Shown: piece after piece, positions 1 to 64,000 of the stretch
Position numbering within the stretch: the stretch's first letter is position 1
How the letters are laid out: the number at the start of each line of letters is the position of its first letter
Assembly: GCA_041661665.1 (NCBI GenBank)
Contig: JBAZTW010000004.1
Coordinates: forward strand, 5,121-69,120
Reading direction: 5' to 3'
Origin: Phycisphaerae bacterium
GTDB lineage: Bacteria > Planctomycetota > Phycisphaerae > Sedimentisphaerales > UBA12454
DNA length: 64,000 nucleotides
Notes under the pieces: model-generated
The model's input: the letters and a program-made list of their open reading frames with translations, nothing else
Told to the model about the DNA's origin: nothing
Databases searched by the model: none
Made by a program: the position numbers and the translations under genes

Positions 1-1
1 C

Positions 2-634
2 CGGCAGCTCGAAAAATTATTCGGCTCTGAAAAATCGAAGGCTGAAAAAGCCATAACACCAAAAAAACAAACGCTGGGCTATCATCATCACGCTCACGAT
101 GGTTCGCAGGTGCATATAGGCATAATGACTCCGACTGTGCCGGCTCAAAGCAGCGACTATTATAATGCCAGAATCGCCGTTGCTGTGCTTTCAGGCGGAA
201 TGAGTTCGAGACTGTTCACCGAAGTAAGGGAAAAACGAGGCCTGTGTTATGCCGTCGGCGCAAAATACAGCAGTCTCAAAGAAATGGCGGGCATTAGCTG
301 CTATTCCGGAACAACACCCGACAAGGCACAGGAAACTTACGACGTGATAATCGCTGAAATGAAAAAACTGGGCAAAGACATCAGCGAAGACGAAATGAAA
401 AGAGCGAAAATCGGCCTCGAAAGCGGCCTGATTATGCAGAGCGAATCGACAATGGCCAGAGCAATGGCAGCCGCAACGGACTTTTATATGCTCGGAAAAG
501 TAAGAAGCCTTGACGAGATTAAACAGCAGATAGAAAAAACCTCCGTAAAAAGCGTACTTGAATTTTTAAATAAAAATCCGTTTGAAAAATTCTGCACAAC
601 AACAATTGGCCCAACAAAAATTAAACCGGTATAA
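2..634 (+). CDS. M16 family peptidase, C-terminal part (likely non-catalytic subunit); 5'-truncated by window edge
   Basis: Frame open from base 2; 'GGMSSRLFTEVREKRGLCY' is a typical M16 C-terminal motif. Confidence 0.85.
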   Translation, partial: RQLEKLFGSEKSKAEKAITPKKQTLGYHHHAHDGSQVHIGIMTPTVPAQSSDYYNARIAVAVLSGGMSSRLFTEVREKRGLCYAVGAKYSSLKEMAGISCYSGTTPDKAQETYDVIIAEMKKLGKDISEDEMKRAKIGLESGLIMQSESTMARAMAAATDFYMLGKVRSLDEIKQQIEKTSVKSVLEFLNKNPFEKFCTTTIGPTKIKPV

Positions 635-635
635 A

Positions 636-1853
636 ATGCAATTCAAACATAAAAAATTAAATAACGGCCTGAACATCATCGGCGAAGTGAACAAAGACGC
701 TCAATCGGCGGCGGTCGGATTTTTCGTCAGAACCGGCGCAAGGGATGAGACTGACCAAATCAGCGGCGTAAGCCATTACCTCGAACATATGCTGTTTAAA
801 GGCACAGAAAAACTGTCCGCCTTGGATGTAAATCTCTGCTTTGATAATCTCGGCGCACAATATAACGCGTTCACGAGCGAAGAGAACACAGTTTTTTACG
901 CAGTGACTTTGCCGGGGCAGCTTGCCGAAGTTACGAACCTGTGGTGCGATTTGCTTCGGCCAAGCCTCAGAGATGACGATTTCAATATGGAAAAGAACGT
1001 CATTCTCGAAGAAATCGCAATGTATAAAGACCTGCCGCAATTTGATGTTATGGACAGGTGCAGGGCATTACATTTCGATAAACATCCCTGCGGAAAAAGC
1101 GTGCTCGGCTCGGAAGAAAGCATCAAAGCTCTGACCAGCGGACAGATGCGGGAATATTTCGCTCGCAGATACGCGCCGAATAACATCACAGCGGTTATCG
1201 CGGGTAATTTTGACTTTGAAAAAATCTGCGGCTGTATCGAAGTTGGCTGCGGCAAATGGCAGCCGAAGCAGGCCGACAGAATTACCGAATATTTCGCAGG
1301 CACATCAAAAAAAGATTCTCTTAAACGAAACAGTCTTAATCGTCAGCACATCTGCCTGGCAAGTCCGACAGTTTCATACCAGGACAAACGATGCTACACC
1401 GCGATGCTGCTTGCCAAAATCATCGGCGACGACTCCGGCTCAAGATTTTTCTGGGAGCTTGTCGATACTGCAATCGCAGAAACCGCCGCGATGCAGTGCG
1501 AAGCAATGGACAAGATTGGCGCATATTACAGCTATATCCAGACCTCGTCTGAAAATGGCGAAAAGGTAATGGAAATTGTCGAGCGGATTTTCAAATCGCT
1601 GCAAAAGGACAAAATTTCAGATTCCGAACTGCAAACAGCCAAAAATAAAGTGCTGTCAGCAATTACCATCAAAAATGAAGTTCCGATGGGTCGATTGGTC
1701 GAATTGGGCTTCAACTGGGTCTATCTCGGCAAATATCAGCCGATTGAGGATGAAATTAGGCGAATAAAAGATGTTACAATTGCTGATTTATACGCCCTGC
1801 TGGAAGAGTTTCCGCTTGTACCATATACTCAGTTTTCGCTCTGCCCAAAATAG
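636..1853 (+). CDS. M16B (pitrilysin/insulinase-family) zinc peptidase
   Basis: Inverted zinc motif HXXEH (HYLEH), 'NAFTSEE'; ATG at 636 just after the upstream stop. Confidence 0.9.
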   Translation: MQFKHKKLNNGLNIIGEVNKDAQSAAVGFFVRTGARDETDQISGVSHYLEHMLFKGTEKLSALDVNLCFDNLGAQYNAFTSEENTVFYAVTLPGQLAEVTNLWCDLLRPSLRDDDFNMEKNVILEEIAMYKDLPQFDVMDRCRALHFDKHPCGKSVLGSEESIKALTSGQMREYFARRYAPNNITAVIAGNFDFEKICGCIEVGCGKWQPKQADRITEYFAGTSKKDSLKRNSLNRQHICLASPTVSYQDKRCYTAMLLAKIIGDDSGSRFFWELVDTAIAETAAMQCEAMDKIGAYYSYIQTSSENGEKVMEIVERIFKSLQKDKISDSELQTAKNKVLSAITIKNEVPMGRLVELGFNWVYLGKYQPIEDEIRRIKDVTIADLYALLEEFPLVPYTQFSLCPK

Positions 1854-1894
1854 TTTTGAGTTTAGGGTTGCCTGCGGCAAAATTATTCTTATGA

Positions 1895-1945
1895 GAATCT
1901 CATCGCCGAAGGCGATTCCATAAATCTTCAATTTTCAATCTTAAA
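1895..1945 (+). repeat. Hairpin+ATTCCA+heptamer-arm repeat (family A), empty copy
   Basis: tcatcgccgaaggcgattccataaatcttcaattttcaat; near-identical to 44641-44727 minus its insert. Confidence 0.75.
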
Positions 1946-1963
1946 TTACCCGTGATACCAATC

Positions 1964-2190
1964 TTAGTTTAATTTTTCCGTATATATCCATAAAGTTTTG
2001 CATATAGATTTGATTAAATCCGCATCATCCCTGATTTGCCGTCATGCATGGCAGAGTGTCTGATATATCGCATTATGGTCAGGGTATAGTATATACGGTT
2101 GCTCATGTAATGGCTTTTCAGATACAGCCATATCAATTCTGATGGATTCAACTCCGGCGAATAAGCAGGCAGCGGTTGAATGGTAAGCCT
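1964..2190 (-). pseudogene. IS630-family transposase C-terminal remnant
   Basis: Minus strand reads RLTIQPLPAYSPELNPSELIWLYLKSHYMSNRIY, then a frameshift to YPDHNAIYQTLCHA*RQIRDDADLIKSICKTLW; LPxYSPELNP..W..LK is the IS630 DDE signature. Confidence 0.8.
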
Positions 2191-2341
2191 TTTTCAATAT
2201 TTCCACAACCTTTGGGACGATAACAAAATTCCTTAAAAAGTTAATATTTTAGGGAGCCTCTATATATTAAAACTGGCAGCCTGCCCACATTGACAGAGCT
2301 CGCTGTGTCAAATGGCTAAAGTGTTACAGAAAACATTTTGC

Positions 2342-3937
2342 TTACCAGAACCACCAATACAAGAAAACCCAAATCACGGCATAAAGAGAAAACCATATAA
2401 TAAGGTTGGCATACCATGGGCGTTTGATTCCATCATCATAGCTTGCCAGCAGGGATGGCCGCCACCAGAATGGCTGCCATTTGCTTTCTTCGGGAGGCGC
2501 GGTATTCAAAGCAATAATCACCATACCAGTCATAATCAACACTTCAGCAATAAATGCAAGATATAACCAGTGAAGATGCCATCCAAACATATTATCCGCA
2601 AACACAATAAGCAGCTGTATCACGATACCGCCAATCAGACCAAACAGCGCGCTGGCATAGTTGGCCCTTTTCCACAGAATTCCCAAAATGATAACAGAAA
2701 TTATCGGCGTGGACAGATAAGTAACCCCTCGCTGGAAATACATGAAAATGCCGCCAAATTGCGAAACAACCGGCGCAAGTATGCCTGCAATCGCAAGGGC
2801 AAGAAACGAAACCATGCGACCGGTCCACACCATCTGTTTATCAGTAGCATCTTTTTTAATTCTTTTATAGATGTCCAGCGAAAATATCGTAGCGGTTGAA
2901 TTCGCCAAGGCGCTTGTGGCAGACATTACTGCCGCCAAAAAACCGGCCAAGATGATACCCTTCAAGCCCCATGTTCCCGCAAATGTCTTGAGGGCGAATG
3001 GAAATGTCGTATCGGGATTCGCCAAAGGCTCGGCCATTTTCATAACATGGATGTAATGGTACACGATAAGGCCGAGAAAACACGTTACCAGCGGACGAAA
3101 CAAATTGATAAAACCGGCAAAAATAATACCCATGATGCCGTCCCATCGTGAGCGGGCGGCAAGCACACGCTGAATCATCACCTGGTTCGTGGCCTGATAA
3201 AAAACAAATAACCCCAGTGTCCCTGTCAGTAATCCCAAAAACGGCGCGACCGGATCTCCGGGCGGATGATAGAGATGAAATCTTTCAGGATTTGCCGCCT
3301 GCATCGCACTCCATCCGCCTGGAATATTCTTTAATGCCAGGAAATAGAGCAATATGCCGCCGCCCAGCAGCATAACACATTGGACAGCGTCAGTGTACAT
3401 AACGGAAATCAGGCCTCCTTTGACCGTATAAAGCCCTATCAAAATAATTGTTGCCCATAGCACGATATAGAAATTCACTCCCGTCAGTTCTGAAAATGCC
3501 AGACTTCCGCCGTATAGAATCGAAACCATAAAGATAAAAACATACGCGAAAAGCATCGTCCAACTGTAAATATCGCCGCACAACTGGCCATACCGTCGCG
3601 TCAGAAGTTCAGGAACGGTTGCTATGCGATTTTTCAAATAGATTGGAATAAAAAATAGGATTAACAATGTATAAGGCGGCAATGCCCACCATTCCCAGTT
3701 CGCTATGCCCATTCCATTCTTGTAGGCCGCCCCGACCGTTCCAACAATCTGCTCGCTGGAAACACTTGTTGAAACAAATGCGGCTCCGATAATCCACCAC
3801 CTCAGTTTGCCCGAAGCGAGAAAGTATCCTCGCGCGGTTTTGTCTTGTCTATGAGTTGCTAATAATCCAACAGCAACTACGATGAGTACTGAGCCGACGA
3901 TTATCAGCGTATCGATAAACGATAGTTCAAAATGCAT
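2342..3937 (-). CDS. Sodium:solute symporter (SSS/SLC5 family)
   Basis: About 13 hydrophobic segments; 'YFLASGKLRWW', 'NQVMIQRVLAARS', 'GFLAAVMS' motifs. Confidence 0.92.
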   Translation of the reverse strand: MHFELSFIDTLIIVGSVLIVVAVGLLATHRQDKTARGYFLASGKLRWWIIGAAFVSTSVSSEQIVGTVGAAYKNGMGIANWEWWALPPYTLLILFFIPIYLKNRIATVPELLTRRYGQLCGDIYSWTMLFAYVFIFMVSILYGGSLAFSELTGVNFYIVLWATIILIGLYTVKGGLISVMYTDAVQCVMLLGGGILLYFLALKNIPGGWSAMQAANPERFHLYHPPGDPVAPFLGLLTGTLGLFVFYQATNQVMIQRVLAARSRWDGIMGIIFAGFINLFRPLVTCFLGLIVYHYIHVMKMAEPLANPDTTFPFALKTFAGTWGLKGIILAGFLAAVMSATSALANSTATIFSLDIYKRIKKDATDKQMVWTGRMVSFLALAIAGILAPVVSQFGGIFMYFQRGVTYLSTPIISVIILGILWKRANYASALFGLIGGIVIQLLIVFADNMFGWHLHWLYLAFIAEVLIMTGMVIIALNTAPPEESKWQPFWWRPSLLASYDDGIKRPWYANLIIWFSLYAVIWVFLYWWFW

Positions 3938-4014
3938 TATTGTTATCTCCTTAAAATATAAAATCCAAATTTATTTTGTGACGTTTTCAACAAATCCATA
4001 TTGCAGGACAACTA

Positions 4015-4857
4015 TCATTGGCTTGGATGACATTGGAAATTGCCTTTGTTTGCTTTGTCTATTACAAATTCAAGTATCTGTCTGGTATCATTATAACTCG
4101 TATCGTGTCCCATTTCCGGCCTATTTACCAAACATACCTCTTTACCCAGTTTTTGCAAAACACCTGCCAAACGCACAGCGCTATCGGGGGGCACTATCGT
4201 ATCTTTTCCGCCTACGCTTATCCCAACGGGGAAATTAAATTTTTCCGGCCAATACTCGGCGCTGCGTTTCTTGTATTCGCCGGGAATATCCTTTTTCGTT
4301 CCGCCAAAAGACTGGGCAATCGCATCCTGAAAACCCTCATATTCCAAATGGTTTGCCATAGGGTTCATTGCCGCAACACCGGCAATCATATCAGGGTGCA
4401 ATACCGCAAAGGTCAGGGCGGACGAACCTCCCATCGAACCGCCGCACAGAAAAACCCTATCTATCTTATAATGCGCCTTGAACTCCTTAATTATTTGCAC
4501 AACATCCGCCTCTGCGGCAGGACCCATCCATGATGTCTTCGCCCTGTAATCGGGCGCCGCAAATATCATGTTTCTGTCCCCTGCAACATCTCTTGGAGCC
4601 ACGCATTGCGGTCTATTCGCTTCGGCAAATTGCAATCTGTCCGAGCCATGCCCATGCAGTGCAATCAGCAGGTCGTGATTCGTACAGTTATTGAAATCCT
4701 CTGGTAATCGCAAAATATATCGCTGCATAGTCTGGTCATAGTCAGACTTAAACTCAATGTCCTCGCTTTTTCCCAGGCCCTTGCCCATAGCAGGAGAAAA
4801 CGCACACACACTGAATAGCACTATAACCGCTATTATTTTTAAATTATTCATAAACAA
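4015..4857 (-). CDS. Secreted alpha/beta-hydrolase (esterase/prolyl-oligopeptidase-like)
   Basis: Signal peptide; LHGHG oxyanion motif; GGSMGG nucleophile; GGKD..V and MGH complete the triad. Confidence 0.85.
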   Translation of the reverse strand: MFMNNLKIIAVIVLFSVCAFSPAMGKGLGKSEDIEFKSDYDQTMQRYILRLPEDFNNCTNHDLLIALHGHGSDRLQFAEANRPQCVAPRDVAGDRNMIFAAPDYRAKTSWMGPAAEADVVQIIKEFKAHYKIDRVFLCGGSMGGSSALTFAVLHPDMIAGVAAMNPMANHLEYEGFQDAIAQSFGGTKKDIPGEYKKRSAEYWPEKFNFPVGISVGGKDTIVPPDSAVRLAGVLQKLGKEVCLVNRPEMGHDTSYNDTRQILEFVIDKANKGNFQCHPSQ

Positions 4858-4918
4858 CTCGCATTTTTTCTAACGAAGATGTTATTCTTACACATAAACC
4901 AAATCGCCTAATTCTGCT

Positions 4919-6118
4919 TTAAAGATGTTCGACTGCGGATGCCTCTGCAGCAGCTCCACAGGTATTTACAAGAATTTCTTTTAATTTAGGTTCAAGCCCT
5001 TCGGCTATCATATAAAATCCCCTATCTGTCAAATGCGTTCCATCAACAGACGGATGATCGCCGCCGACGGGGATAATTTCACCGCTGTCAAAGAGAAATA
5101 CTTTTTTATCGCCCTCAGCCCTGAGCTTATTATATGTATCAAAGACGGGCTCATTGTGACGCTTATATTCGGCCGCCTGCTCAGGCAGGAGTTCTCCTGA
5201 ATAGTGAATCTGCGTCATTAAAAGCACCGGCGTCTGGGGCCTGTTTTTGCGTAATATTCTGACAAATTTTTCATATCTTTCATTCATCAGGTTTATATTC
5301 ATATTTGCAACACTGTCAACAACATAAACTGAAGCATCTATTTGACTGATAATCTGTGCCATTGCAAGCTCACCTAAGCCGCCGGCTGAAAAACCGAGAT
5401 TAACAACGTCACAATTAAGTTTTCGCTCAATCACCGAAACAAAACCATTGGAGCCTCTGGAAGCACAACCGCCTTGCGTTATTGAAGTGCCATAAAAAAC
5501 AATCGGTTTTTTGATTTTATATTCGGTCGGCTTTAAGATTTTGGCATCGGAATCTATGCCTATTTGCAGCTCGGCCAGTTCCGCGTAGCAGGGAAGATAT
5601 AAAGTGAACTCCCTCATCATAGAAGGCAGTTTTTCAAAATAGAGGTATTCGTATTCCTTATTAGGGTCTTGCGGTTTGACTGTCTTCCAATAAGACATCT
5701 GTCCAGGAGAACCGATGTACAAATCTATTCCGCTAACAGCAACCGAGCTCATATGGTACATCGAAACTCCGTTAACAGCGCTCACCTCATACATCGGCAT
5801 ACTGCCTGTCCCAATCATACCATGGTGAATTTTCAATCTTAACGACGTTGAATCGGTCTTAAATCTTATTCTTGCCGAAGACGGACATAAACTCATTAAC
5901 CATGCCGTTTCATTCACATTTTTCTTTTCCGATAAAGGCAGCCTGATAAACTTATGGCCGTTTTGCTCAAACCACGCCAAACCATAAACAACCATATTTA
6001 CATCCTTACACGGATTAAGCCAAACTATATTGCTTTGAGCGTTCACCACAGAAACTAATAAACTAACAATAAAAATGTATTTTAACTTATGCATTCTAAT
6101 CCTTTTATTCGCAGTCAT
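4919..6118 (-). CDS. SGNH/GDSL hydrolase with N-terminal GxDLY domain
   Basis: 'SGIDLY', 'FYGTSITQG', 'NLGFSA', 'DGTHLTDRG'; signal peptide (start may be 6094). Confidence 0.85.
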   Translation of the reverse strand: MTANKRIRMHKLKYIFIVSLLVSVVNAQSNIVWLNPCKDVNMVVYGLAWFEQNGHKFIRLPLSEKKNVNETAWLMSLCPSSARIRFKTDSTSLRLKIHHGMIGTGSMPMYEVSAVNGVSMYHMSSVAVSGIDLYIGSPGQMSYWKTVKPQDPNKEYEYLYFEKLPSMMREFTLYLPCYAELAELQIGIDSDAKILKPTEYKIKKPIVFYGTSITQGGCASRGSNGFVSVIERKLNCDVVNLGFSAGGLGELAMAQIISQIDASVYVVDSVANMNINLMNERYEKFVRILRKNRPQTPVLLMTQIHYSGELLPEQAAEYKRHNEPVFDTYNKLRAEGDKKVFLFDSGEIIPVGGDHPSVDGTHLTDRGFYMIAEGLEPKLKEILVNTCGAAAEASAVEHL

Positions 6119-6220
6119 CCATAGGCGCTCTTATTGAAATCCACTGGTAATCACAAAATATATCGCTGCATAATTTGGCCATAGTCAGACCTGAATTCAA
6201 CATCCTTATTTTTTCCTATC
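6117..6220 (-). pseudogene. Decayed fragment of a paralog of the 4015-4857 hydrolase N-terminus
   Basis: Reads IGKNKDVEFRSDYGQIMQRYIL*LPVDFN vs LGKSEDIEFKSDYDQTMQRYILRLPEDFN; CGA>TGA nonsense change. Confidence 0.8.
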
Positions 6221-7112
6221 AACTACTGCTGCCATTATGCGTATTATGCAATGCCATATTGTCTAAAAACTTCCGGCTATACACCTCATTCTTAAGACAC
6301 CAGCATTCGATGTGTACTTTTTCATCGCCAGGATAAATCGTCTGCATCATTCCCAGCGTTTCTAATTCCACAAAGTCGCGACAGGTATAAACTTCAACAT
6401 TACAGCCGCTATCAGGATAAAGGCTTTCCGACGCTGCGGAATCATAGTACTTAAGGAATGTACTGTCTTTCAGAGACAGCGCCATCCATCCTCTATCGCT
6501 GTACACCCCAATTTTACTTTTTTCGCCATTTGGTTCAACGATTACCGCATCTCGTGTCATATGCCAAAGTGAACTTTTAACACAACGCTCAAAATCGCCG
6601 ATACTTGCCCAATGGCATATTTTATTAATGCGCCACTGATCAGTCCCTAACCCCCACGGAACAATAACCGACCCCTCGGGACGCACCGCTGTAAGCCCCC
6701 ATGCGGCCCCCTGCCACAAGACATCGCCGACATTCCGCAATATATGGCGTAATTCAAACCCGCCGCATCGTGCACATGGCCGAATCTCCAGAATTCGCTG
6801 TATTTTATGGCGTCCGACCGGACAGCTTATCCGCAGCGACTGCTCGCCGCGTATTACTTCGCATGGCGTATTATCTGCCTCGTAGGTATCGGTAGTTTCA
6901 GGAGAAACAGTGAAACGATGACCACCATAAAGTTTAAAATCACCAGATGCCCAACCGGTAGTATCTTCAAATAAAATGTTGCTGCCGTCGGCACGTCGAA
7001 AACAGAGTATGCGAGGCCCAATTTCCGTAACCACAATCAATTCAACTGAATTGTACATACAACGATATGCTGTATTCCAATCGCGATATTTTATTTTTTC
7101 AATCTGCATCAT
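6219..7112 (-). CDS. DUF4380-like / galactose-mutarotase-fold protein
   Basis: 'IGPRIL', 'YGGHRF..SPE', 'YPDSGCNVEVY..FVELETLG' motifs. Confidence 0.6.
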   Translation of the reverse strand: MMQIEKIKYRDWNTAYRCMYNSVELIVVTEIGPRILCFRRADGSNILFEDTTGWASGDFKLYGGHRFTVSPETTDTYEADNTPCEVIRGEQSLRISCPVGRHKIQRILEIRPCARCGGFELRHILRNVGDVLWQGAAWGLTAVRPEGSVIVPWGLGTDQWRINKICHWASIGDFERCVKSSLWHMTRDAVIVEPNGEKSKIGVYSDRGWMALSLKDSTFLKYYDSAASESLYPDSGCNVEVYTCRDFVELETLGMMQTIYPGDEKVHIECWCLKNEVYSRKFLDNMALHNTHNGSSS

Positions 7113-7120
7113 TGTACCGA

Positions 7121-8269
7121 CTATGCTTCAATAGAAACCCAGTTTCCACGTTTTGCGCTTTGAATGACAGCTTCCACCACTACATCCGCGATATGGCCAT
7201 CTGCAAAGGTTGCAAAATCTATTTCTTTAGATTCTCCGGCAATATATCTATATACATTCCGGCAGAAATTTTTTACTGCGCTTGGATAGCCTTCATTATG
7301 ACCTGCCGGGTAATGAGCATAATCTCTTATGCCTTTATCCATCAACACGGCATCTTTCATCTGAAGCTGGTTAGGCTGATTTCTCTGCCCTATCATCAGT
7401 TCGTTAGGCCTTTCGTGGTCCCACCAGACGCTTTTCTCTGTACCGTTAAGCTCAAATACAATATGATTTTTTCTACCTGCCGAAACGTGCGTAATACAGG
7501 TCATACCTTTTGAACCATCATCAAATTGCAGCAGAACGTGGCCGTAATCTTCGGTATTTATTTTTACTTTTTCATAATCGTCCGGTTTTAACTCTTTGCC
7601 GGAGAATGTTTCTATTTGACCTTTTGGTTTTTTACGGTATTCGTGAAGCGTCAGTAAATCTGCAAATACTTTTACGATTTTCTTTCCCGTTACAAACTGA
7701 ATCAAATCAAACCAATGTGAACCGATGTCGCCCATCACCCTGCTGTCGCCGGCCATTTTGGGGTCTAATCGCCAACTCCAGTCTGTATCATACAGCAGCC
7801 AGTCCTGCATATAACAGCCCTGCACGGCGAACACCCTGCCAAGCTGACCGTTCTTAACCATCATTCTCGCCTGCTGAACAAGCGGATAATAACGATAGTT
7901 AAAATTAACCGCGTTGACTAAGCCTTTTTCTTTTGCAAGTTTTACAAGCTCTGCGGATTCTTTGCTATTCATTCCGAGCGGCTTTTCACTGATGCAGTGC
8001 TTACCGGAATTGAGGATGTCTTTATTAACCTGCAGATGCATAAAATTAGGCGTGCAGTTATGAATTACATCAATGCTTTTATCTTTAAGCATTTCTTTGT
8101 AATTGCCATAAGCCGTTGGGACACACAATTGGCCGGCCTTTTTTTCTGCTAATTCCTGATTAGCCTCTGCAACAGCGGCAACTTCAACGTTGCCAAGTCT
8201 TCGCAACGCCTCTATATGTGCCGGTCCGATATAGCCTGTACCAATGATACCAGCTTTGAACTTTTTCAT
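7121..8269 (-). CDS. Gfo/Idh/MocA family NAD-dependent oxidoreductase
   Basis: GIIGTGYIG Rossmann motif, 'SEKPL', 'GDIGSHW'. Confidence 0.92.
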   Translation of the reverse strand: MKKFKAGIIGTGYIGPAHIEALRRLGNVEVAAVAEANQELAEKKAGQLCVPTAYGNYKEMLKDKSIDVIHNCTPNFMHLQVNKDILNSGKHCISEKPLGMNSKESAELVKLAKEKGLVNAVNFNYRYYPLVQQARMMVKNGQLGRVFAVQGCYMQDWLLYDTDWSWRLDPKMAGDSRVMGDIGSHWFDLIQFVTGKKIVKVFADLLTLHEYRKKPKGQIETFSGKELKPDDYEKVKINTEDYGHVLLQFDDGSKGMTCITHVSAGRKNHIVFELNGTEKSVWWDHERPNELMIGQRNQPNQLQMKDAVLMDKGIRDYAHYPAGHNEGYPSAVKNFCRNVYRYIAGESKEIDFATFADGHIADVVVEAVIQSAKRGNWVSIEA

Positions 8270-8273
8270 AGCT

Positions 8274-9305
8274 CTATCCCAACAGATGATTCATTATCAA
8301 AAGGTCGAGTTCTTCATAATCTCGCTGAGCGGTAAGATTTGCGACTTTCGCATCGCTAAGACTTCTTGAGAGCTTCAGCAATCTGAGGAATATTGCTCTG
8401 CTGCTGGTCAAATGCTTTGCCGCCACATTGTCTTTTTGAGTTCTCATAGCCTTTACATCCAGACCGACCCACTGACCGTCTTTGCCGTAATCGTGCTTAT
8501 CGAGAATTCTAACCTGATTGAACGCTCTCCGCAAGTCAACCGAACCGAAAGACTTATCCTGGTCAAATTTCAAACCATTCTGGTCATTAAGATGAACAGA
8601 CCACAGCTTCTTATGAGCAAGTGCATAGCCCATTTCATCCGATGGGTCAAGCCCCGCTAAAATCGCGTGAGCGGATTCAATTACACAGCCAATGCGTGAA
8701 GCGTCATGAGTCAGCATACCAAGACCAATCGCGTGTCCGATTGTCGGAATATATGTATGATCCATAGGCTCGTTGGGCTTGGCTTCAATCGCAATACGAA
8801 CATTAGGATTGTAATCAAGCATAGCATTTATTGCATCTACAAGTCTGTCAACGGCAACTTTACTGTCTTTGGATTCTCTAATATAGGTTCCCTCGCGAGC
8901 TAACCATAAAACAATCAGGTTAGTGCCGAGCGCATCAGCTATATCAATCGCCCTTTTGCTTCTTTCAACTGCGTATTTTCTGTTTTTGGGGTCATTGTTT
9001 GTATAACCGCCGTCAATTGTGCGGGCGTCTTCCCAAAGCCGCGGAGCGACAAACTCTGCAACCAGCCCTTCGTTTTTAAGCTGCTTTGAAAGAGCCGCAG
9101 CCTTTTTAATGATTTGTTCATTCGAAAGCTGATTCATATCCGGCACAGCATCATCATCGTGAAACTGCATACCGTCAAAGCCAAGCTTCTTATACATCTT
9201 CAGTTTTTTGCCAAATGCAACATCTTTTCTTACTGCCGGGCCAAATGGGTCTGCTCCCTGATGGATGTTCCAGGGTCCGAATGTAAATTTAAATTTTCCA
9301 GCCAT
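8274..9305 (-). CDS. Xylose isomerase family TIM-barrel enzyme
   Basis: 'DPFG', 'FHDDD', 'WLAREG', 'EAKPNEP', 'FDQD' metal-binding motifs of class I-like xylose isomerases. Confidence 0.8.
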   Translation of the reverse strand: MAGKFKFTFGPWNIHQGADPFGPAVRKDVAFGKKLKMYKKLGFDGMQFHDDDAVPDMNQLSNEQIIKKAAALSKQLKNEGLVAEFVAPRLWEDARTIDGGYTNNDPKNRKYAVERSKRAIDIADALGTNLIVLWLAREGTYIRESKDSKVAVDRLVDAINAMLDYNPNVRIAIEAKPNEPMDHTYIPTIGHAIGLGMLTHDASRIGCVIESAHAILAGLDPSDEMGYALAHKKLWSVHLNDQNGLKFDQDKSFGSVDLRRAFNQVRILDKHDYGKDGQWVGLDVKAMRTQKDNVAAKHLTSSRAIFLRLLKLSRSLSDAKVANLTAQRDYEELDLLIMNHLLG

Positions 9306-9317
9306 TTTTCAGTCTCC

Positions 9318-10130
9318 TTATCTCAGATATTTAAGCGTTTGTTTTAGTGATTTTGTATGGTCTAATTTCGGGAAATACTCCAGTCCGAAACATCCTTTAT
9401 AACCAAGTTCATCTAACTTCCTGATGATTGCAGGGTAGTTGACTTCTGTATCGAAAAGTTCTGCTCTGCCAGGAACGCCTGCCGAGTGAAAATGCCCGAT
9501 GATGTCTATATTCTTAGAGATAAAATCAATAATATTACCCTGCATAATCTGCATATGATAAACATCATAAAGAAGTTTCAGGTTTGGGCTGTTGATTTTG
9601 CGAACTATTTTTACTGCTTCTGCCATACCATCAATAAAATACCCTGCATGGTCAACCAGGCTATTGAGCGGCTCAAGCAGAAGAGTAACATTCGCCTTTT
9701 CTGCCAACTTTACCGCTTTGGTATAAGCCTTTGTCAGATTGGCAATCATTTTTTCCTTGGACATATTTTTCTGGGTCATACCTGAAAGTATGATGCCGTT
9801 TTTGCAGCCGATTGCATTTGCAAAGTCCAGCATTTTCTTAGTCTGCTCAAGATATTTCGCAAGGTCCTTATCATTGGTAGCATTCCCGCCAATTGAACCA
9901 TCCCATGCGCTAAATGCAAAATCATTGATTGTGATACCGTTATCTTTTGCGGCTTTCTTCAGAGATTTTGCGTCTTTTGCCTGCGAAAAATCCACACCCT
10001 TTCCATCAAAAGTACCTTCCGGGTGCCAGAACTCTACAGCTTTATAACCTATGGCGGCTATTTTTTCGATTCTTTTTTCAAAAGGCAGATTTGTAAAAAA
10101 ACATTCTGCGCATACGCTTAATTTAGCCAT
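9318..10130 (-). CDS. Hydroxypyruvate isomerase-like (Hyi) TIM-barrel protein
   Basis: 'LEPLN', 'LYDVYHMQIMQG', 'AGVPGR', 'GLEY'; ATG at 10130 with RBS. Confidence 0.85.
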   Translation of the reverse strand: MAKLSVCAECFFTNLPFEKRIEKIAAIGYKAVEFWHPEGTFDGKGVDFSQAKDAKSLKKAAKDNGITINDFAFSAWDGSIGGNATNDKDLAKYLEQTKKMLDFANAIGCKNGIILSGMTQKNMSKEKMIANLTKAYTKAVKLAEKANVTLLLEPLNSLVDHAGYFIDGMAEAVKIVRKINSPNLKLLYDVYHMQIMQGNIIDFISKNIDIIGHFHSAGVPGRAELFDTEVNYPAIIRKLDELGYKGCFGLEYFPKLDHTKSLKQTLKYLR

Positions 10131-10146
10131 TTTTATAAACTCCTTT

Positions 10147-11472
10147 TTATTTAAGATAAACGCCGAGAACTTTGTTGATTGCTGTCGATATTTTGTTGCA
10201 GTCTTCATCGCTGTAGTTACATCCGATATCAATGAGAATTGCTTTTGACAACAGCTCAAGCGTTTTTGGACACATATCTTTTGTGTACTTCGGTAATTCG
10301 TTTTTCGGCACTCCGCTCCACGGAAGCTTGTCCGTTGAAACTGACTTGTACTGGAGAATATGCTCCCAGTAATTGTAGGTATGCCAATCTCTTACTTTTG
10401 AGTCGTAAATTCCACCACATGGAACGCCTTCCGCTTTTAATGCCGGCAGCGCTTTTTTAGTTGTCTCAGCATCCGGCAGGAACATAATCAGGCAAATGCC
10501 GGTATCGCCAACTTCATCAGCCAGTCTCCTGAAACTAAGACCTTTAAATTTTTCAATAGCATTCTTAATTTTATTGTTAGCATTTCTATGTCCGGATACG
10601 ATGGCTTTTGCACGTCTGATTTGTGCCAAAGCAACAGCGCCTTCCATTTCGCTCATCCTGTAGTTTTCGCCGCAGAACAAATCTTCATTTTCTTTCTCAG
10701 GTCCAAATCTGTCAGGCCTCCAGCAGGCGGCACAATCGTGCCAATTTAAGGCTCTTGTATAAAGTCTTTCATCGTTTGTTGTGTAGAATCCACCTTCACC
10801 GCTTACAATAATTTTGTAATAGTCAAAGCTGAAGCAGCCGATTTTACCGATACTGCCGAGCATTTTGCCTTTAAATGAACCACCCGCTGCCTGAGCGACA
10901 TCCTCAATTACCGGAACGCCGTGCTTATTGGCAACATCCATAATAGCGTCCATCTGTGCGGGCGCGCCTCTCATATGAACCGGAACAATGGCTTTTGTTC
11001 TCTTGGTTATAGCTTTTTCAATCGCTTTCGGATCCATACAAAGCGTTTCGTCAACATCAACTATAACAGGTATTGCATTTGAGGCGACAACTGTCGCAGA
11101 TGTAGCAAAAAATGTGTACGCCGGAACAATAACCTCATCGCCCATACCGATTCCCAGCGAACGATAAGCCGTTACCAATGCCGATGTGCAGGAATTAGCG
11201 GCCATACAGAACTTTGTGCCGATAAGCTCTTTCATTGCGGTTTCTGCCGCTGACACTTTGCTCGGACGCGGATTGTAATATCTGAAAAGGTGAGGTCCTT
11301 TAAGGTTTTTTTCGCCTTCGATAATCGCTTTAATTTTAGATGTGTTTTCAGGCGACAACTGCCACAAATCAAGCACTTCAAGCAGTTCATCTTTGCCGAT
11401 TTTGGTCGGGAATGGTCCCAGTTTATCCGCTGCTTTTGAGCCGCCTTCAATTGCCAATTTTTGTTTAGCCAT
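10147..11472 (-). CDS. DegT/DnrJ/EryC1/StrS PLP aminotransferase
   Basis: 'VPAYTFFAT', 'IEDVAQA', 'FSFDYYK' (PLP Lys), 'GENYRMSE'. Confidence 0.9.
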   Translation of the reverse strand: MAKQKLAIEGGSKAADKLGPFPTKIGKDELLEVLDLWQLSPENTSKIKAIIEGEKNLKGPHLFRYYNPRPSKVSAAETAMKELIGTKFCMAANSCTSALVTAYRSLGIGMGDEVIVPAYTFFATSATVVASNAIPVIVDVDETLCMDPKAIEKAITKRTKAIVPVHMRGAPAQMDAIMDVANKHGVPVIEDVAQAAGGSFKGKMLGSIGKIGCFSFDYYKIIVSGEGGFYTTNDERLYTRALNWHDCAACWRPDRFGPEKENEDLFCGENYRMSEMEGAVALAQIRRAKAIVSGHRNANNKIKNAIEKFKGLSFRRLADEVGDTGICLIMFLPDAETTKKALPALKAEGVPCGGIYDSKVRDWHTYNYWEHILQYKSVSTDKLPWSGVPKNELPKYTKDMCPKTLELLSKAILIDIGCNYSDEDCNKISTAINKVLGVYLK

Positions 11473-11549
11473 TTATTGCTCCATTTTTTCTAATTATAAA
11501 TTTTGCACTACTGGTTATGTTTATATATACAAAGTCACCGTTATCGTGT

Positions 11550-11577
11550 ACAATAACACACGAACCTTTAGAGTCAA
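11550..11577 (-). promoter_or_regulatory. Sigma70-type promoter of the aminotransferase operon
   Basis: Minus strand TTGACT-N16-TATTGT with TGn extension. Confidence 0.45.
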
Positions 11578-11678
11578 GAAAAAAGGCTCTTGAGATGAGA
11601 TACCCGCCATAAATTGGTAGGATTATTTTTCAGTAACATAGTTATAACTTAGAAATTAGACCTTTTAATGGATATTTT

Positions 11679-12239
11679 GTGGATACAAACAATCTCGGTA
11701 TCGCTCTGAAAAGGCTAAGAACGGAAAAAGGCATAGGATTGCGCCAGTTAAGCCGTCAGGCTGACATTTCGCCGGCATCGCTCGTAGCCATCGAAAAAGG
11801 CACAAGCAGCCCCACACTGGCCACATTAGGGAAAATCCTAAGCGAACTCGGATATGATTTAGCCGATTTCTTTGTAATGTCCAAGAAAAATGTGGATGCC
11901 CCCGTATGCTTTCAATCAGAAATGCAGAGTCTTGCAGATAAAAACAGGATATATAAATATCTTTTGCCTAAAACAGCCAAAAGGCGTTTTATATTAGTTC
12001 ACGAAACCATTGCCCCAACCGAAAAACAAAGTGAATGGGAACAGCACGACTATGATTTGGCAGGCACTATACTTTCAGGCTGTCCGGCTGAATTGGAAAT
12101 AGAAAACCAGGGTCAATGGAAACTTAAAACTGGCGATGCGTTTTATATACCCGCTCATAAGCAGCACCGTCTAACAAATTTATCGAAAAAGCCTTTGAGG
12201 CTGATAACAGTATCCGAAAGCCACAAGCCAAGACGTTAA
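11679..12239 (+). CDS. XRE-family HTH + cupin transcriptional regulator
   Basis: 'LRQLSRQADISPASLVAIEKGTSSPTLATL' HTH; C-terminal cupin 'GDAFYIPAHKQH'; divergent from the catabolic operon. Confidence 0.88.
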   Translation: MDTNNLGIALKRLRTEKGIGLRQLSRQADISPASLVAIEKGTSSPTLATLGKILSELGYDLADFFVMSKKNVDAPVCFQSEMQSLADKNRIYKYLLPKTAKRRFILVHETIAPTEKQSEWEQHDYDLAGTILSGCPAELEIENQGQWKLKTGDAFYIPAHKQHRLTNLSKKPLRLITVSESHKPRR

Positions 12240-12313
12240 TTACCGTAAGCATATATGTTTAGCGTATCAAACTTTGGCGCAGAGAGTATTTTTAACGAAA
12301 TGAACCAAAAGAT

Positions 12314-12346
12314 AAAGCCTTGTAAGGGTTTATCTCACAAGGCTTT
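12314..12346. terminator. Hairpin between convergent regulator gene and tRNA
   Basis: aaagccttgt...acaaggcttt 10-bp stem. Confidence 0.55.
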
Positions 12347-12352
12347 ACACAA

Positions 12353-12426
12353 CGAGGCCGAAGGGGCTCGAACCCTCAACCTTCGGATCGACAGTCCGAC
12401 GCTCTAACCAATTGAGCTACGGCCCC
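12353..12426 (-). tRNA. tRNA-Asp(GTC)
   Basis: GGGGCCG/CGGCCTC acceptor stem, D-loop TAGCTCAATTGGTTAGAGC, anticodon loop CT-GTC-GA, GGTTCGAG T-loop; CCA not encoded. Confidence 0.96.
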
Positions 12427-12935
12427 GAAGTCAAACTCTAAAAACGAGCGTATATAAATAGTGTTTTAAACCATTTTGTCAAGCCATTTAACCTTATTTT
12501 TTGGTAAAATATCAATAAATTGGCTGGCTCATCCACAAAAAAATCACCAAAATCATATTCAAAACCCCTTCGCAGCCCATTCAAATTCACTACACACTAC
12601 AACATATTGTATGTTGCCCATTTTGCCCTGACGATTAAATCTCCGCAAATTAAAAGAAAAAAGGCAAAATAGCCTCAAAATCATAACAACAGAGCCAATA
12701 GCCCCTTTTAACAATCTGTGAACTCGTTTAAAAACATAAAAAAATGGAAATTTTTTTTAAAGTTTTGCTTTTTACACGGTCGATATCAGTACTGGAAGTT
12801 ATGATAGAGACCCGCAACGGAATAGCGGATACACAACATATAGTGGTATAGCGATGTTGAAGCATCGAATACCTTTGGTTTTGACGAGGAAATTGGATTT
12901 CCCCGACCAGAGCCAAAATAGAAAGGTAAAAAGCC

Positions 12936-13220
12936 ATGAATCAGGCCAAAACCGAGATAAGCACCAGCAGACTATTTTCGCGGATTAGCCCTCGTCAAAC
13001 TCTGGGCGCAAAAGATGACCACACAACAGAGGAACTGCTGCAGGCTGATATCCATTCCCCGCTTGGGCAATTGCTCAGTAAAATTGCCGAACTGCCTGAG
13101 GTCAGATTTGAGAAAGTTTTAACTGTTCGAAGACAAATATGCAGAGGGCTGTACAGAGCAGATGAAAAACTCGATACTACAATAGACAGAATGCTCGAAG
13201 ACCTGCTTATCGAGCCATAA
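12936..13220 (+). CDS. FlgM-like anti-sigma-28 factor
   Basis: C-terminal 'PEVRFEKV..VRRQI.RG.Y..DEKLDTTIDRMLEDL' matches the FlgM C-terminal pattern. Confidence 0.65.
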   Translation: MNQAKTEISTSRLFSRISPRQTLGAKDDHTTEELLQADIHSPLGQLLSKIAELPEVRFEKVLTVRRQICRGLYRADEKLDTTIDRMLEDLLIEP

Positions 13221-13284
13221 AAACCACAGCCACTGGTTAGTGAACAATACTCGGATAGTATCCTTCGATACAAAACGAACTGTG

Positions 13285-13938
13285 TTAATCCGCATCCGGT
13301 TTTTTCTGCAAAACTTTGTGTTCGGTTCCTGCGATGAGGCGTTTGATATTTGTTCTGTGCAGGAAAATCACCAGTGAACATAAAACCATCGCCGCTGCGA
13401 TTAAAGGCCACAAGACAGCAAATTTCCAGCTTTTCAAGAAAGCCGTCATAGCAATCATTATAAATGGAAAAACCGCGGCTGAAATAATTGCGGCAAGCGA
13501 GATGTACTTGGAGACGAGAACTATTGTCGCCCAGAGGATAAATACGATAATGCCGGGCAATGTATAATAAGGCCAGATACCCAGAACAACGCCAAAACTT
13601 GTCGCCACGCCTTTACCGCCTCTGAATTTCAGATAGAATGGAAAGATGTGCCCCAGTATCGCCGCTGCGCCGACCGCCAGCCACAGCCAAAAATCTGAAG
13701 AGCCGGCTGCATCGGAAAATAAAAAATATCCGCAAAATGAGGGTATAAACCCCTTGAGCGTATCGAGCAGAAAGCAGACATATGCCCAGTTTTTGCCGCA
13801 GGCTCGCGACAGATTTGTAGCGCCGAGATTGCCTGAGCCGACTTTACGCAGGTCAATTCCTTTTGCTTTTGCGATAATCATCGCAAATGAAATCGAACCA
13901 ATTAAATATGATGTGATTATTAGAAGCAGAGTTTTCAT
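13285..13938 (-). CDS. plsY: Glycerol-3-phosphate acyltransferase PlsY
   Basis: 'YLIGSI', 'GSGNLGATN', 'GHIFPFYLKFRGGKGVAT', 'HRTNIKRLIAGTE'. Confidence 0.95.
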   Translation of the reverse strand: MKTLLLIITSYLIGSISFAMIIAKAKGIDLRKVGSGNLGATNLSRACGKNWAYVCFLLDTLKGFIPSFCGYFLFSDAAGSSDFWLWLAVGAAAILGHIFPFYLKFRGGKGVATSFGVVLGIWPYYTLPGIIVFILWATIVLVSKYISLAAIISAAVFPFIMIAMTAFLKSWKFAVLWPLIAAAMVLCSLVIFLHRTNIKRLIAGTEHKVLQKKPDAD

Positions 13939-15107
13939 AATTTTTTATTTTTAATTTTTTTATATAATTCTAATAGTTTTTTACAATGCGTTTCAATCGA
14001 AACTTTAGTTTTTATATTGTCATCGACAATCGCTTTTTTAGCGGCCGTGATATTTTCAGCATTGCAATAAAATTGCATCGCCTCAGCCAGCGAATCGACA
14101 TCGTCTGGCGAATCAAAGACTCTTCCGTGCCTGCCGGCGACAAATAAATCTTTCGCTCCATTATACTTCGTCGTAATCACAGGTCTGTCCGCCGCCAGAG
14201 CCTCAAGCACAAATCGGCTCGATGGGTCATAATACGTCGGCAAAACCGCAACATCACAAACCGCCAGCAAATAACGAATTGAACCGGCAGGGCCAAGAAA
14301 TAAAATTTTATCTTTTACGCCAAGCTTACCGGCCAATCTGCGGTATTTTCCAGCAGAACCTCTGCCGGAAACAATGACATAGGCAGGCCTTTTGGTAAAT
14401 TTATTAGTTAAAATCGCAATGGCTTTTACCAGTGGGGTAAGCCCTTTGAGTCTGAAATTGTGAGCGCCGAAAAGAAAAAACACAGGCTCATCCGCCTGTT
14501 TGATATTCAATTTATCAAAAATCTGTCTGCGAAGCCTGTCAGCCTTTGCCTTGTCAACTGCGGCAGACGGACGAATGCCGTTGGGTATTACAAAAATTCT
14601 TTCGTCCGGCAGATTATAATATTTCTTAAACTGATTTTTAACGTATTCGCTCAATGCGGCGATGACCGGGGTATCGGAATTTTTACAGATTCGTTTCTCG
14701 GCACAGGCAAGCGAAGTCCTGCGAAAATTAGTTACATTCGTGAGAAGTTTGAAAATACGTATCGCGGTATTATCATAACTTGCGGCATTGCGAATAGCCG
14801 CCTCTGGGTAACTTCCGCCGCGAGGCTGATAAACATCGACAAAATCAAAAGGCAGAACACTGTGGATTATATCGTAGTGATTTTCCTTAAAATGTGCCGA
14901 AAGAGCAATTTTAAACTCTTTTAAGCCGACTCTCTTTTTGCCGCTGCCGCAGAGAATCTCCACCCTTCGCGAACGCGTAGTGCCGGTCGCCGCGAGAATT
15001 TTTACATCAACGCCGAGCAGAACCATTTTGGCCGTAAGCTCAAAAACGCTTCTTTCCGCGCCGCCAAGACGCAAATTCGCTCGTTCTGTTATTATCGCAA
15101 GTTTCAT
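13935..15107 (-). CDS. Glycosyltransferase family 4 (WaaG/RfaG-like)
   Basis: 'GGAERS', 'IPNG', 'KGL', 'YDPSSRFVLEALAA'. Confidence 0.85.
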   Translation of the reverse strand: MKLAIITERANLRLGGAERSVFELTAKMVLLGVDVKILAATGTTRSRRVEILCGSGKKRVGLKEFKIALSAHFKENHYDIIHSVLPFDFVDVYQPRGGSYPEAAIRNAASYDNTAIRIFKLLTNVTNFRRTSLACAEKRICKNSDTPVIAALSEYVKNQFKKYYNLPDERIFVIPNGIRPSAAVDKAKADRLRRQIFDKLNIKQADEPVFFLFGAHNFRLKGLTPLVKAIAILTNKFTKRPAYVIVSGRGSAGKYRRLAGKLGVKDKILFLGPAGSIRYLLAVCDVAVLPTYYDPSSRFVLEALAADRPVITTKYNGAKDLFVAGRHGRVFDSPDDVDSLAEAMQFYCNAENITAAKKAIVDDNIKTKVSIETHCKKLLELYKKIKNKKL

Positions 15108-15134
15108 AAATTAATAGCCAATAGTCATTAGTTC

Positions 15135-15185
15135 GTAGGGTGGGCTCGCCTGTCCTGAGCTTGTCGAAGGGTCAGCCCACGCGGT
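15135..15185 (+). repeat. GTAG-type REP-like palindrome (family B) with nested insert
   Basis: gtagggtgggctcg[cctgtcctgagcttgtcgaagg]gtcagcccacgcgg; near-identical to 29435-29485. Confidence 0.85.
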
Positions 15186-15999
15186 TGTTTTCAAAAGGAG
15201 CATATCTGTTATGTTTTTTATCGTGTTTAGCCATTTGTTTTGCTTTTGATTTAATTTTTCTTATCAGTATCCTATCACAAATAGAAAGTTTTGTTTTGCC
15301 CGTATAAGCCAAATAAAATCTCAACCTGTCAGCCCTGGTAATCACGCTGCCGGGCGAAGAATAATAAAGCTGTGCGAGGTCTTTTACAAGAAACTTCCCG
15401 CCGAAAACCATCGGCTTAAAAACTCTGTTCAAATCTATCAGCGTAAATTTCCCCGCATCATCGCAAAATATATGACACAAATATAAATCACGATGACGAA
15501 AACCGGCCTTGTGAAATTTACTCACAAACGCGGCAAGATGTTCGATAAACTTTTTTCTGCCCTTGAAAAAAAGAGCAGGCAGTCTTTTTTCCAGACTTTC
15601 CGCATTCGGCACTTTTTCTGTAATAATAAAACTTCGCTTTTCAAAAATGCCCTGCCACTGCACGCCGAAAGCGACTGTTTTCGGAACATTTATGCCTAAT
15701 CGGCTTAAAATCTCGGCTGGTCTCCTGTCGCAGTCCATCGTGGAAATCCGCCTTCGCCGCGAAAACCAGTTATCAATCTGTTTGGATGCAGGTATGTTTT
15801 GATAGCGTTTTAAGAATAGCGTCGTTTTTGGGTTTTCAGTCTCAAATTTAATCCGCTGACGAAATGATGCGAGATTTTCCTTAATTAAATTTTGCCCGCC
15901 GGAGAATTTGAAAACATCGTCAATGCTTTCAAGCCCGATTTTCTTAAAGCAGTCGGTGAATTCCGGGATGATGTGCATCATCTCGCTCATTTGCGCCAC
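15172..15999 (-). CDS. LPS core kinase (WaaP/Kdo kinase, InaA family)
   Basis: 'LFLKRY', 'FHKAGFRHRDLYLCHI', 'LIDL', 'KDLAQL'. Confidence 0.85.
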   Translation of the reverse strand: MAQMSEMMHIIPEFTDCFKKIGLESIDDVFKFSGGQNLIKENLASFRQRIKFETENPKTTLFLKRYQNIPASKQIDNWFSRRRRISTMDCDRRPAEILSRLGINVPKTVAFGVQWQGIFEKRSFIITEKVPNAESLEKRLPALFFKGRKKFIEHLAAFVSKFHKAGFRHRDLYLCHIFCDDAGKFTLIDLNRVFKPMVFGGKFLVKDLAQLYYSSPGSVITRADRLRFYLAYTGKTKLSICDRILIRKIKSKAKQMAKHDKKHNRYAPFENNRVG

Positions 16000-17021
16000 T
16001 CGGAAAGAACTTTTTCAGCCGCGGCGCAAACACTCTGAGCGGTTATCGATTGCATACAATAATGTTTATCTTTTTTACAAACAGGTTTGTCGCACGGAGC
16101 ACAGGGCATATCTGCGACAATTTTTATTTCATCATCATAATCGCTTTGTGTCCAGGCCGGATTATTCGGCCCGAAAAGCGTAATAATTTTTTTGCCGAGC
16201 GCAATTGCTATATGCCGCGGGCCGGTGTCGTTGCTGATTACAAGGTCGGAAAAATGAAACAACGCCTTTAATTGACCAAGCGAAACAGGCGTATCGGCCA
16301 GATTAACAGCAGGATGTTTTGCCAGTGAACAAATCTTCTCGGCAATGCGTCTTTCCTGCGCAGCGGGACTTACCGAAATAAAAACATTTGCAGAAAAATT
16401 TTCAACCAGAAAATCAATCACAGCCGCAAATCTTTCTTCCGGCCAAATCTTGCTCGGCCCGAATGCCCCGCCCGGAACGATTATAACCACAGGCTTTGAC
16501 CGAACTAAATAATTCGCAAATTTCTCGCCGATAACTTCGCGGTCGTTTTTGGCAACCTCAAGCTGCATCTTTTTATTCGTTGCAGCTCCGTCAATCGCAT
16601 CCGCTATCGCCAGATAATAATCTATGACAGAGACAGGCTCATACTTAAATGCCGATACCTTTTGAGGATAAAGTTTTCCATTCAGCAAAAAACCTCTCCC
16701 CTCTCTGGCGTAGCCTATTCGTGATTTAATCCCAGCTAAAAAAACCGCCATCGCAGACGCGAAAGAATTTTTAAAAAGTATCGCGGCATCAAATTTATGT
16801 TTTCTCAATTCCGCAGCAATCGCAAACGGATTATTTTTTTTAACTATCACCCAGCCATCGGCGAAAGAAGTCGGACTCAAAACATCAGCAACGGTTTTGC
16901 TTGCGCAAAAATAAATTTTCGTGTCGGCAAAACACTCTCTGATGCTGCGCAGAGCAGGCGTTGCCATTATGGCATCACCCATCGGCGACGGAAGCCAAAT
17001 TAATATGTTTCTTGCACTCAT
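15987..17021 (-). CDS. waaF: LPS heptosyltransferase II
   Basis: 'PSPMGDAIMATP', 'PGGAFGPSKIWP', 'SNDTGPRHIA'. Confidence 0.88.
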   Translation of the reverse strand: MSARNILIWLPSPMGDAIMATPALRSIRECFADTKIYFCASKTVADVLSPTSFADGWVIVKKNNPFAIAAELRKHKFDAAILFKNSFASAMAVFLAGIKSRIGYAREGRGFLLNGKLYPQKVSAFKYEPVSVIDYYLAIADAIDGAATNKKMQLEVAKNDREVIGEKFANYLVRSKPVVIIVPGGAFGPSKIWPEERFAAVIDFLVENFSANVFISVSPAAQERRIAEKICSLAKHPAVNLADTPVSLGQLKALFHFSDLVISNDTGPRHIAIALGKKIITLFGPNNPAWTQSDYDDEIKIVADMPCAPCDKPVCKKDKHYCMQSITAQSVCAAAEKVLSEWRK

Positions 17022-17033
17022 AAATTATAGAGT

Positions 17034-17136
17034 ATTGAAAATTGTAAATTGAAGATTGAAGATTTAGAATTATTAAACAGTTTCCCGACTCATCGGGATT
17101 CCACAATTCTTCAATTTTCATTCTTCAATTTTCATT
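17034..17136 (+). repeat. Family A repeat with both heptamer arms
   Basis: (attgaa/gattgaa)n ... cccgactcatcggg-attccac-(ttcaatt)n. Confidence 0.7.
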
Positions 17137-18301
17137 ATTTGTCCTTGTGCATTACATAAAGCGTAAGCGTCATAATCTGAAAAAAAATTGCAAAACCCAG
17201 CGAGGTATAAACCGCACTATCGGCAGGAGTCAGCGACATTTTGTATCGTATAGCAATAAATACACATGCCGCTGCGACAATCTGCATAAAACCCGCGAAA
17301 AGTTTAAAAACCGAAAACTCCGTGTAAAGCTCCTGACGATTGCGGCTCTTCATCAGCAGTCTGATTTCTTCGAGAAGTTTTTCAGTTTTCGAACTGTCGC
17401 CCGCGGGAACTTTAAATTCCACATTATCGACAGGTTTTTGCCGCTGTGGTTTTTTTTCAATCGTTTCAACAGCCTTTGGCTCTTCCATTTGCTCTTTCTC
17501 TTCTTCTTCGAGCGGCTGCGGAACAATTTCTTTTTCAGCTGGACGCTCAACAACGACAGCCTGCTTAACCTTTATTGGCTCAGGCACCGCAACAGGTTTT
17601 AGAACAGGTTCAGGTTCAACAATAATCGGCTGCGAAACAACGACAGGATTTGTCGCCGGTGATAGCACAGCAACAGGCGGTGCAGAAGGAGCAGTAACCG
17701 GAGTCGGAGCAGGCACAGCCGCGGCGACAACAGGCTTTGGCATCGTTTCTCTTTTTATTATATTGACCGCCTCACGAAGATTGACCGCCTCGAAATCAGC
17801 GTCCTGGTCGCCCTGTTTTTTCACAGGTATTTTCAAAGACTGCTTAATGAGAATCGTTCGACAGCCCGCAGCCTTACCGGCAGCGACATCCTGATAAGTA
17901 TTGCCGACCATCCAGGAGTCCGATAGATTAAGATTCATTTCCTTGGCCGCGGCAAGCAGCATCCCCGGCTTCGGCTTTCGCCAGTCGCTGTCTTTTCTGT
18001 ATTTTTGAATCACACCATCGGGATGATATGGACAATAATATATCCTGTCCAAATAGGCATTTTGCTCAGCTAAAAGCTGTTTGAGTTTTTCGTGAATCTG
18101 GCCGAGAGCCTGTTCGGTAATTATGCCGCGAGCGATGCCGGACTGATTGGAAATAACAACGAGCTTATAGCCCATCTTCCTGAAATCCGCAACCGCAGAT
18201 GATGCGAATTGAAGCAGTTTGACCTGGTCCGGACTATTTATATATCCGGGGTCTTCGATAATTGTATCATCTCTATCAAGAAAAATTGCCTTGTTCGACA
18301 T
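17135..18301 (-). CDS. gmhB: D,D-heptose 1,7-bisphosphate phosphatase (GmhB) with Pro/Ala/Val-rich linker and two C-terminal TM helices
   Basis: 'FLDRDDT', 'SNQSGIARG', 'YYCPYHP', 'RKPKPGML', 'VGNT..DVAAG'; about 200-aa extension. Confidence 0.85.
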   Translation of the reverse strand: MSNKAIFLDRDDTIIEDPGYINSPDQVKLLQFASSAVADFRKMGYKLVVISNQSGIARGIITEQALGQIHEKLKQLLAEQNAYLDRIYYCPYHPDGVIQKYRKDSDWRKPKPGMLLAAAKEMNLNLSDSWMVGNTYQDVAAGKAAGCRTILIKQSLKIPVKKQGDQDADFEAVNLREAVNIIKRETMPKPVVAAAVPAPTPVTAPSAPPVAVLSPATNPVVVSQPIIVEPEPVLKPVAVPEPIKVKQAVVVERPAEKEIVPQPLEEEEKEQMEEPKAVETIEKKPQRQKPVDNVEFKVPAGDSSKTEKLLEEIRLLMKSRNRQELYTEFSVFKLFAGFMQIVAAACVFIAIRYKMSLTPADSAVYTSLGFAIFFQIMTLTLYVMHKDK

Positions 18302-18304
18302 AAT

Positions 18305-18880
18305 CTATTTTCCCTCGGCAAAATGTTTTTCCACAAGTCCGCAGACAATATGATACGCAATCTGATGAATTTCCTGAGTCGCGAAACTTTTTTCCGCATC
18401 AGCGCACAAACAAACATCAGAATTTTTTTCGAGCTTGCTGTTTTTCCTGCCAGTGAACGCAATCACCTTTGCGCCGCGTTTTTTGGCAAATTCGGCTGCC
18501 TTTATAATATTGATACTGCTGCCGCTGGTAGAAAACGCCCAGAGACAGTCATTATTTTTAACTAACCCTTCAACCTGTCTTGCGAAAATATCGTCGAACC
18601 TATAATCGTTGCCGACACTTGTCAGGACTGATGTATCCGTCGAAAGCGCAACCGCAGGCAGAGCCTTTCGCTCTAATAAAAATCTCCCGATAAATTCACC
18701 GGCTATATGCTGACAATCAGCAGCCGAGCCGCCATTGCCGCACAAATAAAGCGTCCCGCCGTTTTCGATACTATCAATTATTATCTTAGCGGTCTTCTCT
18801 ATCGCATCAACACCCGCGACTTCAAGAGCATCGACCATTTTTTTGTGTTTTTTAATCGTCTCAATGATTTGCTGTTTCAT
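18305..18880 (-). CDS. gmhA: Phosphoheptose isomerase
   Basis: 'CGNGGSAADCQH', 'STSGSS', 'QEIHQ'; ATG at 18880. Confidence 0.93.
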   Translation of the reverse strand: MKQQIIETIKKHKKMVDALEVAGVDAIEKTAKIIIDSIENGGTLYLCGNGGSAADCQHIAGEFIGRFLLERKALPAVALSTDTSVLTSVGNDYRFDDIFARQVEGLVKNNDCLWAFSTSGSSINIIKAAEFAKKRGAKVIAFTGRKNSKLEKNSDVCLCADAEKSFATQEIHQIAYHIVCGLVEKHFAEGK

Positions 18881-20364
18881 TTGCCATCCTTCTGAAGCGA
18901 TTTCATTTTTTCTATTGTGTTTGTGGAGCTTTTGCCGTCCACCATCGGCGAAAGAATAACTTTGCCGCCGCGACCTTCGACAAACTCCCTGCCTATAACG
19001 CCCTTTTCCGCCCAATCCTGCCCTTTTATCAAAATGTCAGGTTTTACCTTTGTTATAATCGCCAGCGGGTCCGGCTCATCAAACACAACAACATAATCAA
19101 TACTCTCAAGCGCGGAAAGCACGGCCGCTCTGTCAAGCTGACTGTTAATCGGTCTGTCCGGGCCTTTGATTTTTTTTACGCTGCTGTCGCTGTTAAGGCC
19201 AAGCACAACAATATCGCCCTGCTGTTTGCAGAAGCCCAGATATTCTATATGCCCGCGATGCAGCACATCGAAACAGCCATTGGTGAAAACAATTTTCTGC
19301 CCGTGCGACCTGTGCCTGTCTAGACAAGCTGTAAGCTGTTCTGCGCTTTTGATTTTCGAGCCGCTCTTTTGCTGTCTGCTGATAAGCTCGTTGACAATTT
19401 CTTCAATCGAAACCGTCGCTGTGCCGAATTTTTCAACTTCAATTCCACCGGCGATATTGCAGATTTCGACAGATGTTTTATAATCCACTCCCGCCGCCAG
19501 AGCCGTCGCCAGGGCAGCCAAAACCATATCGCCTGCGCCGCTGACATCATAAACATTCCGAATAACTGTCGGTATATGCTCCTCAACATCGGCTGTTTTT
19601 AAATACGCCCCTTCTTTGTCGAGCGTAATTATCACGGCCTCAAGTTTAAGTTTGTCGTAGAAAATTTTCGCGGCCTTTGCGGCATCGGCAATCGTCTTAA
19701 TCTCAACGCCGGACGCAATCGAAGCCTCCAGCCTATTCGGCGTAATCGCCGATGCGCCGGTGTATTTGGCAAAATCAGCTTTCGGGGCAGGGTCAACTAA
19801 AACGCGTTTGCCGGCCGATTTCGCCAACTTTATCAATTCGCCGCAGAATCGGCTCTCAAAAAATCCCTTGTTATAATCCTGCAAACAGACAATATCAGCC
19901 CGCGAAATTTGGCGCTTATAAATTTCCAAAAGCTGGGCATATTGCCCGTCCGTCAAATTCGTATCAACTTCTTCATCAACCCGCAAAAGCTGCTGCGGAT
20001 GCCTGTGTTGCGCCAGGCCTACATATCTCTGCTTGGCAATCGTGCATCTGTCGGCGGTTTCAATAAGACCGGCAATATCAGCTCCCGCTTGAGAAAGAAG
20101 TTTTCGCAAAATGTCCGCCTCATTATCTTTGCCCAGCGTGCCGAGACAAAAAGTCTTTGCGCCAAGAGCCGCGATGTCCGCTGCCACAGAAGCCGCCCCG
20201 CCGGGTCGATGCTCCTTTTTCACAACCTTCAAAACAGGTACTGGCGCTTCGGGACTTATCCGCACCGCATCGCCATAGATGTAAACATCAAGAATAAAAT
20301 CGCCCGCAAGCAAAACCCTCGGCGAACCGAGCCCGGAAACGATATTTAAAATTTTGTCATACAT
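18877..20364 (-). CDS. hldE: Bifunctional heptose kinase/adenylyltransferase
   Basis: 'RISPEAPVPV', 'DVSGAGD', 'FTNGCFDVLHRGH', 'GLNSDSSV..KG..RP'. Confidence 0.95.
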   Translation of the reverse strand: MYDKILNIVSGLGSPRVLLAGDFILDVYIYGDAVRISPEAPVPVLKVVKKEHRPGGAASVAADIAALGAKTFCLGTLGKDNEADILRKLLSQAGADIAGLIETADRCTIAKQRYVGLAQHRHPQQLLRVDEEVDTNLTDGQYAQLLEIYKRQISRADIVCLQDYNKGFFESRFCGELIKLAKSAGKRVLVDPAPKADFAKYTGASAITPNRLEASIASGVEIKTIADAAKAAKIFYDKLKLEAVIITLDKEGAYLKTADVEEHIPTVIRNVYDVSGAGDMVLAALATALAAGVDYKTSVEICNIAGGIEVEKFGTATVSIEEIVNELISRQQKSGSKIKSAEQLTACLDRHRSHGQKIVFTNGCFDVLHRGHIEYLGFCKQQGDIVVLGLNSDSSVKKIKGPDRPINSQLDRAAVLSALESIDYVVVFDEPDPLAIITKVKPDILIKGQDWAEKGVIGREFVEGRGGKVILSPMVDGKSSTNTIEKMKSLQKDGK

Positions 20365-21418
20365 ATTTTTTTATCGCACTTTCAATAAGACTAATAATTT
20401 CCTGCCGACCGTCAATAAACTCCAGTTCAACCACAAGATGTGCAATCGGGATATCGAATTTTTCCATACACAGCAATGCCGTCTTTATCCAGTCCTTCTG
20501 CGTGGTTATAATCATATCGGCCTGCTTATATCTGCCGTTTCTGCAAATAGTCTCAATATCTTCATCAGTATAATTATGATGGTCATTATATACCTTTGTG
20601 CCGACTATGTTAAGAAACAACTCGCCAAGCGTCTGAAAAAATGCGTCCGGGTTGCCTATCCCGCAAAACGCATAAACTTTCTTTTGCGAAAGCTCATCGA
20701 GCGACATCTTCCTGTCCTTCATAAGCTTCGCGTAAACAGGCTTATGAACCGCCGTCGCGAAAACAATCGCAGGCTTTATCGCAGAAATTCTTTCCTTTAT
20801 ATGATAAATTTTTTCAGGCTGAGTCTGATTGATTCGCGTAATTATCACAGCATCAGCACGCGCAAGCGACTCGACAGGCTCACGAAGCAAGCCGGCAGGC
20901 AGAATTTTCTCTCTGCCGAACGGTTCTGTCGCGTCTATCGCGACAATATTAACATCACGAGCAAGTTTCCTGTGCTGAAATCCATCATCCATAATCAGCA
21001 GCTTGGCGTTATGTCCGGCAATAGCCTTTTTTGCGCCGGCAACTCTGTCGGGATTAACTATTACTTTCGCCTTCGGAGCGGCCTTTACCAGCATCGCAGG
21101 CTCGTCAGCGAAATCATCTTTCCTGGTCTTATATCCTCTCGTCAAAACCGCTGTTGCCACACCTTCCTGCGTAAAGTGATTACACAGATAAGCGACTAAT
21201 GGCGTTTTGCCTGTTCCGCCGGTGGTGATATTTCCGACACTAATAACCGCAGCATTGACTTTTCTCGTTTTAAAAATGGAAAAGTCGTACAGCTTATTCC
21301 TTACAAAAACCACGAAACCGTAAAATGCCGAAAACACCCCCAGTACCAGACGCAGCAACTTATAGCCCAGCGGCGGGTTTTCACAGGTAACAAGTTTTCG
21401 CCAAAATATCGCGTCCAT
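20357..21418 (-). CDS. lpxK: Tetraacyldisaccharide 4'-kinase
   Basis: 'VGNITTGGTGKTP', 'LTRGY', 'DDGFQH..L.RD', 'PAGLLREP'. Confidence 0.93.
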   Translation of the reverse strand: MDAIFWRKLVTCENPPLGYKLLRLVLGVFSAFYGFVVFVRNKLYDFSIFKTRKVNAAVISVGNITTGGTGKTPLVAYLCNHFTQEGVATAVLTRGYKTRKDDFADEPAMLVKAAPKAKVIVNPDRVAGAKKAIAGHNAKLLIMDDGFQHRKLARDVNIVAIDATEPFGREKILPAGLLREPVESLARADAVIITRINQTQPEKIYHIKERISAIKPAIVFATAVHKPVYAKLMKDRKMSLDELSQKKVYAFCGIGNPDAFFQTLGELFLNIVGTKVYNDHHNYTDEDIETICRNGRYKQADMIITTQKDWIKTALLCMEKFDIPIAHLVVELEFIDGRQEIISLIESAIKKYV

Positions 21419-21423
21419 TATAA

Positions 21424-21487
21424 AAATAGTTCTCGGCCTTCATGGCCGAATTCCACATTTTTGATTTTTTATTTTTGATTTTTAATC
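21424..21487 (+). repeat. Family A repeat; arm overlaps the icd-like stop codon
   Basis: tctcggccttcatggccga-attccac-(ttttgat)n. Confidence 0.7.
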
Positions 21488-22554
21488 TTTTTTATAATCG
21501 CATCCGCCATCTGGCTTGTACCGACCGCGGTTGGGTCGTTTCTGTCCGCTTTCATATCGTAGGTAACATACTTGCCTTCGGCAATCACATCTGCGACCGC
21601 TTTTTCGAGCCTGTCCGCTTCCGCCGTTTTGCCAAGATGCCTAAGCATTAAAACGCCGGATAAAATTACCGCACAGGGGTTGACCTTGTTTTGGCCTGCG
21701 TATTTCGGTGCGCTGCCGTGAGTCGCTTCAAAAATCGCGCCTTTATCGCCGATGTTTGCGCCGGGAGCAACGCCAAGTCCGCCGACCAGACCAGCGCACA
21801 AGTCGCTTAAAATATCGCCATACAGATTCGGCAAAACCAGAACATCGTAAAGTTCAGGTTTTTGCACAAGCTGCATACACATATTATCAACAATGCGGTC
21901 TTCAAATTCTATATCCGAATATTTTTTAGCAATCTGTCTGCTAATCTCAAGCCAAAGACCATCGGTGAACTTCATAATATTGGCTTTGTGAACGGATGTT
22001 ACCTTTTTTCTGCCATTGGCGCGGGCATACTCAAAAGCAAACTTGACGATTTTTTCCGTCCCGCTTACTGAAATAGGTTTTATGCTTATACCAGAATCGC
22101 TGGTAATCTGTTTTTTGCTGTGCTTGTTGAGCCAGTTAATAAGTTCAGTCGTATCGTCTTTGCCCTTTTCAAATTCGATACCCGCGTAGAGGTCTTCAGT
22201 ATTCTCACGAACCAATACAAGGTCAATATCCTTATATCTGCTGCGAACGCCCTTATAACTTTTGCAGGGCCGCAGACATGCATAAAGACCAAGTTCCTGA
22301 CGCAGAAAAACATTTATACTTCTAAAACCTGTCCCGACAGGAGTCGTAATCGGCGATTTCAGCGCAACACCATTTTTGCGAACCGAATCAATCGTCGATT
22401 GCGGCAGTGGCGTACCTGTCCTTGCCATCACATCCACGCCAGCCTCGGCAAGTTCCCATTTAATCTCAACGCCGGTTGCGTCAATACACCTTCTCGATGC
22501 CTCTGCGATTTCCGGCCCGATGCCGTCGCCAGTAATCAATGTAACATTTATCAT
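21469..22554 (-). CDS. Isocitrate/isopropylmalate dehydrogenase family (probably NAD-dependent isocitrate dehydrogenase)
   Basis: 'GDGIGPE', 'RENTEDLY', 'HKANIMK', 'NLYGDILSD', 'FEATHGSAP'. Confidence 0.9.
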
Positions 22555-22695
22555 TTTTTCCCTTTTATTCATAAGCCTCAAAAACCCAATATGTTAAGCC
22601 AGTTTCACCCTATTGTCAAGCTGATACTTTTGACTTGATTTTTTATATCTTTATGGTATTAAAGCGGTTAGACAATTTATTGAAAGGACTTTAAA

Positions 22696-23697
22696 ATGGC
22701 GAAAACAAGTTATCCCTGGCAGGGAAAAGTTACAAACCATACCCAAATCGGCGGGATTGAACTGGCGACGCTGGAAAACGGAGCCGGTCGAGGCACGAGA
22801 ATAGCAAACGTCAACACCGGCACAGGCCTGCGATATAAAGTCGTAATCGACCGAGCCTGCGATATAGCCGATGCGTTTTTCAATCAGCATAGTCTCTGCT
22901 GGCACAGCCACGGCGGAATTACCGCCCCTTCGCCGGACAAAAAACCTGGAACTGAATGGCTGTACTCATTCTTCGGCGGACTTGTCGCAACCTGCGGACT
23001 TTCGCACATCGGCGGACCAAACGAAGAAAATGGTCTGCACGGCAGAATCGGCACACAGCCTGCCGAGCTTGTTTCGATAATTCAGCCGGACATCGCCGCA
23101 GGCAAATTAGATATGAGCATTACCGCAATCATCAAAGAGACGAGAGTTTTCGGCCCAAGTCTCGAACTTAAAAGAACCATCAGCTCAACGCTGGGCAAAT
23201 CTACAATCAAAATCTGCGATGTTATTACAAATCGTGCAAATACCCCATCGATGTTGAAATTACTGTACCACTGCAATTTCGGCTGGCCGCTCGTCGATGA
23301 AGGCTCTGAAATTATTTACAATGGAAAATGCACATCTTTCGGCAGAGACAGCGACAACAAAATTTTCAATAGTAAAAACAATTACAAAAAAATCCCCGCT
23401 CCGCTGGAGATTCACAGAAAAACAGGCGAAGCCTGCGCGTATATAGATATAAAGCCGGACAAGAACGGCGTATGCACAACCGGCATCGTCAACAGAAAAA
23501 TCGGACTTTCAGCAATGCTCAAATTCAAAAAGAAACAACTGCCATATCTAACCAACTGGCAGCATTTAGGGCCGGGCGAATATGTAACCGCTCTTGAGCC
23601 AGGCACAAATTCGCCCCTCGACATAGGTGAAAAGAAAATTTTCCTCGACCCAGACCAGAGCAAAACTTTCGAATTAGAGTTCGAAATAGGAAATTAG
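22696..23697 (+). CDS. Aldose 1-epimerase family protein (DUF4432-like)
   Basis: 'GGLVATCGL..IG.P....LHGRI', 'LYHCNFGWP', 'LEPGTN'. Confidence 0.75.
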   Translation: MAKTSYPWQGKVTNHTQIGGIELATLENGAGRGTRIANVNTGTGLRYKVVIDRACDIADAFFNQHSLCWHSHGGITAPSPDKKPGTEWLYSFFGGLVATCGLSHIGGPNEENGLHGRIGTQPAELVSIIQPDIAAGKLDMSITAIIKETRVFGPSLELKRTISSTLGKSTIKICDVITNRANTPSMLKLLYHCNFGWPLVDEGSEIIYNGKCTSFGRDSDNKIFNSKNNYKKIPAPLEIHRKTGEACAYIDIKPDKNGVCTTGIVNRKIGLSAMLKFKKKQLPYLTNWQHLGPGEYVTALEPGTNSPLDIGEKKIFLDPDQSKTFELEFEIGN

Positions 23698-23751
23698 AGT
23701 TTAGGAAGTAGAGAAAAATAAAGGGAGCGACTTCCTTTATTTCCGAATTCA

Positions 23752-24198
23752 TTATTCTTCGCCAATGGCTTCAATATCGGCTATGTCTTTTTTCCTGCCA
23801 AGGGATTTTTTATTTAAGATAAATTCCTTTTTGCCGAGAAAATACACAGGTGTGCCGCCATAATCGCCGGCAACCTTATTGGCCTGCGACTTTTCCCAAT
23901 CAACCCCTGACAGCGATGTAAGAATATCAATGCGTACAGGCGAAACGCCAAGCTGGATTATGTTTTCAATGCGGGTAAAATCCGATTCGCTGAGATTTAA
24001 TGAACCAAACCCAAAATCGCGCAGCGATGCAAGAACACGCCGGGCATTTTCGGCAACCGGCCTGACTAACAAGTCAATATCGCCGGTAAAACGCGGGGCT
24101 CCGTGAAAAGCCAATGCGTAACCGCCGACAACGATATATTCAACTTTGTGAGCGTTGAATAACTCGAGCAACTCTTTGAAGTCTTTCTGTATTTCCAT
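23752..24198 (-). CDS. Minimal nucleotidyltransferase (DUF6036-like)
   Basis: 'VVGGYALAFHG.PRFTGDIDL', 'K..LGRKKD..D'. Confidence 0.8.
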   Translation of the reverse strand: MEIQKDFKELLELFNAHKVEYIVVGGYALAFHGAPRFTGDIDLLVRPVAENARRVLASLRDFGFGSLNLSESDFTRIENIIQLGVSPVRIDILTSLSGVDWEKSQANKVAGDYGGTPVYFLGKKEFILNKKSLGRKKDIADIEAIGEE

Positions 24199-24328
24199 AT
24201 ATTTGACTTCTTAAAAAATCGACAGCCTCCAGCCGTTCCTGCGGCGTTTTACTAAGCCAGTACCCAAGATTCTGCCTGACCTCAGAAAAACCGCCAAGGC
24301 TATGCTTTTTTACCACCTTTTGAATCAT
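24140..24328 (-). CDS. Small protein upstream of the nucleotidyltransferase (possible partner/antitoxin)
   Basis: 'YWLSKTPQERLEAVDFLR' pattern typical of such partner genes; overlaps the MNT start. Confidence 0.6.
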   Translation of the reverse strand: MIQKVVKKHSLGGFSEVRQNLGYWLSKTPQERLEAVDFLRSQIYGNTERLQRVARVIQRSQS

Positions 24329-24419
24329 AAAGTCATTATACCTTATCAGGCCTTTTTTGAAAAGAAGATTTTAGACGCTGGTTTACACGGTTTTTTTGCA
24401 GCGATTTCTATAGTTACAA

Positions 24420-24454
24420 AAATGGCTGTAAGAGTTTAATTCTCACAGCCATTT
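24420..24454 (-). terminator. Hairpin downstream of pabB
   Basis: aaatggctgt...acagccattt stem. Confidence 0.55.
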
Positions 24455-24485
24455 GAAATTCTTAGGTAAAATTATCAAAAGGTTA

Positions 24486-25940
24486 TTATTTTTTTTTGTT
24501 CACGGCATTTAGGCTGGCAAGAAGCGCTTTGGCTTTGACAAGCGTTTCGTGCCATTCGGCATCCGGTTTTGAATCGGCTACGATTCCACCGCCGGTCTGG
24601 GCGTAAGCAACCCCCGCCTTGACAAGAATCGTTCTTATCACAATGTTGAGACTGGCGTTGCCTCTTAAATCAATCCAGCCGATTGAACCTGTGTAAATGC
24701 CGCGAGCGGTCGGTTCAAGAGAATTTATTATATTCATCGCGCTGATTTTCGGCGCGCCGCTAATCGAGCCGCCGGGGAAAACAGCTTTAAGGCAATCGAT
24801 GAAATCCAGACCGGGTTTTATTTCCCCTTCGATTGTCGAAATGGCGTGAAAAACCGTCGCGAAAGTTTCAATTTCCCGCCGGTCTGTTACCTTTATTGAG
24901 CCGGGCTTGCAAATTCTTCCGAGGTCGTTACGCTCAAGGTCGGTAATCATATCAAGCTCGGCCAATTCCTTTTCGCAGGCGAGAAGCTCGGCGTAATTTT
25001 TCGCGTCGATTATTTTGTTGCCGGTTCTCGGTCTTGTGCCTTTAATCGGACTGGTTGTAATTGTGCCGGCGTTTATGTTTATAAACAATTCGGGCGATGC
25101 GCTGATTATCTGATAATCTCCTGCATCAATAAAAGCTGCGTAAGGACTGGGATTGAATTTATTCTGCCATAAAAATAATTCCACAGAATTAAAGGTGTCA
25201 GGAACCTTTATTTCTTTACTAAACCGCTGGGAGAAGTTTATCTGATAGACATCGCCATCGTAAATATACTTTTTTACCTTCGCAATGGACTGAAGATAAT
25301 AATCCTTTGTCATATTGGATTGAAATGCTTTAGTTGTCATTTCGAGCGAGCCGCAGGCGAATCGAGAAATCTGTTTTTCAATAGATTTCTCCCCCGCTCT
25401 TGTTTCGCCCACCGCCCCGCTTCGCGTGAAACGCGGGGGCTGGCAAGAAGCTGCGGGGGTCGAAATGACAGTTGCTGCCTGATTTAAAATATCTTTAAGC
25501 TGGGCAATTTTTTCGCTGCCATTCGGCTCAATCGCAAAAAGATGAAAGCATTTTTCCAGACTGTCAAAGCAGATTACCTTATCGTAGAAACACAATCGTA
25601 TCAGCGGCAATTTCAAATCATCTTTTGCGGGCAAAATAATGGTTTCAATATACTGATTGAGGTCGTAGCTGAAAAAACCAATCCAGCCGATAGTAAAAAT
25701 ATCGTTATCAATTGGACAATCGGTTTTTTCGATACGATACTTGCTTAAAACCGTTCTTAATTTTTCAAAAGGGTTTTTATCGCCGATTTTAAATTCAAAA
25801 ATTTCGGCTGGTTCGGCGGCGAAATAACTGCATCTGCCGCCTGTGAGAATCGCAGGATTTGGCAATGATGAAAAAAAGTGTGCCAGTGAAGAAACTTCTA
25901 CATCGGCGAATATTTTAGCGTTAGTCAGAATTCTGGCCAT
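24486..25940 (-). CDS. pabB: Aminodeoxychorismate synthase component I, carrying an in-frame repeat insertion
   Basis: 'GDVYQINFSQRF', 'SASPELF', 'PIKGTRPR', 'AELDMITDLERNDLGR', 'FPGGSISGAPK', 'RGIYTGSIG'. Confidence 0.9.
   Translation of the reverse strand: MARILTNAKIFADVEVSSLAHFFSSLPNPAILTGGRCSYFAAEPAEIFEFKIGDKNPFEKLRTVLSKYRIEKTDCPIDNDIFTIGWIGFFSYDLNQYIETIILPAKDDLKLPLIRLCFYDKVICFDSLEKCFHLFAIEPNGSEKIAQLKDILNQAATVISTPAASCQPPRFTRSGAVGETRAGEKSIEKQISRFACGSLEMTTKAFQSNMTKDYYLQSIAKVKKYIYDGDVYQINFSQRFSKEIKVPDTFNSVELFLWQNKFNPSPYAAFIDAGDYQIISASPELFININAGTITTSPIKGTRPRTGNKIIDAKNYAELLACEKELAELDMITDLERNDLGRICKPGSIKVTDRREIETFATVFHAISTIEGEIKPGLDFIDCLKAVFPGGSISGAPKISAMNIINSLEPTARGIYTGSIGWIDLRGNASLNIVIRTILVKAGVAYAQTGGGIVADSKPDAEWHETLVKAKALLASLNAVNKKK
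25336..25470. repeat. Inverted doublet of GTCATTTCGA..GAGAAATCT palindromic elements inside pabB
   Basis: gtcatttcgagcgagccgcaggcgaatcgagaaatct (25336-25372) and inverted agatttctc...gtcgaaatgac (25383-25469) with nested hairpins. Confidence 0.8.
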
Positions 25941-26785
25941 TATACAGGATTTGCGGTCTGGGCTGGTTCGGTTTGTTTTTCGGTCTTTGGGGTTTTGCCC
26001 TGCAAAAATTGGGCAATCAGGCGGTAATCCTCAGCGCCATTGCAGGTCGGCTCATATTCAAAAATCGTTTTGCCATAGCTTGGCGCTTCGGCAAGTTTGA
26101 TATTTCTGCGAACGAAAACAGGAATAACCTCCGCCCTGCTCCAGGGGCAGTCGGTTTCCCTTGCGCCGGCAAGAAATCCGTCGATATTGCTTTTCACTTC
26201 TTCCGAAAGCGAGGTTCTGGTGTCGAACATACAAAGCAAAATGCCGCTTACTTTCAGGGCAGGATTGATTCTTCTGCTGACGAGCGAAACGGTCTGAAGC
26301 AGTTTGCCCATACCCTGCAAAGCGAGGAAATGCGGCTGCAAAGGAATAATCACCTCATCGGCAGCGGCAAGTGCATTGAGCGTCAACAGACCCAGCGATG
26401 GCGGGCAGTCGATAATCAGATAATCGAAATTGTGTTTGCTTCGGGCGATTGCTTCGCGAAAAATTATTTCTCTGCCGACAACGCTTACAAGTTCGCTTTC
26501 TGCGCCGACAAGGTCGATATTTGCGCCGAGCAGGAAAAGGTTAGGCCTTATTTCGGTTATACAGTCGTCAAATTCCGCAGAATCGGTTAATAATTTATAA
26601 GCGCCGCCCTCGATACTGTCGGGCTCAACGCCGAGATGAATTGTAAGATGCGATTGCGGGTCGAAATCAGCGACGACGACTTTTGCGCCATTTGCGGCAA
26701 GAGCGGCAGCGATATTGACAACTGATGTTGTTTTGCCCACTCCGCCTTTTTGGTTTAACATTGCTATTTTACGCATTTTTGCCAT
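25940..26785 (-). CDS. ParA/Soj family ATPase
   Basis: 'NQKGGVGKTT', 'DFDPQ', 'IDCPPSLG', 'LAEAPSYG'. Confidence 0.92.
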   Translation of the reverse strand: MAKMRKIAMLNQKGGVGKTTSVVNIAAALAANGAKVVVADFDPQSHLTIHLGVEPDSIEGGAYKLLTDSAEFDDCITEIRPNLFLLGANIDLVGAESELVSVVGREIIFREAIARSKHNFDYLIIDCPPSLGLLTLNALAAADEVIIPLQPHFLALQGMGKLLQTVSLVSRRINPALKVSGILLCMFDTRTSLSEEVKSNIDGFLAGARETDCPWSRAEVIPVFVRRNIKLAEAPSYGKTIFEYEPTCNGAEDYRLIAQFLQGKTPKTEKQTEPAQTANPV

Positions 26786-27197
26786 CCGCTTCCGATTTTA
26801 TTTTTTTGTAAATAGCGTCGAGAACGCCGTTGACGAAGCCCGGCGAGAATTCGCCGCTGTATTTTTTCGCCAGCTCAATCGCTTCGTTGATGACTACTTT
26901 GGCAGGGATGTCGTCGCAGTATTTTAACTGGTATGTGCCGAGCCGGAGAATACATCTGTCCACCTGATTAAGTCTCGACATTTCCCATTTTGCCGCCGCG
27001 GCTGAAACAAAGGCATCGCACTCAGCGTGTTTTTCCCAAAGCCCTCGCGTCCATTTGTCCGCGAGTTGGCGAATAATATCGTCTTCGGCGTTTTCCTTAA
27101 AGAATCGGCTCAAGACATCGAGGCCGGCTGCGCCCTGCACATCAAGCAGACAGGCCGCCTGCATCGCCAATTCCCTTGCTTTGCTTCTTCTATCCAT
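26769..27197 (-). CDS. nusB: Transcription antitermination factor NusB
   Basis: 'RRSKARELAMQ', 'DRCILRLG', 'INEAIELAKKY', 'FVNGVLD'. Confidence 0.95.
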   Translation of the reverse strand: MDRRSKARELAMQAACLLDVQGAAGLDVLSRFFKENAEDDIIRQLADKWTRGLWEKHAECDAFVSAAAAKWEMSRLNQVDRCILRLGTYQLKYCDDIPAKVVINEAIELAKKYSGEFSPGFVNGVLDAIYKKIKSEADGKNA

Positions 27198-27217
27198 TGT
27201 TCACTTGTCAACGTAAA

Positions 27218-27277
27218 TTAGTCTCGGCCTTTAGGCCGATTCCATATTTTTTATTTTTAATCTTTTATTTTTGATTT
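27218..27277 (+). repeat. Family A repeat
   Basis: tctcggcctttaggccg-attccata-T-rich heptamer arm. Confidence 0.7.
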
Positions 27278-27279
27278 AG

Positions 27280-27747
27280 CTATTTTATCTGGCTCATAAC
27301 GTCAACCATTTCCATCGCGTTTGCCGCAGCATTAACGCCTGCGTTGCCGGACTTTGTGCCTGCCCGTTCAATCGCCTGTTCGATTGTGTCGCAGGTCAAA
27401 ACACCGAATATTGTCGGAACGCCCGTGTCGTAGTTCACCTGGCCGAGACCTCTGGAAACCTGCTGGCATACATAATCGTAGTGGCTTGTCTGGCCGCGAA
27501 TCACAGCGCCGAGACAAATCACAGCGTTATACTTTCCGCTGGTCGCTAATTTTTTGGCGGCAGGCGTAATCTCTATCGAGCCGGGAACCCAGACAACGGT
27601 AATTTGGCCGTCGGTCGCTCCGTGTCTTTGCAGCGCATCGACCGCGCCGTCGAGCAATTTGGATGTGATAAAATCGTTAAACCTGCTCACGACTATCGCA
27701 TAGTTTGCTTTACCGGCACTCAAGTTGCCTTTTATGTGTTTTATCAT
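27280..27747 (-). CDS. ribH: 6,7-dimethyl-8-ribityllumazine synthase
   Basis: '[10 protein letters not shown]', 'VPGSIE', '[15 protein letters not shown]', 'IFGVLTCD'. Confidence 0.96.
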
Positions 27748-28022
27748 ATTTCGGACTCCTTATTTTTTGTACTGAATTAGTGCAGTATTATAAGACTAAA
27801 CGTCTGTTTTTACCAGAAAAACGACTTTTTTATCGCCGCGACACTATCGAATCGCAAATTGCCGACCTCATAACTGTCGTTATTATAATAGGTTAAGGCG
27901 AAATTTCCACTTAAATTATTTTCATAAATGTTTTTTTGGAAAGTCCGAATTTCCCGCCAAAGACGCCGCGAAATTATGCCGAATCTTAGCATAGCAAAAA
28001 GTGCAGTATTTACGGAGAAATT

Positions 28023-29411
28023 ATGAATTCTGACAATGGATTTGAATCTTTCGAGCAGGACGATGAATTGTTAAATTCCTGGGGCAGCGCAGAGCGAAAA
28101 GCGATAAAGGCTTTCGAGCTTTACGAAAACGGGCAAATGGACGATGCGCTTGTCGCGATGAATGAGGCTTTGGATATAAATCCCGCGAATGACCGGTGGC
28201 ATTTCAATAAGGCTCTTACGCTTGACGCGATGGACAGATTCGACGAGGCGATAGCGGAATATAAACTTGCCATTGAGCTGAATCCAAATGATATCGAGAC
28301 GCTCAACTGCCTGGCGGTAGATTACACACGCAGCGGACAGTATGACCTTGCGCTGGAAGTTTTCGAGCGGATAGAAAAACACAATCCTGATTTCGAGCCG
28401 AGCTACTGCAACAGGATAATCACATACACCGAAACCGGCAATTATGAAATGGCTGAGCAGATGTTTTATATGGCTCAGCAGCTCAACGATAAATGTCCGC
28501 TGTGTTTTTATAACATCGGGAATTTATTTTTCATTCGCGGAGAGTACAAAAAAGCCGCCTGGTGCTGGGAAAAGACCGCTTCGCTTGAACCGAGCCATCC
28601 GCAAATAAATTATCGAATTGCGCAGGCCTGCTGGAATATGGGCGACAGGGACTTGGCGTATAAAAAATTCATTGAAGAGCTTAAATGCAACCCCGGCGAT
28701 ACGGATGTGATTTTTGATTTCGGATTATTTTTACTGCATGGCGGAAACATCACCGCCGCCGCTGAAAAGTTCAACCGCATACTTGAAACCCAGCCGGATT
28801 ATGCCCCAGCAATTTTTTATCTCGGTGAAATCGAATTGAATAGAAAAAATTTCGCCGCTGCCGAGAACTATTACAAAAAAGCGATTAAATGCGACAACAG
28901 ACTCCCCGGCCCCAGATTCAGACTTGGCCAGATGACTTTCAGCCGCGGCAGCAGAGATGAAGCGTTCGGCCTTTTGGTCAGCGAACTTGAGCTTGATGTC
29001 GAGCAGGCGGAAGTTTTGATTCCGATTGGCCTTATAATGATGGAAATGGGGCAGATTGATTATGCCGTTCATTGCTTTTTAAAGGTGTCGGAGATTGATT
29101 CCACAAACGCCGTCAATTATCTGCATTTGGCAAACGCGCTGGCCCTTCGCGGCGAAGACGAAGATGCCCAGCAGTTCCTCGATTACGCCGCAGAGCTTGC
29201 ACCTGAAAATTACAAACTGATTTGCAATGCCGCCAGAGCATATCTTCGGATGCAAAATCCGCAAAAAGCTCTTTTGCTGTTATCGCAATGCCCGCAGGAG
29301 CAGATGGAGTTGACAGGTAAACTGCTTGAGCTTAAAGCTAAATTCGAGATTTTTAAGACTGATGTTAAAGAGAGAATTTCGTTTCTGCTGAGAAATTTCA
29401 GACGCAGATAA
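28023..29411 (+). CDS. Tetratricopeptide repeat protein
   Basis: Multiple 34-aa helical repeats (A..L.P..... pattern). Confidence 0.85.
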   Translation: MNSDNGFESFEQDDELLNSWGSAERKAIKAFELYENGQMDDALVAMNEALDINPANDRWHFNKALTLDAMDRFDEAIAEYKLAIELNPNDIETLNCLAVDYTRSGQYDLALEVFERIEKHNPDFEPSYCNRIITYTETGNYEMAEQMFYMAQQLNDKCPLCFYNIGNLFFIRGEYKKAAWCWEKTASLEPSHPQINYRIAQACWNMGDRDLAYKKFIEELKCNPGDTDVIFDFGLFLLHGGNITAAAEKFNRILETQPDYAPAIFYLGEIELNRKNFAAAENYYKKAIKCDNRLPGPRFRLGQMTFSRGSRDEAFGLLVSELELDVEQAEVLIPIGLIMMEMGQIDYAVHCFLKVSEIDSTNAVNYLHLANALALRGEDEDAQQFLDYAAELAPENYKLICNAARAYLRMQNPQKALLLLSQCPQEQMELTGKLLELKAKFEIFKTDVKERISFLLRNFRRR

Positions 29412-29434
29412 AAGCAAAAGTGTATAATAGTTTT

Positions 29435-29485
29435 GTAGGGTGGGCTCGCCTGCCCTGAGCTTGTCGAAGGGTCAGCCCACGCGGT
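29435..29485 (+). repeat. Family B REP-like palindrome with nested insert
   Basis: gtagggtgggctcg[cctgccctgagcttgtcgaagg]gtcagcccacgcgg. Confidence 0.85.
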
Positions 29486-29978
29486 TTTGTATTTTTTTTG
29501 TTTTCTTCATTTTTCCAAAGCACGCGAATGACACCAGCACAAGACCCGCTCCACAGACAAAAAGTATTACACGATTTTCATTTTTTGTGCTTCTTTGCAG
29601 CCACATAGGCGGCTGCGGCAGACTGGCCGCATCATCCTGACTATTTAGCACAGCCTTTGCCCGGTCCAACATTTCAGCGGTTATATTTGCCCGTCGTTCG
29701 TTTGGGTCGTTAACCGCGTGTGGGTCGCTGCCAAGCGTAAGCGGTGCGATTTTGGCAAGGATATTGGGGTCGGCGGCGATTTGCCCGGTGAGAACTTCGT
29801 GGTCTTTTATTATCTGCTCTATTTTGACATTATTTCGCTCGGTTTGAATAACCGCCGCTTTGGTATCGTAAAGGCTTTTCCATTCCGGGCCAAGCGTTGC
29901 CAGAGATATAGACAGAATGCCAGCCGCTGAGCAAATCACAAACAACAACAATCTTAAAACAGCTTCCAGCTTTTGCAC
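29472..29978 (-). CDS. Membrane protein, TM + coiled coil + TM (weak FtsB/DivIC-like resemblance)
   Basis: N-terminal TM, coiled coil ending 'ADPNILAKIA', C-terminal TM. Confidence 0.55.
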   Translation of the reverse strand: MQKLEAVLRLLLFVICSAAGILSISLATLGPEWKSLYDTKAAVIQTERNNVKIEQIIKDHEVLTGQIAADPNILAKIAPLTLGSDPHAVNDPNERRANITAEMLDRAKAVLNSQDDAASLPQPPMWLQRSTKNENRVILFVCGAGLVLVSFACFGKMKKTKKIQNRVG

Positions 29979-30025
29979 GTTTCTGCCCTGAATTTAATGC
30001 CGCTCCATAATGGCCGCGGCTCTGA

Positions 30026-30165
30026 ACACCCTGCGCTTTCGCTTGGGCTCTGAATGACACCTGCGGTATTCTAAAGCAGAAAACTTAAAAAACCACTTTT
30101 TTTTTATTTTATAACAAGTAGAATAGCCGCCGGCATCTAATCAGAGCCCAAGCGACAGCGCAGGG
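30026..30165. repeat. Inverted pair of CAGAGCCCAAGCG..AGCGCAGGG elements (family C)
   Basis: 28-nt inverted repeat with one mismatch at 30026-30053 (-) and 30141-30168 (+). Confidence 0.8.
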
Positions 30166-30188
30166 TGTGGTTTATTGGAGCAGTATTT

Positions 30189-31043
30189 ATGAACAAGGTG
30201 TTTTTTAATAATAGTATCGTTGATTCCGCCCAGGCTATGATAAACCATAGCGACACGGGTTTTTTGTATGGCGCAGGGCTGTTCGAGACTATGCGGACGG
30301 CAAACGGCGTGGTTTTCGCCCTGGAAGACCATCTCGACAGACTTTTTAACAGCGCAGCCAAACTTGGTATAAAACTGACAGGCGATAAAAAGTTTTGCAC
30401 CGACGCGATATATCAAACTCTCAAAGCCAACGACCTGAAAGAGGCTCGGCTTCGTCTGACCGCAACCAGCGGCACGGTCAACGCTGACGATGAAGCAGTG
30501 CCGACGCTGCTTATTACCGCGGTAAATTTTGAACCTTATCCGAAAGATTATTATCAAAAGGGTGTGCTGGCGGTTTTAAGTCCGTACAGGCAAAATTACA
30601 CTGACGGGCTGGCGGGACATAAAACGACAAATTATTTTTCAAGATTGCTCGCCCTTTCGCAGGCTCGGCAAAAACACGCCGCAGAGGCGCTGTGGTTCAC
30701 CTTTGAAGGCTTGCTGGCCGAGGGAAGCGTCAGCAATGTTTTTGTTGTGAAGGATTCTATCGTTTATACCCCCCCGCTTGAGATTGGCGTTCTGCCAGGC
30801 ATAGCCAGAAAACACGTTTGTGCTCTTGCAATGAAAAATTCGCTCAAACTCGAAGAGAAAGATTTGACGATTAAAGAGCTTTTGGCCGCTGATGAGGTCT
30901 TTATTACGAATGTTATTATGCAGGTGATGCCCGTGATAAAAATCGAGGCGCACGATGTAAAAGACGCAAAACCGGGAGCGATTACAAAGAAAATAATGAC
31001 TCTTTACGCAGAGCATTTTAACAAAGAAACTGGAATGGCATAA
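30189..31043 (+). CDS. Class IV aminotransferase (4-amino-4-deoxychorismate lyase PabC/IlvE-like)
   Basis: 'YGAGLFETMR', 'HLDRL', 'HKTTNY', 'EGSVSNVF', 'LPGIAR', 'ADEVFITN'. Confidence 0.88.
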   Translation: MNKVFFNNSIVDSAQAMINHSDTGFLYGAGLFETMRTANGVVFALEDHLDRLFNSAAKLGIKLTGDKKFCTDAIYQTLKANDLKEARLRLTATSGTVNADDEAVPTLLITAVNFEPYPKDYYQKGVLAVLSPYRQNYTDGLAGHKTTNYFSRLLALSQARQKHAAEALWFTFEGLLAEGSVSNVFVVKDSIVYTPPLEIGVLPGIARKHVCALAMKNSLKLEEKDLTIKELLAADEVFITNVIMQVMPVIKIEAHDVKDAKPGAITKKIMTLYAEHFNKETGMA

Positions 31044-31044
31044 G

Positions 31045-31150
31045 AAATCAAAAATCAAAATGCAAATATCAAAATGACAAAGCAAAAATTAAAAATAGTT
31101 ATGCCGAAGGCATTCCATAATTTTTATTTTTAATTTTTAATTTTTGATAT
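31045..31150 (+). repeat. Family A repeat with both arms
   Basis: (aaaatca)n ... tgccgaaggca-ttccata-(tttttaa)n. Confidence 0.7.
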
Positions 31151-31174
31151 TATTATGTATTTGAGGGAGTTAAA

Positions 31175-32287
31175 TTGAAAATTATGGTTAAGATTAAAGA
31201 TGTAATAAAACATATCGAATGTATCGCTCCGCCGAAATTGGCGCAAAGCTGGGATAACACCGGCCTGCTAATCGGCGACGGCAATTCGAAAATCAAAAAA
31301 ATCCTGCTTACAATCGATATTACCGCCGAGGTCGTCAAAGAAGCAAAGAAGTTCGGCTGCAATTTCATCATTAGCTATCACCCGGTAATCTGGGATGGGC
31401 TGAAAAAAGTTCTCGCAGACTCTGTTGTTTATGACATTATCCAATCGGGCATAAGCGTTTATTCCATTCATACCGCCCTCGATGCCGTCAAAGGCGGCGT
31501 GAACGATGGTCTTGCTGAAATGGTCGGCATTAAAAATCCAGCTCCCATCGGCGACTGGGTAGAAACAGGTCAGAAAAATTACAAGCTGATGTTTTTTGTG
31601 CCGGTCGAGTCGCTCCAGAAAGTCGCCGACGCGGTTTTCAAAGCCGGGGCAGGCTCAATAGGAAATTACAGCCATTGCAGCTTCAATACCGCAGGGCTTG
31701 GAACATTCGTCCCGCTTGAAGGCTCAAATCCGACCATCGGCAAAAAGGGCGAACTTGAAAACGTCCACGAAATAAAATTCGAGTCGATTGTGCCTGCCGA
31801 GAAGGTTGCCGATTGCGTAAAAGCGATGAAGGCCGCGCATCCTTACGAAATGCCTGCGTTCGATGTTGTCAAACTTTATGATGTTGAGGACAAAATCGGG
31901 CTTGGCAGAATCGGAAAATTGGCAAAACCGACCCAGCTAAACGCGATTCTCAAAAAAATTAAATCGGCCACCGGTGCAAACATTGCCGGAATCGTCGGCC
32001 CAAATAAACGATTGGTAAAAAAGGCTGCCGTCTGTGCCGGCTCGTGCAGCAAACTCATTATGAACGTAATTGCCGAAGGCTGCGACCTTTACCTAACCGG
32101 CGAAATCAAACACCATCAGGCAATGGCCGCCGCCGAAGCCGGTATGACCGTCATTTGCCTCAGCCATACGGTCTCCGAGCGATTTATCCTTAAAAAAATC
32201 GCAAAAGAGCTTCAAAAACAGATAAAAGATGTTAAAATCCTGACAAGTAAAAAGGATAAAGACCCGTTTGAATGGACAAAAATATGA
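31175..32287 (+). CDS. Nif3-like dinuclear metal hexameric protein with PII-like insert
   Basis: 'AQSWDNTGL', 'ISYHP', 'HTALD', 'AHPYEMPAFD', 'TGEIKHH', 'H..SE'. Confidence 0.92.
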   Translation: MKIMVKIKDVIKHIECIAPPKLAQSWDNTGLLIGDGNSKIKKILLTIDITAEVVKEAKKFGCNFIISYHPVIWDGLKKVLADSVVYDIIQSGISVYSIHTALDAVKGGVNDGLAEMVGIKNPAPIGDWVETGQKNYKLMFFVPVESLQKVADAVFKAGAGSIGNYSHCSFNTAGLGTFVPLEGSNPTIGKKGELENVHEIKFESIVPAEKVADCVKAMKAAHPYEMPAFDVVKLYDVEDKIGLGRIGKLAKPTQLNAILKKIKSATGANIAGIVGPNKRLVKKAAVCAGSCSKLIMNVIAEGCDLYLTGEIKHHQAMAAAEAGMTVICLSHTVSERFILKKIAKELQKQIKDVKILTSKKDKDPFEWTKI

Positions 32288-32949
32288 GCGATGAGCTTGA
32301 CCAGGATATTGAGAACACCGAAAATACCGAGAACACCGATATTACTGAATCGGCGGCTCTTCAGGAACAGATTCAGCAAAATCAGGATTTACAAATGCCA
32401 AATGTTTCGATTGAGTCGGTAATCGAAGCGATACTCTTTGCCTCCGATGAGCCGCTGTCCATCGACAGATTAGTTTCAATTTCCGAGTTCACAGGCGGCG
32501 CAAAGCAGGTGCGTCAGTGCATCGAAACGCTCAATCAGCAATATACCGATGCCGCCAGGTCGTTCAGGATTGAAGAAATCGCCGGCGGCTTTCAAATGAT
32601 GACAATGCCGGAATATAATATCTGGCTCAAAAAATTACTGCGCGACCGCGGCGACAATAAACTCACTTCCGTTGCCTTGGAAACGCTCGCTATCATTGCA
32701 TATAAACAGCCGATTATCAGGGCTGACATCGAGGCAATTCGCGGCGTTGCCTGCGGCGAAATGATTCGTTCGCTGATGTATAAAGGTCTGGTCAAAATCG
32801 TCGGCAAAGCCGAGATTCTCGGCAGGCCGCTGCTCTACGGCACAACCAAAAAATTCCTCGAAATCTTCGGCCTCAGCACACTAAAAGACCTCCCAAAAGT
32901 TGAAGAGCTCAAAGAGCCAGGCAAGGAAATGGTAAAGAGTGAAGAGTGA
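32284..32949 (+). CDS. scpB: SMC-Scp complex subunit ScpB
   Basis: 'IEAILFAS', 'LETLAIIAYKQPI.RA.IEAIRGV', 'GRPLLYGTT..FL..FGL'. Confidence 0.95.
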   Translation: MSDELDQDIENTENTENTDITESAALQEQIQQNQDLQMPNVSIESVIEAILFASDEPLSIDRLVSISEFTGGAKQVRQCIETLNQQYTDAARSFRIEEIAGGFQMMTMPEYNIWLKKLLRDRGDNKLTSVALETLAIIAYKQPIIRADIEAIRGVACGEMIRSLMYKGLVKIVGKAEILGRPLLYGTTKKFLEIFGLSTLKDLPKVEELKEPGKEMVKSEE

Positions 32950-32990
32950 ACCTGTTATAGTAATTAAGGGTATCTCTAAAAATGCGTAAA

Positions 32991-33019
32991 TCAGAGCCGC
33001 GAGCGTAAGCGACCGGTCA
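32991..33019 (+). repeat. Family C-related palindrome
   Basis: tcagagccgcgagcgtaagcgaccggtca. Confidence 0.6.
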
Positions 33020-33064
33020 AAAACAACGTTTATTATGTTTGATTGTCAATTTTTAGAGGTTGCC

Positions 33065-34039
33065 TTAATCCATAAGCCAATTCTGAGCAAAAATAGCGGA
33101 ATCAGCAAAATTAACTTTCCCATTGGCCTGAAAATCCGCGCCCTCACAGGAGAGGAGAGTTCCGTTGACACAATCCGTGCGCAGCCATTGGCTGGTAAAA
33201 ATGGCAAAATCGAACTCATCAACCTTACTGTCCCTGTTGAGGTCTCCTACCGGATAGTCCGCAGGGGAATTAATTATTCCGTTTATCCACGGGGCATAAG
33301 AACTTATTCTGGCGCCCCAAAACGTGTCGCCAAACCATGTTTCGTACAGCCTTTGAACAGAAACCGTCAACGCGGCGAGCTTCCAGATTCCACCTTGATT
33401 AATAAACCATCCGCCGCCGGAATCATACATGGCTGGGGCTGCCTCATAGGGTCTTCCATTCAGGTCGAAATCGGCATATACGGTTTCGACAGTAGGATAA
33501 AGTTGATAGCCCTCTATTATATTCTGTCCCCATCTCAAAGTATCATTTGAGCCTGTCCATGAATATCCGTTAGAAAGAGTAGTTCCTCTATGTTGACCAT
33601 AGCCGCCTATCACAATATCCTTATATATCTCGTCGGTATCTGTATATGGAGGTGCGTATGCAAGATTAGGATCTGAGCCATCGAGGTTTTTGAGCCTTAT
33701 CAGACGGATGTCGTAGCTGCCGTTTGCACTGCCGATGGTGCCGCCTATCCACCGAGGATTGTAGATGCAGTTGTAGGTAACGCCGTTGATATTTACTGTT
33801 GCAGGATTAGAATTTTGGTGGCGGGTGGTGATAATCCACTTGGGGGAGACAACCACAAATGAGGCGTTACTGCTCCATCTTCCCACAACGGCGTTCACCG
33901 GCCTATCCGTCCAGGTCAGCAAATTCGGCTCTCCTGTGGGGTGAAGAATAATGCTTAGACCAGTAGTAGGTGTCAGCAGCACAAATACACACAAACATAC
34001 GCCTTGCCAGGCGTTATAGCTGCGCCAAAGCTTCTTCAA
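33065..34039 (-). CDS. Secreted trypsin-like serine protease with dockerin-like C-terminus
   Basis: Signal peptide; 'ITTRH', 'YDIRLIRL', 'YDSGGG' triad motifs; 'GDLNRDSKVDEFDF..F..QWL'. Confidence 0.7.
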   Translation of the reverse strand: MKKLWRSYNAWQGVCLCVFVLLTPTTGLSIILHPTGEPNLLTWTDRPVNAVVGRWSSNASFVVVSPKWIITTRHQNSNPATVNINGVTYNCIYNPRWIGGTIGSANGSYDIRLIRLKNLDGSDPNLAYAPPYTDTDEIYKDIVIGGYGQHRGTTLSNGYSWTGSNDTLRWGQNIIEGYQLYPTVETVYADFDLNGRPYEAAPAMYDSGGGWFINQGGIWKLAALTVSVQRLYETWFGDTFWGARISSYAPWINGIINSPADYPVGDLNRDSKVDEFDFAIFTSQWLRTDCVNGTLLSCEGADFQANGKVNFADSAIFAQNWLMD

Positions 34040-34224
34040 ATCCTACCATCCTTTTTGGGGCATATAAAACAAGTACTTTATTAACCGGGATTGCCCGTAT
34101 GATGCCTGCTGCTGTTCATCTATGACGCCAAAACCCCCATTTTTAGCGATGGTATCAGACCTATTATAAAAAGTCAAGCTTTTTAATTTTATCTCGAAGT
34201 TTTCAATGTGCCTCGAAAGACAAA

Positions 34225-35823
34225 TCAGGCGCAGCATTCATTTTGCTGTTTTTGTGACAACGGCCACTTATCGTGATTTTCAGCGTAAGCATTTTTAAAC
34301 GCTTCTACCACTTCCGGGTCGAATTGAGTGCCTGCAAGGCTTACAATTTCGCTTATTGTGTCGTCTGCGGATTTGGGATTGACGTTCCAGTGTTTGGAAG
34401 TCATCGCGTCAAAGGTATTTGCGACAGCGAGGATTCTTGAGCCAAACGGGATATTCCTGCCGACTAAGCCGTTGGGATAACCTGTGCCGTCGAAATTTTC
34501 GTGATGATGGCGGATAATAATCGCTTCCTGATTGAATATGCCTATTGGAGTGATAATTTCAGCGCTGGAAATCGGATGCCTTTCAACGATTCTTCGCTCG
34601 TCATCGGTAAGAGCCGTATTCTTTCGCAGGATATGATTTGGAATAATAATTTTGCCGAGGTCGTGAAGAGCCGCCGCTGTTGCAAGCTGTTCTGCCAGAA
34701 CTCCGGAAACATTCATTTGCTTTGCAATCGCCGATACATATATTTTTACATTCTCAACGTGCCGGGCAAGATAATCGTCCTTTGCCGCGATAGCTTTCGC
34801 AAAGGCCGTTATCATACCGATAGTCTGAGATTTTACCTGCTGTGCGAGCGTTGATATTTTTGTTTGAAGTTCGCGGAAATCTTCGCCCTGATGTTCCTGA
34901 ATATGTTCGTCGGGATTGACCTGGTCGTAGGAAACAACGCAGTTTCTGCCGCGATGTTTGGCGGCATACAGTGCATCATCCGCTTTTCTGATAAGCTCGT
35001 AAGGGTCGGTAGTGTCGGCGCCGTCAAAAACGGCAACGCCCACGCTGCACGTAACAGATATGGGTTTGTTGGCGGCTTCCCAGCTATATTTGTCAACCAT
35101 CGAACGCAGCTTGTCAGCCCTCTGTGCGGCAATTTCGACAGGCATTCCGGGCATAACAACGATGAATTCCTCGCCGCCATAGCGACCTGCAATATCGAGA
35201 GGATAGATATTTTCGTTGAGAATTTTGCCGACCTGCTGAAGAATTCTATCGCCTGTCAAATGGCCGTATGTATCATTTACATTTTTGAAGTGGTCAACAT
35301 CAAACATCATAACCGCGATTGAACCGCCGCGGATTTTCGCCTGAAGAATTTCACGTTCGAGAATTTCAAAAAAGTGTCGTCTGTTTGAAAGCCCCGTTAG
35401 TTCATCGGTATTGGCAAGCAAAAGCAGCCTTTCCTGAAGTTCAATCATTTGCAGAACTATGCCTATTCTCGCCTGAAGTTCGCCCTTGTTAAAAGGCTTG
35501 GTTATGTAATCTATCGCGCCGAGTTTAAGCCCTGCGATTTTGTCCTCGCTCTGGTCTTTTGCGGAAACAAAAATTATTGGAATCGAAGAGGTGCGAACAT
35601 CCGCCTTTAATCTCCTGCACGCCTCAAAACCATCGAGGTCGGGCATCATTATATCAAGAAGAATAATGTCAGGCCGCTGTTCCGCCGCGAGCGCCAGCCC
35701 CTGTTCAGCGCTTTCCGCCAGCAGCACAACAAGCCCCATATTGCCCAGATGCGCCTTGAGAAGAATAAGATTCGCCTGGCTGTCGTCAACTACAAGAACT
35801 TTCCGCTGCTTTTTTATTTTCAT
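34225..35823 (-). CDS. REC-GGDEF-HD-GYP c-di-GMP signalling protein
   Basis: 'VLVVDD', 'LLDIMMP', 'DELTGL', 'RYGGEEF', 'LHDLGK', 'HHENFDGTGYP'. Confidence 0.92.
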   Translation of the reverse strand: MKIKKQRKVLVVDDSQANLILLKAHLGNMGLVVLLAESAEQGLALAAEQRPDIILLDIMMPDLDGFEACRRLKADVRTSSIPIIFVSAKDQSEDKIAGLKLGAIDYITKPFNKGELQARIGIVLQMIELQERLLLLANTDELTGLSNRRHFFEILEREILQAKIRGGSIAVMMFDVDHFKNVNDTYGHLTGDRILQQVGKILNENIYPLDIAGRYGGEEFIVVMPGMPVEIAAQRADKLRSMVDKYSWEAANKPISVTCSVGVAVFDGADTTDPYELIRKADDALYAAKHRGRNCVVSYDQVNPDEHIQEHQGEDFRELQTKISTLAQQVKSQTIGMITAFAKAIAAKDDYLARHVENVKIYVSAIAKQMNVSGVLAEQLATAAALHDLGKIIIPNHILRKNTALTDDERRIVERHPISSAEIITPIGIFNQEAIIIRHHHENFDGTGYPNGLVGRNIPFGSRILAVANTFDAMTSKHWNVNPKSADDTISEIVSLAGTQFDPEVVEAFKNAYAENHDKWPLSQKQQNECCA

Positions 35824-35866
35824 ATCTGCACACGCGCTCTAAAGGTTAGTAGTTTATATACGGTAT

Positions 35867-35893
35867 TTATCGACTTATTTTGAGGCCATATTA
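35867..35893 (-). promoter_or_regulatory. Putative sigma-28 (FliA)-type promoter
   Basis: TAAT-N15-GTCGATAA vs consensus TAAA-N15-GCCGATAA, 44 nt upstream of the start. Confidence 0.45.
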
Positions 35894-35997
35894 AGCTATT
35901 TATCACACCATTTTTTAACTTTAACCCGCATTTTCAGTACAAAAAACGCCTTTTTTAAACAAATAACGAAAAAAACCTGATATAAAGACACTTTTGT

Positions 35998-36026
35998 TTG
36001 ACAAAATAATCCTTTATACCTATATT
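35998..36026 (+). promoter_or_regulatory. Sigma70-type promoter
   Basis: TTGACA-N17-TATATT. Confidence 0.65.
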
Positions 36027-36176
36027 TAGCGGCAGATTAGAGATTCGGATTGCAGGTGTCAGGCGGAGGCGCAGTCTCAAAGGTCGTTGTGGACTCCAAT
36101 TCCAATTGCATCACTTTTACTTTAGCCGCTAATACAAAAAAATTGAGAAACTCATTTAATTTTATAGGAGAAAGAA

Positions 36177-37583
36177 ATGACAGCACCTAAAGTTAGCGTA
36201 ACATTTATTGTATTCACCCTTATTGCCTGTTCATCAATTTCAAAGGCCGCAGACCCAAATAGCTTTCCTATCTGCAGATGGACGGGAGAGCAAAGTTATC
36301 CGGCAGTCAGCGGCAGCTACGTTGTCTGGCAGGACTATCGTTCAGGCTACTATAACATTTTTCATAATGACCCTGATAATACGGGCAATGTAGATGGTAT
36401 TGGAATTGATATTAGAACAAAACATCAAAAATTTCCTGCTATCAGCGGCACAAGAGTTGTCTGGGAAGATTTTCGGACAGGTACCAACTCTCCAAATATT
36501 TATTACTGTGACTTGTCATCTGGTTCACCTACAGCGTTAAACTTTATTATCGGTGAACAAACATATCCAGCCATAAGCGGTACAAATATTGTTTGGCAGG
36601 ATGTCTACAGCGATGCCGGTGATATTTACTGCAATGGAAATCCAGCGGGAATTTGTGTACGCAGCGGCGAACAATCGTACCCTGCCATCAGCGGTAATAT
36701 GGTGGTTTGGCAGGAGATTATCAGCGGCACTGACAAAGATGTTTATCGTTATCTTTTGCCATCTGGACCCAGAACATCGGTATGTTCTCTTGTCGGCAGT
36801 ATACAGGAAAAACCGGCCATAAGCGGCAATTATGTTGTCTGGCAGGATAATCGCAATGGCGATTCTGATATTTATGGCAGGGATATTTACGGGCAGGAAT
36901 TTGAGATTTGCAAATATGCCGGCAGAGAACAAATCAATCCCGCTATCAGCGACGATATAGTGGTGTGGGAAGACTACCGCAATGGTTTAAACAATGCCGA
37001 TATTTATGGCTACAGAATTTCAACGAAGGAAGTATTCGCAATCTGCAGAAGTTCCGGCCACCAAAAGAATCCCGCAATCGACTGCAACTTCGTTGTTTGG
37101 GAGGATTATCGAAATGGCAACGCTGATATTTACGGAGCGTATATCCCTGAGCCTGCTCCACTTCCGGTTATTACCGTGCTTGACCCCAATGGCGGCGAAT
37201 CACTGCCGGCAGGTTCAAAGCACTGGATAAGATGGAAAAACAGCGGTTCTATCAGCCGTGTGAAAATCGAAGACTCAAATGATAATGGTCTGACTTTTTC
37301 TGTAATTGATGCGAATGTTGCAAATAATGATAACGGCGAAAGTGTATATCTTTGGACAATACCGGCAGACGTGAATTCGGAGCAATGTCGAATAAGAATA
37401 AGCGATAAGAGCGCTCCCGACATCAACGATACCAGCAATAACGTTTTTACGATTTTCCAGTGCGACCAATCGCTTACAGCCGACCTTAGCGGCGACTGCA
37501 AAGTTGATTTCACAGACTTCGCTTTATTCAGCGGACAATGGCTAACCTGCGGCAATCCCCACGACCAAAATTGGTGCCCGTAA
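36177..37583 (+). CDS. Secreted beta-propeller repeat protein (Methanosarcina surface-protein type) + Kre9/Ig-like domain + dockerin-like C-terminus
   Basis: Seven 'Q..PAISG..VVW.D.R....DIY' repeats; 'V..PNGGE.L..G...I.W'; 'ADLSGDCKVDFTDF'. Confidence 0.85.
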   Translation: MTAPKVSVTFIVFTLIACSSISKAADPNSFPICRWTGEQSYPAVSGSYVVWQDYRSGYYNIFHNDPDNTGNVDGIGIDIRTKHQKFPAISGTRVVWEDFRTGTNSPNIYYCDLSSGSPTALNFIIGEQTYPAISGTNIVWQDVYSDAGDIYCNGNPAGICVRSGEQSYPAISGNMVVWQEIISGTDKDVYRYLLPSGPRTSVCSLVGSIQEKPAISGNYVVWQDNRNGDSDIYGRDIYGQEFEICKYAGREQINPAISDDIVVWEDYRNGLNNADIYGYRISTKEVFAICRSSGHQKNPAIDCNFVVWEDYRNGNADIYGAYIPEPAPLPVITVLDPNGGESLPAGSKHWIRWKNSGSISRVKIEDSNDNGLTFSVIDANVANNDNGESVYLWTIPADVNSEQCRIRISDKSAPDINDTSNNVFTIFQCDQSLTADLSGDCKVDFTDFALFSGQWLTCGNPHDQNWCP

Positions 37584-37692
37584 GAATTTGAAAGACAATG
37601 AAATAAATAAAAGCTCTGGTCTTTTTAGTGGAAAACGTATAAATCAGCAAGGCAGTTTAGGCCAATGGCCGGTTCCAAATTCTATCTTCTGA

Positions 37693-37962
37693 TTATTTTT
37701 CCTCTGGAGATGTAGCTTTCGATTTCATATAGGCCTTTTCCATATAAAACCACATAAAATATCCCCAGAAGATTCCACCAATAGGAAGTGTAATTAGATT
37801 GATTGGCAGCATTTTCAGAAAAGATTTATCGCCTATAATAGAGGAAAAAAAGGCGGCAAATATCGCGCTACCAATACCCCAAATCAGCACACCATGTTTA
37901 ATTATATAATTCCATTTGCCTTTTTGGCGTATCTTTTCCCACTTAGCGAATTTGTCAGACAT
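37693..37962 (-). CDS. Small membrane protein, two TM helices
   Basis: 'WEKIRQKGKWNYIIKHGVLIWG' followed by hydrophobic segments; RBS aaggag. Confidence 0.65.
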   Translation of the reverse strand: MSDKFAKWEKIRQKGKWNYIIKHGVLIWGIGSAIFAAFFSSIIGDKSFLKMLPINLITLPIGGIFWGYFMWFYMEKAYMKSKATSPEEK

Positions 37963-38030
37963 TTGGTTGCTCCTTATATTTACTAACTATATATTACCCG
38001 AAAACAATCAAAACAGCAAGTGGATAAATG

Positions 38031-38075
38031 GGCTGATTCCGCAATTTTTATTTTTTATCTTTTATTTTTGATATT
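38031..38075 (+). repeat. Family A repeat, degenerate
   Basis: ctg-attccgc-aattttttattttttatcttttatttttgat. Confidence 0.45.
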
Positions 38076-38163
38076 CATCATTCCCTATATCCGCGTCCGG
38101 CAGGCGTTTTTAAAATAAAAACTATTTTGCATCCCTGTATTCTTGTGGTAAAATCCAATTGAG

Positions 38164-39237
38164 ATGGATACCGCAAAAAATTTCAATCCTGATACTATTT
38201 TGCTCTGGGATAAAGTATCCGGCAGCTTCGAAGCCCAGAGAATAATCAGTCTGTTCAAAAATGCTGAGGTAAAAATAATCACCGAGCAAAAGCTGAAATA
38301 TGCCGAACCAATATCCGCAGAACTGGCATTGCGAAAAAGCAAAAAAACTTTGATGATTGGCGAAACATCCTCATTCATAAATCAATTCGATGGCAATATC
38401 GGCGAAAACATGAGGTGTTTTCCTTATTATAAATTAGTCCCGCTTTCAAACGGCTGCCCATACAACTGCGTCTATTGCTATCTCGCCTATGTTTATAGAA
38501 AGTACGGCGCTTTTATAAAAATGAATATAAATTACGATAAAATGCTTCGGCAAATCGATAGACTCGCCAAAAATAACCCGCACAAAATTTGCTTCAATCT
38601 TGGCGAAATGCTCGACAGCCTTGCGCTCGACCACATCACAAACCTGACAACAATGCTTGTCCCGCTTTTTAGAAAATACGAAAACAAATATCTGATGATG
38701 CTGACAAAAAGCAGCAATATCGACAATCTTATGAAAATGAAGCCTAATCGCCAAATTATCGTTTCGTGGAGTCTTAATCCGCAGATAGTCATTGACAATT
38801 TTGAATTTGGAACTGCCTCACTTGACGAAAGATTAGCCGCCGCGAAAAAATGTCAGGAACTTGGCTACAGAATAAGATTCAGAATCGACCCAGGCATTCT
38901 CTGCGACGACTGGAAAACCGCCTATGCCATGTTAATACAGAAAATATTTGACCGCACAGAACCGGAAAACATCACAATTGGATTGCTGAGGCTTTTCAAG
39001 GGGCACATAAATCTATCCAAAAAAGCTTATGACTTAAAAACATTTGAGCATCTGCCGGAAACCGCCAAAGACAATAAACTGCGATATCCTACCGAACGCT
39101 GCGTTGAATTTTATGAACATTTAATTAATGTTATACTTGGTTATAGCAATAAAACCAGCATAGGAATATGCAGAGAAAGTCAGGACATTCTTAACCAGTT
39201 GAATTTCAAAACCAGCACCTGCAACTGCATTGCATAA
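38164..39237 (+). CDS. Radical SAM protein, spore photoproduct lyase (SplB)-like
   Basis: CxxxCxxC (CPYNCVYC), 'GEMLDSL', 'TKS', 'WSLNP', 'ASLDERL.AA'. Confidence 0.8.
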   Translation: MDTAKNFNPDTILLWDKVSGSFEAQRIISLFKNAEVKIITEQKLKYAEPISAELALRKSKKTLMIGETSSFINQFDGNIGENMRCFPYYKLVPLSNGCPYNCVYCYLAYVYRKYGAFIKMNINYDKMLRQIDRLAKNNPHKICFNLGEMLDSLALDHITNLTTMLVPLFRKYENKYLMMLTKSSNIDNLMKMKPNRQIIVSWSLNPQIVIDNFEFGTASLDERLAAAKKCQELGYRIRFRIDPGILCDDWKTAYAMLIQKIFDRTEPENITIGLLRLFKGHINLSKKAYDLKTFEHLPETAKDNKLRYPTERCVEFYEHLINVILGYSNKTSIGICRESQDILNQLNFKTSTCNCIA

Positions 39238-39246
39238 AATACAGAT

Positions 39247-40086
39247 TCATTCATTGCCTTGAATCAATGAGCCATAATATTCATAAGTATATGTATCATT
39301 GTTGTTTTGCTTTGAATACACTCTGTGTGTAACATTTCTACTCTCTGGCTCATTATCTATTTGCCTGACTAAATCTTCATTATACTTATCCTGAACAATC
39401 AATATTCGCCCATTTGGGGCACAAAGTTTTTTTATGTTTAGTATTTCAGAGTGAATATTGATATCTTGTTCGGTTAAAGGTACTACTACATATGAAAAAT
39501 TTGCAATATTGACTGTACCCAGATTTTTAAAAATTCTTTCAATTTGGGGCATTGTTTTAGGAAATGGTCTTTCCAGAAAAAAAGCGTTGCCCATAAAAAT
39601 ATTATGAGTTCTTCCGCTCAATTTAAAATAATCAAATAATATCTCTTTACCAAGCCCCAAACATATATCAGAAGTATCATTTAACAAAAAATTTAATTTC
39701 ACTTTATAAGCAATACTTCTCTGCTTTGATAAAGCATCCATAATACAAGAGAACATATCCGCTATCGCCAGTGAAGCTACCGCCGGCCCAGAACCAATAT
39801 CCATAACATTTATACAATTGTCAGAAACTGATCCCAGAAAAAATTCAGATGTCATATAATCCAACAAACTGTCTTGTATTTGAAAATAATGCCTTGCAAA
39901 AAACTTATCGAGATAAGCTCCCATACCATCTTTTGTTGTAGGATATCGTTCTTCAGTTTCTGCAACATCTCTGCAAGGAAATCTGGCTATGATATTCTTG
40001 TAAATCGATAGCATAAAATCACTAAAATGCCAAATTCCATCAGAACATAATTTTTCCTTTACATTATCTTTCAAAATATTATTCAT
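39247..40086 (-). CDS. Putative class I SAM-dependent methyltransferase
   Basis: 'MDIGSGPAVASLA' motif I and 'NFSYV' motif IV-like; AT-rich. Confidence 0.55.
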   Translation of the reverse strand: MNNILKDNVKEKLCSDGIWHFSDFMLSIYKNIIARFPCRDVAETEERYPTTKDGMGAYLDKFFARHYFQIQDSLLDYMTSEFFLGSVSDNCINVMDIGSGPAVASLAIADMFSCIMDALSKQRSIAYKVKLNFLLNDTSDICLGLGKEILFDYFKLSGRTHNIFMGNAFFLERPFPKTMPQIERIFKNLGTVNIANFSYVVVPLTEQDINIHSEILNIKKLCAPNGRILIVQDKYNEDLVRQIDNEPESRNVTHRVYSKQNNNDTYTYEYYGSLIQGNE

Positions 40087-40104
40087 AGTAAAATCTCCTT
40101 TGTT

Positions 40105-40374
40105 CTACATTCCACTGCCATTTCCTATATCCGCATCGGGCAGGCGTTTTTCGATTGCTCGCAGGCGGTATTCATAACCAACACTGGCTGTGTTCAGATG
40201 CTCAACCTGCTGCTGAAATTGTTTTTGCGATTCTAAAAGTCTGTTTATATCGCTTCGCAAAAGCAGAAGCTGATTTTGCAGATTCACCCATGTGCCTACA
40301 ATCAGCGAGGCGAGAAACACAAGCTGAATAAGCACAGAAATATCAATCTGTTTTATAAATCGCCAGTTTTTCAT
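40105..40374 (-). CDS. Small TM + coiled-coil protein at the end of the head module (holin/XhlA-like topology)
   Basis: One N-terminal TM helix then a heptad coil; RBS aaggtg. Confidence 0.6.
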   Translation of the reverse strand: MKNWRFIKQIDISVLIQLVFLASLIVGTWVNLQNQLLLLRSDINRLLESQKQFQQQVEHLNTASVGYEYRLRAIEKRLPDADIGNGSGM

Positions 40375-40422
40375 TTCATCACCTTAAAAAATAGCCACAG
40401 AGAACACAGAGAAATAAGTTTT

Positions 40423-40447
40423 GTAGGGTGGGCTCTTAGCCCACGCT
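40423..40447 (+). repeat. Family B REP-like palindrome, empty form
   Basis: gtagggtgggctcttagcccacgct. Confidence 0.8.
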
Positions 40448-40451
40448 GCAA

Positions 40452-41114
40452 TTATCCTCTTGTAAGTTTTACACTCGCTCCGCTGCTGACAGAATCGCTT
40501 TGGCCATCATCGCCCAAATCTACGGATACCTTGCATCGCTGCAATGCCTTTTCATAAAGGCCGGTATAGTATTGGCTCTTTTCCCAAAAACTTTTCGTTT
40601 CATCGTTATCGCTGCCGCAAAGAGTCGCGTAAATTATCGAAAGCGTTTTATAAACCGCCGCCTGCCTCAACACCGAAACATCGAGAACATCATCAACGCT
40701 GTATTTGCTGTCAGGATTGCCAGGCCTCAAATCAAAATACGCTGCAAGATGCAAAAACACCTCGCTGCTCTGCGGCTGATAACTGCAAACTCGATAAGTT
40801 ATCGCCGAGCCGTCAATAAGCGCGATTGGAGCAGAGGCATTATCAGCACGCAAAACGGAAATAACAAGCGAAGTGGCGCTTCCAACCGAAACAATCTCAT
40901 AAACTCCGTCAATCGCACCATCAGCGGATTTTAGATATATAACCATCCCCGCCGTTATTTGAGCCGCGTTAAAATCCGCACCTGCCGCTGTGAACGTCGT
41001 GCCTGCGATAACACCATCGCTGCCGCTTGCCAGAATCTGATTTGCGAAATACAAATCGTCGAACAAGCTTGGCTCATACCGCAAAATATCAACATCATTT
41101 GAAAAAGTATTCAT
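40452..41114 (-). CDS. Putative head-tail adaptor/connector protein with inserted beta domain
   Basis: Directly follows the capsid gene; N-terminal 'FS...DI' helix and 'LRQAAVY..L..IY....K..YY..LY..AL' helical bundle typical of adaptors. Confidence 0.6.
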   Translation of the reverse strand: MNTFSNDVDILRYEPSLFDDLYFANQILASGSDGVIAGTTFTAAGADFNAAQITAGMVIYLKSADGAIDGVYEIVSVGSATSLVISVLRADNASAPIALIDGSAITYRVCSYQPQSSEVFLHLAAYFDLRPGNPDSKYSVDDVLDVSVLRQAAVYKTLSIIYATLCGSDNDETKSFWEKSQYYTGLYEKALQRCKVSVDLGDDGQSDSVSSGASVKLTRG

Positions 41115-41133
41115 TTTTATATCCCTTTAAAAT

Positions 41134-41302
41134 GGCTGGGTGTGGAGCAGTCTAATCTTTAAGGTATCATTATTTTTTAGATGTCCATACCCAGCCGACT
41201 CCTCAGAAAACCGCGTGGGCTAAGAGCCCACCCTACGCAAACTGGATTCCCGCTTTCGCGGGAATGACAAGCTTGTAGGGTGGACAGCTTGCTGTCCACG
41301 CG
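41134..41302. repeat. Composite palindrome cluster in the capsid-adaptor gap
   Basis: 13-bp IR 41134-41196; family B copy on - (41211-41236); ctggattcccgctttcgcgggaatgac (41242-41268); family B copy on + (41275-41302). Confidence 0.8.
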
Positions 41303-41307
41303 TGCCG

Positions 41308-42462
41308 TTAATTCGTTGACAAGCCCCTGATAAGCCCGTGCGCTGATTCATTCTTGAACTCGAGCGTGTATTCGCCAATGAGCTGGCCGCACTCATAATC
41401 TCCGCTGCTTGCTAAAGGTTTGAAGTGGAAGCTCCTGCCGGCCAGAGGCAGCACGCCGATGCGCGATGAATCGAGAAGCAGAACAGCGTCCTGCGGAACG
41501 TATCTGCTGGCAACGATTTTGCAAACACCGAAATCGCTTTCATAAACGCTTACCATATCCTTGTAAGCGGTATCCGAGGCGCCGAAGCTTCTGCTTGCGG
41601 TGAGGAACGAATTGATTTTGCGTTTCTGAAATCCGCCAACAACAATCAAATCGACGCTGCCGCTGCTGTTTTCCCAAATCTGCCGCAGAACATAGTTAAT
41701 CATTTCCTCCGTCAAAGCGCTGCCCGTCGGAAAACCCGAATCGCCCGCAGAATAAAGGTGCGTCGCGATGTGCGGCAGAATACCTTTCATACTCCTGCGA
41801 ACAGATGCCGAACCCTGCGGATTTGCGGAAGGCCTGCCGCCATTGATTACCGTGTTCTCAAGGTCGCGAATCATCTCCCGCAGTCTTTCCGATTTCTGAT
41901 AATCCATCTCACCGGAAATTCCCAGATGATTTGCCGCGATGTTTGTGCCGCTGACCTCGACCGAAGCGGTGAAAATCTGCGTGTAATTTCCGCAGCGAAC
42001 ACGATTGGTAAATCTCGCGGCGGGCTTGTCGTCGCCTTCGAGAGCGGCATTGCCGAGAATGTTAATCACCTGGCCGGTCGCGATATCTTCAGCAGTTGTG
42101 CCTGCGTATCCGCGAACAACCGTAATCGTATTTCCGCTCACGCTGGAAACGAGCATCAGTTCCGTTGCTCCTGCAACCTGAATCTGGTCGCCTGCTCTGA
42201 ATCTGCCGCCGTTTGCGACATCGAAGCTTGTCTCGCCGTCCGGGTCGCTGATTGAACTATCGCTAATCGCGTCCTTGTTCGGCACAAGCGAATCCTCGAG
42301 CCATTCGTGATATGTACTCTGTGCCTGCCGAAGCGGGTCGCCGATTGCGTCGAGCAGCGGAGTCTCGTAAGGCGACACGATGCCGATAAGGTCTGATACG
42401 TCTTCCGCAAGTTCAGGCAGATTAGTGCCCGCTGAATATGTTGCTTTTCCTGTAAATGCCAT
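41308..42462 (-). CDS. Major capsid protein, DUF5309/SU10-like HK97 fold
   Basis: 'EDVSDLIGIVSPYETPLL', 'HEWLED', 'N.TQIFT..V.VSGT', 'YQ....L.E..RDLE...I.G', 'R.M.GI', 'Y.SDFG', 'G...GEYTLE.KNE.AHG'. Confidence 0.85.
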   Translation of the reverse strand: MAFTGKATYSAGTNLPELAEDVSDLIGIVSPYETPLLDAIGDPLRQAQSTYHEWLEDSLVPNKDAISDSSISDPDGETSFDVANGGRFRAGDQIQVAGATELMLVSSVSGNTITVVRGYAGTTAEDIATGQVINILGNAALEGDDKPAARFTNRVRCGNYTQIFTASVEVSGTNIAANHLGISGEMDYQKSERLREMIRDLENTVINGGRPSANPQGSASVRRSMKGILPHIATHLYSAGDSGFPTGSALTEEMINYVLRQIWENSSGSVDLIVVGGFQKRKINSFLTASRSFGASDTAYKDMVSVYESDFGVCKIVASRYVPQDAVLLLDSSRIGVLPLAGRSFHFKPLASSGDYECGQLIGEYTLEFKNESAHGLIRGLSTN

Positions 42463-42524
42463 TTTTATTTCCTTTCAATTATTTTGTTATTTGTGCCTTT
42501 GTGGCTTTGTGCCTCTGTGCCTTT

Positions 42525-43040
42525 TTACATAAAACTTCTTCTCGTCCGCAGGTACTCCTGCAAATCCGTTCTTGAGCCGGTCTTTGCCGCTTTCTTAGCC
42601 GACCGCTCAATCGCTCCTGCCGTTGGTGACAGCCGTTCCTTAACTCCGCTTGTTTTACTTGTCGCAGCAGAAGGCAAGTTGTCCGCAAACAAATAGCTTT
42701 TCTCTTTCTTCAATTGCGTAACAATATCCGCCGCTGTTGCCTGCGTATCAGCCACAAGCTTTGCCTTGCCGATAATCACTGCCGCGTCAAGGTCTCGCAC
42801 ACCCGATGCCGCCAGCTTCTCAATCAACTGCCTTTCAATGGTCATATCTGAAAGACTTTTATTAAGCCTCTCAACCTCGGCTTTGCTCTGATTGAGTTCC
42901 TGCTCAAGCGTTGTCTGTTTCTGCTCCGCGCTCTGCGCCCTTTTGCGATAGCGAATCGCTTCACTGACATCAACTAACCTTTCGCTTCGCTGCTCTTGTT
43001 CGTCTGAACCATCAATTTTTTCTGCGTCTGTCTGACTCAT
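42525..43040 (-). CDS. Phage capsid scaffolding protein
   Basis: Lies between portal and MCP; charged coiled coil; 'QLKKEKSYLF' motif typical of scaffolds. Confidence 0.7.
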   Translation of the reverse strand: MSQTDAEKIDGSDEQEQRSERLVDVSEAIRYRKRAQSAEQKQTTLEQELNQSKAEVERLNKSLSDMTIERQLIEKLAASGVRDLDAAVIIGKAKLVADTQATAADIVTQLKKEKSYLFADNLPSAATSKTSGVKERLSPTAGAIERSAKKAAKTGSRTDLQEYLRTRRSFM

Positions 43041-43064
43041 CTTTGAACCCTTTCAATTTTTTTG

Positions 43065-43090
43065 GTAGGGTGGGCTCTTAGCCCACGCGG
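43065..43090 (+). repeat. Family B REP-like palindrome, empty form
   Basis: gtagggtgggctcttagcccacgcgg. Confidence 0.8.
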
Positions 43091-43095
43091 TTTTT

Positions 43096-44616
43096 TTAAT
43101 ATCCAAGCTCTCTCAACACCGTTTCTTCCGGCACACCAAGTTCCTTTTTGAGTTTCGCTTCATTAAGTTTTTCAAGCGTATTCTCAGGCAGCGGACTTGG
43201 AAAAATCACATCAAAATTCCTCTCATCCTTACTGTTCGGATAAATCCCCGTCGCATCAAACATCTGCATTACCATCGCCGCGATTTCCTTAATCCCCTGA
43301 CCATACACAAATCGCTTTCTGTCGGTCTTGGCCAGCATTCCCATCAGCGTCATTCGCAGCGCGACAGCGCTCGTCAAATTTCCAACCTTGTTTTTCAGAA
43401 TGCCCGCAGCGACAGGCGTTACGCCGCTGGCCTTATCCATCGCCTCTCGAATCTGGTCGATGTGCGTATCCTCGCTGGGCATAACCGCGTCGCCGCCGAA
43501 CTGCTCAATCGCGGCATCAGGATTATCCGTACACCAAATCCGACCCGGCGAAACCACACGACCATCAACGCCCTCAATCCCCTTGGCAAGATACATCTTG
43601 AACGCCTGAAAAGTTATCCTGCTGGCGCGGTCGCTCAACCGCGTATTCAATTCATCCTGCAAAGCAACCAGCGGCTCAACATCGCTCACTCCCTCGTAAT
43701 ACAGTGGCTGAGCGATATTCTGAATATGCACGACAGGCACAACGCCCATCACGTTCCGCCCTTCTGCCGTAAGCTCCTTCTCCTCATACCTCTGCCAGAA
43801 ATCCGCCGCGATGATTTCCGTAACCGCCGCTGACTGCCTTGCCGAATTCCTTCCTCTGCCGCCTAAAAGTCTGCGAATGAAATTCCCCTCGCTTGCCACC
43901 TCGTTTTTCTGCTCGATGAAATGCTGAACGTAAAAATTGATTTTCCTGTAATCCTTTTCATCAAGAACAGGCAGCGCTCTTGGCGCTTCAATCAATTCCA
44001 GACCGCAATCCGAAACAAGTTCCATTACACGTTGTAGGGGCAGACCTGTGTGTCTGCCCAATGAAGAAGAATTTGAAACTTCAAATATCTTCTGCCCCGG
44101 CCTGACAACGCAATCCACGAACCCATAAACCGCGCCGAGCGTTGCCATATCCTGAAAGAATCGCACTCCGCCGTTTGCGTAGAATACTTCTTTGATGATT
44201 CTGTCGATTTCGCCGCGGCGGTTTTTATCTTCCGCCTTGCTCACGACATCAACGCTTTTGCCGAACAGGAAATCCACCATCGCGTTGATTCGCCAGCCGA
44301 TATCGTTTTCGATAACGACTTCCTTGCGTTCGATATCCGCCACTGCCCTGCCGCCGAAAAGGCCGCCCGTTTCGCTCCGCTTGATTCCCGTAATTCTCGC
44401 CGGCAAGCCCATTTCCTGTGCCTGCACATACAACCGCGCCGATTCGTTGAGTTTTGAATCCGCCGCAAGAAGCCCCGCCGTTGAATACATCGGATTTTGG
44501 TAGTAGTCCCACAGCCTGCCGAAATGCGACTGCATATCGACCCACTGCTCATCGACGAGCCAATCGACAAAGTCGGGATTTAATTCGCTCTTAAATTCTC
44601 TAAATTCAAACGCCAT
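43096..44616 (-). CDS. Phage portal protein (SPP1 gp6-like)
   Basis: 'N.IGWRINAMVDFLFGK', 'VPVVHIQN..', 'G.SD.EPL..LQDELN..LSD', 'F.SPLPEN'; 506 aa; RBS ggag. Confidence 0.85.
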   Translation of the reverse strand: MAFEFREFKSELNPDFVDWLVDEQWVDMQSHFGRLWDYYQNPMYSTAGLLAADSKLNESARLYVQAQEMGLPARITGIKRSETGGLFGGRAVADIERKEVVIENDIGWRINAMVDFLFGKSVDVVSKAEDKNRRGEIDRIIKEVFYANGGVRFFQDMATLGAVYGFVDCVVRPGQKIFEVSNSSSLGRHTGLPLQRVMELVSDCGLELIEAPRALPVLDEKDYRKINFYVQHFIEQKNEVASEGNFIRRLLGGRGRNSARQSAAVTEIIAADFWQRYEEKELTAEGRNVMGVVPVVHIQNIAQPLYYEGVSDVEPLVALQDELNTRLSDRASRITFQAFKMYLAKGIEGVDGRVVSPGRIWCTDNPDAAIEQFGGDAVMPSEDTHIDQIREAMDKASGVTPVAAGILKNKVGNLTSAVALRMTLMGMLAKTDRKRFVYGQGIKEIAAMVMQMFDATGIYPNSKDERNFDVIFPSPLPENTLEKLNEAKLKKELGVPEETVLRELGY

Positions 44617-44640
44617 AACATTTCTCCATTAATAAAAATT

Positions 44641-44727
44641 TCATCGCCGACCTGTCGCGTCGAAGCCTTTGGCGAAGACGGAAGGCGATTCCACAAATCT
44701 TCAATTTTCATTTTTCAATCTTCAATG
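44641..44727 (+). repeat. Family A repeat, filled copy with a 32-nt nested insert
   Basis: tcatcgccga[cctgtcgcgtcgaagcctttggcgaagacgga]aggcgattccacaaatcttcaattttca. Confidence 0.8.
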
Positions 44728-44970
44728 TTTCTCTACCCTTACTGGGGACTTGCGCGTTTTTATCGAAATTTGACCGAAAATTCTTTTATGCGTTTTTGTA
44801 AGTGCTTATTTGATATGGAGAAAAATTTTTTAATTTTTTTTATCCGCGCAAGTTTTTACTTGCGCAAATGGCTGATATTTTGTCATTTCGACCAAAATGA
44901 GTCCCGATTTTCGGGACGAATGAAGCGGAGAAATCTATTTTAAATCCCCCGTTTAATCTCACTATTTCCC

Positions 44971-44998
44971 TTGACAATCCCTACTTTTCGGATATACT
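44971..44998 (+). promoter_or_regulatory. Sigma70-type promoter for the PEP-CTERM genes
   Basis: TTGACA-N16-TATACT. Confidence 0.6.
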
Positions 44999-45171
44999 GT
45001 TTGTTTTGGGAAAAGAAAAAGAAGATTTTGAAGATTTTTGGAGGAAGGGAAAATGAAACACTTCGTTAATTCATCGTAAGAAGGTCACTGCGCACTTATT
45101 TTCGGTCATTCCCATGCAGATGGGAATCCACAATTAAATTTCACTAAACAATTTTCAAAGGACGGAGAAAT

Positions 45172-45978
45172 ATGTTAAAATTCAGTCTTGTGCGAAGTAG
45201 TCAGATTTTCTTGTTTTTGGTTATTTGGTTTCAAGTTAATGTATCCATAAATGCTCAAGTTGTGTATTCAAATAATTTCAACAATGGCACGGCATCGTTG
45301 TCAGATTTTACCATAAGGACGGTAGCGGGAAACATAGGAACCTACTCAGTTACTGCAGATTCTGGCCAACTCAAAATTGCCACTGGCAATACTACTCCTT
45401 GTTATGGTTTCGCAGTCATTAATACTGCAAACTTTGCTGCCCCCTACCAAACTACTCTAAAAAACAATTCCGGTCTGGTAAGCTGGTCATTTAATGTTTC
45501 AAATTTGGATGGCCAATGGAACAATTCTTTTTATTTTACACTGGCGAGCAATTCATCAGACCCATTGGTCTACACCTCAACCTCTTATGTATTTGCTGGT
45601 GGCGGGTATGTTGGCAACAGAATGATGATTTTCCGACAAGGATACAACCCAAGTGATCATACACATATTATTGATATCACAAATGGATTGCCTATAGGAT
45701 ACAATGGAAGCATTCGGATTACCTATGATCCCAAGACGGATATTTGGTCTCTTTATGGCGTATGGGGCAGTTCTTATGTTGCCCCGGAATTAGTAGCGAA
45801 TCTATTAGGGACTTGCCATGATAGTACGTACACAGGATTAAATTTACCATATATGGGGATGGGCGGTTCTACCTCAGGAATTGATTATTTTGATAATCTG
45901 ACAGTAAGTGTAGTTCCCGAGCCCGCAACAATTCTTTTACTCACCCTCGGCGGATTGGTTTTGCGAAGAAAAAAATAA
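45172..45978 (+). CDS. PEP-CTERM sorting domain protein
   Basis: Signal peptide; C-terminal VVPEPATILLLTLGGLVLRRKK. Confidence 0.88.
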   Translation: MLKFSLVRSSQIFLFLVIWFQVNVSINAQVVYSNNFNNGTASLSDFTIRTVAGNIGTYSVTADSGQLKIATGNTTPCYGFAVINTANFAAPYQTTLKNNSGLVSWSFNVSNLDGQWNNSFYFTLASNSSDPLVYTSTSYVFAGGGYVGNRMMIFRQGYNPSDHTHIIDITNGLPIGYNGSIRITYDPKTDIWSLYGVWGSSYVAPELVANLLGTCHDSTYTGLNLPYMGMGGSTSGIDYFDNLTVSVVPEPATILLLTLGGLVLRRKK

Positions 45979-46009
45979 AATATTAACAATTTTTGGAAGG
46001 AAGAAGAGA

Positions 46010-46618
46010 ATGAAGAAGAAATCGATAGTGGTCCTGTTAATTGGTTGCACAATGTCATTTCCGACATACGCTAATACCATAATAACTTTTAACACACCCG
46101 CAGTAGCATTCCAAGATGGTTATGGCCAAGGCAGGCCTTACGTTGAAGGCGACTATTGTATGTCAACAGTCAATACTCCTGGGAATTACGGTTCTATAAT
46201 AAGGTTCAATCCACTTACTCAGAATGCCCTAGTTCCAAATAATGGCACTGTACATATGGGAGTTACTTTGTTTGCAAATCCTTGGCTGCAAAAAACTGAT
46301 GGTGGTCCATTTAATCTAATCGGATTAGACCTCGCTGAATATAGCGAGTACACCAACTGGGTAAATAGCGTATCCATGGTGGGTTATCGTCAGGACGGAT
46401 CAACTCTCACTGCAACTCTTGCCATAGATAGAATTTTTGACGGATATGGTGGAGTTAACGATTTTCAGCATTATAATCTAAACTGGAAGAATCTAATACG
46501 AGTAGAATTTCACAGTACATGTTTTAGTATGGATAATATTGAAGTTCTAGCGGTTCCCGAACCGGCGACGATTCTTTTACTCACCCTCGGCGGGTTGATT
46601 TTAAGAAAAAAACGCTAA
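46010..46618 (+). CDS. PEP-CTERM sorting domain protein
   Basis: Signal peptide; C-terminal AVPEPATILLLTLGGLILRKKR. Confidence 0.88.
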   Translation: MKKKSIVVLLIGCTMSFPTYANTIITFNTPAVAFQDGYGQGRPYVEGDYCMSTVNTPGNYGSIIRFNPLTQNALVPNNGTVHMGVTLFANPWLQKTDGGPFNLIGLDLAEYSEYTNWVNSVSMVGYRQDGSTLTATLAIDRIFDGYGGVNDFQHYNLNWKNLIRVEFHSTCFSMDNIEVLAVPEPATILLLTLGGLILRKKR

Positions 46619-46636
46619 ACAAACAATCAAACCAAC

Positions 46637-46666
46637 AAAAAGGCCGGGCTAAAACCGGCCTTTTTT
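46637..46666 (+). terminator. Rho-independent terminator
   Basis: aaaaggccgg-gctaaaa-ccggcc-tttttt. Confidence 0.8.
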
Positions 46667-46729
46667 ATTTATTGCCTCAAAAGTAAAATCCCTTATAATC
46701 CCGGAAGATAAACTTATGGAAGGATAAAA

Positions 46730-47032
46730 ATGATGTATCCCGTTAGACTTTCTTGGTTTTATACCTATGTCTTAAAATGCGAAAAGACAGGTACTTTTTA
46801 CACGGGTTGCACAAATGACTTGAAACAGAGAATAGAACAGCATACAAAAGGTAAAGTCTGTTACACGAAACACAGATTGCCTATTAAGTTAATTTATTCT
46901 GAGGCCTGCTTAAACAAGGACGATGCGTATCGCAGAGAAAGATATTTAAAAACCGGAATAGGTAAAAGGTATATTAAAAACAGACTAAAGGGGTGGCTGA
47001 CTGATGGGATGAATCCCGTTAGACCTCTTTAA
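46730..47032 (+). CDS. Small GIY-YIG nuclease (UPF0213/YhbQ-like)
   Basis: 'YTYVLKC', 'FYTGCTNDL..RI.QH', 'YSE', 'A.RRE..LK.G.GK'. Confidence 0.85.
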   Translation: MMYPVRLSWFYTYVLKCEKTGTFYTGCTNDLKQRIEQHTKGKVCYTKHRLPIKLIYSEACLNKDDAYRRERYLKTGIGKRYIKNRLKGWLTDGMNPVRPL

Positions 47033-47110
47033 TATAATATATATGTTGAAAATAGTGAAAAGATAAACAAATTGTACAAATTAATAAATTTAATGGAGGT
47101 CTAACGGGAT
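47013..47110. repeat. 15-bp perfect inverted repeat (ATCCCGTTAGACCTC) around an AT-rich spacer; third direct copy at 46737-46748
   Basis: atcccgttagacctc 47013-47027 and gaggtctaacgggat 47096-47110. Confidence 0.85.
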
Positions 47111-47564
47111 GGAACAGTTTAAAATCGTCGATGACATTTTGGATTTCGCAATTGAAGGCGAGGTTGAGGCGCACAAATTCTATACCGACCTGGCGGCGAA
47201 AATGCCCGACAAAACAATGAAGCAGGTTTTTCTCGATTTCGCAGCAGAAGAACTTGGTCATAAAAAACTTCTCGAAGACGCAAAGGCAGGCAAAAAAGTT
47301 CTGCTCAAAAAAGAGCATGTCGCCGATTTGAAAATCGCCGAGTTCACCGTCGCAGTAAAACCGACGCCGAATATGAACTTCAAAGACGCTCTGATTCTGG
47401 CAATGCAGAAAGAGAAAAAAGCGTTTCAACTTTACACCAGACTTGCGGGATTGATGACCGACAAAACTGCCGCCGAACTTTTCGCCGCTCTTGCCCAGCA
47501 GGAAGCAAAACACAAACTCCGCTTCGAACTTGAATATGATGATGTCGTTCTAAAAGAAGATTAA
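47109..47564 (+). CDS. Rubrerythrin/ferritin-like protein
   Basis: Duplicated E..E/E..H diiron motifs ('EELGH', 'QEAKH'). Confidence 0.85.
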   Translation: MEQFKIVDDILDFAIEGEVEAHKFYTDLAAKMPDKTMKQVFLDFAAEELGHKKLLEDAKAGKKVLLKKEHVADLKIAEFTVAVKPTPNMNFKDALILAMQKEKKAFQLYTRLAGLMTDKTAAELFAALAQQEAKHKLRFELEYDDVVLKED

Positions 47565-47617
47565 TTTTTTTCTCTGTGAACTCTGCCTGTCCTGAGCGGA
47601 GTCGAAGGGGTGTCTTT

Positions 47618-48529
47618 ATGGCTGAAATTAAACTCTGGTTGAAAGAATTACGATTGCAGTTCTGCGTAGCAAGCGTGATGCCGGTGCTAATCGGCTCAGC
47701 TCTCGCTTATAAACAAATCGGCAATATAAATTATACGCTGGCTATCCTTGCGCTTCTGGCGACAGTCGCGTTCCAAATCGCATCAAATATCGCCAACGAT
47801 TATTTCGACCACCGCAGCAAAAATGATATTCTAAATGAAAACAGAACGCCGTTTTCAGGCGGAAGCGGATTGCTCCCAAAAGGCCTGATAGCCCCAAATA
47901 AAGCACTTATAGCCTCACTGCTGTTTTTCGCAATCGGAGCAAGTTTAGGAATTGCAATTTTAATTATCACAAAAAAACCTGCTGTGCTTGCACTGGGTTT
48001 AGCGGGAATTCTCGGCGGATTTTTCTACACCGCCGGGCCATTGAAACTCGGATACCGAACCACAGGCGAAATCATAATCGCCTTACTCTTCGGCATCCTG
48101 CCTGTTTATGGAGCGTATTACATCCAGACAAGCGTTTGGAATTTGATTCCTCTTTTGCCTTCGCTGGTCGTAGCCGTTTTGATATTTCTTGTGATATTCG
48201 CAAATGAGTTCCCCGATTTCGAGGCTGATAAAGCAGTCAACAAACGCACGCTCGTCGTAACTCTGGGCATAAACAAAGCGGCAATACTTTACAAAGCCGC
48301 ATTATTCATTCTCTTTTTTATCATTTGTATTTGTGGTGGAATAAATCTTAGCCCATCTGGCGGCGGAGTCTTGATAGTCGCACTAAACATATTGGGCGTG
48401 TATTGTTTTATAGCCGCTAATCCCAATAAATTAGCTCAAAAGAACTACACCACATTGAGCAAAGCAACAATCCTTTTACATACATTCGTCTGCCTTGCTC
48501 TTTTTATCGCGATACTAATTAGCACATAA
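47618..48529 (+). CDS. menA: 1,4-dihydroxy-2-naphthoate prenyltransferase (UbiA family)
   Basis: 'NIANDYFD', 'FYTAGP..LGY', 'NEFPD..AD....K.TL.V.LG'. Confidence 0.8.
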   Translation: MAEIKLWLKELRLQFCVASVMPVLIGSALAYKQIGNINYTLAILALLATVAFQIASNIANDYFDHRSKNDILNENRTPFSGGSGLLPKGLIAPNKALIASLLFFAIGASLGIAILIITKKPAVLALGLAGILGGFFYTAGPLKLGYRTTGEIIIALLFGILPVYGAYYIQTSVWNLIPLLPSLVVAVLIFLVIFANEFPDFEADKAVNKRTLVVTLGINKAAILYKAALFILFFIICICGGINLSPSGGGVLIVALNILGVYCFIAANPNKLAQKNYTTLSKATILLHTFVCLALFIAILIST

Positions 48530-48634
48530 CCCCTGCAATACAGGCAGTTTACCCGTATATACTGTTGTATGATGGGTCTTAAATAACATTGAATTTTCGT
48601 ATTGACATTCCGAATATTCAATGTTGGAAGTTCA

Positions 48635-49423
48635 TCACTTTCCAAGTCTGCTTGAGACATTTGTTCTATATTCGCTCTGGCCGATTTTGCCTTCGCCACG
48701 ATAACCTTTTGCGGCAATCTCCTGCTGCAGATAGCCGATTCGGTTTTCAGGATTTGGGTGCGTCGATAAAAATTCAATCGTTCGAGAACCGCTTTGCCTT
48801 TGCAGAATTTCCATCGTCTCAGTCATTCCAAAAGGTGTGTAGCCTGCCTTAACCAAATAATCCAGGCCGATTTGGTCTGCCTGACGCTCGTGTTCTCTGC
48901 TGTACGACATTCCCTGAAGCTGAGTGATAATGCTCGCGGCTGTGCCTGCCATTCCCTCACCGACTGCGCTTACGCCTGCGTTGATTATCAAATCTCTGCT
49001 CATTGTTACGGCAGAGTGCCTTGCGGTTACGTGCGCTGTTTCGTGTGCCAGAATGGACGCAAGCTGCGCCTCGGTGTTCAACACTTTCAGCAGACCTGTC
49101 GTAATATAAATATATCCGCCCGGCAAAGCAAATGCGTTGACTGTATTGGAGTCGATGGCCTTATAACTAAACCCTTCGGTCGGCGTATGGCAAACACGAG
49201 CGATACCCTGGCCGACAGAACCAATATAACTTTGAAGCTGCGTATCTTTTACGCTCTGGCCGAGTTCCTTTTCAACCTGTTTGGAATACTCAAAACCCAT
49301 TTGCTTTTGCTCTTCCGGGCTGTAGAGATTAAACTCATTTTTGCCAGTTACGGGATTAACCTGACAGCCGGCAAAGATAAAACTCAAGCCTGCTGCCGCT
49401 AAAAACAAATATAAATTTTTCAT
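48635..49423 (-). CDS. M48 family metallopeptidase lipoprotein
   Basis: Lipobox FAGC; 'NAFALPGG', HEXXH (HETAH), 'YSREHERQAD', 'STHP'. Confidence 0.9.
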   Translation of the reverse strand: MKNLYLFLAAAGLSFIFAGCQVNPVTGKNEFNLYSPEEQKQMGFEYSKQVEKELGQSVKDTQLQSYIGSVGQGIARVCHTPTEGFSYKAIDSNTVNAFALPGGYIYITTGLLKVLNTEAQLASILAHETAHVTARHSAVTMSRDLIINAGVSAVGEGMAGTAASIITQLQGMSYSREHERQADQIGLDYLVKAGYTPFGMTETMEILQRQSGSRTIEFLSTHPNPENRIGYLQQEIAAKGYRGEGKIGQSEYRTNVSSRLGK

Positions 49424-49581
49424 AAAATCCCTTTCTAAAATTCGATTTCTATTCCATATTAAGTAGCCTTATGTCGCCAAATGTCAAGTTGGAAAAAAAT
49501 TTGTTACTTTTTGCAAAAAAACAGCCACTAACTAATTTATATTGAAATGCACATCATATATAAGATAATTACCCACTTTCT

Positions 49582-50976
49582 ATGGAAAGACTCCGGTTAA
49601 TGCGTAAAAATGTATCGTTGCTGATACTTGCTGTAAGCCTTGTTATGGTCGGCGGTTGTAATACGCCGAAAGAGCAGCTATTGACGTTTGACAGGCACTT
49701 TGAATCATCCGATTATCAGGCTGCGGCAGCGTTCGCTGAAAAAAACATCAAAAACAAAACAAACCCAGCCCGTGAGGATTTACTCTGGACGCTTCAGGCG
49801 GCAGCGGCAAAAAGAGCCTTAAAAGATTACGCCTCCAGCACAAGCGACTTCGACAAGGCCGAGGAATTTTTGAAGTATTACGACCTTCGCTTCTCCGCGG
49901 CGGACGATATGGCCGCGACGGCAGTCAACGACAATATTATTCCGTACAAGGGGCAGGAATACGACGGCGTAATGGTGAATGTATATAAAGCCTTAAATTT
50001 CCTGGCAGAGGGAAATTACGACCTTGCAAAAGTGGAATTCAACAGAGCATTAGACCGGCAGAGAAGAAGCAAAGAACACTTTGAAAAGGAAATAGCCAAA
50101 ACAAAAGAAAGCATCGACAAGGCAAAATACGCCAGCCTCATAAACGACCCGAATACGCAAAAAACTATTCAGAGTCAATATCCAGAACTTAATGAATACG
50201 AGCCTTACAGAGATTACGTCAACCCATTCGTAACCTATTTAGCATCGATATATTTCAACGCAACCGGCGACATCTCGACCGCACGCAATCTGCTCAAAGA
50301 AACCTGCGGCCTTGTACCGGAAAATAAAAGAATAGCTGATGAATTCGCGGAAACGGAAGCGGCTATTTTCACCGGTCGGACAATCAAAAATACCGTATGG
50401 GTTATTTTTGAAAATGGTTTGGGGCCGAGGAAAGATGAGTTCAGAATCGACCTGCCGCTTTTCATAGTAACAGACAGAGTGCAATATGTCGGCATCGCCC
50501 TGCCGAGGCTTACATACAGAGACATCGCGTTTCCATATTTGCTGATTGACGCTAATGACGCCAAATACAACACAACCGTCGTCGGCGATATGGACAGAGT
50601 TATAGGCGCAGAGTTCAAAAAAGATTTTAACGGAATTCTGGCAAGAGCGATAATTTCGACAACGGGCAAAGCCCTTACACAGTACGCGATGACCAACCAG
50701 AATTCCAATGAAGCGGATATTGGTTCGATTATGGTAGCCATATATTCATTCCTCACCAACGCCGCTGATGTGCGAATCTGGACTGCGCTGCCTAAGGATT
50801 TCCAGTTCGCAAGATTGCAAATACCTGAAAATAAAGAGCTTATGATAACACCCGCAGGCGGACAGCCTATTGACATTCACCTGCCGAATTGCGATAATGT
50901 ATTGGTCTATATTAAAATCACACAAAGGGGTTCGACACCGATTTATGAAGTGATTCCTTTTGGAAAAAGATTTTAA
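49582..50976 (+). CDS. COG3014-family lipoprotein
   Basis: Lipobox VGGC (start probably 49600); 'Y.G..YD...N.YKAL', 'AD.R.W..LP..FQ'. Confidence 0.7.
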   Translation: MERLRLMRKNVSLLILAVSLVMVGGCNTPKEQLLTFDRHFESSDYQAAAAFAEKNIKNKTNPAREDLLWTLQAAAAKRALKDYASSTSDFDKAEEFLKYYDLRFSAADDMAATAVNDNIIPYKGQEYDGVMVNVYKALNFLAEGNYDLAKVEFNRALDRQRRSKEHFEKEIAKTKESIDKAKYASLINDPNTQKTIQSQYPELNEYEPYRDYVNPFVTYLASIYFNATGDISTARNLLKETCGLVPENKRIADEFAETEAAIFTGRTIKNTVWVIFENGLGPRKDEFRIDLPLFIVTDRVQYVGIALPRLTYRDIAFPYLLIDANDAKYNTTVVGDMDRVIGAEFKKDFNGILARAIISTTGKALTQYAMTNQNSNEADIGSIMVAIYSFLTNAADVRIWTALPKDFQFARLQIPENKELMITPAGGQPIDIHLPNCDNVLVYIKITQRGSTPIYEVIPFGKRF

Positions 50977-50988
50977 GGAAATACTGAT

Positions 50989-51426
50989 ATGAAAAAGTTT
51001 TTGCTGATGATGTTTTTTACTGTTTCTGTTTTTGTTTTTTGCGGCTGCACCCCCAGCGATAAGAGGGTTAATGCTGCAGTCGGCGTCAAAAGCGACAACG
51101 TCGCGAACAATATCCTGACAAGGCCATTTTACGGAGCATATAGTTTGCTTGCCGGTGAAGGCATTGACATCAAGGATGTAAAAACGTGGAGAAATGATGC
51201 CGGCTTTATGGAGCTTCAGGTCAGTGGCCGCAATCGCGCCGTTTATACCAAACAATTTGAATACAGAGTTGAATGGCTCAATGATAAGGGCGTGCGGATA
51301 GAGGCTCAACAGACTGTCTGGCTGCGGGTTTCAGCAAAGGCTATGTCTGATTTCAGCTTCACCGCCACGGCGCCATCTAAAGATGCCGTTGACTTCAAAA
51401 TTAACACAAGAAAAGCGAAAGGATAA
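50989..51426 (+). CDS. YcfL/DUF1425-like lipoprotein
   Basis: Lipobox; 'F.YRVEW....G', 'A.APS..AVDFKI'. Confidence 0.65.
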   Translation: MKKFLLMMFFTVSVFVFCGCTPSDKRVNAAVGVKSDNVANNILTRPFYGAYSLLAGEGIDIKDVKTWRNDAGFMELQVSGRNRAVYTKQFEYRVEWLNDKGVRIEAQQTVWLRVSAKAMSDFSFTATAPSKDAVDFKINTRKAKG

Positions 51427-51430
51427 AACT

Positions 51431-52042
51431 ATGAAAAAATTAGCAATGTTATTTATCGCAACGGCTTTTATGGCTGGCTGCGAAAAAGTTACGAAAATTG
51501 ACACGACAAACGATGCGGGAAAACAGGTTATGGCTCTGGATTACAGAGACTTCGACCAGGCAGCAAGCGAAATGATTCAATCGCTGCTTCATTCCGGCTC
51601 TCTGAACAGACAAGACGGCGGTAAATATGTTCTGACCACAAGCGTTGTCACAAACGACACGATGCAGAGAATCGACACTGATTTGCTTACTTCCAAAATA
51701 GAAGAAGACCTCAGCAGCAGCGGGCAGGTTGTTATGACCTCCGCGGTCGGAGGCAAGGATAGCAACCGCGACTCTATGGTCAACGATATAAGAGATGTCC
51801 GCGACTCAGCGAAAGGCGATGAATTCGACCGGAACACTATGCCGAACAAAGGCACGCTCATTGCTCCGGATTTGAGCCTGTCGGGAAAAATATATCAGAA
51901 TAATCTTCGCTACGACAAAAAAAATCAGCAGGTCGAGTATTATTTCCAGTTGAAATTAACAGACCTGAAGACCGGCAAACGCTTCTGGCAGAAGGAAGTT
52001 TTAATCGGCAAACGCGGCAGTAACAAAACTGTTGCGTGGTAA
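51431..52042 (+). CDS. lpoB: Penicillin-binding protein activator LpoB
   Basis: Lipobox MAGC; 'LDYRDF..AA..M..SL', 'N.TMQRID', 'YYFQLKL.DL.TG...W'; follows ycfL-like gene. Confidence 0.75.
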   Translation: MKKLAMLFIATAFMAGCEKVTKIDTTNDAGKQVMALDYRDFDQAASEMIQSLLHSGSLNRQDGGKYVLTTSVVTNDTMQRIDTDLLTSKIEEDLSSSGQVVMTSAVGGKDSNRDSMVNDIRDVRDSAKGDEFDRNTMPNKGTLIAPDLSLSGKIYQNNLRYDKKNQQVEYYFQLKLTDLKTGKRFWQKEVLIGKRGSNKTVAW

Positions 52043-52063
52043 TTCAATATCAGGGTAAATAAA

Positions 52064-52963
52064 ATGAAAACGATAAAATACATACTAATGATAATAGTTT
52101 TAGCTGCTGTAATCTCTATTACAGCGACAGATGCTATGGCTCGCGGCCACGGTCATACATCTGTCAGCATCGGCGTGGGGTTCGGCGGCCCTTCTTATTA
52201 TGGCTCTTATTGGTATGGACCGCGACATCATAGGCACTATGATATGGGCTTCTATTATGGCTACCCTTATTATCCCTACTATGATTATCCTGTGGTTGTC
52301 GAAAGGCCGGTCGTCGTCGAAAGACCCGTTGTAATCACTCAGCCGGCGCCAGTAGTAGTGTCGCCGCCGGCGCCGGTAGTGGAAAGGTTAGTGGATGGTA
52401 GAGCTAAAGACGAAGTTTCCAGCAGTCCGCAGACTAACAACCAGACTAACACCCAGACTACTGTAATCTGGATTAAAAACGATAATGGTTCGCAGACGCC
52501 TGTAACGCTTCGGCAGCAGGGAGCGGGCTTTGTCGGGCCATCGAATGAATATTATTCAACATTGCCGACGGAAGATATGCTTAAAGCTCAGTATGGCTTG
52601 AAATCCAATGCGCAGTCTGCTGGTACGGCTGCTCCAGCGGTTAAATCCGAAAGTGTTGTGATATTCATCGACAATGGCAACGGCTCAAAAACTCCGATTA
52701 CTCTGAAAAAAGAAGGTATGAATTACATCGGGCCTGCGGGCGAAAAATATACCACCCTGCCGACCGAAGAACAGCTAAAGGCTTTGTACGGCACAGCCGC
52801 AGACACAAACCAGACTGATTTTAAGGTCGAAATTACAAAAGCTGACGGCAGAAAGGTTGTCGTTGCCCTGAAAAAAGAGGGAACGGAATTTGTCGGCCCA
52901 AAAGGTGAACGCTATCCAACTATGCCTACCGAAGAACAATTAAAGCTAATCTATGGCAAATAA
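52064..52963 (+). CDS. Secreted protein with Gly/Tyr-rich low-complexity region and three ~46-aa repeats
   Basis: Three copies of 'L..EG..F.GP.GE.Y.TLPTEEQLK..YG'. Confidence 0.75.
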   Translation: MKTIKYILMIIVLAAVISITATDAMARGHGHTSVSIGVGFGGPSYYGSYWYGPRHHRHYDMGFYYGYPYYPYYDYPVVVERPVVVERPVVITQPAPVVVSPPAPVVERLVDGRAKDEVSSSPQTNNQTNTQTTVIWIKNDNGSQTPVTLRQQGAGFVGPSNEYYSTLPTEDMLKAQYGLKSNAQSAGTAAPAVKSESVVIFIDNGNGSKTPITLKKEGMNYIGPAGEKYTTLPTEEQLKALYGTAADTNQTDFKVEITKADGRKVVVALKKEGTEFVGPKGERYPTMPTEEQLKLIYGK

Positions 52964-53002
52964 ATAAAACGTAATACTTTAGCCAAGTGTCAAATACGAC
53001 TT

Positions 53003-53162
53003 ATCATTCCCGCGACCCGTGGTGAGCATAGTCGAACCAAAGCGGGAATCAAGTTGTAGGGTGGACTCTTCCTGTCCGCCATAGCCTTGGCGACGGCGGA
53101 AGCCCACGCGGTTGTCATTGCGAGCGCAGCCTGCCATGAGCTTGTCGAATGATCGCAATGAC
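53003..53162 (+). repeat. Array of three different palindromes, each with a nested insert
   Basis: tcattcccgc[..]gcgggaatc; gtagggtggactctt[..]agcccacgcg; gtcattgcgag[..]tcgcaatgac. Confidence 0.8.
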
Positions 53163-53203
53163 AAATGACATTTTTAGAGGTTGCCTTAATTTTTGATTTT
53201 CTT

Positions 53204-54580
53204 CTAATGCTCTGCCGGCTCGCCAAGTATTTTTTCTATTTCAGCAAGCTGCTTATTGAGTACGTCCTTTGTTTTCGCCTCGATGTTAAGCCTCAAAAAC
53301 GGCTCGGTATTGCTCGGCCTGCAATTAAACCACCAATCCTTAAACTGAATTGTAATGCCGTCAAGGTCGTCTGCTTCGCCCTGACCGAACTTTTTGCTCA
53401 GTTCCTTCATCATCGCCTCTTTATCATCGACGGCAAAATTGATTTCGCCGCTCGAAAAATATCTTCGCAATGGCTTGACAAGTTCGCTAATAGGCTGCGA
53501 TGCCCTGCTTAAAACGTTGATTAAATGAACAAGCGTTATAAACCCTGAATCCGCGAAGAAATTATCGCGGTAGTAAAAATGACCGCTCAACTCGCCGCCG
53601 AAAATCGCCCTTGCCGTGCGCAGCGTCTTTTTCATAAACGAATGCCCCACTCTTTCGCGTCTCGGCACGCCGCCATATTTCAAAACTTCCTCACGAACGA
53701 CCCAACTGCTTCGCAGGTCATAAACTATCGCCGCATTTGGCGTTTTTTCGAGAAAATATCTCGCCAAAAGAGCCGTCAGAATATCGCATCCGATAGTCTC
53801 GCCCTTTTCGTCAACCATAATCAGCCTGTCGGCATCGCCGTCAAAACATATTCCAACATCAGCTTTGCGCTTTTTCACCGCGGCCTTAAGCTCGGTCAGA
53901 TTGCTTTCAACCAACGGATTAGGCTCGTGCTTAAACGTGCCGTTGTGTTCAAAATTCAGCCTGATAATCTCAATACCCAACCCCTCAAAAATCAGCGGCG
54001 CCATTTTGCCGGCCATTCCATTCGACGCGTCAATAACCATTTTCAAAGGCTTAACCTTTGCATCGAGAAATTTCAGAATATGCTGCTTATAAGCCTCTGT
54101 AATATCATATTTTTCAATCGCGCCATCCATAACACCGCGCGTATGAAGCAATGCGGTCGATATATGCTTTATTTCCTTAAGGCCGGTATCCTGCCCGACA
54201 GGCTTGGCCTCAAGACCGGAAATTTTAAAACCGTTATACTGTGCAGGGTTGTGCGATGCCGTAACCTGAACGCCGCCGCAGGTGCCGAGATGATTTATCG
54301 CGAAATAAATCTGAGGCGTATCAATCATTCCGATATCTATTACATTCGCGCCTGCTGCGTTCATACCAGCTATCAGCGCATCGGCCAAACCCTGACTGTG
54401 CGTCCGCATATCGTGGCCGACACATAAACTCTGACGATTCGCCAAACCACGTTCATAACCCCGCAAAAGCGACCGCAAAAATGATGCTGTCGCGTTGCCT
54501 ATCTTCCACGCGGCATCTTCGTTTAACTGGTCGGGATAAAGTCCTCGAATGTCATAAGCCTTAAAAATTTTCGGGTCCAT
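53204..54580 (-). CDS. Phosphomannomutase/phosphoglucomutase
   Basis: 'IFKAYDIRG', 'TASHNP', 'FDGDADR', 'GELSGH'. Confidence 0.93.
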   Translation of the reverse strand: MDPKIFKAYDIRGLYPDQLNEDAAWKIGNATASFLRSLLRGYERGLANRQSLCVGHDMRTHSQGLADALIAGMNAAGANVIDIGMIDTPQIYFAINHLGTCGGVQVTASHNPAQYNGFKISGLEAKPVGQDTGLKEIKHISTALLHTRGVMDGAIEKYDITEAYKQHILKFLDAKVKPLKMVIDASNGMAGKMAPLIFEGLGIEIIRLNFEHNGTFKHEPNPLVESNLTELKAAVKKRKADVGICFDGDADRLIMVDEKGETIGCDILTALLARYFLEKTPNAAIVYDLRSSWVVREEVLKYGGVPRRERVGHSFMKKTLRTARAIFGGELSGHFYYRDNFFADSGFITLVHLINVLSRASQPISELVKPLRRYFSSGEINFAVDDKEAMMKELSKKFGQGEADDLDGITIQFKDWWFNCRPSNTEPFLRLNIEAKTKDVLNKQLAEIEKILGEPAEH

Positions 54581-54723
54581 TAGGTATCTCCATAAAATAT
54601 ATACTGTTGCGGGAATTGTACTTACGACCATACAGAAGGTCAAATGAAAATATCATAACGCAAAAAGTTTTGACTACTGATTACTGGCTATTGACTACCG
54701 GCTATGGTAGAATGCTCCGCCTT

Positions 54724-55758
54724 ATGGATAAAGATTTAAAGAATAAAACGCTGTCAGAACTTGAGCAAATCACCGCGAAATTCGGCGTAAAACCGTATAT
54801 CGCCAAATATATCTTCACGTTTATTCACCAAAAAGATGCCGCCGATATCAATAACTTAACCACCTTGAGCAAAGATTTACGCGCATCGCTGACAGAGGCA
54901 GGCTATTTCATCTCACAGCTCAAAATCGTCGAAAAACTCTCCGACCCGGACGGAACAGAAAAATATCTCTTTGAAACCTCCGATGGGCAGAATATCGAAT
55001 CCGTCCTGCTCGACGAAAGAGAGCGAAAAACAATATGCCTTTCAACGCAAATCGGCTGCCGGCTCGGCTGCAAATTCTGCGCAACGGGCTATCTTAAATT
55101 CAAACGCTCGCTGACTGCAGGCGAAATCATCGACCAGGTCAACGCCATTTCTAAAGACGCCAAATGCAAAATAAACAACATCGTCTTTATGGGAATGGGC
55201 GAACCATTCGAAAATTATGACAATACCATAAAAGCCGTGCGAATTTTAGCTCATCCGTTCGGCAAAAACATCGGCATCCGAAGACAAACCATTTCGACAG
55301 TCGGAATTCCCGCAGGCATAAAAAAACTCGCCGATGAGGATATCCACCCGCGCCTGGCCGTTTCGCTGCACGCGCCGGACGATGAATTGAGAAAACAAAT
55401 CGTACCAGCCGCCAATAAATATCCGTTCAGCGAAATTTTAAACGCATTAAAGTTATATAACAGCAAAACAAGTCGCAGAATAACCATTGAATACTGTCTA
55501 ATCGACGGAATAAACGACAGCAGCGAATGTGCAAAGAAACTCGCTGCGGTTTTAGCCCCTCTCGACACAAGCGTAAATCTGATTGAGTACAATCCGCATC
55601 CCGGCTGCGACTTTTTGCCGGCAAATCGTGAAAAGATAAAACTTTTTAAGGACATCCTGATGCAGCGGGGCTTTGAAACCATAATTAGATTTCGCCGCGG
55701 AACAAACATTAAAGCCGCCTGCGGCCAGCTCGGCGCAGACAGAATAAAGACAGAATAA
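54724..55758 (+). CDS. rlmN: 23S rRNA m2A2503 methyltransferase
   Basis: 'STQIGC.LGCKFCATG', 'FMGMGEP', 'SLHAP', 'AACGQL'. Confidence 0.93.
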   Translation: MDKDLKNKTLSELEQITAKFGVKPYIAKYIFTFIHQKDAADINNLTTLSKDLRASLTEAGYFISQLKIVEKLSDPDGTEKYLFETSDGQNIESVLLDERERKTICLSTQIGCRLGCKFCATGYLKFKRSLTAGEIIDQVNAISKDAKCKINNIVFMGMGEPFENYDNTIKAVRILAHPFGKNIGIRRQTISTVGIPAGIKKLADEDIHPRLAVSLHAPDDELRKQIVPAANKYPFSEILNALKLYNSKTSRRITIEYCLIDGINDSSECAKKLAAVLAPLDTSVNLIEYNPHPGCDFLPANREKIKLFKDILMQRGFETIIRFRRGTNIKAACGQLGADRIKTE

Positions 55759-55761
55759 AAT

Positions 55762-56418
55762 ATGACCACGCTTCCCAAAGGCATTATCTTCGATATGGAC
55801 GGCGTTTTACTCGATTCCGAACCGTTTATCACAAAGGCCGCAATAAAAATGTTCGCTGAACTCGGCCTGAAAGTTCAGCCGCACGACTTTCAACCATTCA
55901 CCGGCACTGGCGAAGACCGTTTTCTCGGAGGAGTAGCGGAAAAATATAATTTCCCATTTAATGTCGAAACCGGCAAGAACCGCACCTACGATATTTACCT
56001 CGAAATCATCAAGGACAAATTAAGTCCGCTAAACGGCGCATGGAAGTTCATCGCAAAATGCCGAGCGGCAGGTAAAAAACTCGCCATCGCCTCAAGCGCA
56101 GATATGCGAAAAGTAAAAGGCAATCTTGCCGAGATAAAAATCAACCCGGATACTTTTGACGCGGTTATTACTGGAAGCGATGTTGTGCATAAAAAACCTG
56201 CGCCGGACATTTTCCTGCTTGCCGCACAGAAAATCTGCCTTGCCCCGAAAGATTGCTTAGTGGTCGAAGATGCCCCCAGCGGAATAGCCGCGGCAAAAGC
56301 GGCAGGCTGTAAATGCCTTGCGATAACATCAAGTTTCACGCCAGATAACCTCCTCGGTGCTGATTTCTATGCCCAGGATTTAGCAAACGTACCAACCGAT
56401 GCGCTAAAGTGGAAATAA
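55762..56418 (+). CDS. HAD-family phosphatase (beta-PGM-like)
   Basis: 'FDMDGVLLDSE', 'KPAPDIF', 'VEDAPSG'. Confidence 0.9.
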   Translation: MTTLPKGIIFDMDGVLLDSEPFITKAAIKMFAELGLKVQPHDFQPFTGTGEDRFLGGVAEKYNFPFNVETGKNRTYDIYLEIIKDKLSPLNGAWKFIAKCRAAGKKLAIASSADMRKVKGNLAEIKINPDTFDAVITGSDVVHKKPAPDIFLLAAQKICLAPKDCLVVEDAPSGIAAAKAAGCKCLAITSSFTPDNLLGADFYAQDLANVPTDALKWK

Positions 56419-56461
56419 AAAACAATTCAAAAAAACTAATTTGACTGATGCCTGCAGATAT

Positions 56462-56514
56462 GTTAACCTATATAAACAAGTTAACTTGTGTTAACAAGTT
56501 TGATATTGGTTAAC
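56462..56514. promoter_or_regulatory. Candidate autoregulatory operator array of the HTH-Doc pair
   Basis: Four GTTAAC sites (56462, 56480, 56490, 56509), including the perfect palindrome acaagttaacttgt. Confidence 0.55.
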
Positions 56515-56541
56515 ACGTAACATCTTTTATTGGAACAAGTT

Positions 56542-56793
56542 ATGAAAAAACACTTAACAATACCTGAATTTGCCGACCTTTTGGGTATCAGTAGAATAGC
56601 CGTTTATAAAAAGGTAAAAGCCGGTAAAATCCCCGCTGAAAAAATCGGCAGAAATTACTGTATAACCGATAAAACAGTCCAACAGATACTGGGCAATACC
56701 CTTTCAGAAAGCAAAAAGAAACAAATCGACCTCGCTGTCAAAAAAGTCGTAAAACAGTATGGCGCACTGCTTAAAAAACTGGGGAGTGAGTAA
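56542..56793 (+). CDS. Excisionase-like HTH (HTH_17) protein, putative antitoxin
   Basis: 'LTIPEFADLLGISRIAVYKKVK.GKIPAEKIG'; stop overlaps the next start. Confidence 0.8.
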   Translation: MKKHLTIPEFADLLGISRIAVYKKVKAGKIPAEKIGRNYCITDKTVQQILGNTLSESKKKQIDLAVKKVVKQYGALLKKLGSE

Positions 56794-57239
56794 TGACACC
56801 GCTTACTGTTAAGGAAGTGGAATATATGGCCTTTCGTCTGGCACAGGAATTTTTAAGGTTTGACGAACCTATTCCTGATTTTACCACAAGATTCCCAAAT
56901 ATACTTGAAAGCAGTCTATTTACACCATTTCAGAAATTTAGCAGAAAATACCTATACAAAACACTTGTCGCAAAGGCGGCAATGCTATTCTATTTAATGA
57001 TAAAAAATCATCCCTTTCAGAATGGAAATAAAAGAATTGCTATTACTACTCTTTTAATTTTTCTCATCAAGACAGATCGGTGGATTGATGTGAACATTCA
57101 GGAATTTTATAATTTTACGGTATGGGTCGCACAAAGTCCGGCCAAAGAAAAACAATATGTTCTTTATGCCATAGAGGGTTTTTTCGATAAGCATCTCACA
57201 TATGTTAACATCGCCAAACATATTAAAAAATTCAGATAG
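56793..57239 (+). CDS. Fic/Doc family toxin
   Basis: HPFQNGNKR Doc-type motif. Confidence 0.88.
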   Translation: MTPLTVKEVEYMAFRLAQEFLRFDEPIPDFTTRFPNILESSLFTPFQKFSRKYLYKTLVAKAAMLFYLMIKNHPFQNGNKRIAITTLLIFLIKTDRWIDVNIQEFYNFTVWVAQSPAKEKQYVLYAIEGFFDKHLTYVNIAKHIKKFR

Positions 57240-57530
57240 TTCCTTTTTGGAATATACTGTTGCGATTTCTTAAATCTTCATTTTACTTTGTGCCCGAAGA
57301 TGCGACAAACTGGCAATAGATGTGGGCTGTCTCCAGTGGATGGCTGTAAGCATTTTCCCCTACAAAGAAAACATATATATCCCCGATTTACGCAAGTTGA
57401 AATTGTGTTATCATAAACGCCGGTTCTTGATGCAATCTGTCTTCAGATAAGAATATAAAGAAAGCGGGTTTTGCAAATCCAGAAAATCGAAACAAAAAAA
57501 CAATTAGACACTTTTTAAGGAGTATTTGAA

Positions 57531-57686
57531 ATGTTACGAAAAATTCTGACAATCATTGTTATCATTGGTATTGCAGTAACTTTCGGCTGCAAAAAGACAA
57601 CTACTGAGACCACCAAGAAAACAGTAACTACGACTAAGGAAGTCGAAAAGGCGGTCCCACAAGACGGAACTCAAACACCCAAATAA
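57531..57686 (+). CDS. Small (51 aa) Thr/Lys-rich lipoprotein, below the ORF-track cutoff
   Basis: RBS aaggag; MLRKILTIIVIIGIAVTFG-C lipobox; followed by a hairpin. Confidence 0.7.
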   Translation: MLRKILTIIVIIGIAVTFGCKKTTTETTKKTVTTTKEVEKAVPQDGTQTPK

Positions 57687-57710
57687 AAATACCATTGAAC
57701 TTCACAAAAA

Positions 57711-57737
57711 AGCTCCTCTGCCCCAGGCAGAGGAGCT
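57711..57737. terminator. Terminator hairpin between convergent genes
   Basis: agctcctctgcc-cca-ggcagaggagct, A-tract on left. Confidence 0.7.
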
Positions 57738-57864
57738 AACTTAAAACCTTCTCGATTTGCCGGTATGAAAAATAGAAAACCAATACTCAGCCTTAATTTT
57801 CTTGGTTTCCTGTTTCCAATCTGGCTTCAACCTCCTGCAAACCGAGTTAACCGCTTAATGGCCA

Positions 57865-58623
57865 TTAAGTACAACATGCTTGCGCATCAAAGGCGCAATA
57901 TCCCATCTCTTCACCGAGCTGTTTTATACGTCGCCATACTTTTTCATCCTGAACGACATCCAGCGCAATCGGATACAAAATATTATCCTCCTGGAAAATA
58001 TGCTCTCTTACAATCGGGACAATTGCGCAGGACAGAGCGTTAACCTGAATCTTGAATTGCTCCGGCTCAAAATGTTTAAAATTATTTACCGCCATAGTCA
58101 GATTGCTGACCATATTTTTTATTCGCCAGTGTGCCTTTTGCAGAACAACGCAAATGCTCCTGCACGGATATTGCTCCAGAGCCGGAAAAATAAGGTCGTC
58201 TTCACGCTGGTCGTGAACGTCTATCGACTGCAAATGCGCTGCGACGTGTTCAAGCCTGCGAAACTCGCTGCTTAGTTCAGTTAGATTCTCGGCATCCTGA
58301 ATTTCCACATTGGCCTCGGCGAGGTCTGCCAAAAAACAATCGAACATTTCGTGTTCCGCCAGAATAAGCCTGACAGGATGATTGGCCGGCAAATTTGCCC
58401 GAAGCAACGCAAACTGGTCGCCAAGAATAGAAGCGAATGCGTAAACGAGCATTCGAAGCTCGTTCAGCGACATACCCGTCCCAAGCATATATTTTTGAGC
58501 CTTGCTTATGTCGCTTAATCTAAGAGTTGCCAAAAGCTGACGTGATTGACTTCTCACTTTTGCCGGGTCCTCACCATCCCGAACGCGCCCAAGTATATCC
58601 GCAAGTTTTCGCGCCTTTTCCAT
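57865..58623 (-). CDS. DUF438/hemerythrin-domain protein
   Basis: 'HPV..I.AEH', 'H..RED.LIFP.LE', 'HIFQEDNILYP.AL'. Confidence 0.75.
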   Translation of the reverse strand: MEKARKLADILGRVRDGEDPAKVRSQSRQLLATLRLSDISKAQKYMLGTGMSLNELRMLVYAFASILGDQFALLRANLPANHPVRLILAEHEMFDCFLADLAEANVEIQDAENLTELSSEFRRLEHVAAHLQSIDVHDQREDDLIFPALEQYPCRSICVVLQKAHWRIKNMVSNLTMAVNNFKHFEPEQFKIQVNALSCAIVPIVREHIFQEDNILYPIALDVVQDEKVWRRIKQLGEEMGYCAFDAQACCT

Positions 58624-58886
58624 AGTCTGCCTCCTTTTCTACAAAGCCCAGGCTGAAACGAATCAGCCTGCTGTGCATCACTGAACACGCACTTACAGCT
58701 TTCTATGCTATATACGAACAAGCCGGAGAATGTTTCGCAAAAAAATTAAAAAAGCGCATATTTTTTTAAAACTGTGCTAACGAATGTTAAGACAGGCAAA
58801 ACAGGCCAATTATGATGAATTTGTCCATTGGAAATGGTCGATATTCTCATCAACAAACATTAACATCCACAGATTGATAACTATTT

Positions 58887-59663
58887 TCACATCGTATAGT
58901 TATGGATATCGGCAAAAATTCTCGGCAGATTCACCCACAGCACCGTTATAACAATAAAGACAAATCCTGCAAAAATCCATATACTATTGATTTTCGCGTA
59001 TTTCACGCCGGTAATATAGCTTTGATGAAAATACGCGATATATATAAGCCACGCCGCAAGTGCCCACATCTCTTTGGGGTCCCAACTCCAATAATCTCCC
59101 CAGGCCTGCTTCGCCCACACACTCCAAAGCACAAGTCCAAGCGTAAGAAGCGGAAAACCAAGACAAACTAATTTATAAGCGGAAAGTTCGCAATCGTTAT
59201 TCGACTTTTTAACCAGCCCCGCTCCCGCCTGACAGACGGCTTTTGCCATTATGATATACGCCAGGATAGAAATAGCAAGGTACGGCACAACCAGCGGACT
59301 TTGCAGAGATGGCAAAAGTTTTTGTATCGTCCCGCTGAATATAGACACCGCGGCACAAAGTACAATTGCGCCGATAAGCATATCAAAATGCTCGCCGTCG
59401 ATTTTCAGAACTTTTTTGCATATAACGCTTAGAGGAAAAACCGATATACCCAAAAACAAAAATACTTCAAACAGGTTTTGAAGCGGAAAACGCCCGACTA
59501 TAAATCCGCGATAAACCCCCGATATCAGCGAAACCACAAAACCGAGACTATAAACAAACCACGCCGCTTTTCTGTGCCGCAGTTTGTAAATCGTAAATGC
59601 CAGTATATATATCATCATCGTCTGATATATAAGCAAATACTGAATTGTAAAATTCATATTCAT
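58887..59663 (-). CDS. ccsA: Cytochrome c biogenesis protein CcsA/ResC
   Basis: WWD motif WGDYWSWDPKE; 'AYFH', 'IHNY'. Confidence 0.85.
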   Translation of the reverse strand: MNMNFTIQYLLIYQTMMIYILAFTIYKLRHRKAAWFVYSLGFVVSLISGVYRGFIVGRFPLQNLFEVFLFLGISVFPLSVICKKVLKIDGEHFDMLIGAIVLCAAVSIFSGTIQKLLPSLQSPLVVPYLAISILAYIIMAKAVCQAGAGLVKKSNNDCELSAYKLVCLGFPLLTLGLVLWSVWAKQAWGDYWSWDPKEMWALAAWLIYIAYFHQSYITGVKYAKINSIWIFAGFVFIVITVLWVNLPRIFADIHNYTM

Positions 59664-59669
59664 AACTTT

Positions 59670-60389
59670 CTAATATCTTTTTTTAGCCAAACGCTCAAAC
59701 CAAAAGTGCCAAAAGGTTCCAAAACAAACAAACGCAAAACCGGCGTAGACAATTATAACGCCGGTATCAGAAATAATTTCGAGAATGATATATCTGCCGA
59801 GATTCTCGTCTAAGCTGAACTGATAAAAATGATAACCAGCATAATGCAAAGGCTTATTAATCTCGATGGAAGCCGTTTTGACAACATTTGCGCCTTCTAT
59901 TATTTCAACATCGCTGAAATAACCCTTAACCAAATTCGGCTCTTCCGGATTTTGCTTCGGATAATACTCAACTCTAAAATTATTCAGCTTAACGCTAAAC
60001 GGCAGCGTTTTGGGAACGCCATAGGGTTCGGTTCTTATAAGATTGGTGCTCTGACCCTCAAATAAAATTATTTTCCCTCTATTAATTTTACCGATTCCGA
60101 ACCTGTCAGTAATTGCGCTGTAATTCTCGGTCTCAGACATCGAGCCGAGGATTACCAGCGCAAACCCGAAATGCATCGCGAACATTGCCGGATTTGTGAA
60201 AATATTTCGGAATGAAAAAATCCCCGCCAGTAAAAGCGATATGAATCCCGTCCAGAACACGGCAAAAGGAACACTGCTAAACGCTCTTTCCGTAGGTTCT
60301 GCGCCGAGAAATGCGCCGATAACACAAAGTATTATCAGAGCTATAATCAGCGTAAAACTTATGGTCAGAATAATATTTTTATTCAGCAC
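59670..60389 (-). CDS. Cytochrome c biogenesis protein ResB/CcsB-like (short)
   Basis: 'AMHFG...VILG', 'INKPLHYAGYHFYQ', 'D.GV.IVY.GF'; adjacent to ccsA. Confidence 0.75.
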   Translation of the reverse strand: MLNKNIILTISFTLIIALIILCVIGAFLGAEPTERAFSSVPFAVFWTGFISLLLAGIFSFRNIFTNPAMFAMHFGFALVILGSMSETENYSAITDRFGIGKINRGKIILFEGQSTNLIRTEPYGVPKTLPFSVKLNNFRVEYYPKQNPEEPNLVKGYFSDVEIIEGANVVKTASIEINKPLHYAGYHFYQFSLDENLGRYIILEIISDTGVIIVYAGFAFVCFGTFWHFWFERLAKKRY

Positions 60390-60760
60390 CGCAAATCCTT
60401 GAGAACGAGTGCATTATACTTCATTCCCATATTTTGCACAGCTTTTTTATTTAGCTGTCAACTGCGCTGGCGGCTCTATATTTTCGACTGCTGGAATTTA
60501 TTTGAATGCTGTTTGATGTTTTGGTTGGTTTTAGGCTTAATCGGTGATTAAATATCATAAACCCTATCAATAACGTATGATATATTTCGCACATTATTAT
60601 CGGGCGTTTTTCTTTACTCCGCAAAAACTAAAGAAAAAGCCTGCGATCTGGTCAATGGAATAGCGCAGGCAAAAAACATCTAAACAGAGAAATAACCGGC
60701 ATTCCCCATATAGCATATATAGTCCTGCTCAACTACGCCGCAATGAACACTGCTTCTTAC

Positions 60761-61747
60761 TTATCCCTTGAATAATCCTTCCAGCAGCGGACGACGCATA
60801 ATAGCTTGTCCCCTAAAGAACCAATCAGTTGTCATATCGGCGCTGCCTTTGGGTGGAATAAGACCTTTGGCATACTTCGGATTCACAGGAGGTTTGGCGA
60901 TTACCAAATCAAGAGGCACGGCGGAATTTTCGTTCACAACCGCAAGTTCGACATTGCCGGGATGTATATTGCTCCAGGCGTGCGCACAAGGACCAAAATG
61001 AGTAGTGGCAACATATAGTTTTTCGCCTCTATGCAATACTACAGGCACAAGACCATCAACCTCGCCATCCAAGCCCTTTGGTATCACAAACTCACCGGCC
61101 ATCTTTCTACCTCGTGCACAAGCCTCTTTTAAATACGGGCGACTCTTGTTAACAGGATGCTCAAAGGCTTTGGGGTCTATAAAAATACATACGTTGCTCC
61201 TGGCTTGATCGCTTAGCATTGTAAAATCTTCGAACTTGGCGGGAATCATATCAATGTACCCTTTTTCCTGCCAAAGACTTTGAAAACTGCGGGAAGGATC
61301 TTCGACCATCACGTATGTCCAATCCCCGCCCCATGTAGGATGGGGCGGCTCAAAGCCCGACAGAATCTTCTTGGCATCGATAGTTCCTGATGGAACGGCG
61401 GTGCCGCCGGCATAGACCTGCGGATTAAACGCAAATACATTATTATGGCCGTGCCTAACCAGAAACGGCGTTACAAGCCCTTTATTACAGACCGCGTCGT
61501 TGATGCCGACATAGACAGCGAGAACCGTCTCAGGTATCTCTGGTATCAGGTGCGCAAGTTCAAGCACATTGATATCATCGTCTGGTGTAAGATAATGGGG
61601 AGCTTGCGACATCAGGCCAAAAGCTTTGGCGAGAAACTCTTGGTATTCTTTGGCGTTCAATGAACACCGGTCAAAAACATTTATCTTCCGCTTTAATATA
61701 TTCCTATTCATATTTATCTCCATTAATATTTCTTTTTTCTTCACCAC
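60761..61747 (-). CDS. Hypothetical protein
   Basis: Long open frame overlapping the UroD-family stop; no motif recognised. Confidence 0.6.
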   Translation of the reverse strand: MVKKKEILMEINMNRNILKRKINVFDRCSLNAKEYQEFLAKAFGLMSQAPHYLTPDDDINVLELAHLIPEIPETVLAVYVGINDAVCNKGLVTPFLVRHGHNNVFAFNPQVYAGGTAVPSGTIDAKKILSGFEPPHPTWGGDWTYVMVEDPSRSFQSLWQEKGYIDMIPAKFEDFTMLSDQARSNVCIFIDPKAFEHPVNKSRPYLKEACARGRKMAGEFVIPKGLDGEVDGLVPVVLHRGEKLYVATTHFGPCAHAWSNIHPGNVELAVVNENSAVPLDLVIAKPPVNPKYAKGLIPPKGSADMTTDWFFRGQAIMRRPLLEGLFKG

Positions 61748-62798
61748 GGATTTTTTGTACAGCTTTCACCATCGAAAGATACCCTTCAACAGGAATGTAA
61801 TCAGGAATGGAATTGCCCGAGCCAAGGGCATAGCCCTGAGCCAATGTCCTGTAGTGCCTGCCTCTTTCCAAAACGATTTCATATATTTCATCGGGCGAAT
61901 TTCGGCACAGGATGTCAACGTCAATGCCGCCGAAAAAACCTATGTGGCCTCCATAGCGGCTGATCCACGTTTCAAACGGCGCCACAGCATCCTCATTCGA
62001 GTGCTTTGCATCGATACCCAGGGCAATGACCTCATCCATGACATCGAAAATATTACCGCAGGAATGCCACAGAAACGGCAGACCGGCATCATGCACTAAT
62101 TTAATGATGCGGCCATACTGAGAGGCAATGTGCTTGCGGAAAACCGTCGGACTGGTTAGAAGCCCGGTCTTAAAGCCCAGGTCGTCACCAAAACGGCAGA
62201 CACAAAAATATTGACCGTATTTTTTAAGAAAACGATTCCAAATGTTATACATCAAATCGCCAATCCTTGCGTATATTTCCTCAAACAGTGCCGGCTCATC
62301 TGCCTGCATAAATGGCAGATACTCAAATCCTACCAAATCTTCACTGATCTCAAAGACCCCGTTGCCTACGCCGCCAACCGCTTTCATACCTGCTGGAAGT
62401 TTTTTTACAAGCGCAGCGAATTGCCTCTCAGCGGTATCCCAAAATCGCCGAGGTATATCATCCCATGGAAAAGCGTCAAAATCTTTCCTGCTTTGGATAG
62501 GCCCAGGCCTGCCGCCCATAATCGCTCCCCAATTCGGAAGAGAGGGTATGATACACACTTCAAATGAAACTGTATCGTAAGTCATCTCCTTAAAGAAACG
62601 ACAGTAATTTTCAAAAAAATAATCTACGTCAATTTTGTCGCCTTCCAGTGAATCGGCAAATGTCAGCCCTAATATCTTTTCCATAATCTTCGGGCTTATG
62701 ATATGCTCATATAATGGCAAGCGGGCAGGCTTTTTATTTTGCGCAGCCGCGACAAGATGCCGGTAATCAGGCCTAAACTCCATAACCTTATTTTCCAT
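61704..62798 (-). CDS. Uroporphyrinogen decarboxylase/MtaA-CmuA family protein
   Basis: 'GDDLGFKTGLL.SP', 'HSCGN', 'GGIDVD.L', 'GYALGSGNSIP'. Confidence 0.85.
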   Translation of the reverse strand: MENKVMEFRPDYRHLVAAAQNKKPARLPLYEHIISPKIMEKILGLTFADSLEGDKIDVDYFFENYCRFFKEMTYDTVSFEVCIIPSLPNWGAIMGGRPGPIQSRKDFDAFPWDDIPRRFWDTAERQFAALVKKLPAGMKAVGGVGNGVFEISEDLVGFEYLPFMQADEPALFEEIYARIGDLMYNIWNRFLKKYGQYFCVCRFGDDLGFKTGLLTSPTVFRKHIASQYGRIIKLVHDAGLPFLWHSCGNIFDVMDEVIALGIDAKHSNEDAVAPFETWISRYGGHIGFFGGIDVDILCRNSPDEIYEIVLERGRHYRTLAQGYALGSGNSIPDYIPVEGYLSMVKAVQKIRGEEKRNINGDKYE

Positions 62799-62844
62799 TA
62801 CTTCGTACCACTGTTAATTGCGATGTTTTTCAAGAACAGCAACC

Positions 62845-63999
62845 TTATCTCGCTTGTTTTGAAATTAGGTCGCTCGGACCAGCCCACAGGGCATAGTCTT
62901 TTGCGTACTTCCATCCGCCGGACTCAATATGCGCATCTATCATCGGCATATTTTCCTTAATCATTCGCGTTGTTTCATCCCACGTTTTTATTCCGCTTAC
63001 AGCATCAAGCACACGAACATTCTGAAGGCCGACGCAGGTGGCGTATTTTAATGCATCTTCAATGGAAAGACCACGCAAAAAAGCGCTCAAAAAGCCAGCT
63101 ATCGACGAATCGCCGGAGCCTGTTGCGCTGCCGAAGTTGTCCACTACAAATGCCGGCGCCCAAAGTTCACGATTTGACCAGTTGTCAAAATCTTTCGGTT
63201 TTGCCTCGCCCATCTTCGCAAAGCCCTCTTTGGAGCCGGTCTTAACATAAAAGCCGCGATGGCCGGACTTGAGAGCCGTCATTTTAGCGCCCATTGCGAG
63301 AATCTCGTCAGCAGTCTTTGAATATTCCTGCGGCGTGATGTAATTGATAAGTTCCGCGTTGTTATGCTTGGCCTTTCTCGCGAGAAACTCTTCCGGCCAG
63401 AGCATATAGAATGTTTCCTCTATCGAGGGAAGGTGTATGTCGATATACGGCAGAATCCGCTGCAATATCTTTCGCCATGGCGCCTTGCCGGATGGTGAGG
63501 ATGGGTCGGGCAGCGTCATATCGCAGGAAGTTGTAGCGCCGGAGTCTTTAGCTGTTTTAAAGATTTTTTCAAGCTCTCTGCCTTCATCCGCGAACATCCT
63601 GCCCATCAGCGGAGGATAGCCAAAATGAAAATGACGGCACTGCTGTATAAGTTTGGGATTAAGATTTTCAGAACCGAAATAATTGTTGGTGCCGGGATTA
63701 TGCAAAAAAATACGGTCGATATTCGGAGGCGCGACAACTATCGTATAAGAACTCGATTGGCCGGACATCACTCCAATACCTTCGGCGTTGCCGCTTGCCT
63801 TGAGTATATCGACAGTAAGCTTGCCCAAAGTATCGTCGCCGGCACACGCGCAGAAACACACTTTGCTGCCCAGTGTCTTCATATTGAGGCCGGTATTGGA
63901 AACCGGTCCGCCTGTGCTGATTTTCGCATCGCCGACATTAACCAATTTGCCGGGACGCATTATATCGGAGATATTTCTCAATCCCGTATCTGGAAAACG
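62845..63999 (-). CDS. PfkB/ribokinase-family carbohydrate kinase; 5'-truncated by window edge
   Basis: 'GG.VSNTG', 'SATGSGDSSIAGF'; frame open to window end. Confidence 0.88.
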   Translation of the reverse strand, partial: RFPDTGLRNISDIMRPGKLVNVGDAKISTGGPVSNTGLNMKTLGSKVCFCACAGDDTLGKLTVDILKASGNAEGIGVMSGQSSSYTIVVAPPNIDRIFLHNPGTNNYFGSENLNPKLIQQCRHFHFGYPPLMGRMFADEGRELEKIFKTAKDSGATTSCDMTLPDPSSPSGKAPWRKILQRILPYIDIHLPSIEETFYMLWPEEFLARKAKHNNAELINYITPQEYSKTADEILAMGAKMTALKSGHRGFYVKTGSKEGFAKMGEAKPKDFDNWSNRELWAPAFVVDNFGSATGSGDSSIAGFLSAFLRGLSIEDALKYATCVGLQNVRVLDAVSGIKTWDETTRMIKENMPMIDAHIESGGWKYAKDYALWAGPSDLISKQAR

Positions 64000-64000
64000 A

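Follow-up and report, generated by a model that had tools for sequence, protein, structure and literature searches.

Ultra-small hairpins nested within loops of other small repeats of an uncultured planctomycete, with a GIY-YIG nuclease family as candidate partner

Which elements occupy the loops of other repeats at this locus, and how did they get there? The window, i.e. the whole 64,000-nt stretch analysed, belongs to a 2.3-Mb MAG of an uncultured, Sedimentisphaerales-type member of the Planctomycetota, which we compared with two congeners, G001 and G002. Our best explanation, to which we assign as a whole a probability of about 0.5, is that the window contains two layers of small single-strand-hairpin repeats and that a GIY-YIG nuclease helps to mobilise the guest layer. 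The host layer consists of GTAG-headed REPs, GTCATT-headed NTS/SRM hairpins, heptamer arrays and other palindromes, and the guest layer of two gene-less ultra-small hairpin families, E1 (23-24 nt) and E2 (30-32 nt). The window holds:

1901..1916, + strand: host A, empty copy, CATCGCCGA^AGGCGAT; 6-bp DNA hairpin on folding, with z -2.6
44642..44689, + strand: host A filled with E2; same filled state, with one substitution, in G001
44651..44682, + strand: E2 guest in host hairpin A, 32 nt, CCTGTCGCGTCGAAGCCTTTGGCGAAGACGGA
40423..40448, + strand: B hairpin, GTAG-headed REP, empty, GTAGGGTGGGCTCTT^AGCCCACGCGG
41211..41236, - strand: B hairpin (REP), empty
43065..43090, + strand: B hairpin (REP), empty
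53056..53111, + strand: REP B filled with E2, with a G-to-A change in the stem
53071..53100, + strand: E2 guest in REP B, 30 nt, CCTGTCCGCCATAGCCTTGGCGACGGCGGA
15135..15184, + strand: composite of REP B and E1, E1 at 15149-15171
29435..29484, + strand: composite of REP B and E1, E1 at 29449-29471
41245..41268, - strand: empty NTS/SRM-type hairpin, GTCATTCCCGCGAAAGCGGGAATC; fits the NTS consensus given in PMC11893778
53003..53050, + strand: NTS/SRM-type hairpin, degenerate head ATCATT, with E1 (head CCCG) in the loop at 53016-53039
53114..53162, + strand: palindrome GTCATTGCGAG...CGCAATGAC with E1 in the loop at 53130-53152
47572..47585, + strand: heptamer-type host repeat, CTCTGTGAACTCTG, directly after the stop codon of ORF 47109..47564
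47586..47609, + strand: E1 guest within the heptamer-type host, 24 nt, CCTGTCCTGAGCGGAGTCGAAGGG
46730..47032, + strand: small single-domain GIY-YIG ORF of 100 aa; the genome has four such ORFs

A previous sequence-only reading had proposed that tiny gene-less hairpins are inserted into the loops of other repeats, and had cited empty and filled copies of A and B. All of these sequences were confirmed in the window and genome-wide, and the proposal is borne out by exact empty and filled sites and by the use of at least 12 host types. In A+E2 (44642-44689) and B+E2 (53056-53111) the insertion is exact to the base, lies 5' of AG and shows no duplication. At least 12 unrelated hosts carry a guest at the apex of the loop, with no duplication of the target; these hosts include RAYT-flanking GTAG-headed REPs, NTS/SRM-consensus (Neisseria) hairpins, heptamer arrays and the guests themselves, with nesting up to three levels deep. 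Exact empty/filled pairs were found in at least seven host families, with a boundary ambiguity of 0-1 nt and no duplication, and E1 and E2 also emerged as the two dominant insert families when empty and filled sites were scanned without bias. The host CAGAGCCGCGACAG^TAATGGAGCGG is occupied at the same point by E1 and by E2. Genome-wide, 41 exact B cores are empty, 10 copies contain E1, about eight contain E2 and three contain E1 twice; two copies of B+E2 carry a further insert. Since E1 replaces one loop T in B (net +24), this junction is not perfectly clean. We have shown that the guests were integrated at the DNA level without target duplication, in the loop apices of hosts, in phase in heptamer arrays and in their own loops, and that filled hosts afterwards also propagated as composite units. 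An identity as MITEs, which have terminal inverted repeats and a target-site duplication, was rejected, because the guests show no duplication and consist of one hairpin whose 5' head is unpaired.

Both guests have a 4-nt CCTG head followed by a covarying hairpin with a purine-rich internal loop. E1 has the layout CCTG-NNN-TGAGC-loop-TCGAA-N'N'N' and about 75 copies genome-wide; its motif gave 49 real matches in the genome, compared with 0 for a reverse-pattern control. In the E1 stem, 89.6% of cells are paired, with 53 double-change cells versus 23 in shuffles, and the observed value was reached by 0 of 500 shuffles. The E1 structure rests on this covariation, because nearest-neighbour energies do not predict E1 alone to be stable. 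E2 (CCTGTC...CGGA, 30-32 nt, about 27 copies) has four compensatory variants for each helix; the copy at 44651-44682 consists of the CCTG head, a bulged 6-bp stem, a GAA/GAA internal loop, a GCC/GGC stem and a TTT loop. What had been described as a 22-nt insert filling 15135 and 29435, with variants at 47586, 53017 and 53130, is present at each of these places, but its real length is 23-24 nt (15149-15171, 29449-29471, 47586-47609, 53016-53039 and 53130-53152). Guest copies are often found directly after stop codons or ahead of start codons.

The sequence-only reading had proposed to look for empty/filled polymorphism between strains. Between congeners, such variation was found at orthologous site 47586, which has three states in three of them: E1 here, empty in G001 and a 32-nt E2 in G002. 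This change of state could result from gene conversion between host-repeat copies. The B+E1 composites at 15135 and 29435 are wholly absent at the orthologous points of G001 and G002, and the filled forms B+E1, B+E2 and NTS+E1 are likewise gained or missing as complete composites; copy number therefore overstates the independent insertions. The presence or absence of B+E1 as a whole at these two sites, the TGG/CCA allele common to all eight NTS+E1 copies, the conservation of the A+E2 site in G001 and the replaced loop base at some junctions would all suit an origin without dedicated transposition, in which a few ancient template-switch or recombination chimeras spread as composites together with their REP or SRM host, and also through gene conversion among host copies. 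We regard this as unlikely, since the guest boundaries are constant across at least 12 unrelated hosts, heptamer arrays and the guest itself. Moreover, the 24-mer of the E1 at 47586-47609 also lies on Planktothrix and Methylomonas plasmids and thus occurs identically in three phyla, with unrelated flanks. A viral contig that is unrelated carries E1, as another allele, inside an NTS loop.

Two of the hosts belong to known repeat systems. Host B is a classical REP with its own RAYT: it combines a GTAG head with the short palindrome GTAGGGTGGGCTCTTAGCCCACGCGG, its 41 exact cores and further variants are dispersed in intergenic regions, and inverted GTAGGGTGGACAG..CTGTCCACGCGG hairpins bracket the RAYT gene (ORF C49:4267-4626, NF047646 score 183.9 bits, cut-off 80). 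This sole true RAYT is paired with host B and not with the guests. The host hairpin GTCATTCCCGCG.. is of the NTS/SRM-Ssn type; 26 copies match, except for the first C, the NTS consensus CGTCATTCCCGCGMAVGCGGGAATCYRG given in PMC11893778, and the small GIY-YIG genes C1:64224-64448 and C17:11614-11829 lie amid GTCATTTCGA..GAGAAATC-type palindromes. NTS-consensus hairpins and Ssn-like genes occur in the genome itself.

As the mover of the guests, HUH/Y1 enzymes (RAYT, IS200/IS605) had been suggested, a proposal that a lineage lacking any HUH transposase would have contradicted. Five Y1 genes were found, so that this objection does not apply; HUH genes are present, yet the data do not point to them. 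Y1 enzymes such as those of IS200/IS605 both cleave and reseal ssDNA without creating a duplication, and a RAYT-like or IS200/IS605-type Y1 transposase might recognise the CCTG head and hairpin and move the unit as ssDNA into loops. Three of the five Y1_Tnp genes have no assigned repeat, a few inverted E1 doublets exist, and a 4-nt head with a hairpin parallels the GTAG and CGTC REPs (PMC3733652). However, no conserved target tetranucleotide was found 5' of the insertions, any of the four bases may end the left flank, the right flanks are variable too, and the guest is a single hairpin rather than two ends. Neither E1 nor E2 flanks any of the five Y1 genes, the number of Y1 genes is unrelated to E1 copies (rho -0.06 in 41 related genomes), and 12 E1-free genomes average four Y1 genes. 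Y1 mobilisation is therefore also improbable.

E1 is linked instead to another enzyme family. At 76 independent metagenome loci with relatives of one GIY-YIG clade, an E1-type hairpin lies beside the gene in 55 cases and on both sides, inverted, in 36, the background being 0.035 such hairpins per 130 bp. All seven orthologues of the C7-type gene in relatives have an E1-type hairpin upstream, no farther than about 75 nt from the start codon and mostly 10-50 nt from it. In the 41 related genomes, E1 copies correlate with small GIY-YIG genes (Spearman rho 0.54, p 3e-4; the statistic ignores phylogeny). E1 is the partner hairpin of this clade of single-domain GIY-YIG nucleases, which are UPF0213-like; inverted E1-type hairpins bracket the gene as in NTS-ssnA-NTS. 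These proteins carry the Pfam GIY-YIG domain and are nearest to the UPF0213 structures 1zg2 and 1ywl; Ssn partner proteins belong to CDD family cd10448 and cut ssDNA upstream of the hairpin, and the E1 partner was placed by its Pfam domain and UPF0213 likeness. Orthologues of the clade are absent from the E1-rich genomes G001 (16 copies), G013 (44), G026 (29) and G036 (29). The heads do not match, being TTCG or RTG in gene-flanking hairpins versus CCTG in the dispersed copies of this genome. The ORF at 46730..47032 is not a member of the clade, with which it shares 35% identity, and no E1 lies next to this ORF; no partner gene was found for E2.

The closest analogues of E1 and E2 are the cyanobacterial SDRs and Ssn/SRM. 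The SDRs of Elhai 2008 are reportedly gene-less hairpins of 21-27 nt with compensatory changes and a mechanism said to be unknown, nested in their own copies, in heptamer tandem arrays and in other small elements, in one cyanobacterial subgroup. E1 and E2 share the size class, the lack of a gene, the covarying hairpin and the nesting, which likewise involves their own copies, heptamer arrays and other small elements. They differ from SDRs in phylum and sequence, and E1 also in its spread across many phyla, in the GIY-YIG gene family identified as its partner and in its REP and NTS/SRM hosts. On the 354-kb N. punctiforme plasmid pNPUN01, used as a proxy for SDR abundance, the E1 core occurs once, as does the control, i.e. 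at chance level. The SDR5-HIP1 point on SDRs is confirmed by PMC13756078.

Chenal et al. 2025 (PMC11893778) describe a small GIY-YIG gene bracketed by inverted 20-50-nt hairpins that are also dispersed genome-wide. E1 resembles this system in its oriented hairpin, its short conserved upstream head and its inverted pairs around a small GIY-YIG gene. However, E1 does not fit the SRM pattern given there, HGTCWYN(0-2)YYVSBRHN(0-5)WNVSBRGN(0-2)RNCYNB, as it has a CCTG or TTCG head instead of GTCWY and the core TGAGC/TCGAA, and the nearness of its partner protein to UPF0213 structures is a further difference from Ssn. The pattern permits only N(0-5) in the loop, and the examined sections of that paper contain no description of hairpins nested in one another's loops. 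Like REPs, BIMEs and REPINs (PMC3116915, PMC3733652), the guests combine a tetranucleotide head with a hairpin and form intergenic mosaic clusters, and in that literature Di Nocera et al. already mention REPs that lie within other palindromes. Unlike REPs, they are half the size, have another head and no Y1 link, and sit inside REPs rather than beside them, while empty targets persist. With IS200/IS605 (IS608, ISDra2) the guests share hairpin dependence, the lack of target duplication and a single-strand logic. The guests, however, show neither the fixed tetra- or pentanucleotide target nor the pair of different hairpin ends on which IS200/IS605 depends.

According to PMC11893778, an Ssn enzyme binds its hairpin in single-stranded form only and cuts a few nucleotides upstream of it. 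The E1 partner nuclease may likewise bind the E1 hairpin in ssDNA and nick a fixed few bases upstream. Such a nick would set where the unit begins at its 5' side and, where copies are nested or in tandem, also where it ends at its 3' side. A separate putative joining activity would next insert the resulting single strands of unit length into the sole other exposed ssDNA, namely the loops of extruded hairpins. Such a second activity would be needed because we know of no strand-transfer or ligation activity of GIY-YIG nucleases. That E1 is a pan-bacterial 23-24-nt mobile module, with a GIY-YIG ssDNA nuclease cutting four bases upstream of the hairpin foot, the strands being joined into loops and E2 being a sister module, is a tentative and rather doubtful proposal.

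RNA-mediated spread by retro-insertion, reportedly suggested for cyanobacterial SDRs, or a selected RNA function as a transcript-level regulatory or stabilising hairpin is very improbable: the genome has one reverse-transcriptase gene and copies often lie just past stop or before start codons, but orientation to flanking genes is unbiased (13 sense versus 15 antisense copies), no Rfam family matched, and stable DNA hairpins typically show GNA-type mini-loops and tandem G.A pairs. In addition, the partner enzyme family acts on ssDNA and not on RNA (PMC11893778).

With two layers of hairpin repeats as the preferred reading, E1 and E2 appear to rank among the smallest known mobile DNA, because their state changes between sister species and because E1 is paired with the gene of a small GIY-YIG nuclease. 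At fixed sites, hairpin repeats of 23-32 nt can come and go, and their gain and loss builds layered intergenic mosaics in many uncultured bacteria. These mosaics yield spurious ORFs, with peptides such as PELVEG, VVSLSNH and PFDKLRA, and conceal repeats from censuses that rely on patterns; the published SRM pattern misses, for instance, an NTS whose loop contains E1. The link between E1 and GIY-YIG gives a second hairpin/nuclease pair with a different recognition motif and could add a specificity to the ssDNA-cutting toolbox. If the nuclease-based proposal is true, DNA would move without a transposase, and no mobile element with an identified partner enzyme would be smaller. The multiplication of REP-, SRM- and SDR-like repeats has long been puzzling, and E1 and E2 offer a small, defined substrate for which empty and filled targets are at hand.

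Two dominant insert families, here called E1 and E2, were recovered in a genome-wide repeat census, in agreement with the small inserts described by the sequence-only reading. In this unbiased scan each 18-mer with at least four repeats was split mid-way, and the halves were sought 14-100 nt apart. Every sequence cited in that reading was found where it had been placed. By comparing empty and filled copies we found that the fillings of two host hairpins, A and B, are both base-exact and without duplication, as had been claimed. A further insert given as 22 nt does exist, but its size is really 23-24 nt. The window contains the following features:

1901-1916, hairpin A, empty (CATCGCCGA^AGGCGAT)
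44642-44689, hairpin A, filled, with a 32-nt unit at 44651-44682
40423, 43065 and 41211 (minus strand), hairpin B (GTAGGGTGGGCTCTT^AGCCCACGCGG), empty
53056-53111, hairpin B, filled, with a 30-nt unit at 53071-53100
15149, 29449, 47586, 53016 and 53130, inserts of 23-24 nt (E1)
46730-47032, small GIY-YIG gene

E1 has the form CCTG-NNN-TGAGC-(3-4 nt)-TCGAA-N'N'N' and is present in 73-78 copies with 52 distinct sequences in the genome. E2 (27 copies, 19 distinct sequences) consists of CCTG-TC, a stem, a 3x3 purine-rich internal loop, a 3-bp stem, a T-rich loop and the closing stem with GGA. The guests contain a covarying hairpin. In E1, three variable pairs and a T-A pair covary, with 89.6% of the cells paired; double-change cells number 53 versus 23 in shuffles, the observed value is attained in 0 of 500 shuffles, and slid registers collapse. 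Nearest-neighbour energies do not predict stability for E1 alone, hence its structure rests on covariation. The stem is separated from a constant G-C pair by an invariant GA/GA, which may form tandem sheared G.A pairs. The outer helix of E2 occurs in four fully compensatory versions (CGCC/GGCG, CTCC/GGAG, CGTC/GACG and CGGC/GCCG), as does the inner helix (GCC/GGC, GCT/AGC, GTC/GAC and GTT/AAC). The two guests therefore share a common plan, a 4-nt CCTG head followed by a hairpin. A hammerhead-like ribozyme was dropped as a candidate, since its core is not matched by the conserved letters and a length of 23 nt is too short for one. No Rfam family was found for the elements, whether the window was searched in full with gathering cut-offs or 52900-53250 permissively, and literature searches with the letters of the element gave nothing relevant.

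At the DNA level, the guests have integrated into loop apices without duplication. The hosts, with their empty copies in the genome, are:

Host B, CTC^TTAG or CTCTT^AG: 41 exact empty cores, and about 14 with other short loops; guests E1 and E2
Host GTCATTCCCGCGA^AAGCGGGAATC: 16-18 empty; guest E1
Host CAGAGCCGCGACAG^TAATGGAGCGG: 14 empty; guests E1 and E2 at the identical insertion point
Host CCCCAGCTTTA^TGCTGGGG: 13 empty; guest E2
Host GTCATTTCGACCGT^AGGGAGAAATC: 5 empty; guest E1
Host A hairpin: exact empty site exists; guest E2
Heptamer-type arrays, CTCTG^TGGCT: exact empty site exists; guests E1 and E2
E1 itself, GAGCTTG^TCGAA: exact empty site exists; guest E1

The junctions at these hosts have a boundary ambiguity of 0-1 nt and lack duplications. 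The 32-nt and 30-nt insertions in A and B both lie 5' of AG. Among the listed hosts, no target word is conserved. The insertion points have in common that they lie at a hairpin-loop apex or in phase within a heptamer array. Perfect stems were scored in 26% of the guest flanks versus 3.7% of random ones, a metric too crude to quantify loop targeting, and a similarly crude bridging-pairs metric did not discriminate the flanks from random. Loop targeting thus rests on the explicit host-by-host junctions. The orientation of the guest relative to the host is constant inside each host family, and relative to transcription it is unbiased (13 sense, 15 antisense). About 20 E1 copies of this genome lie within long ORFs or annotated CDSs, as does one on the Methylomonas plasmid NZ_CP014361 (11951-11979); in frame, a 24-nt E1 would add eight codons (e.g. 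PELVEG, VVSLSNH), a putative in-frame insertion.

Genome-wide, B is filled with E1 in 10 copies, where one loop T is replaced and the site is 24 nt longer in net terms, and with E2 in about 8. In three copies of B a second E1 is nested in the first. In two copies of E2 within B (C7:54322 and C61:407 of this genome), the TT loop is itself occupied by a third guest, 27-28 nt long (GGTTTCTTCGCAGCCTTGCGAAGTAGAA), again with one T replaced, which gives three nesting levels using a different module. The consensus GTCATTCCCGCG(A/C)A(A)GCGGGAATCCAG, which equals the Neisseria NTS consensus of Chenal et al. 2025 (PMC11893778), has 26 matches in the genome. In eight NTS copies the loop holds E1, and in two of these a second E1 is nested in the first. 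At C17:11300-11600, ahead of the GIY-YIG gene of that contig, GTCATTCCGA-type palindromes have loops with E2-like hairpins (GTCCTGCGTAGCCTTGGCGGAGCAGGAC).

Comparison with two congeners, G001 and G002, revealed changes between sister species. At 47586, directly after a stop codon, the host heptamer repeat is shared by the three species of the genus; it contains E1 in our genome, is empty (CTCTG^TGGCT) in G001, and contains a 32-nt E2 in G002. That E2 is identical to three copies elsewhere in our genome. A three-state site of this kind might also arise if copies of the host underwent gene conversion. G001 shares the filled state of the A+E2 site, with one substitution, so this insertion predates the split from G001. 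At 15135 and 29435 the entire B+E1 composite is absent from both congeners, indicating that filled hosts also travel as units and that the copy number exceeds the count of independent guest insertions. The three-repeat mosaic at 53000-53165 (compared span 52964-53190), downstream of the ORF 52064..52963, is wholly replaced in G001 (C137:43022-43126) by two other hairpins, of which one is an empty GTCATTTCGAC..GAGAAATC and the other, TTCGCCGCAGGCGAG, resembles A. Intergenic repeats therefore turn over fast.

The window spans positions 5121-69120 of contig C4. The genome (2.31 Mb in 98 contigs, 44% G+C, 95% completeness) has 49 matches to the E1 pattern versus none for the reversed pattern. The closest relatives of one window protein are from Phycisphaerae/Sedimentisphaerales MAGs of the Planctomycetota, the best being 'Planctomycetes bacterium GWC2_45_44' with 89% amino-acid identity. 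Of 41 relatives, 29 have the E1 pattern (0-44 copies per genome), and so do 64 of 301 Planctomycetota genomes, where it is multicopy in distant families (control, about 10 singletons). Among 93 pattern matches in viral contigs, 41 have complementary stems versus about 5% by chance, and one such contig carries E1 within an NTS loop. BLAST of three E1 variants against plasmids gave only marginal E-values, two matches being exact 24-mers. The 24-mer of 47586-47609 is found on plasmid p5 of Planktothrix agardhii and twice on a Methylomonas plasmid, while on pNPUN01 of Nostoc punctiforme the E1 core did not exceed chance level. Although the organism is non-cyanobacterial, it contains cyanobacteria-like heptamer arrays, which are insertion sites of E1 and E2. 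These tandem arrays (TTCAATT/TTCAATC/TTCATTT, TAACTGA, CAAAGGCA, CTCTGTG) are abundant genome-wide and in the window at 44690-44725, and they resemble those of cyanobacteria and Beggiatoa.

An HUH/Y1 enzyme had been proposed as the mover of the inserts. The genome does encode five Y1 transposases, including one true RAYT (C49:4267-4626), the sole protein passing the NCBIfam RAYT model (183.9 bits, cut-off 80). This gene is, however, bracketed by inverted B-type hairpins (GTAGGGTGGACAG..CTGTCCACGCGG), and B, with a GTAG head and its own RAYT gene, is a classical REP. Neither E1 nor E2 flanks any of the five Y1 genes, and E1 copies are unrelated to Y1 gene number over 41 genomes (rho -0.06), which speaks against a Y1 mover. 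No genes bracketed by inverted E1 were found in this genome, nor was a transposase at the E1 clusters of two other genomes, G045 and G033. A second GTAG REP (GTAGGGGCAGACCTGTGTGTCTGCCC, about 29 copies) has two of its copies in front of a RAYT-like gene (C9:19710-19886). In G033 (C24, locus L110 951-3065), a 2.1-kb segment has two ORFs, one PIN-like (165 aa) and one of 383 aa. Its ends are inverted repeats, about 40 nt long and both with an E1 (tcatttgtttcctcCCTGTGGTGAGCTTGTCGAACCAattgcggcc), and it may be a mobile cassette.

E1-type hairpins are instead partnered with a clade of GIY-YIG genes. Across the 41 genomes E1 copies correlate with small GIY-YIG genes (rho 0.54, p 3e-4, uncorrected for phylogeny). 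Our genome has four such single-domain genes, among them the window gene at 46730-47032; two of the four are embedded in GTCATT-type palindromes. All seven orthologues of C7:5808-6080, whose protein has UPF0213 as nearest structures, have an E1-type hairpin ahead of the start codon, at a distance of no more than about 75 nt and mostly 10-50 nt, and in two the hairpin has a covariant CGAGC/TCGAG core; at other GIY-YIG loci E1 lies inside 1.5 kb in just 1 of 23. The association was confirmed in an independent set of 76 metagenome loci encoding relatives of 44-63% identity: E1-type hairpins lie beside the gene in 55 and on both sides, inverted, in 36 (background 0.035 per 130 bp).

According to PMC11893778, Ssn enzymes bind their hairpin only in single-stranded DNA, with cleavage a few bases 5' of it. 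By analogy, the partner GIY-YIG nuclease may nick at the 5' boundary of the 4-nt head. Where copies lie in tandem or are nested, unit-length single strands would result, and a second activity could join them into exposed loops. Five head-to-tail E1 copies with an exact 24-nt period and no spacers occur in a distant planctomycete (G245:C21:25478-25594, locus L111 976-1095), where they show up as PVVSPVEP repeats in a spurious ORF; arrays of this kind could release unit-length monomers if cut ahead of every CCTG. Weak points of the GIY-YIG model are that the clade is absent from several E1-rich genomes, that the heads at the genes (TTCG or RTG) differ from the CCTG of dispersed copies, that DNA joining is beyond a nuclease alone, and that no partner gene was found for E2.

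Nostoc harbours 'very small mobile repeated elements' (SDRs), reportedly described by Elhai et al. in 2008. E1 and E2 match their reported behaviour, whereas E1 is a different sequence family with a much wider spread. Di Nocera et al. (PMC3733652) found REPs within other palindromes, but for A. variabilis and H. neapolitanus, two of their three examples, they reported finding no REP-free target palindromes. E1-type hairpins bracketing a GIY-YIG gene match the NTS-ssnA-NTS arrangement of PMC11893778, but E1 falls outside the SRM pattern given there, which starts HGTCWY. Its gene association makes E1 a new specificity class beside NTS/SRM-Ssn.
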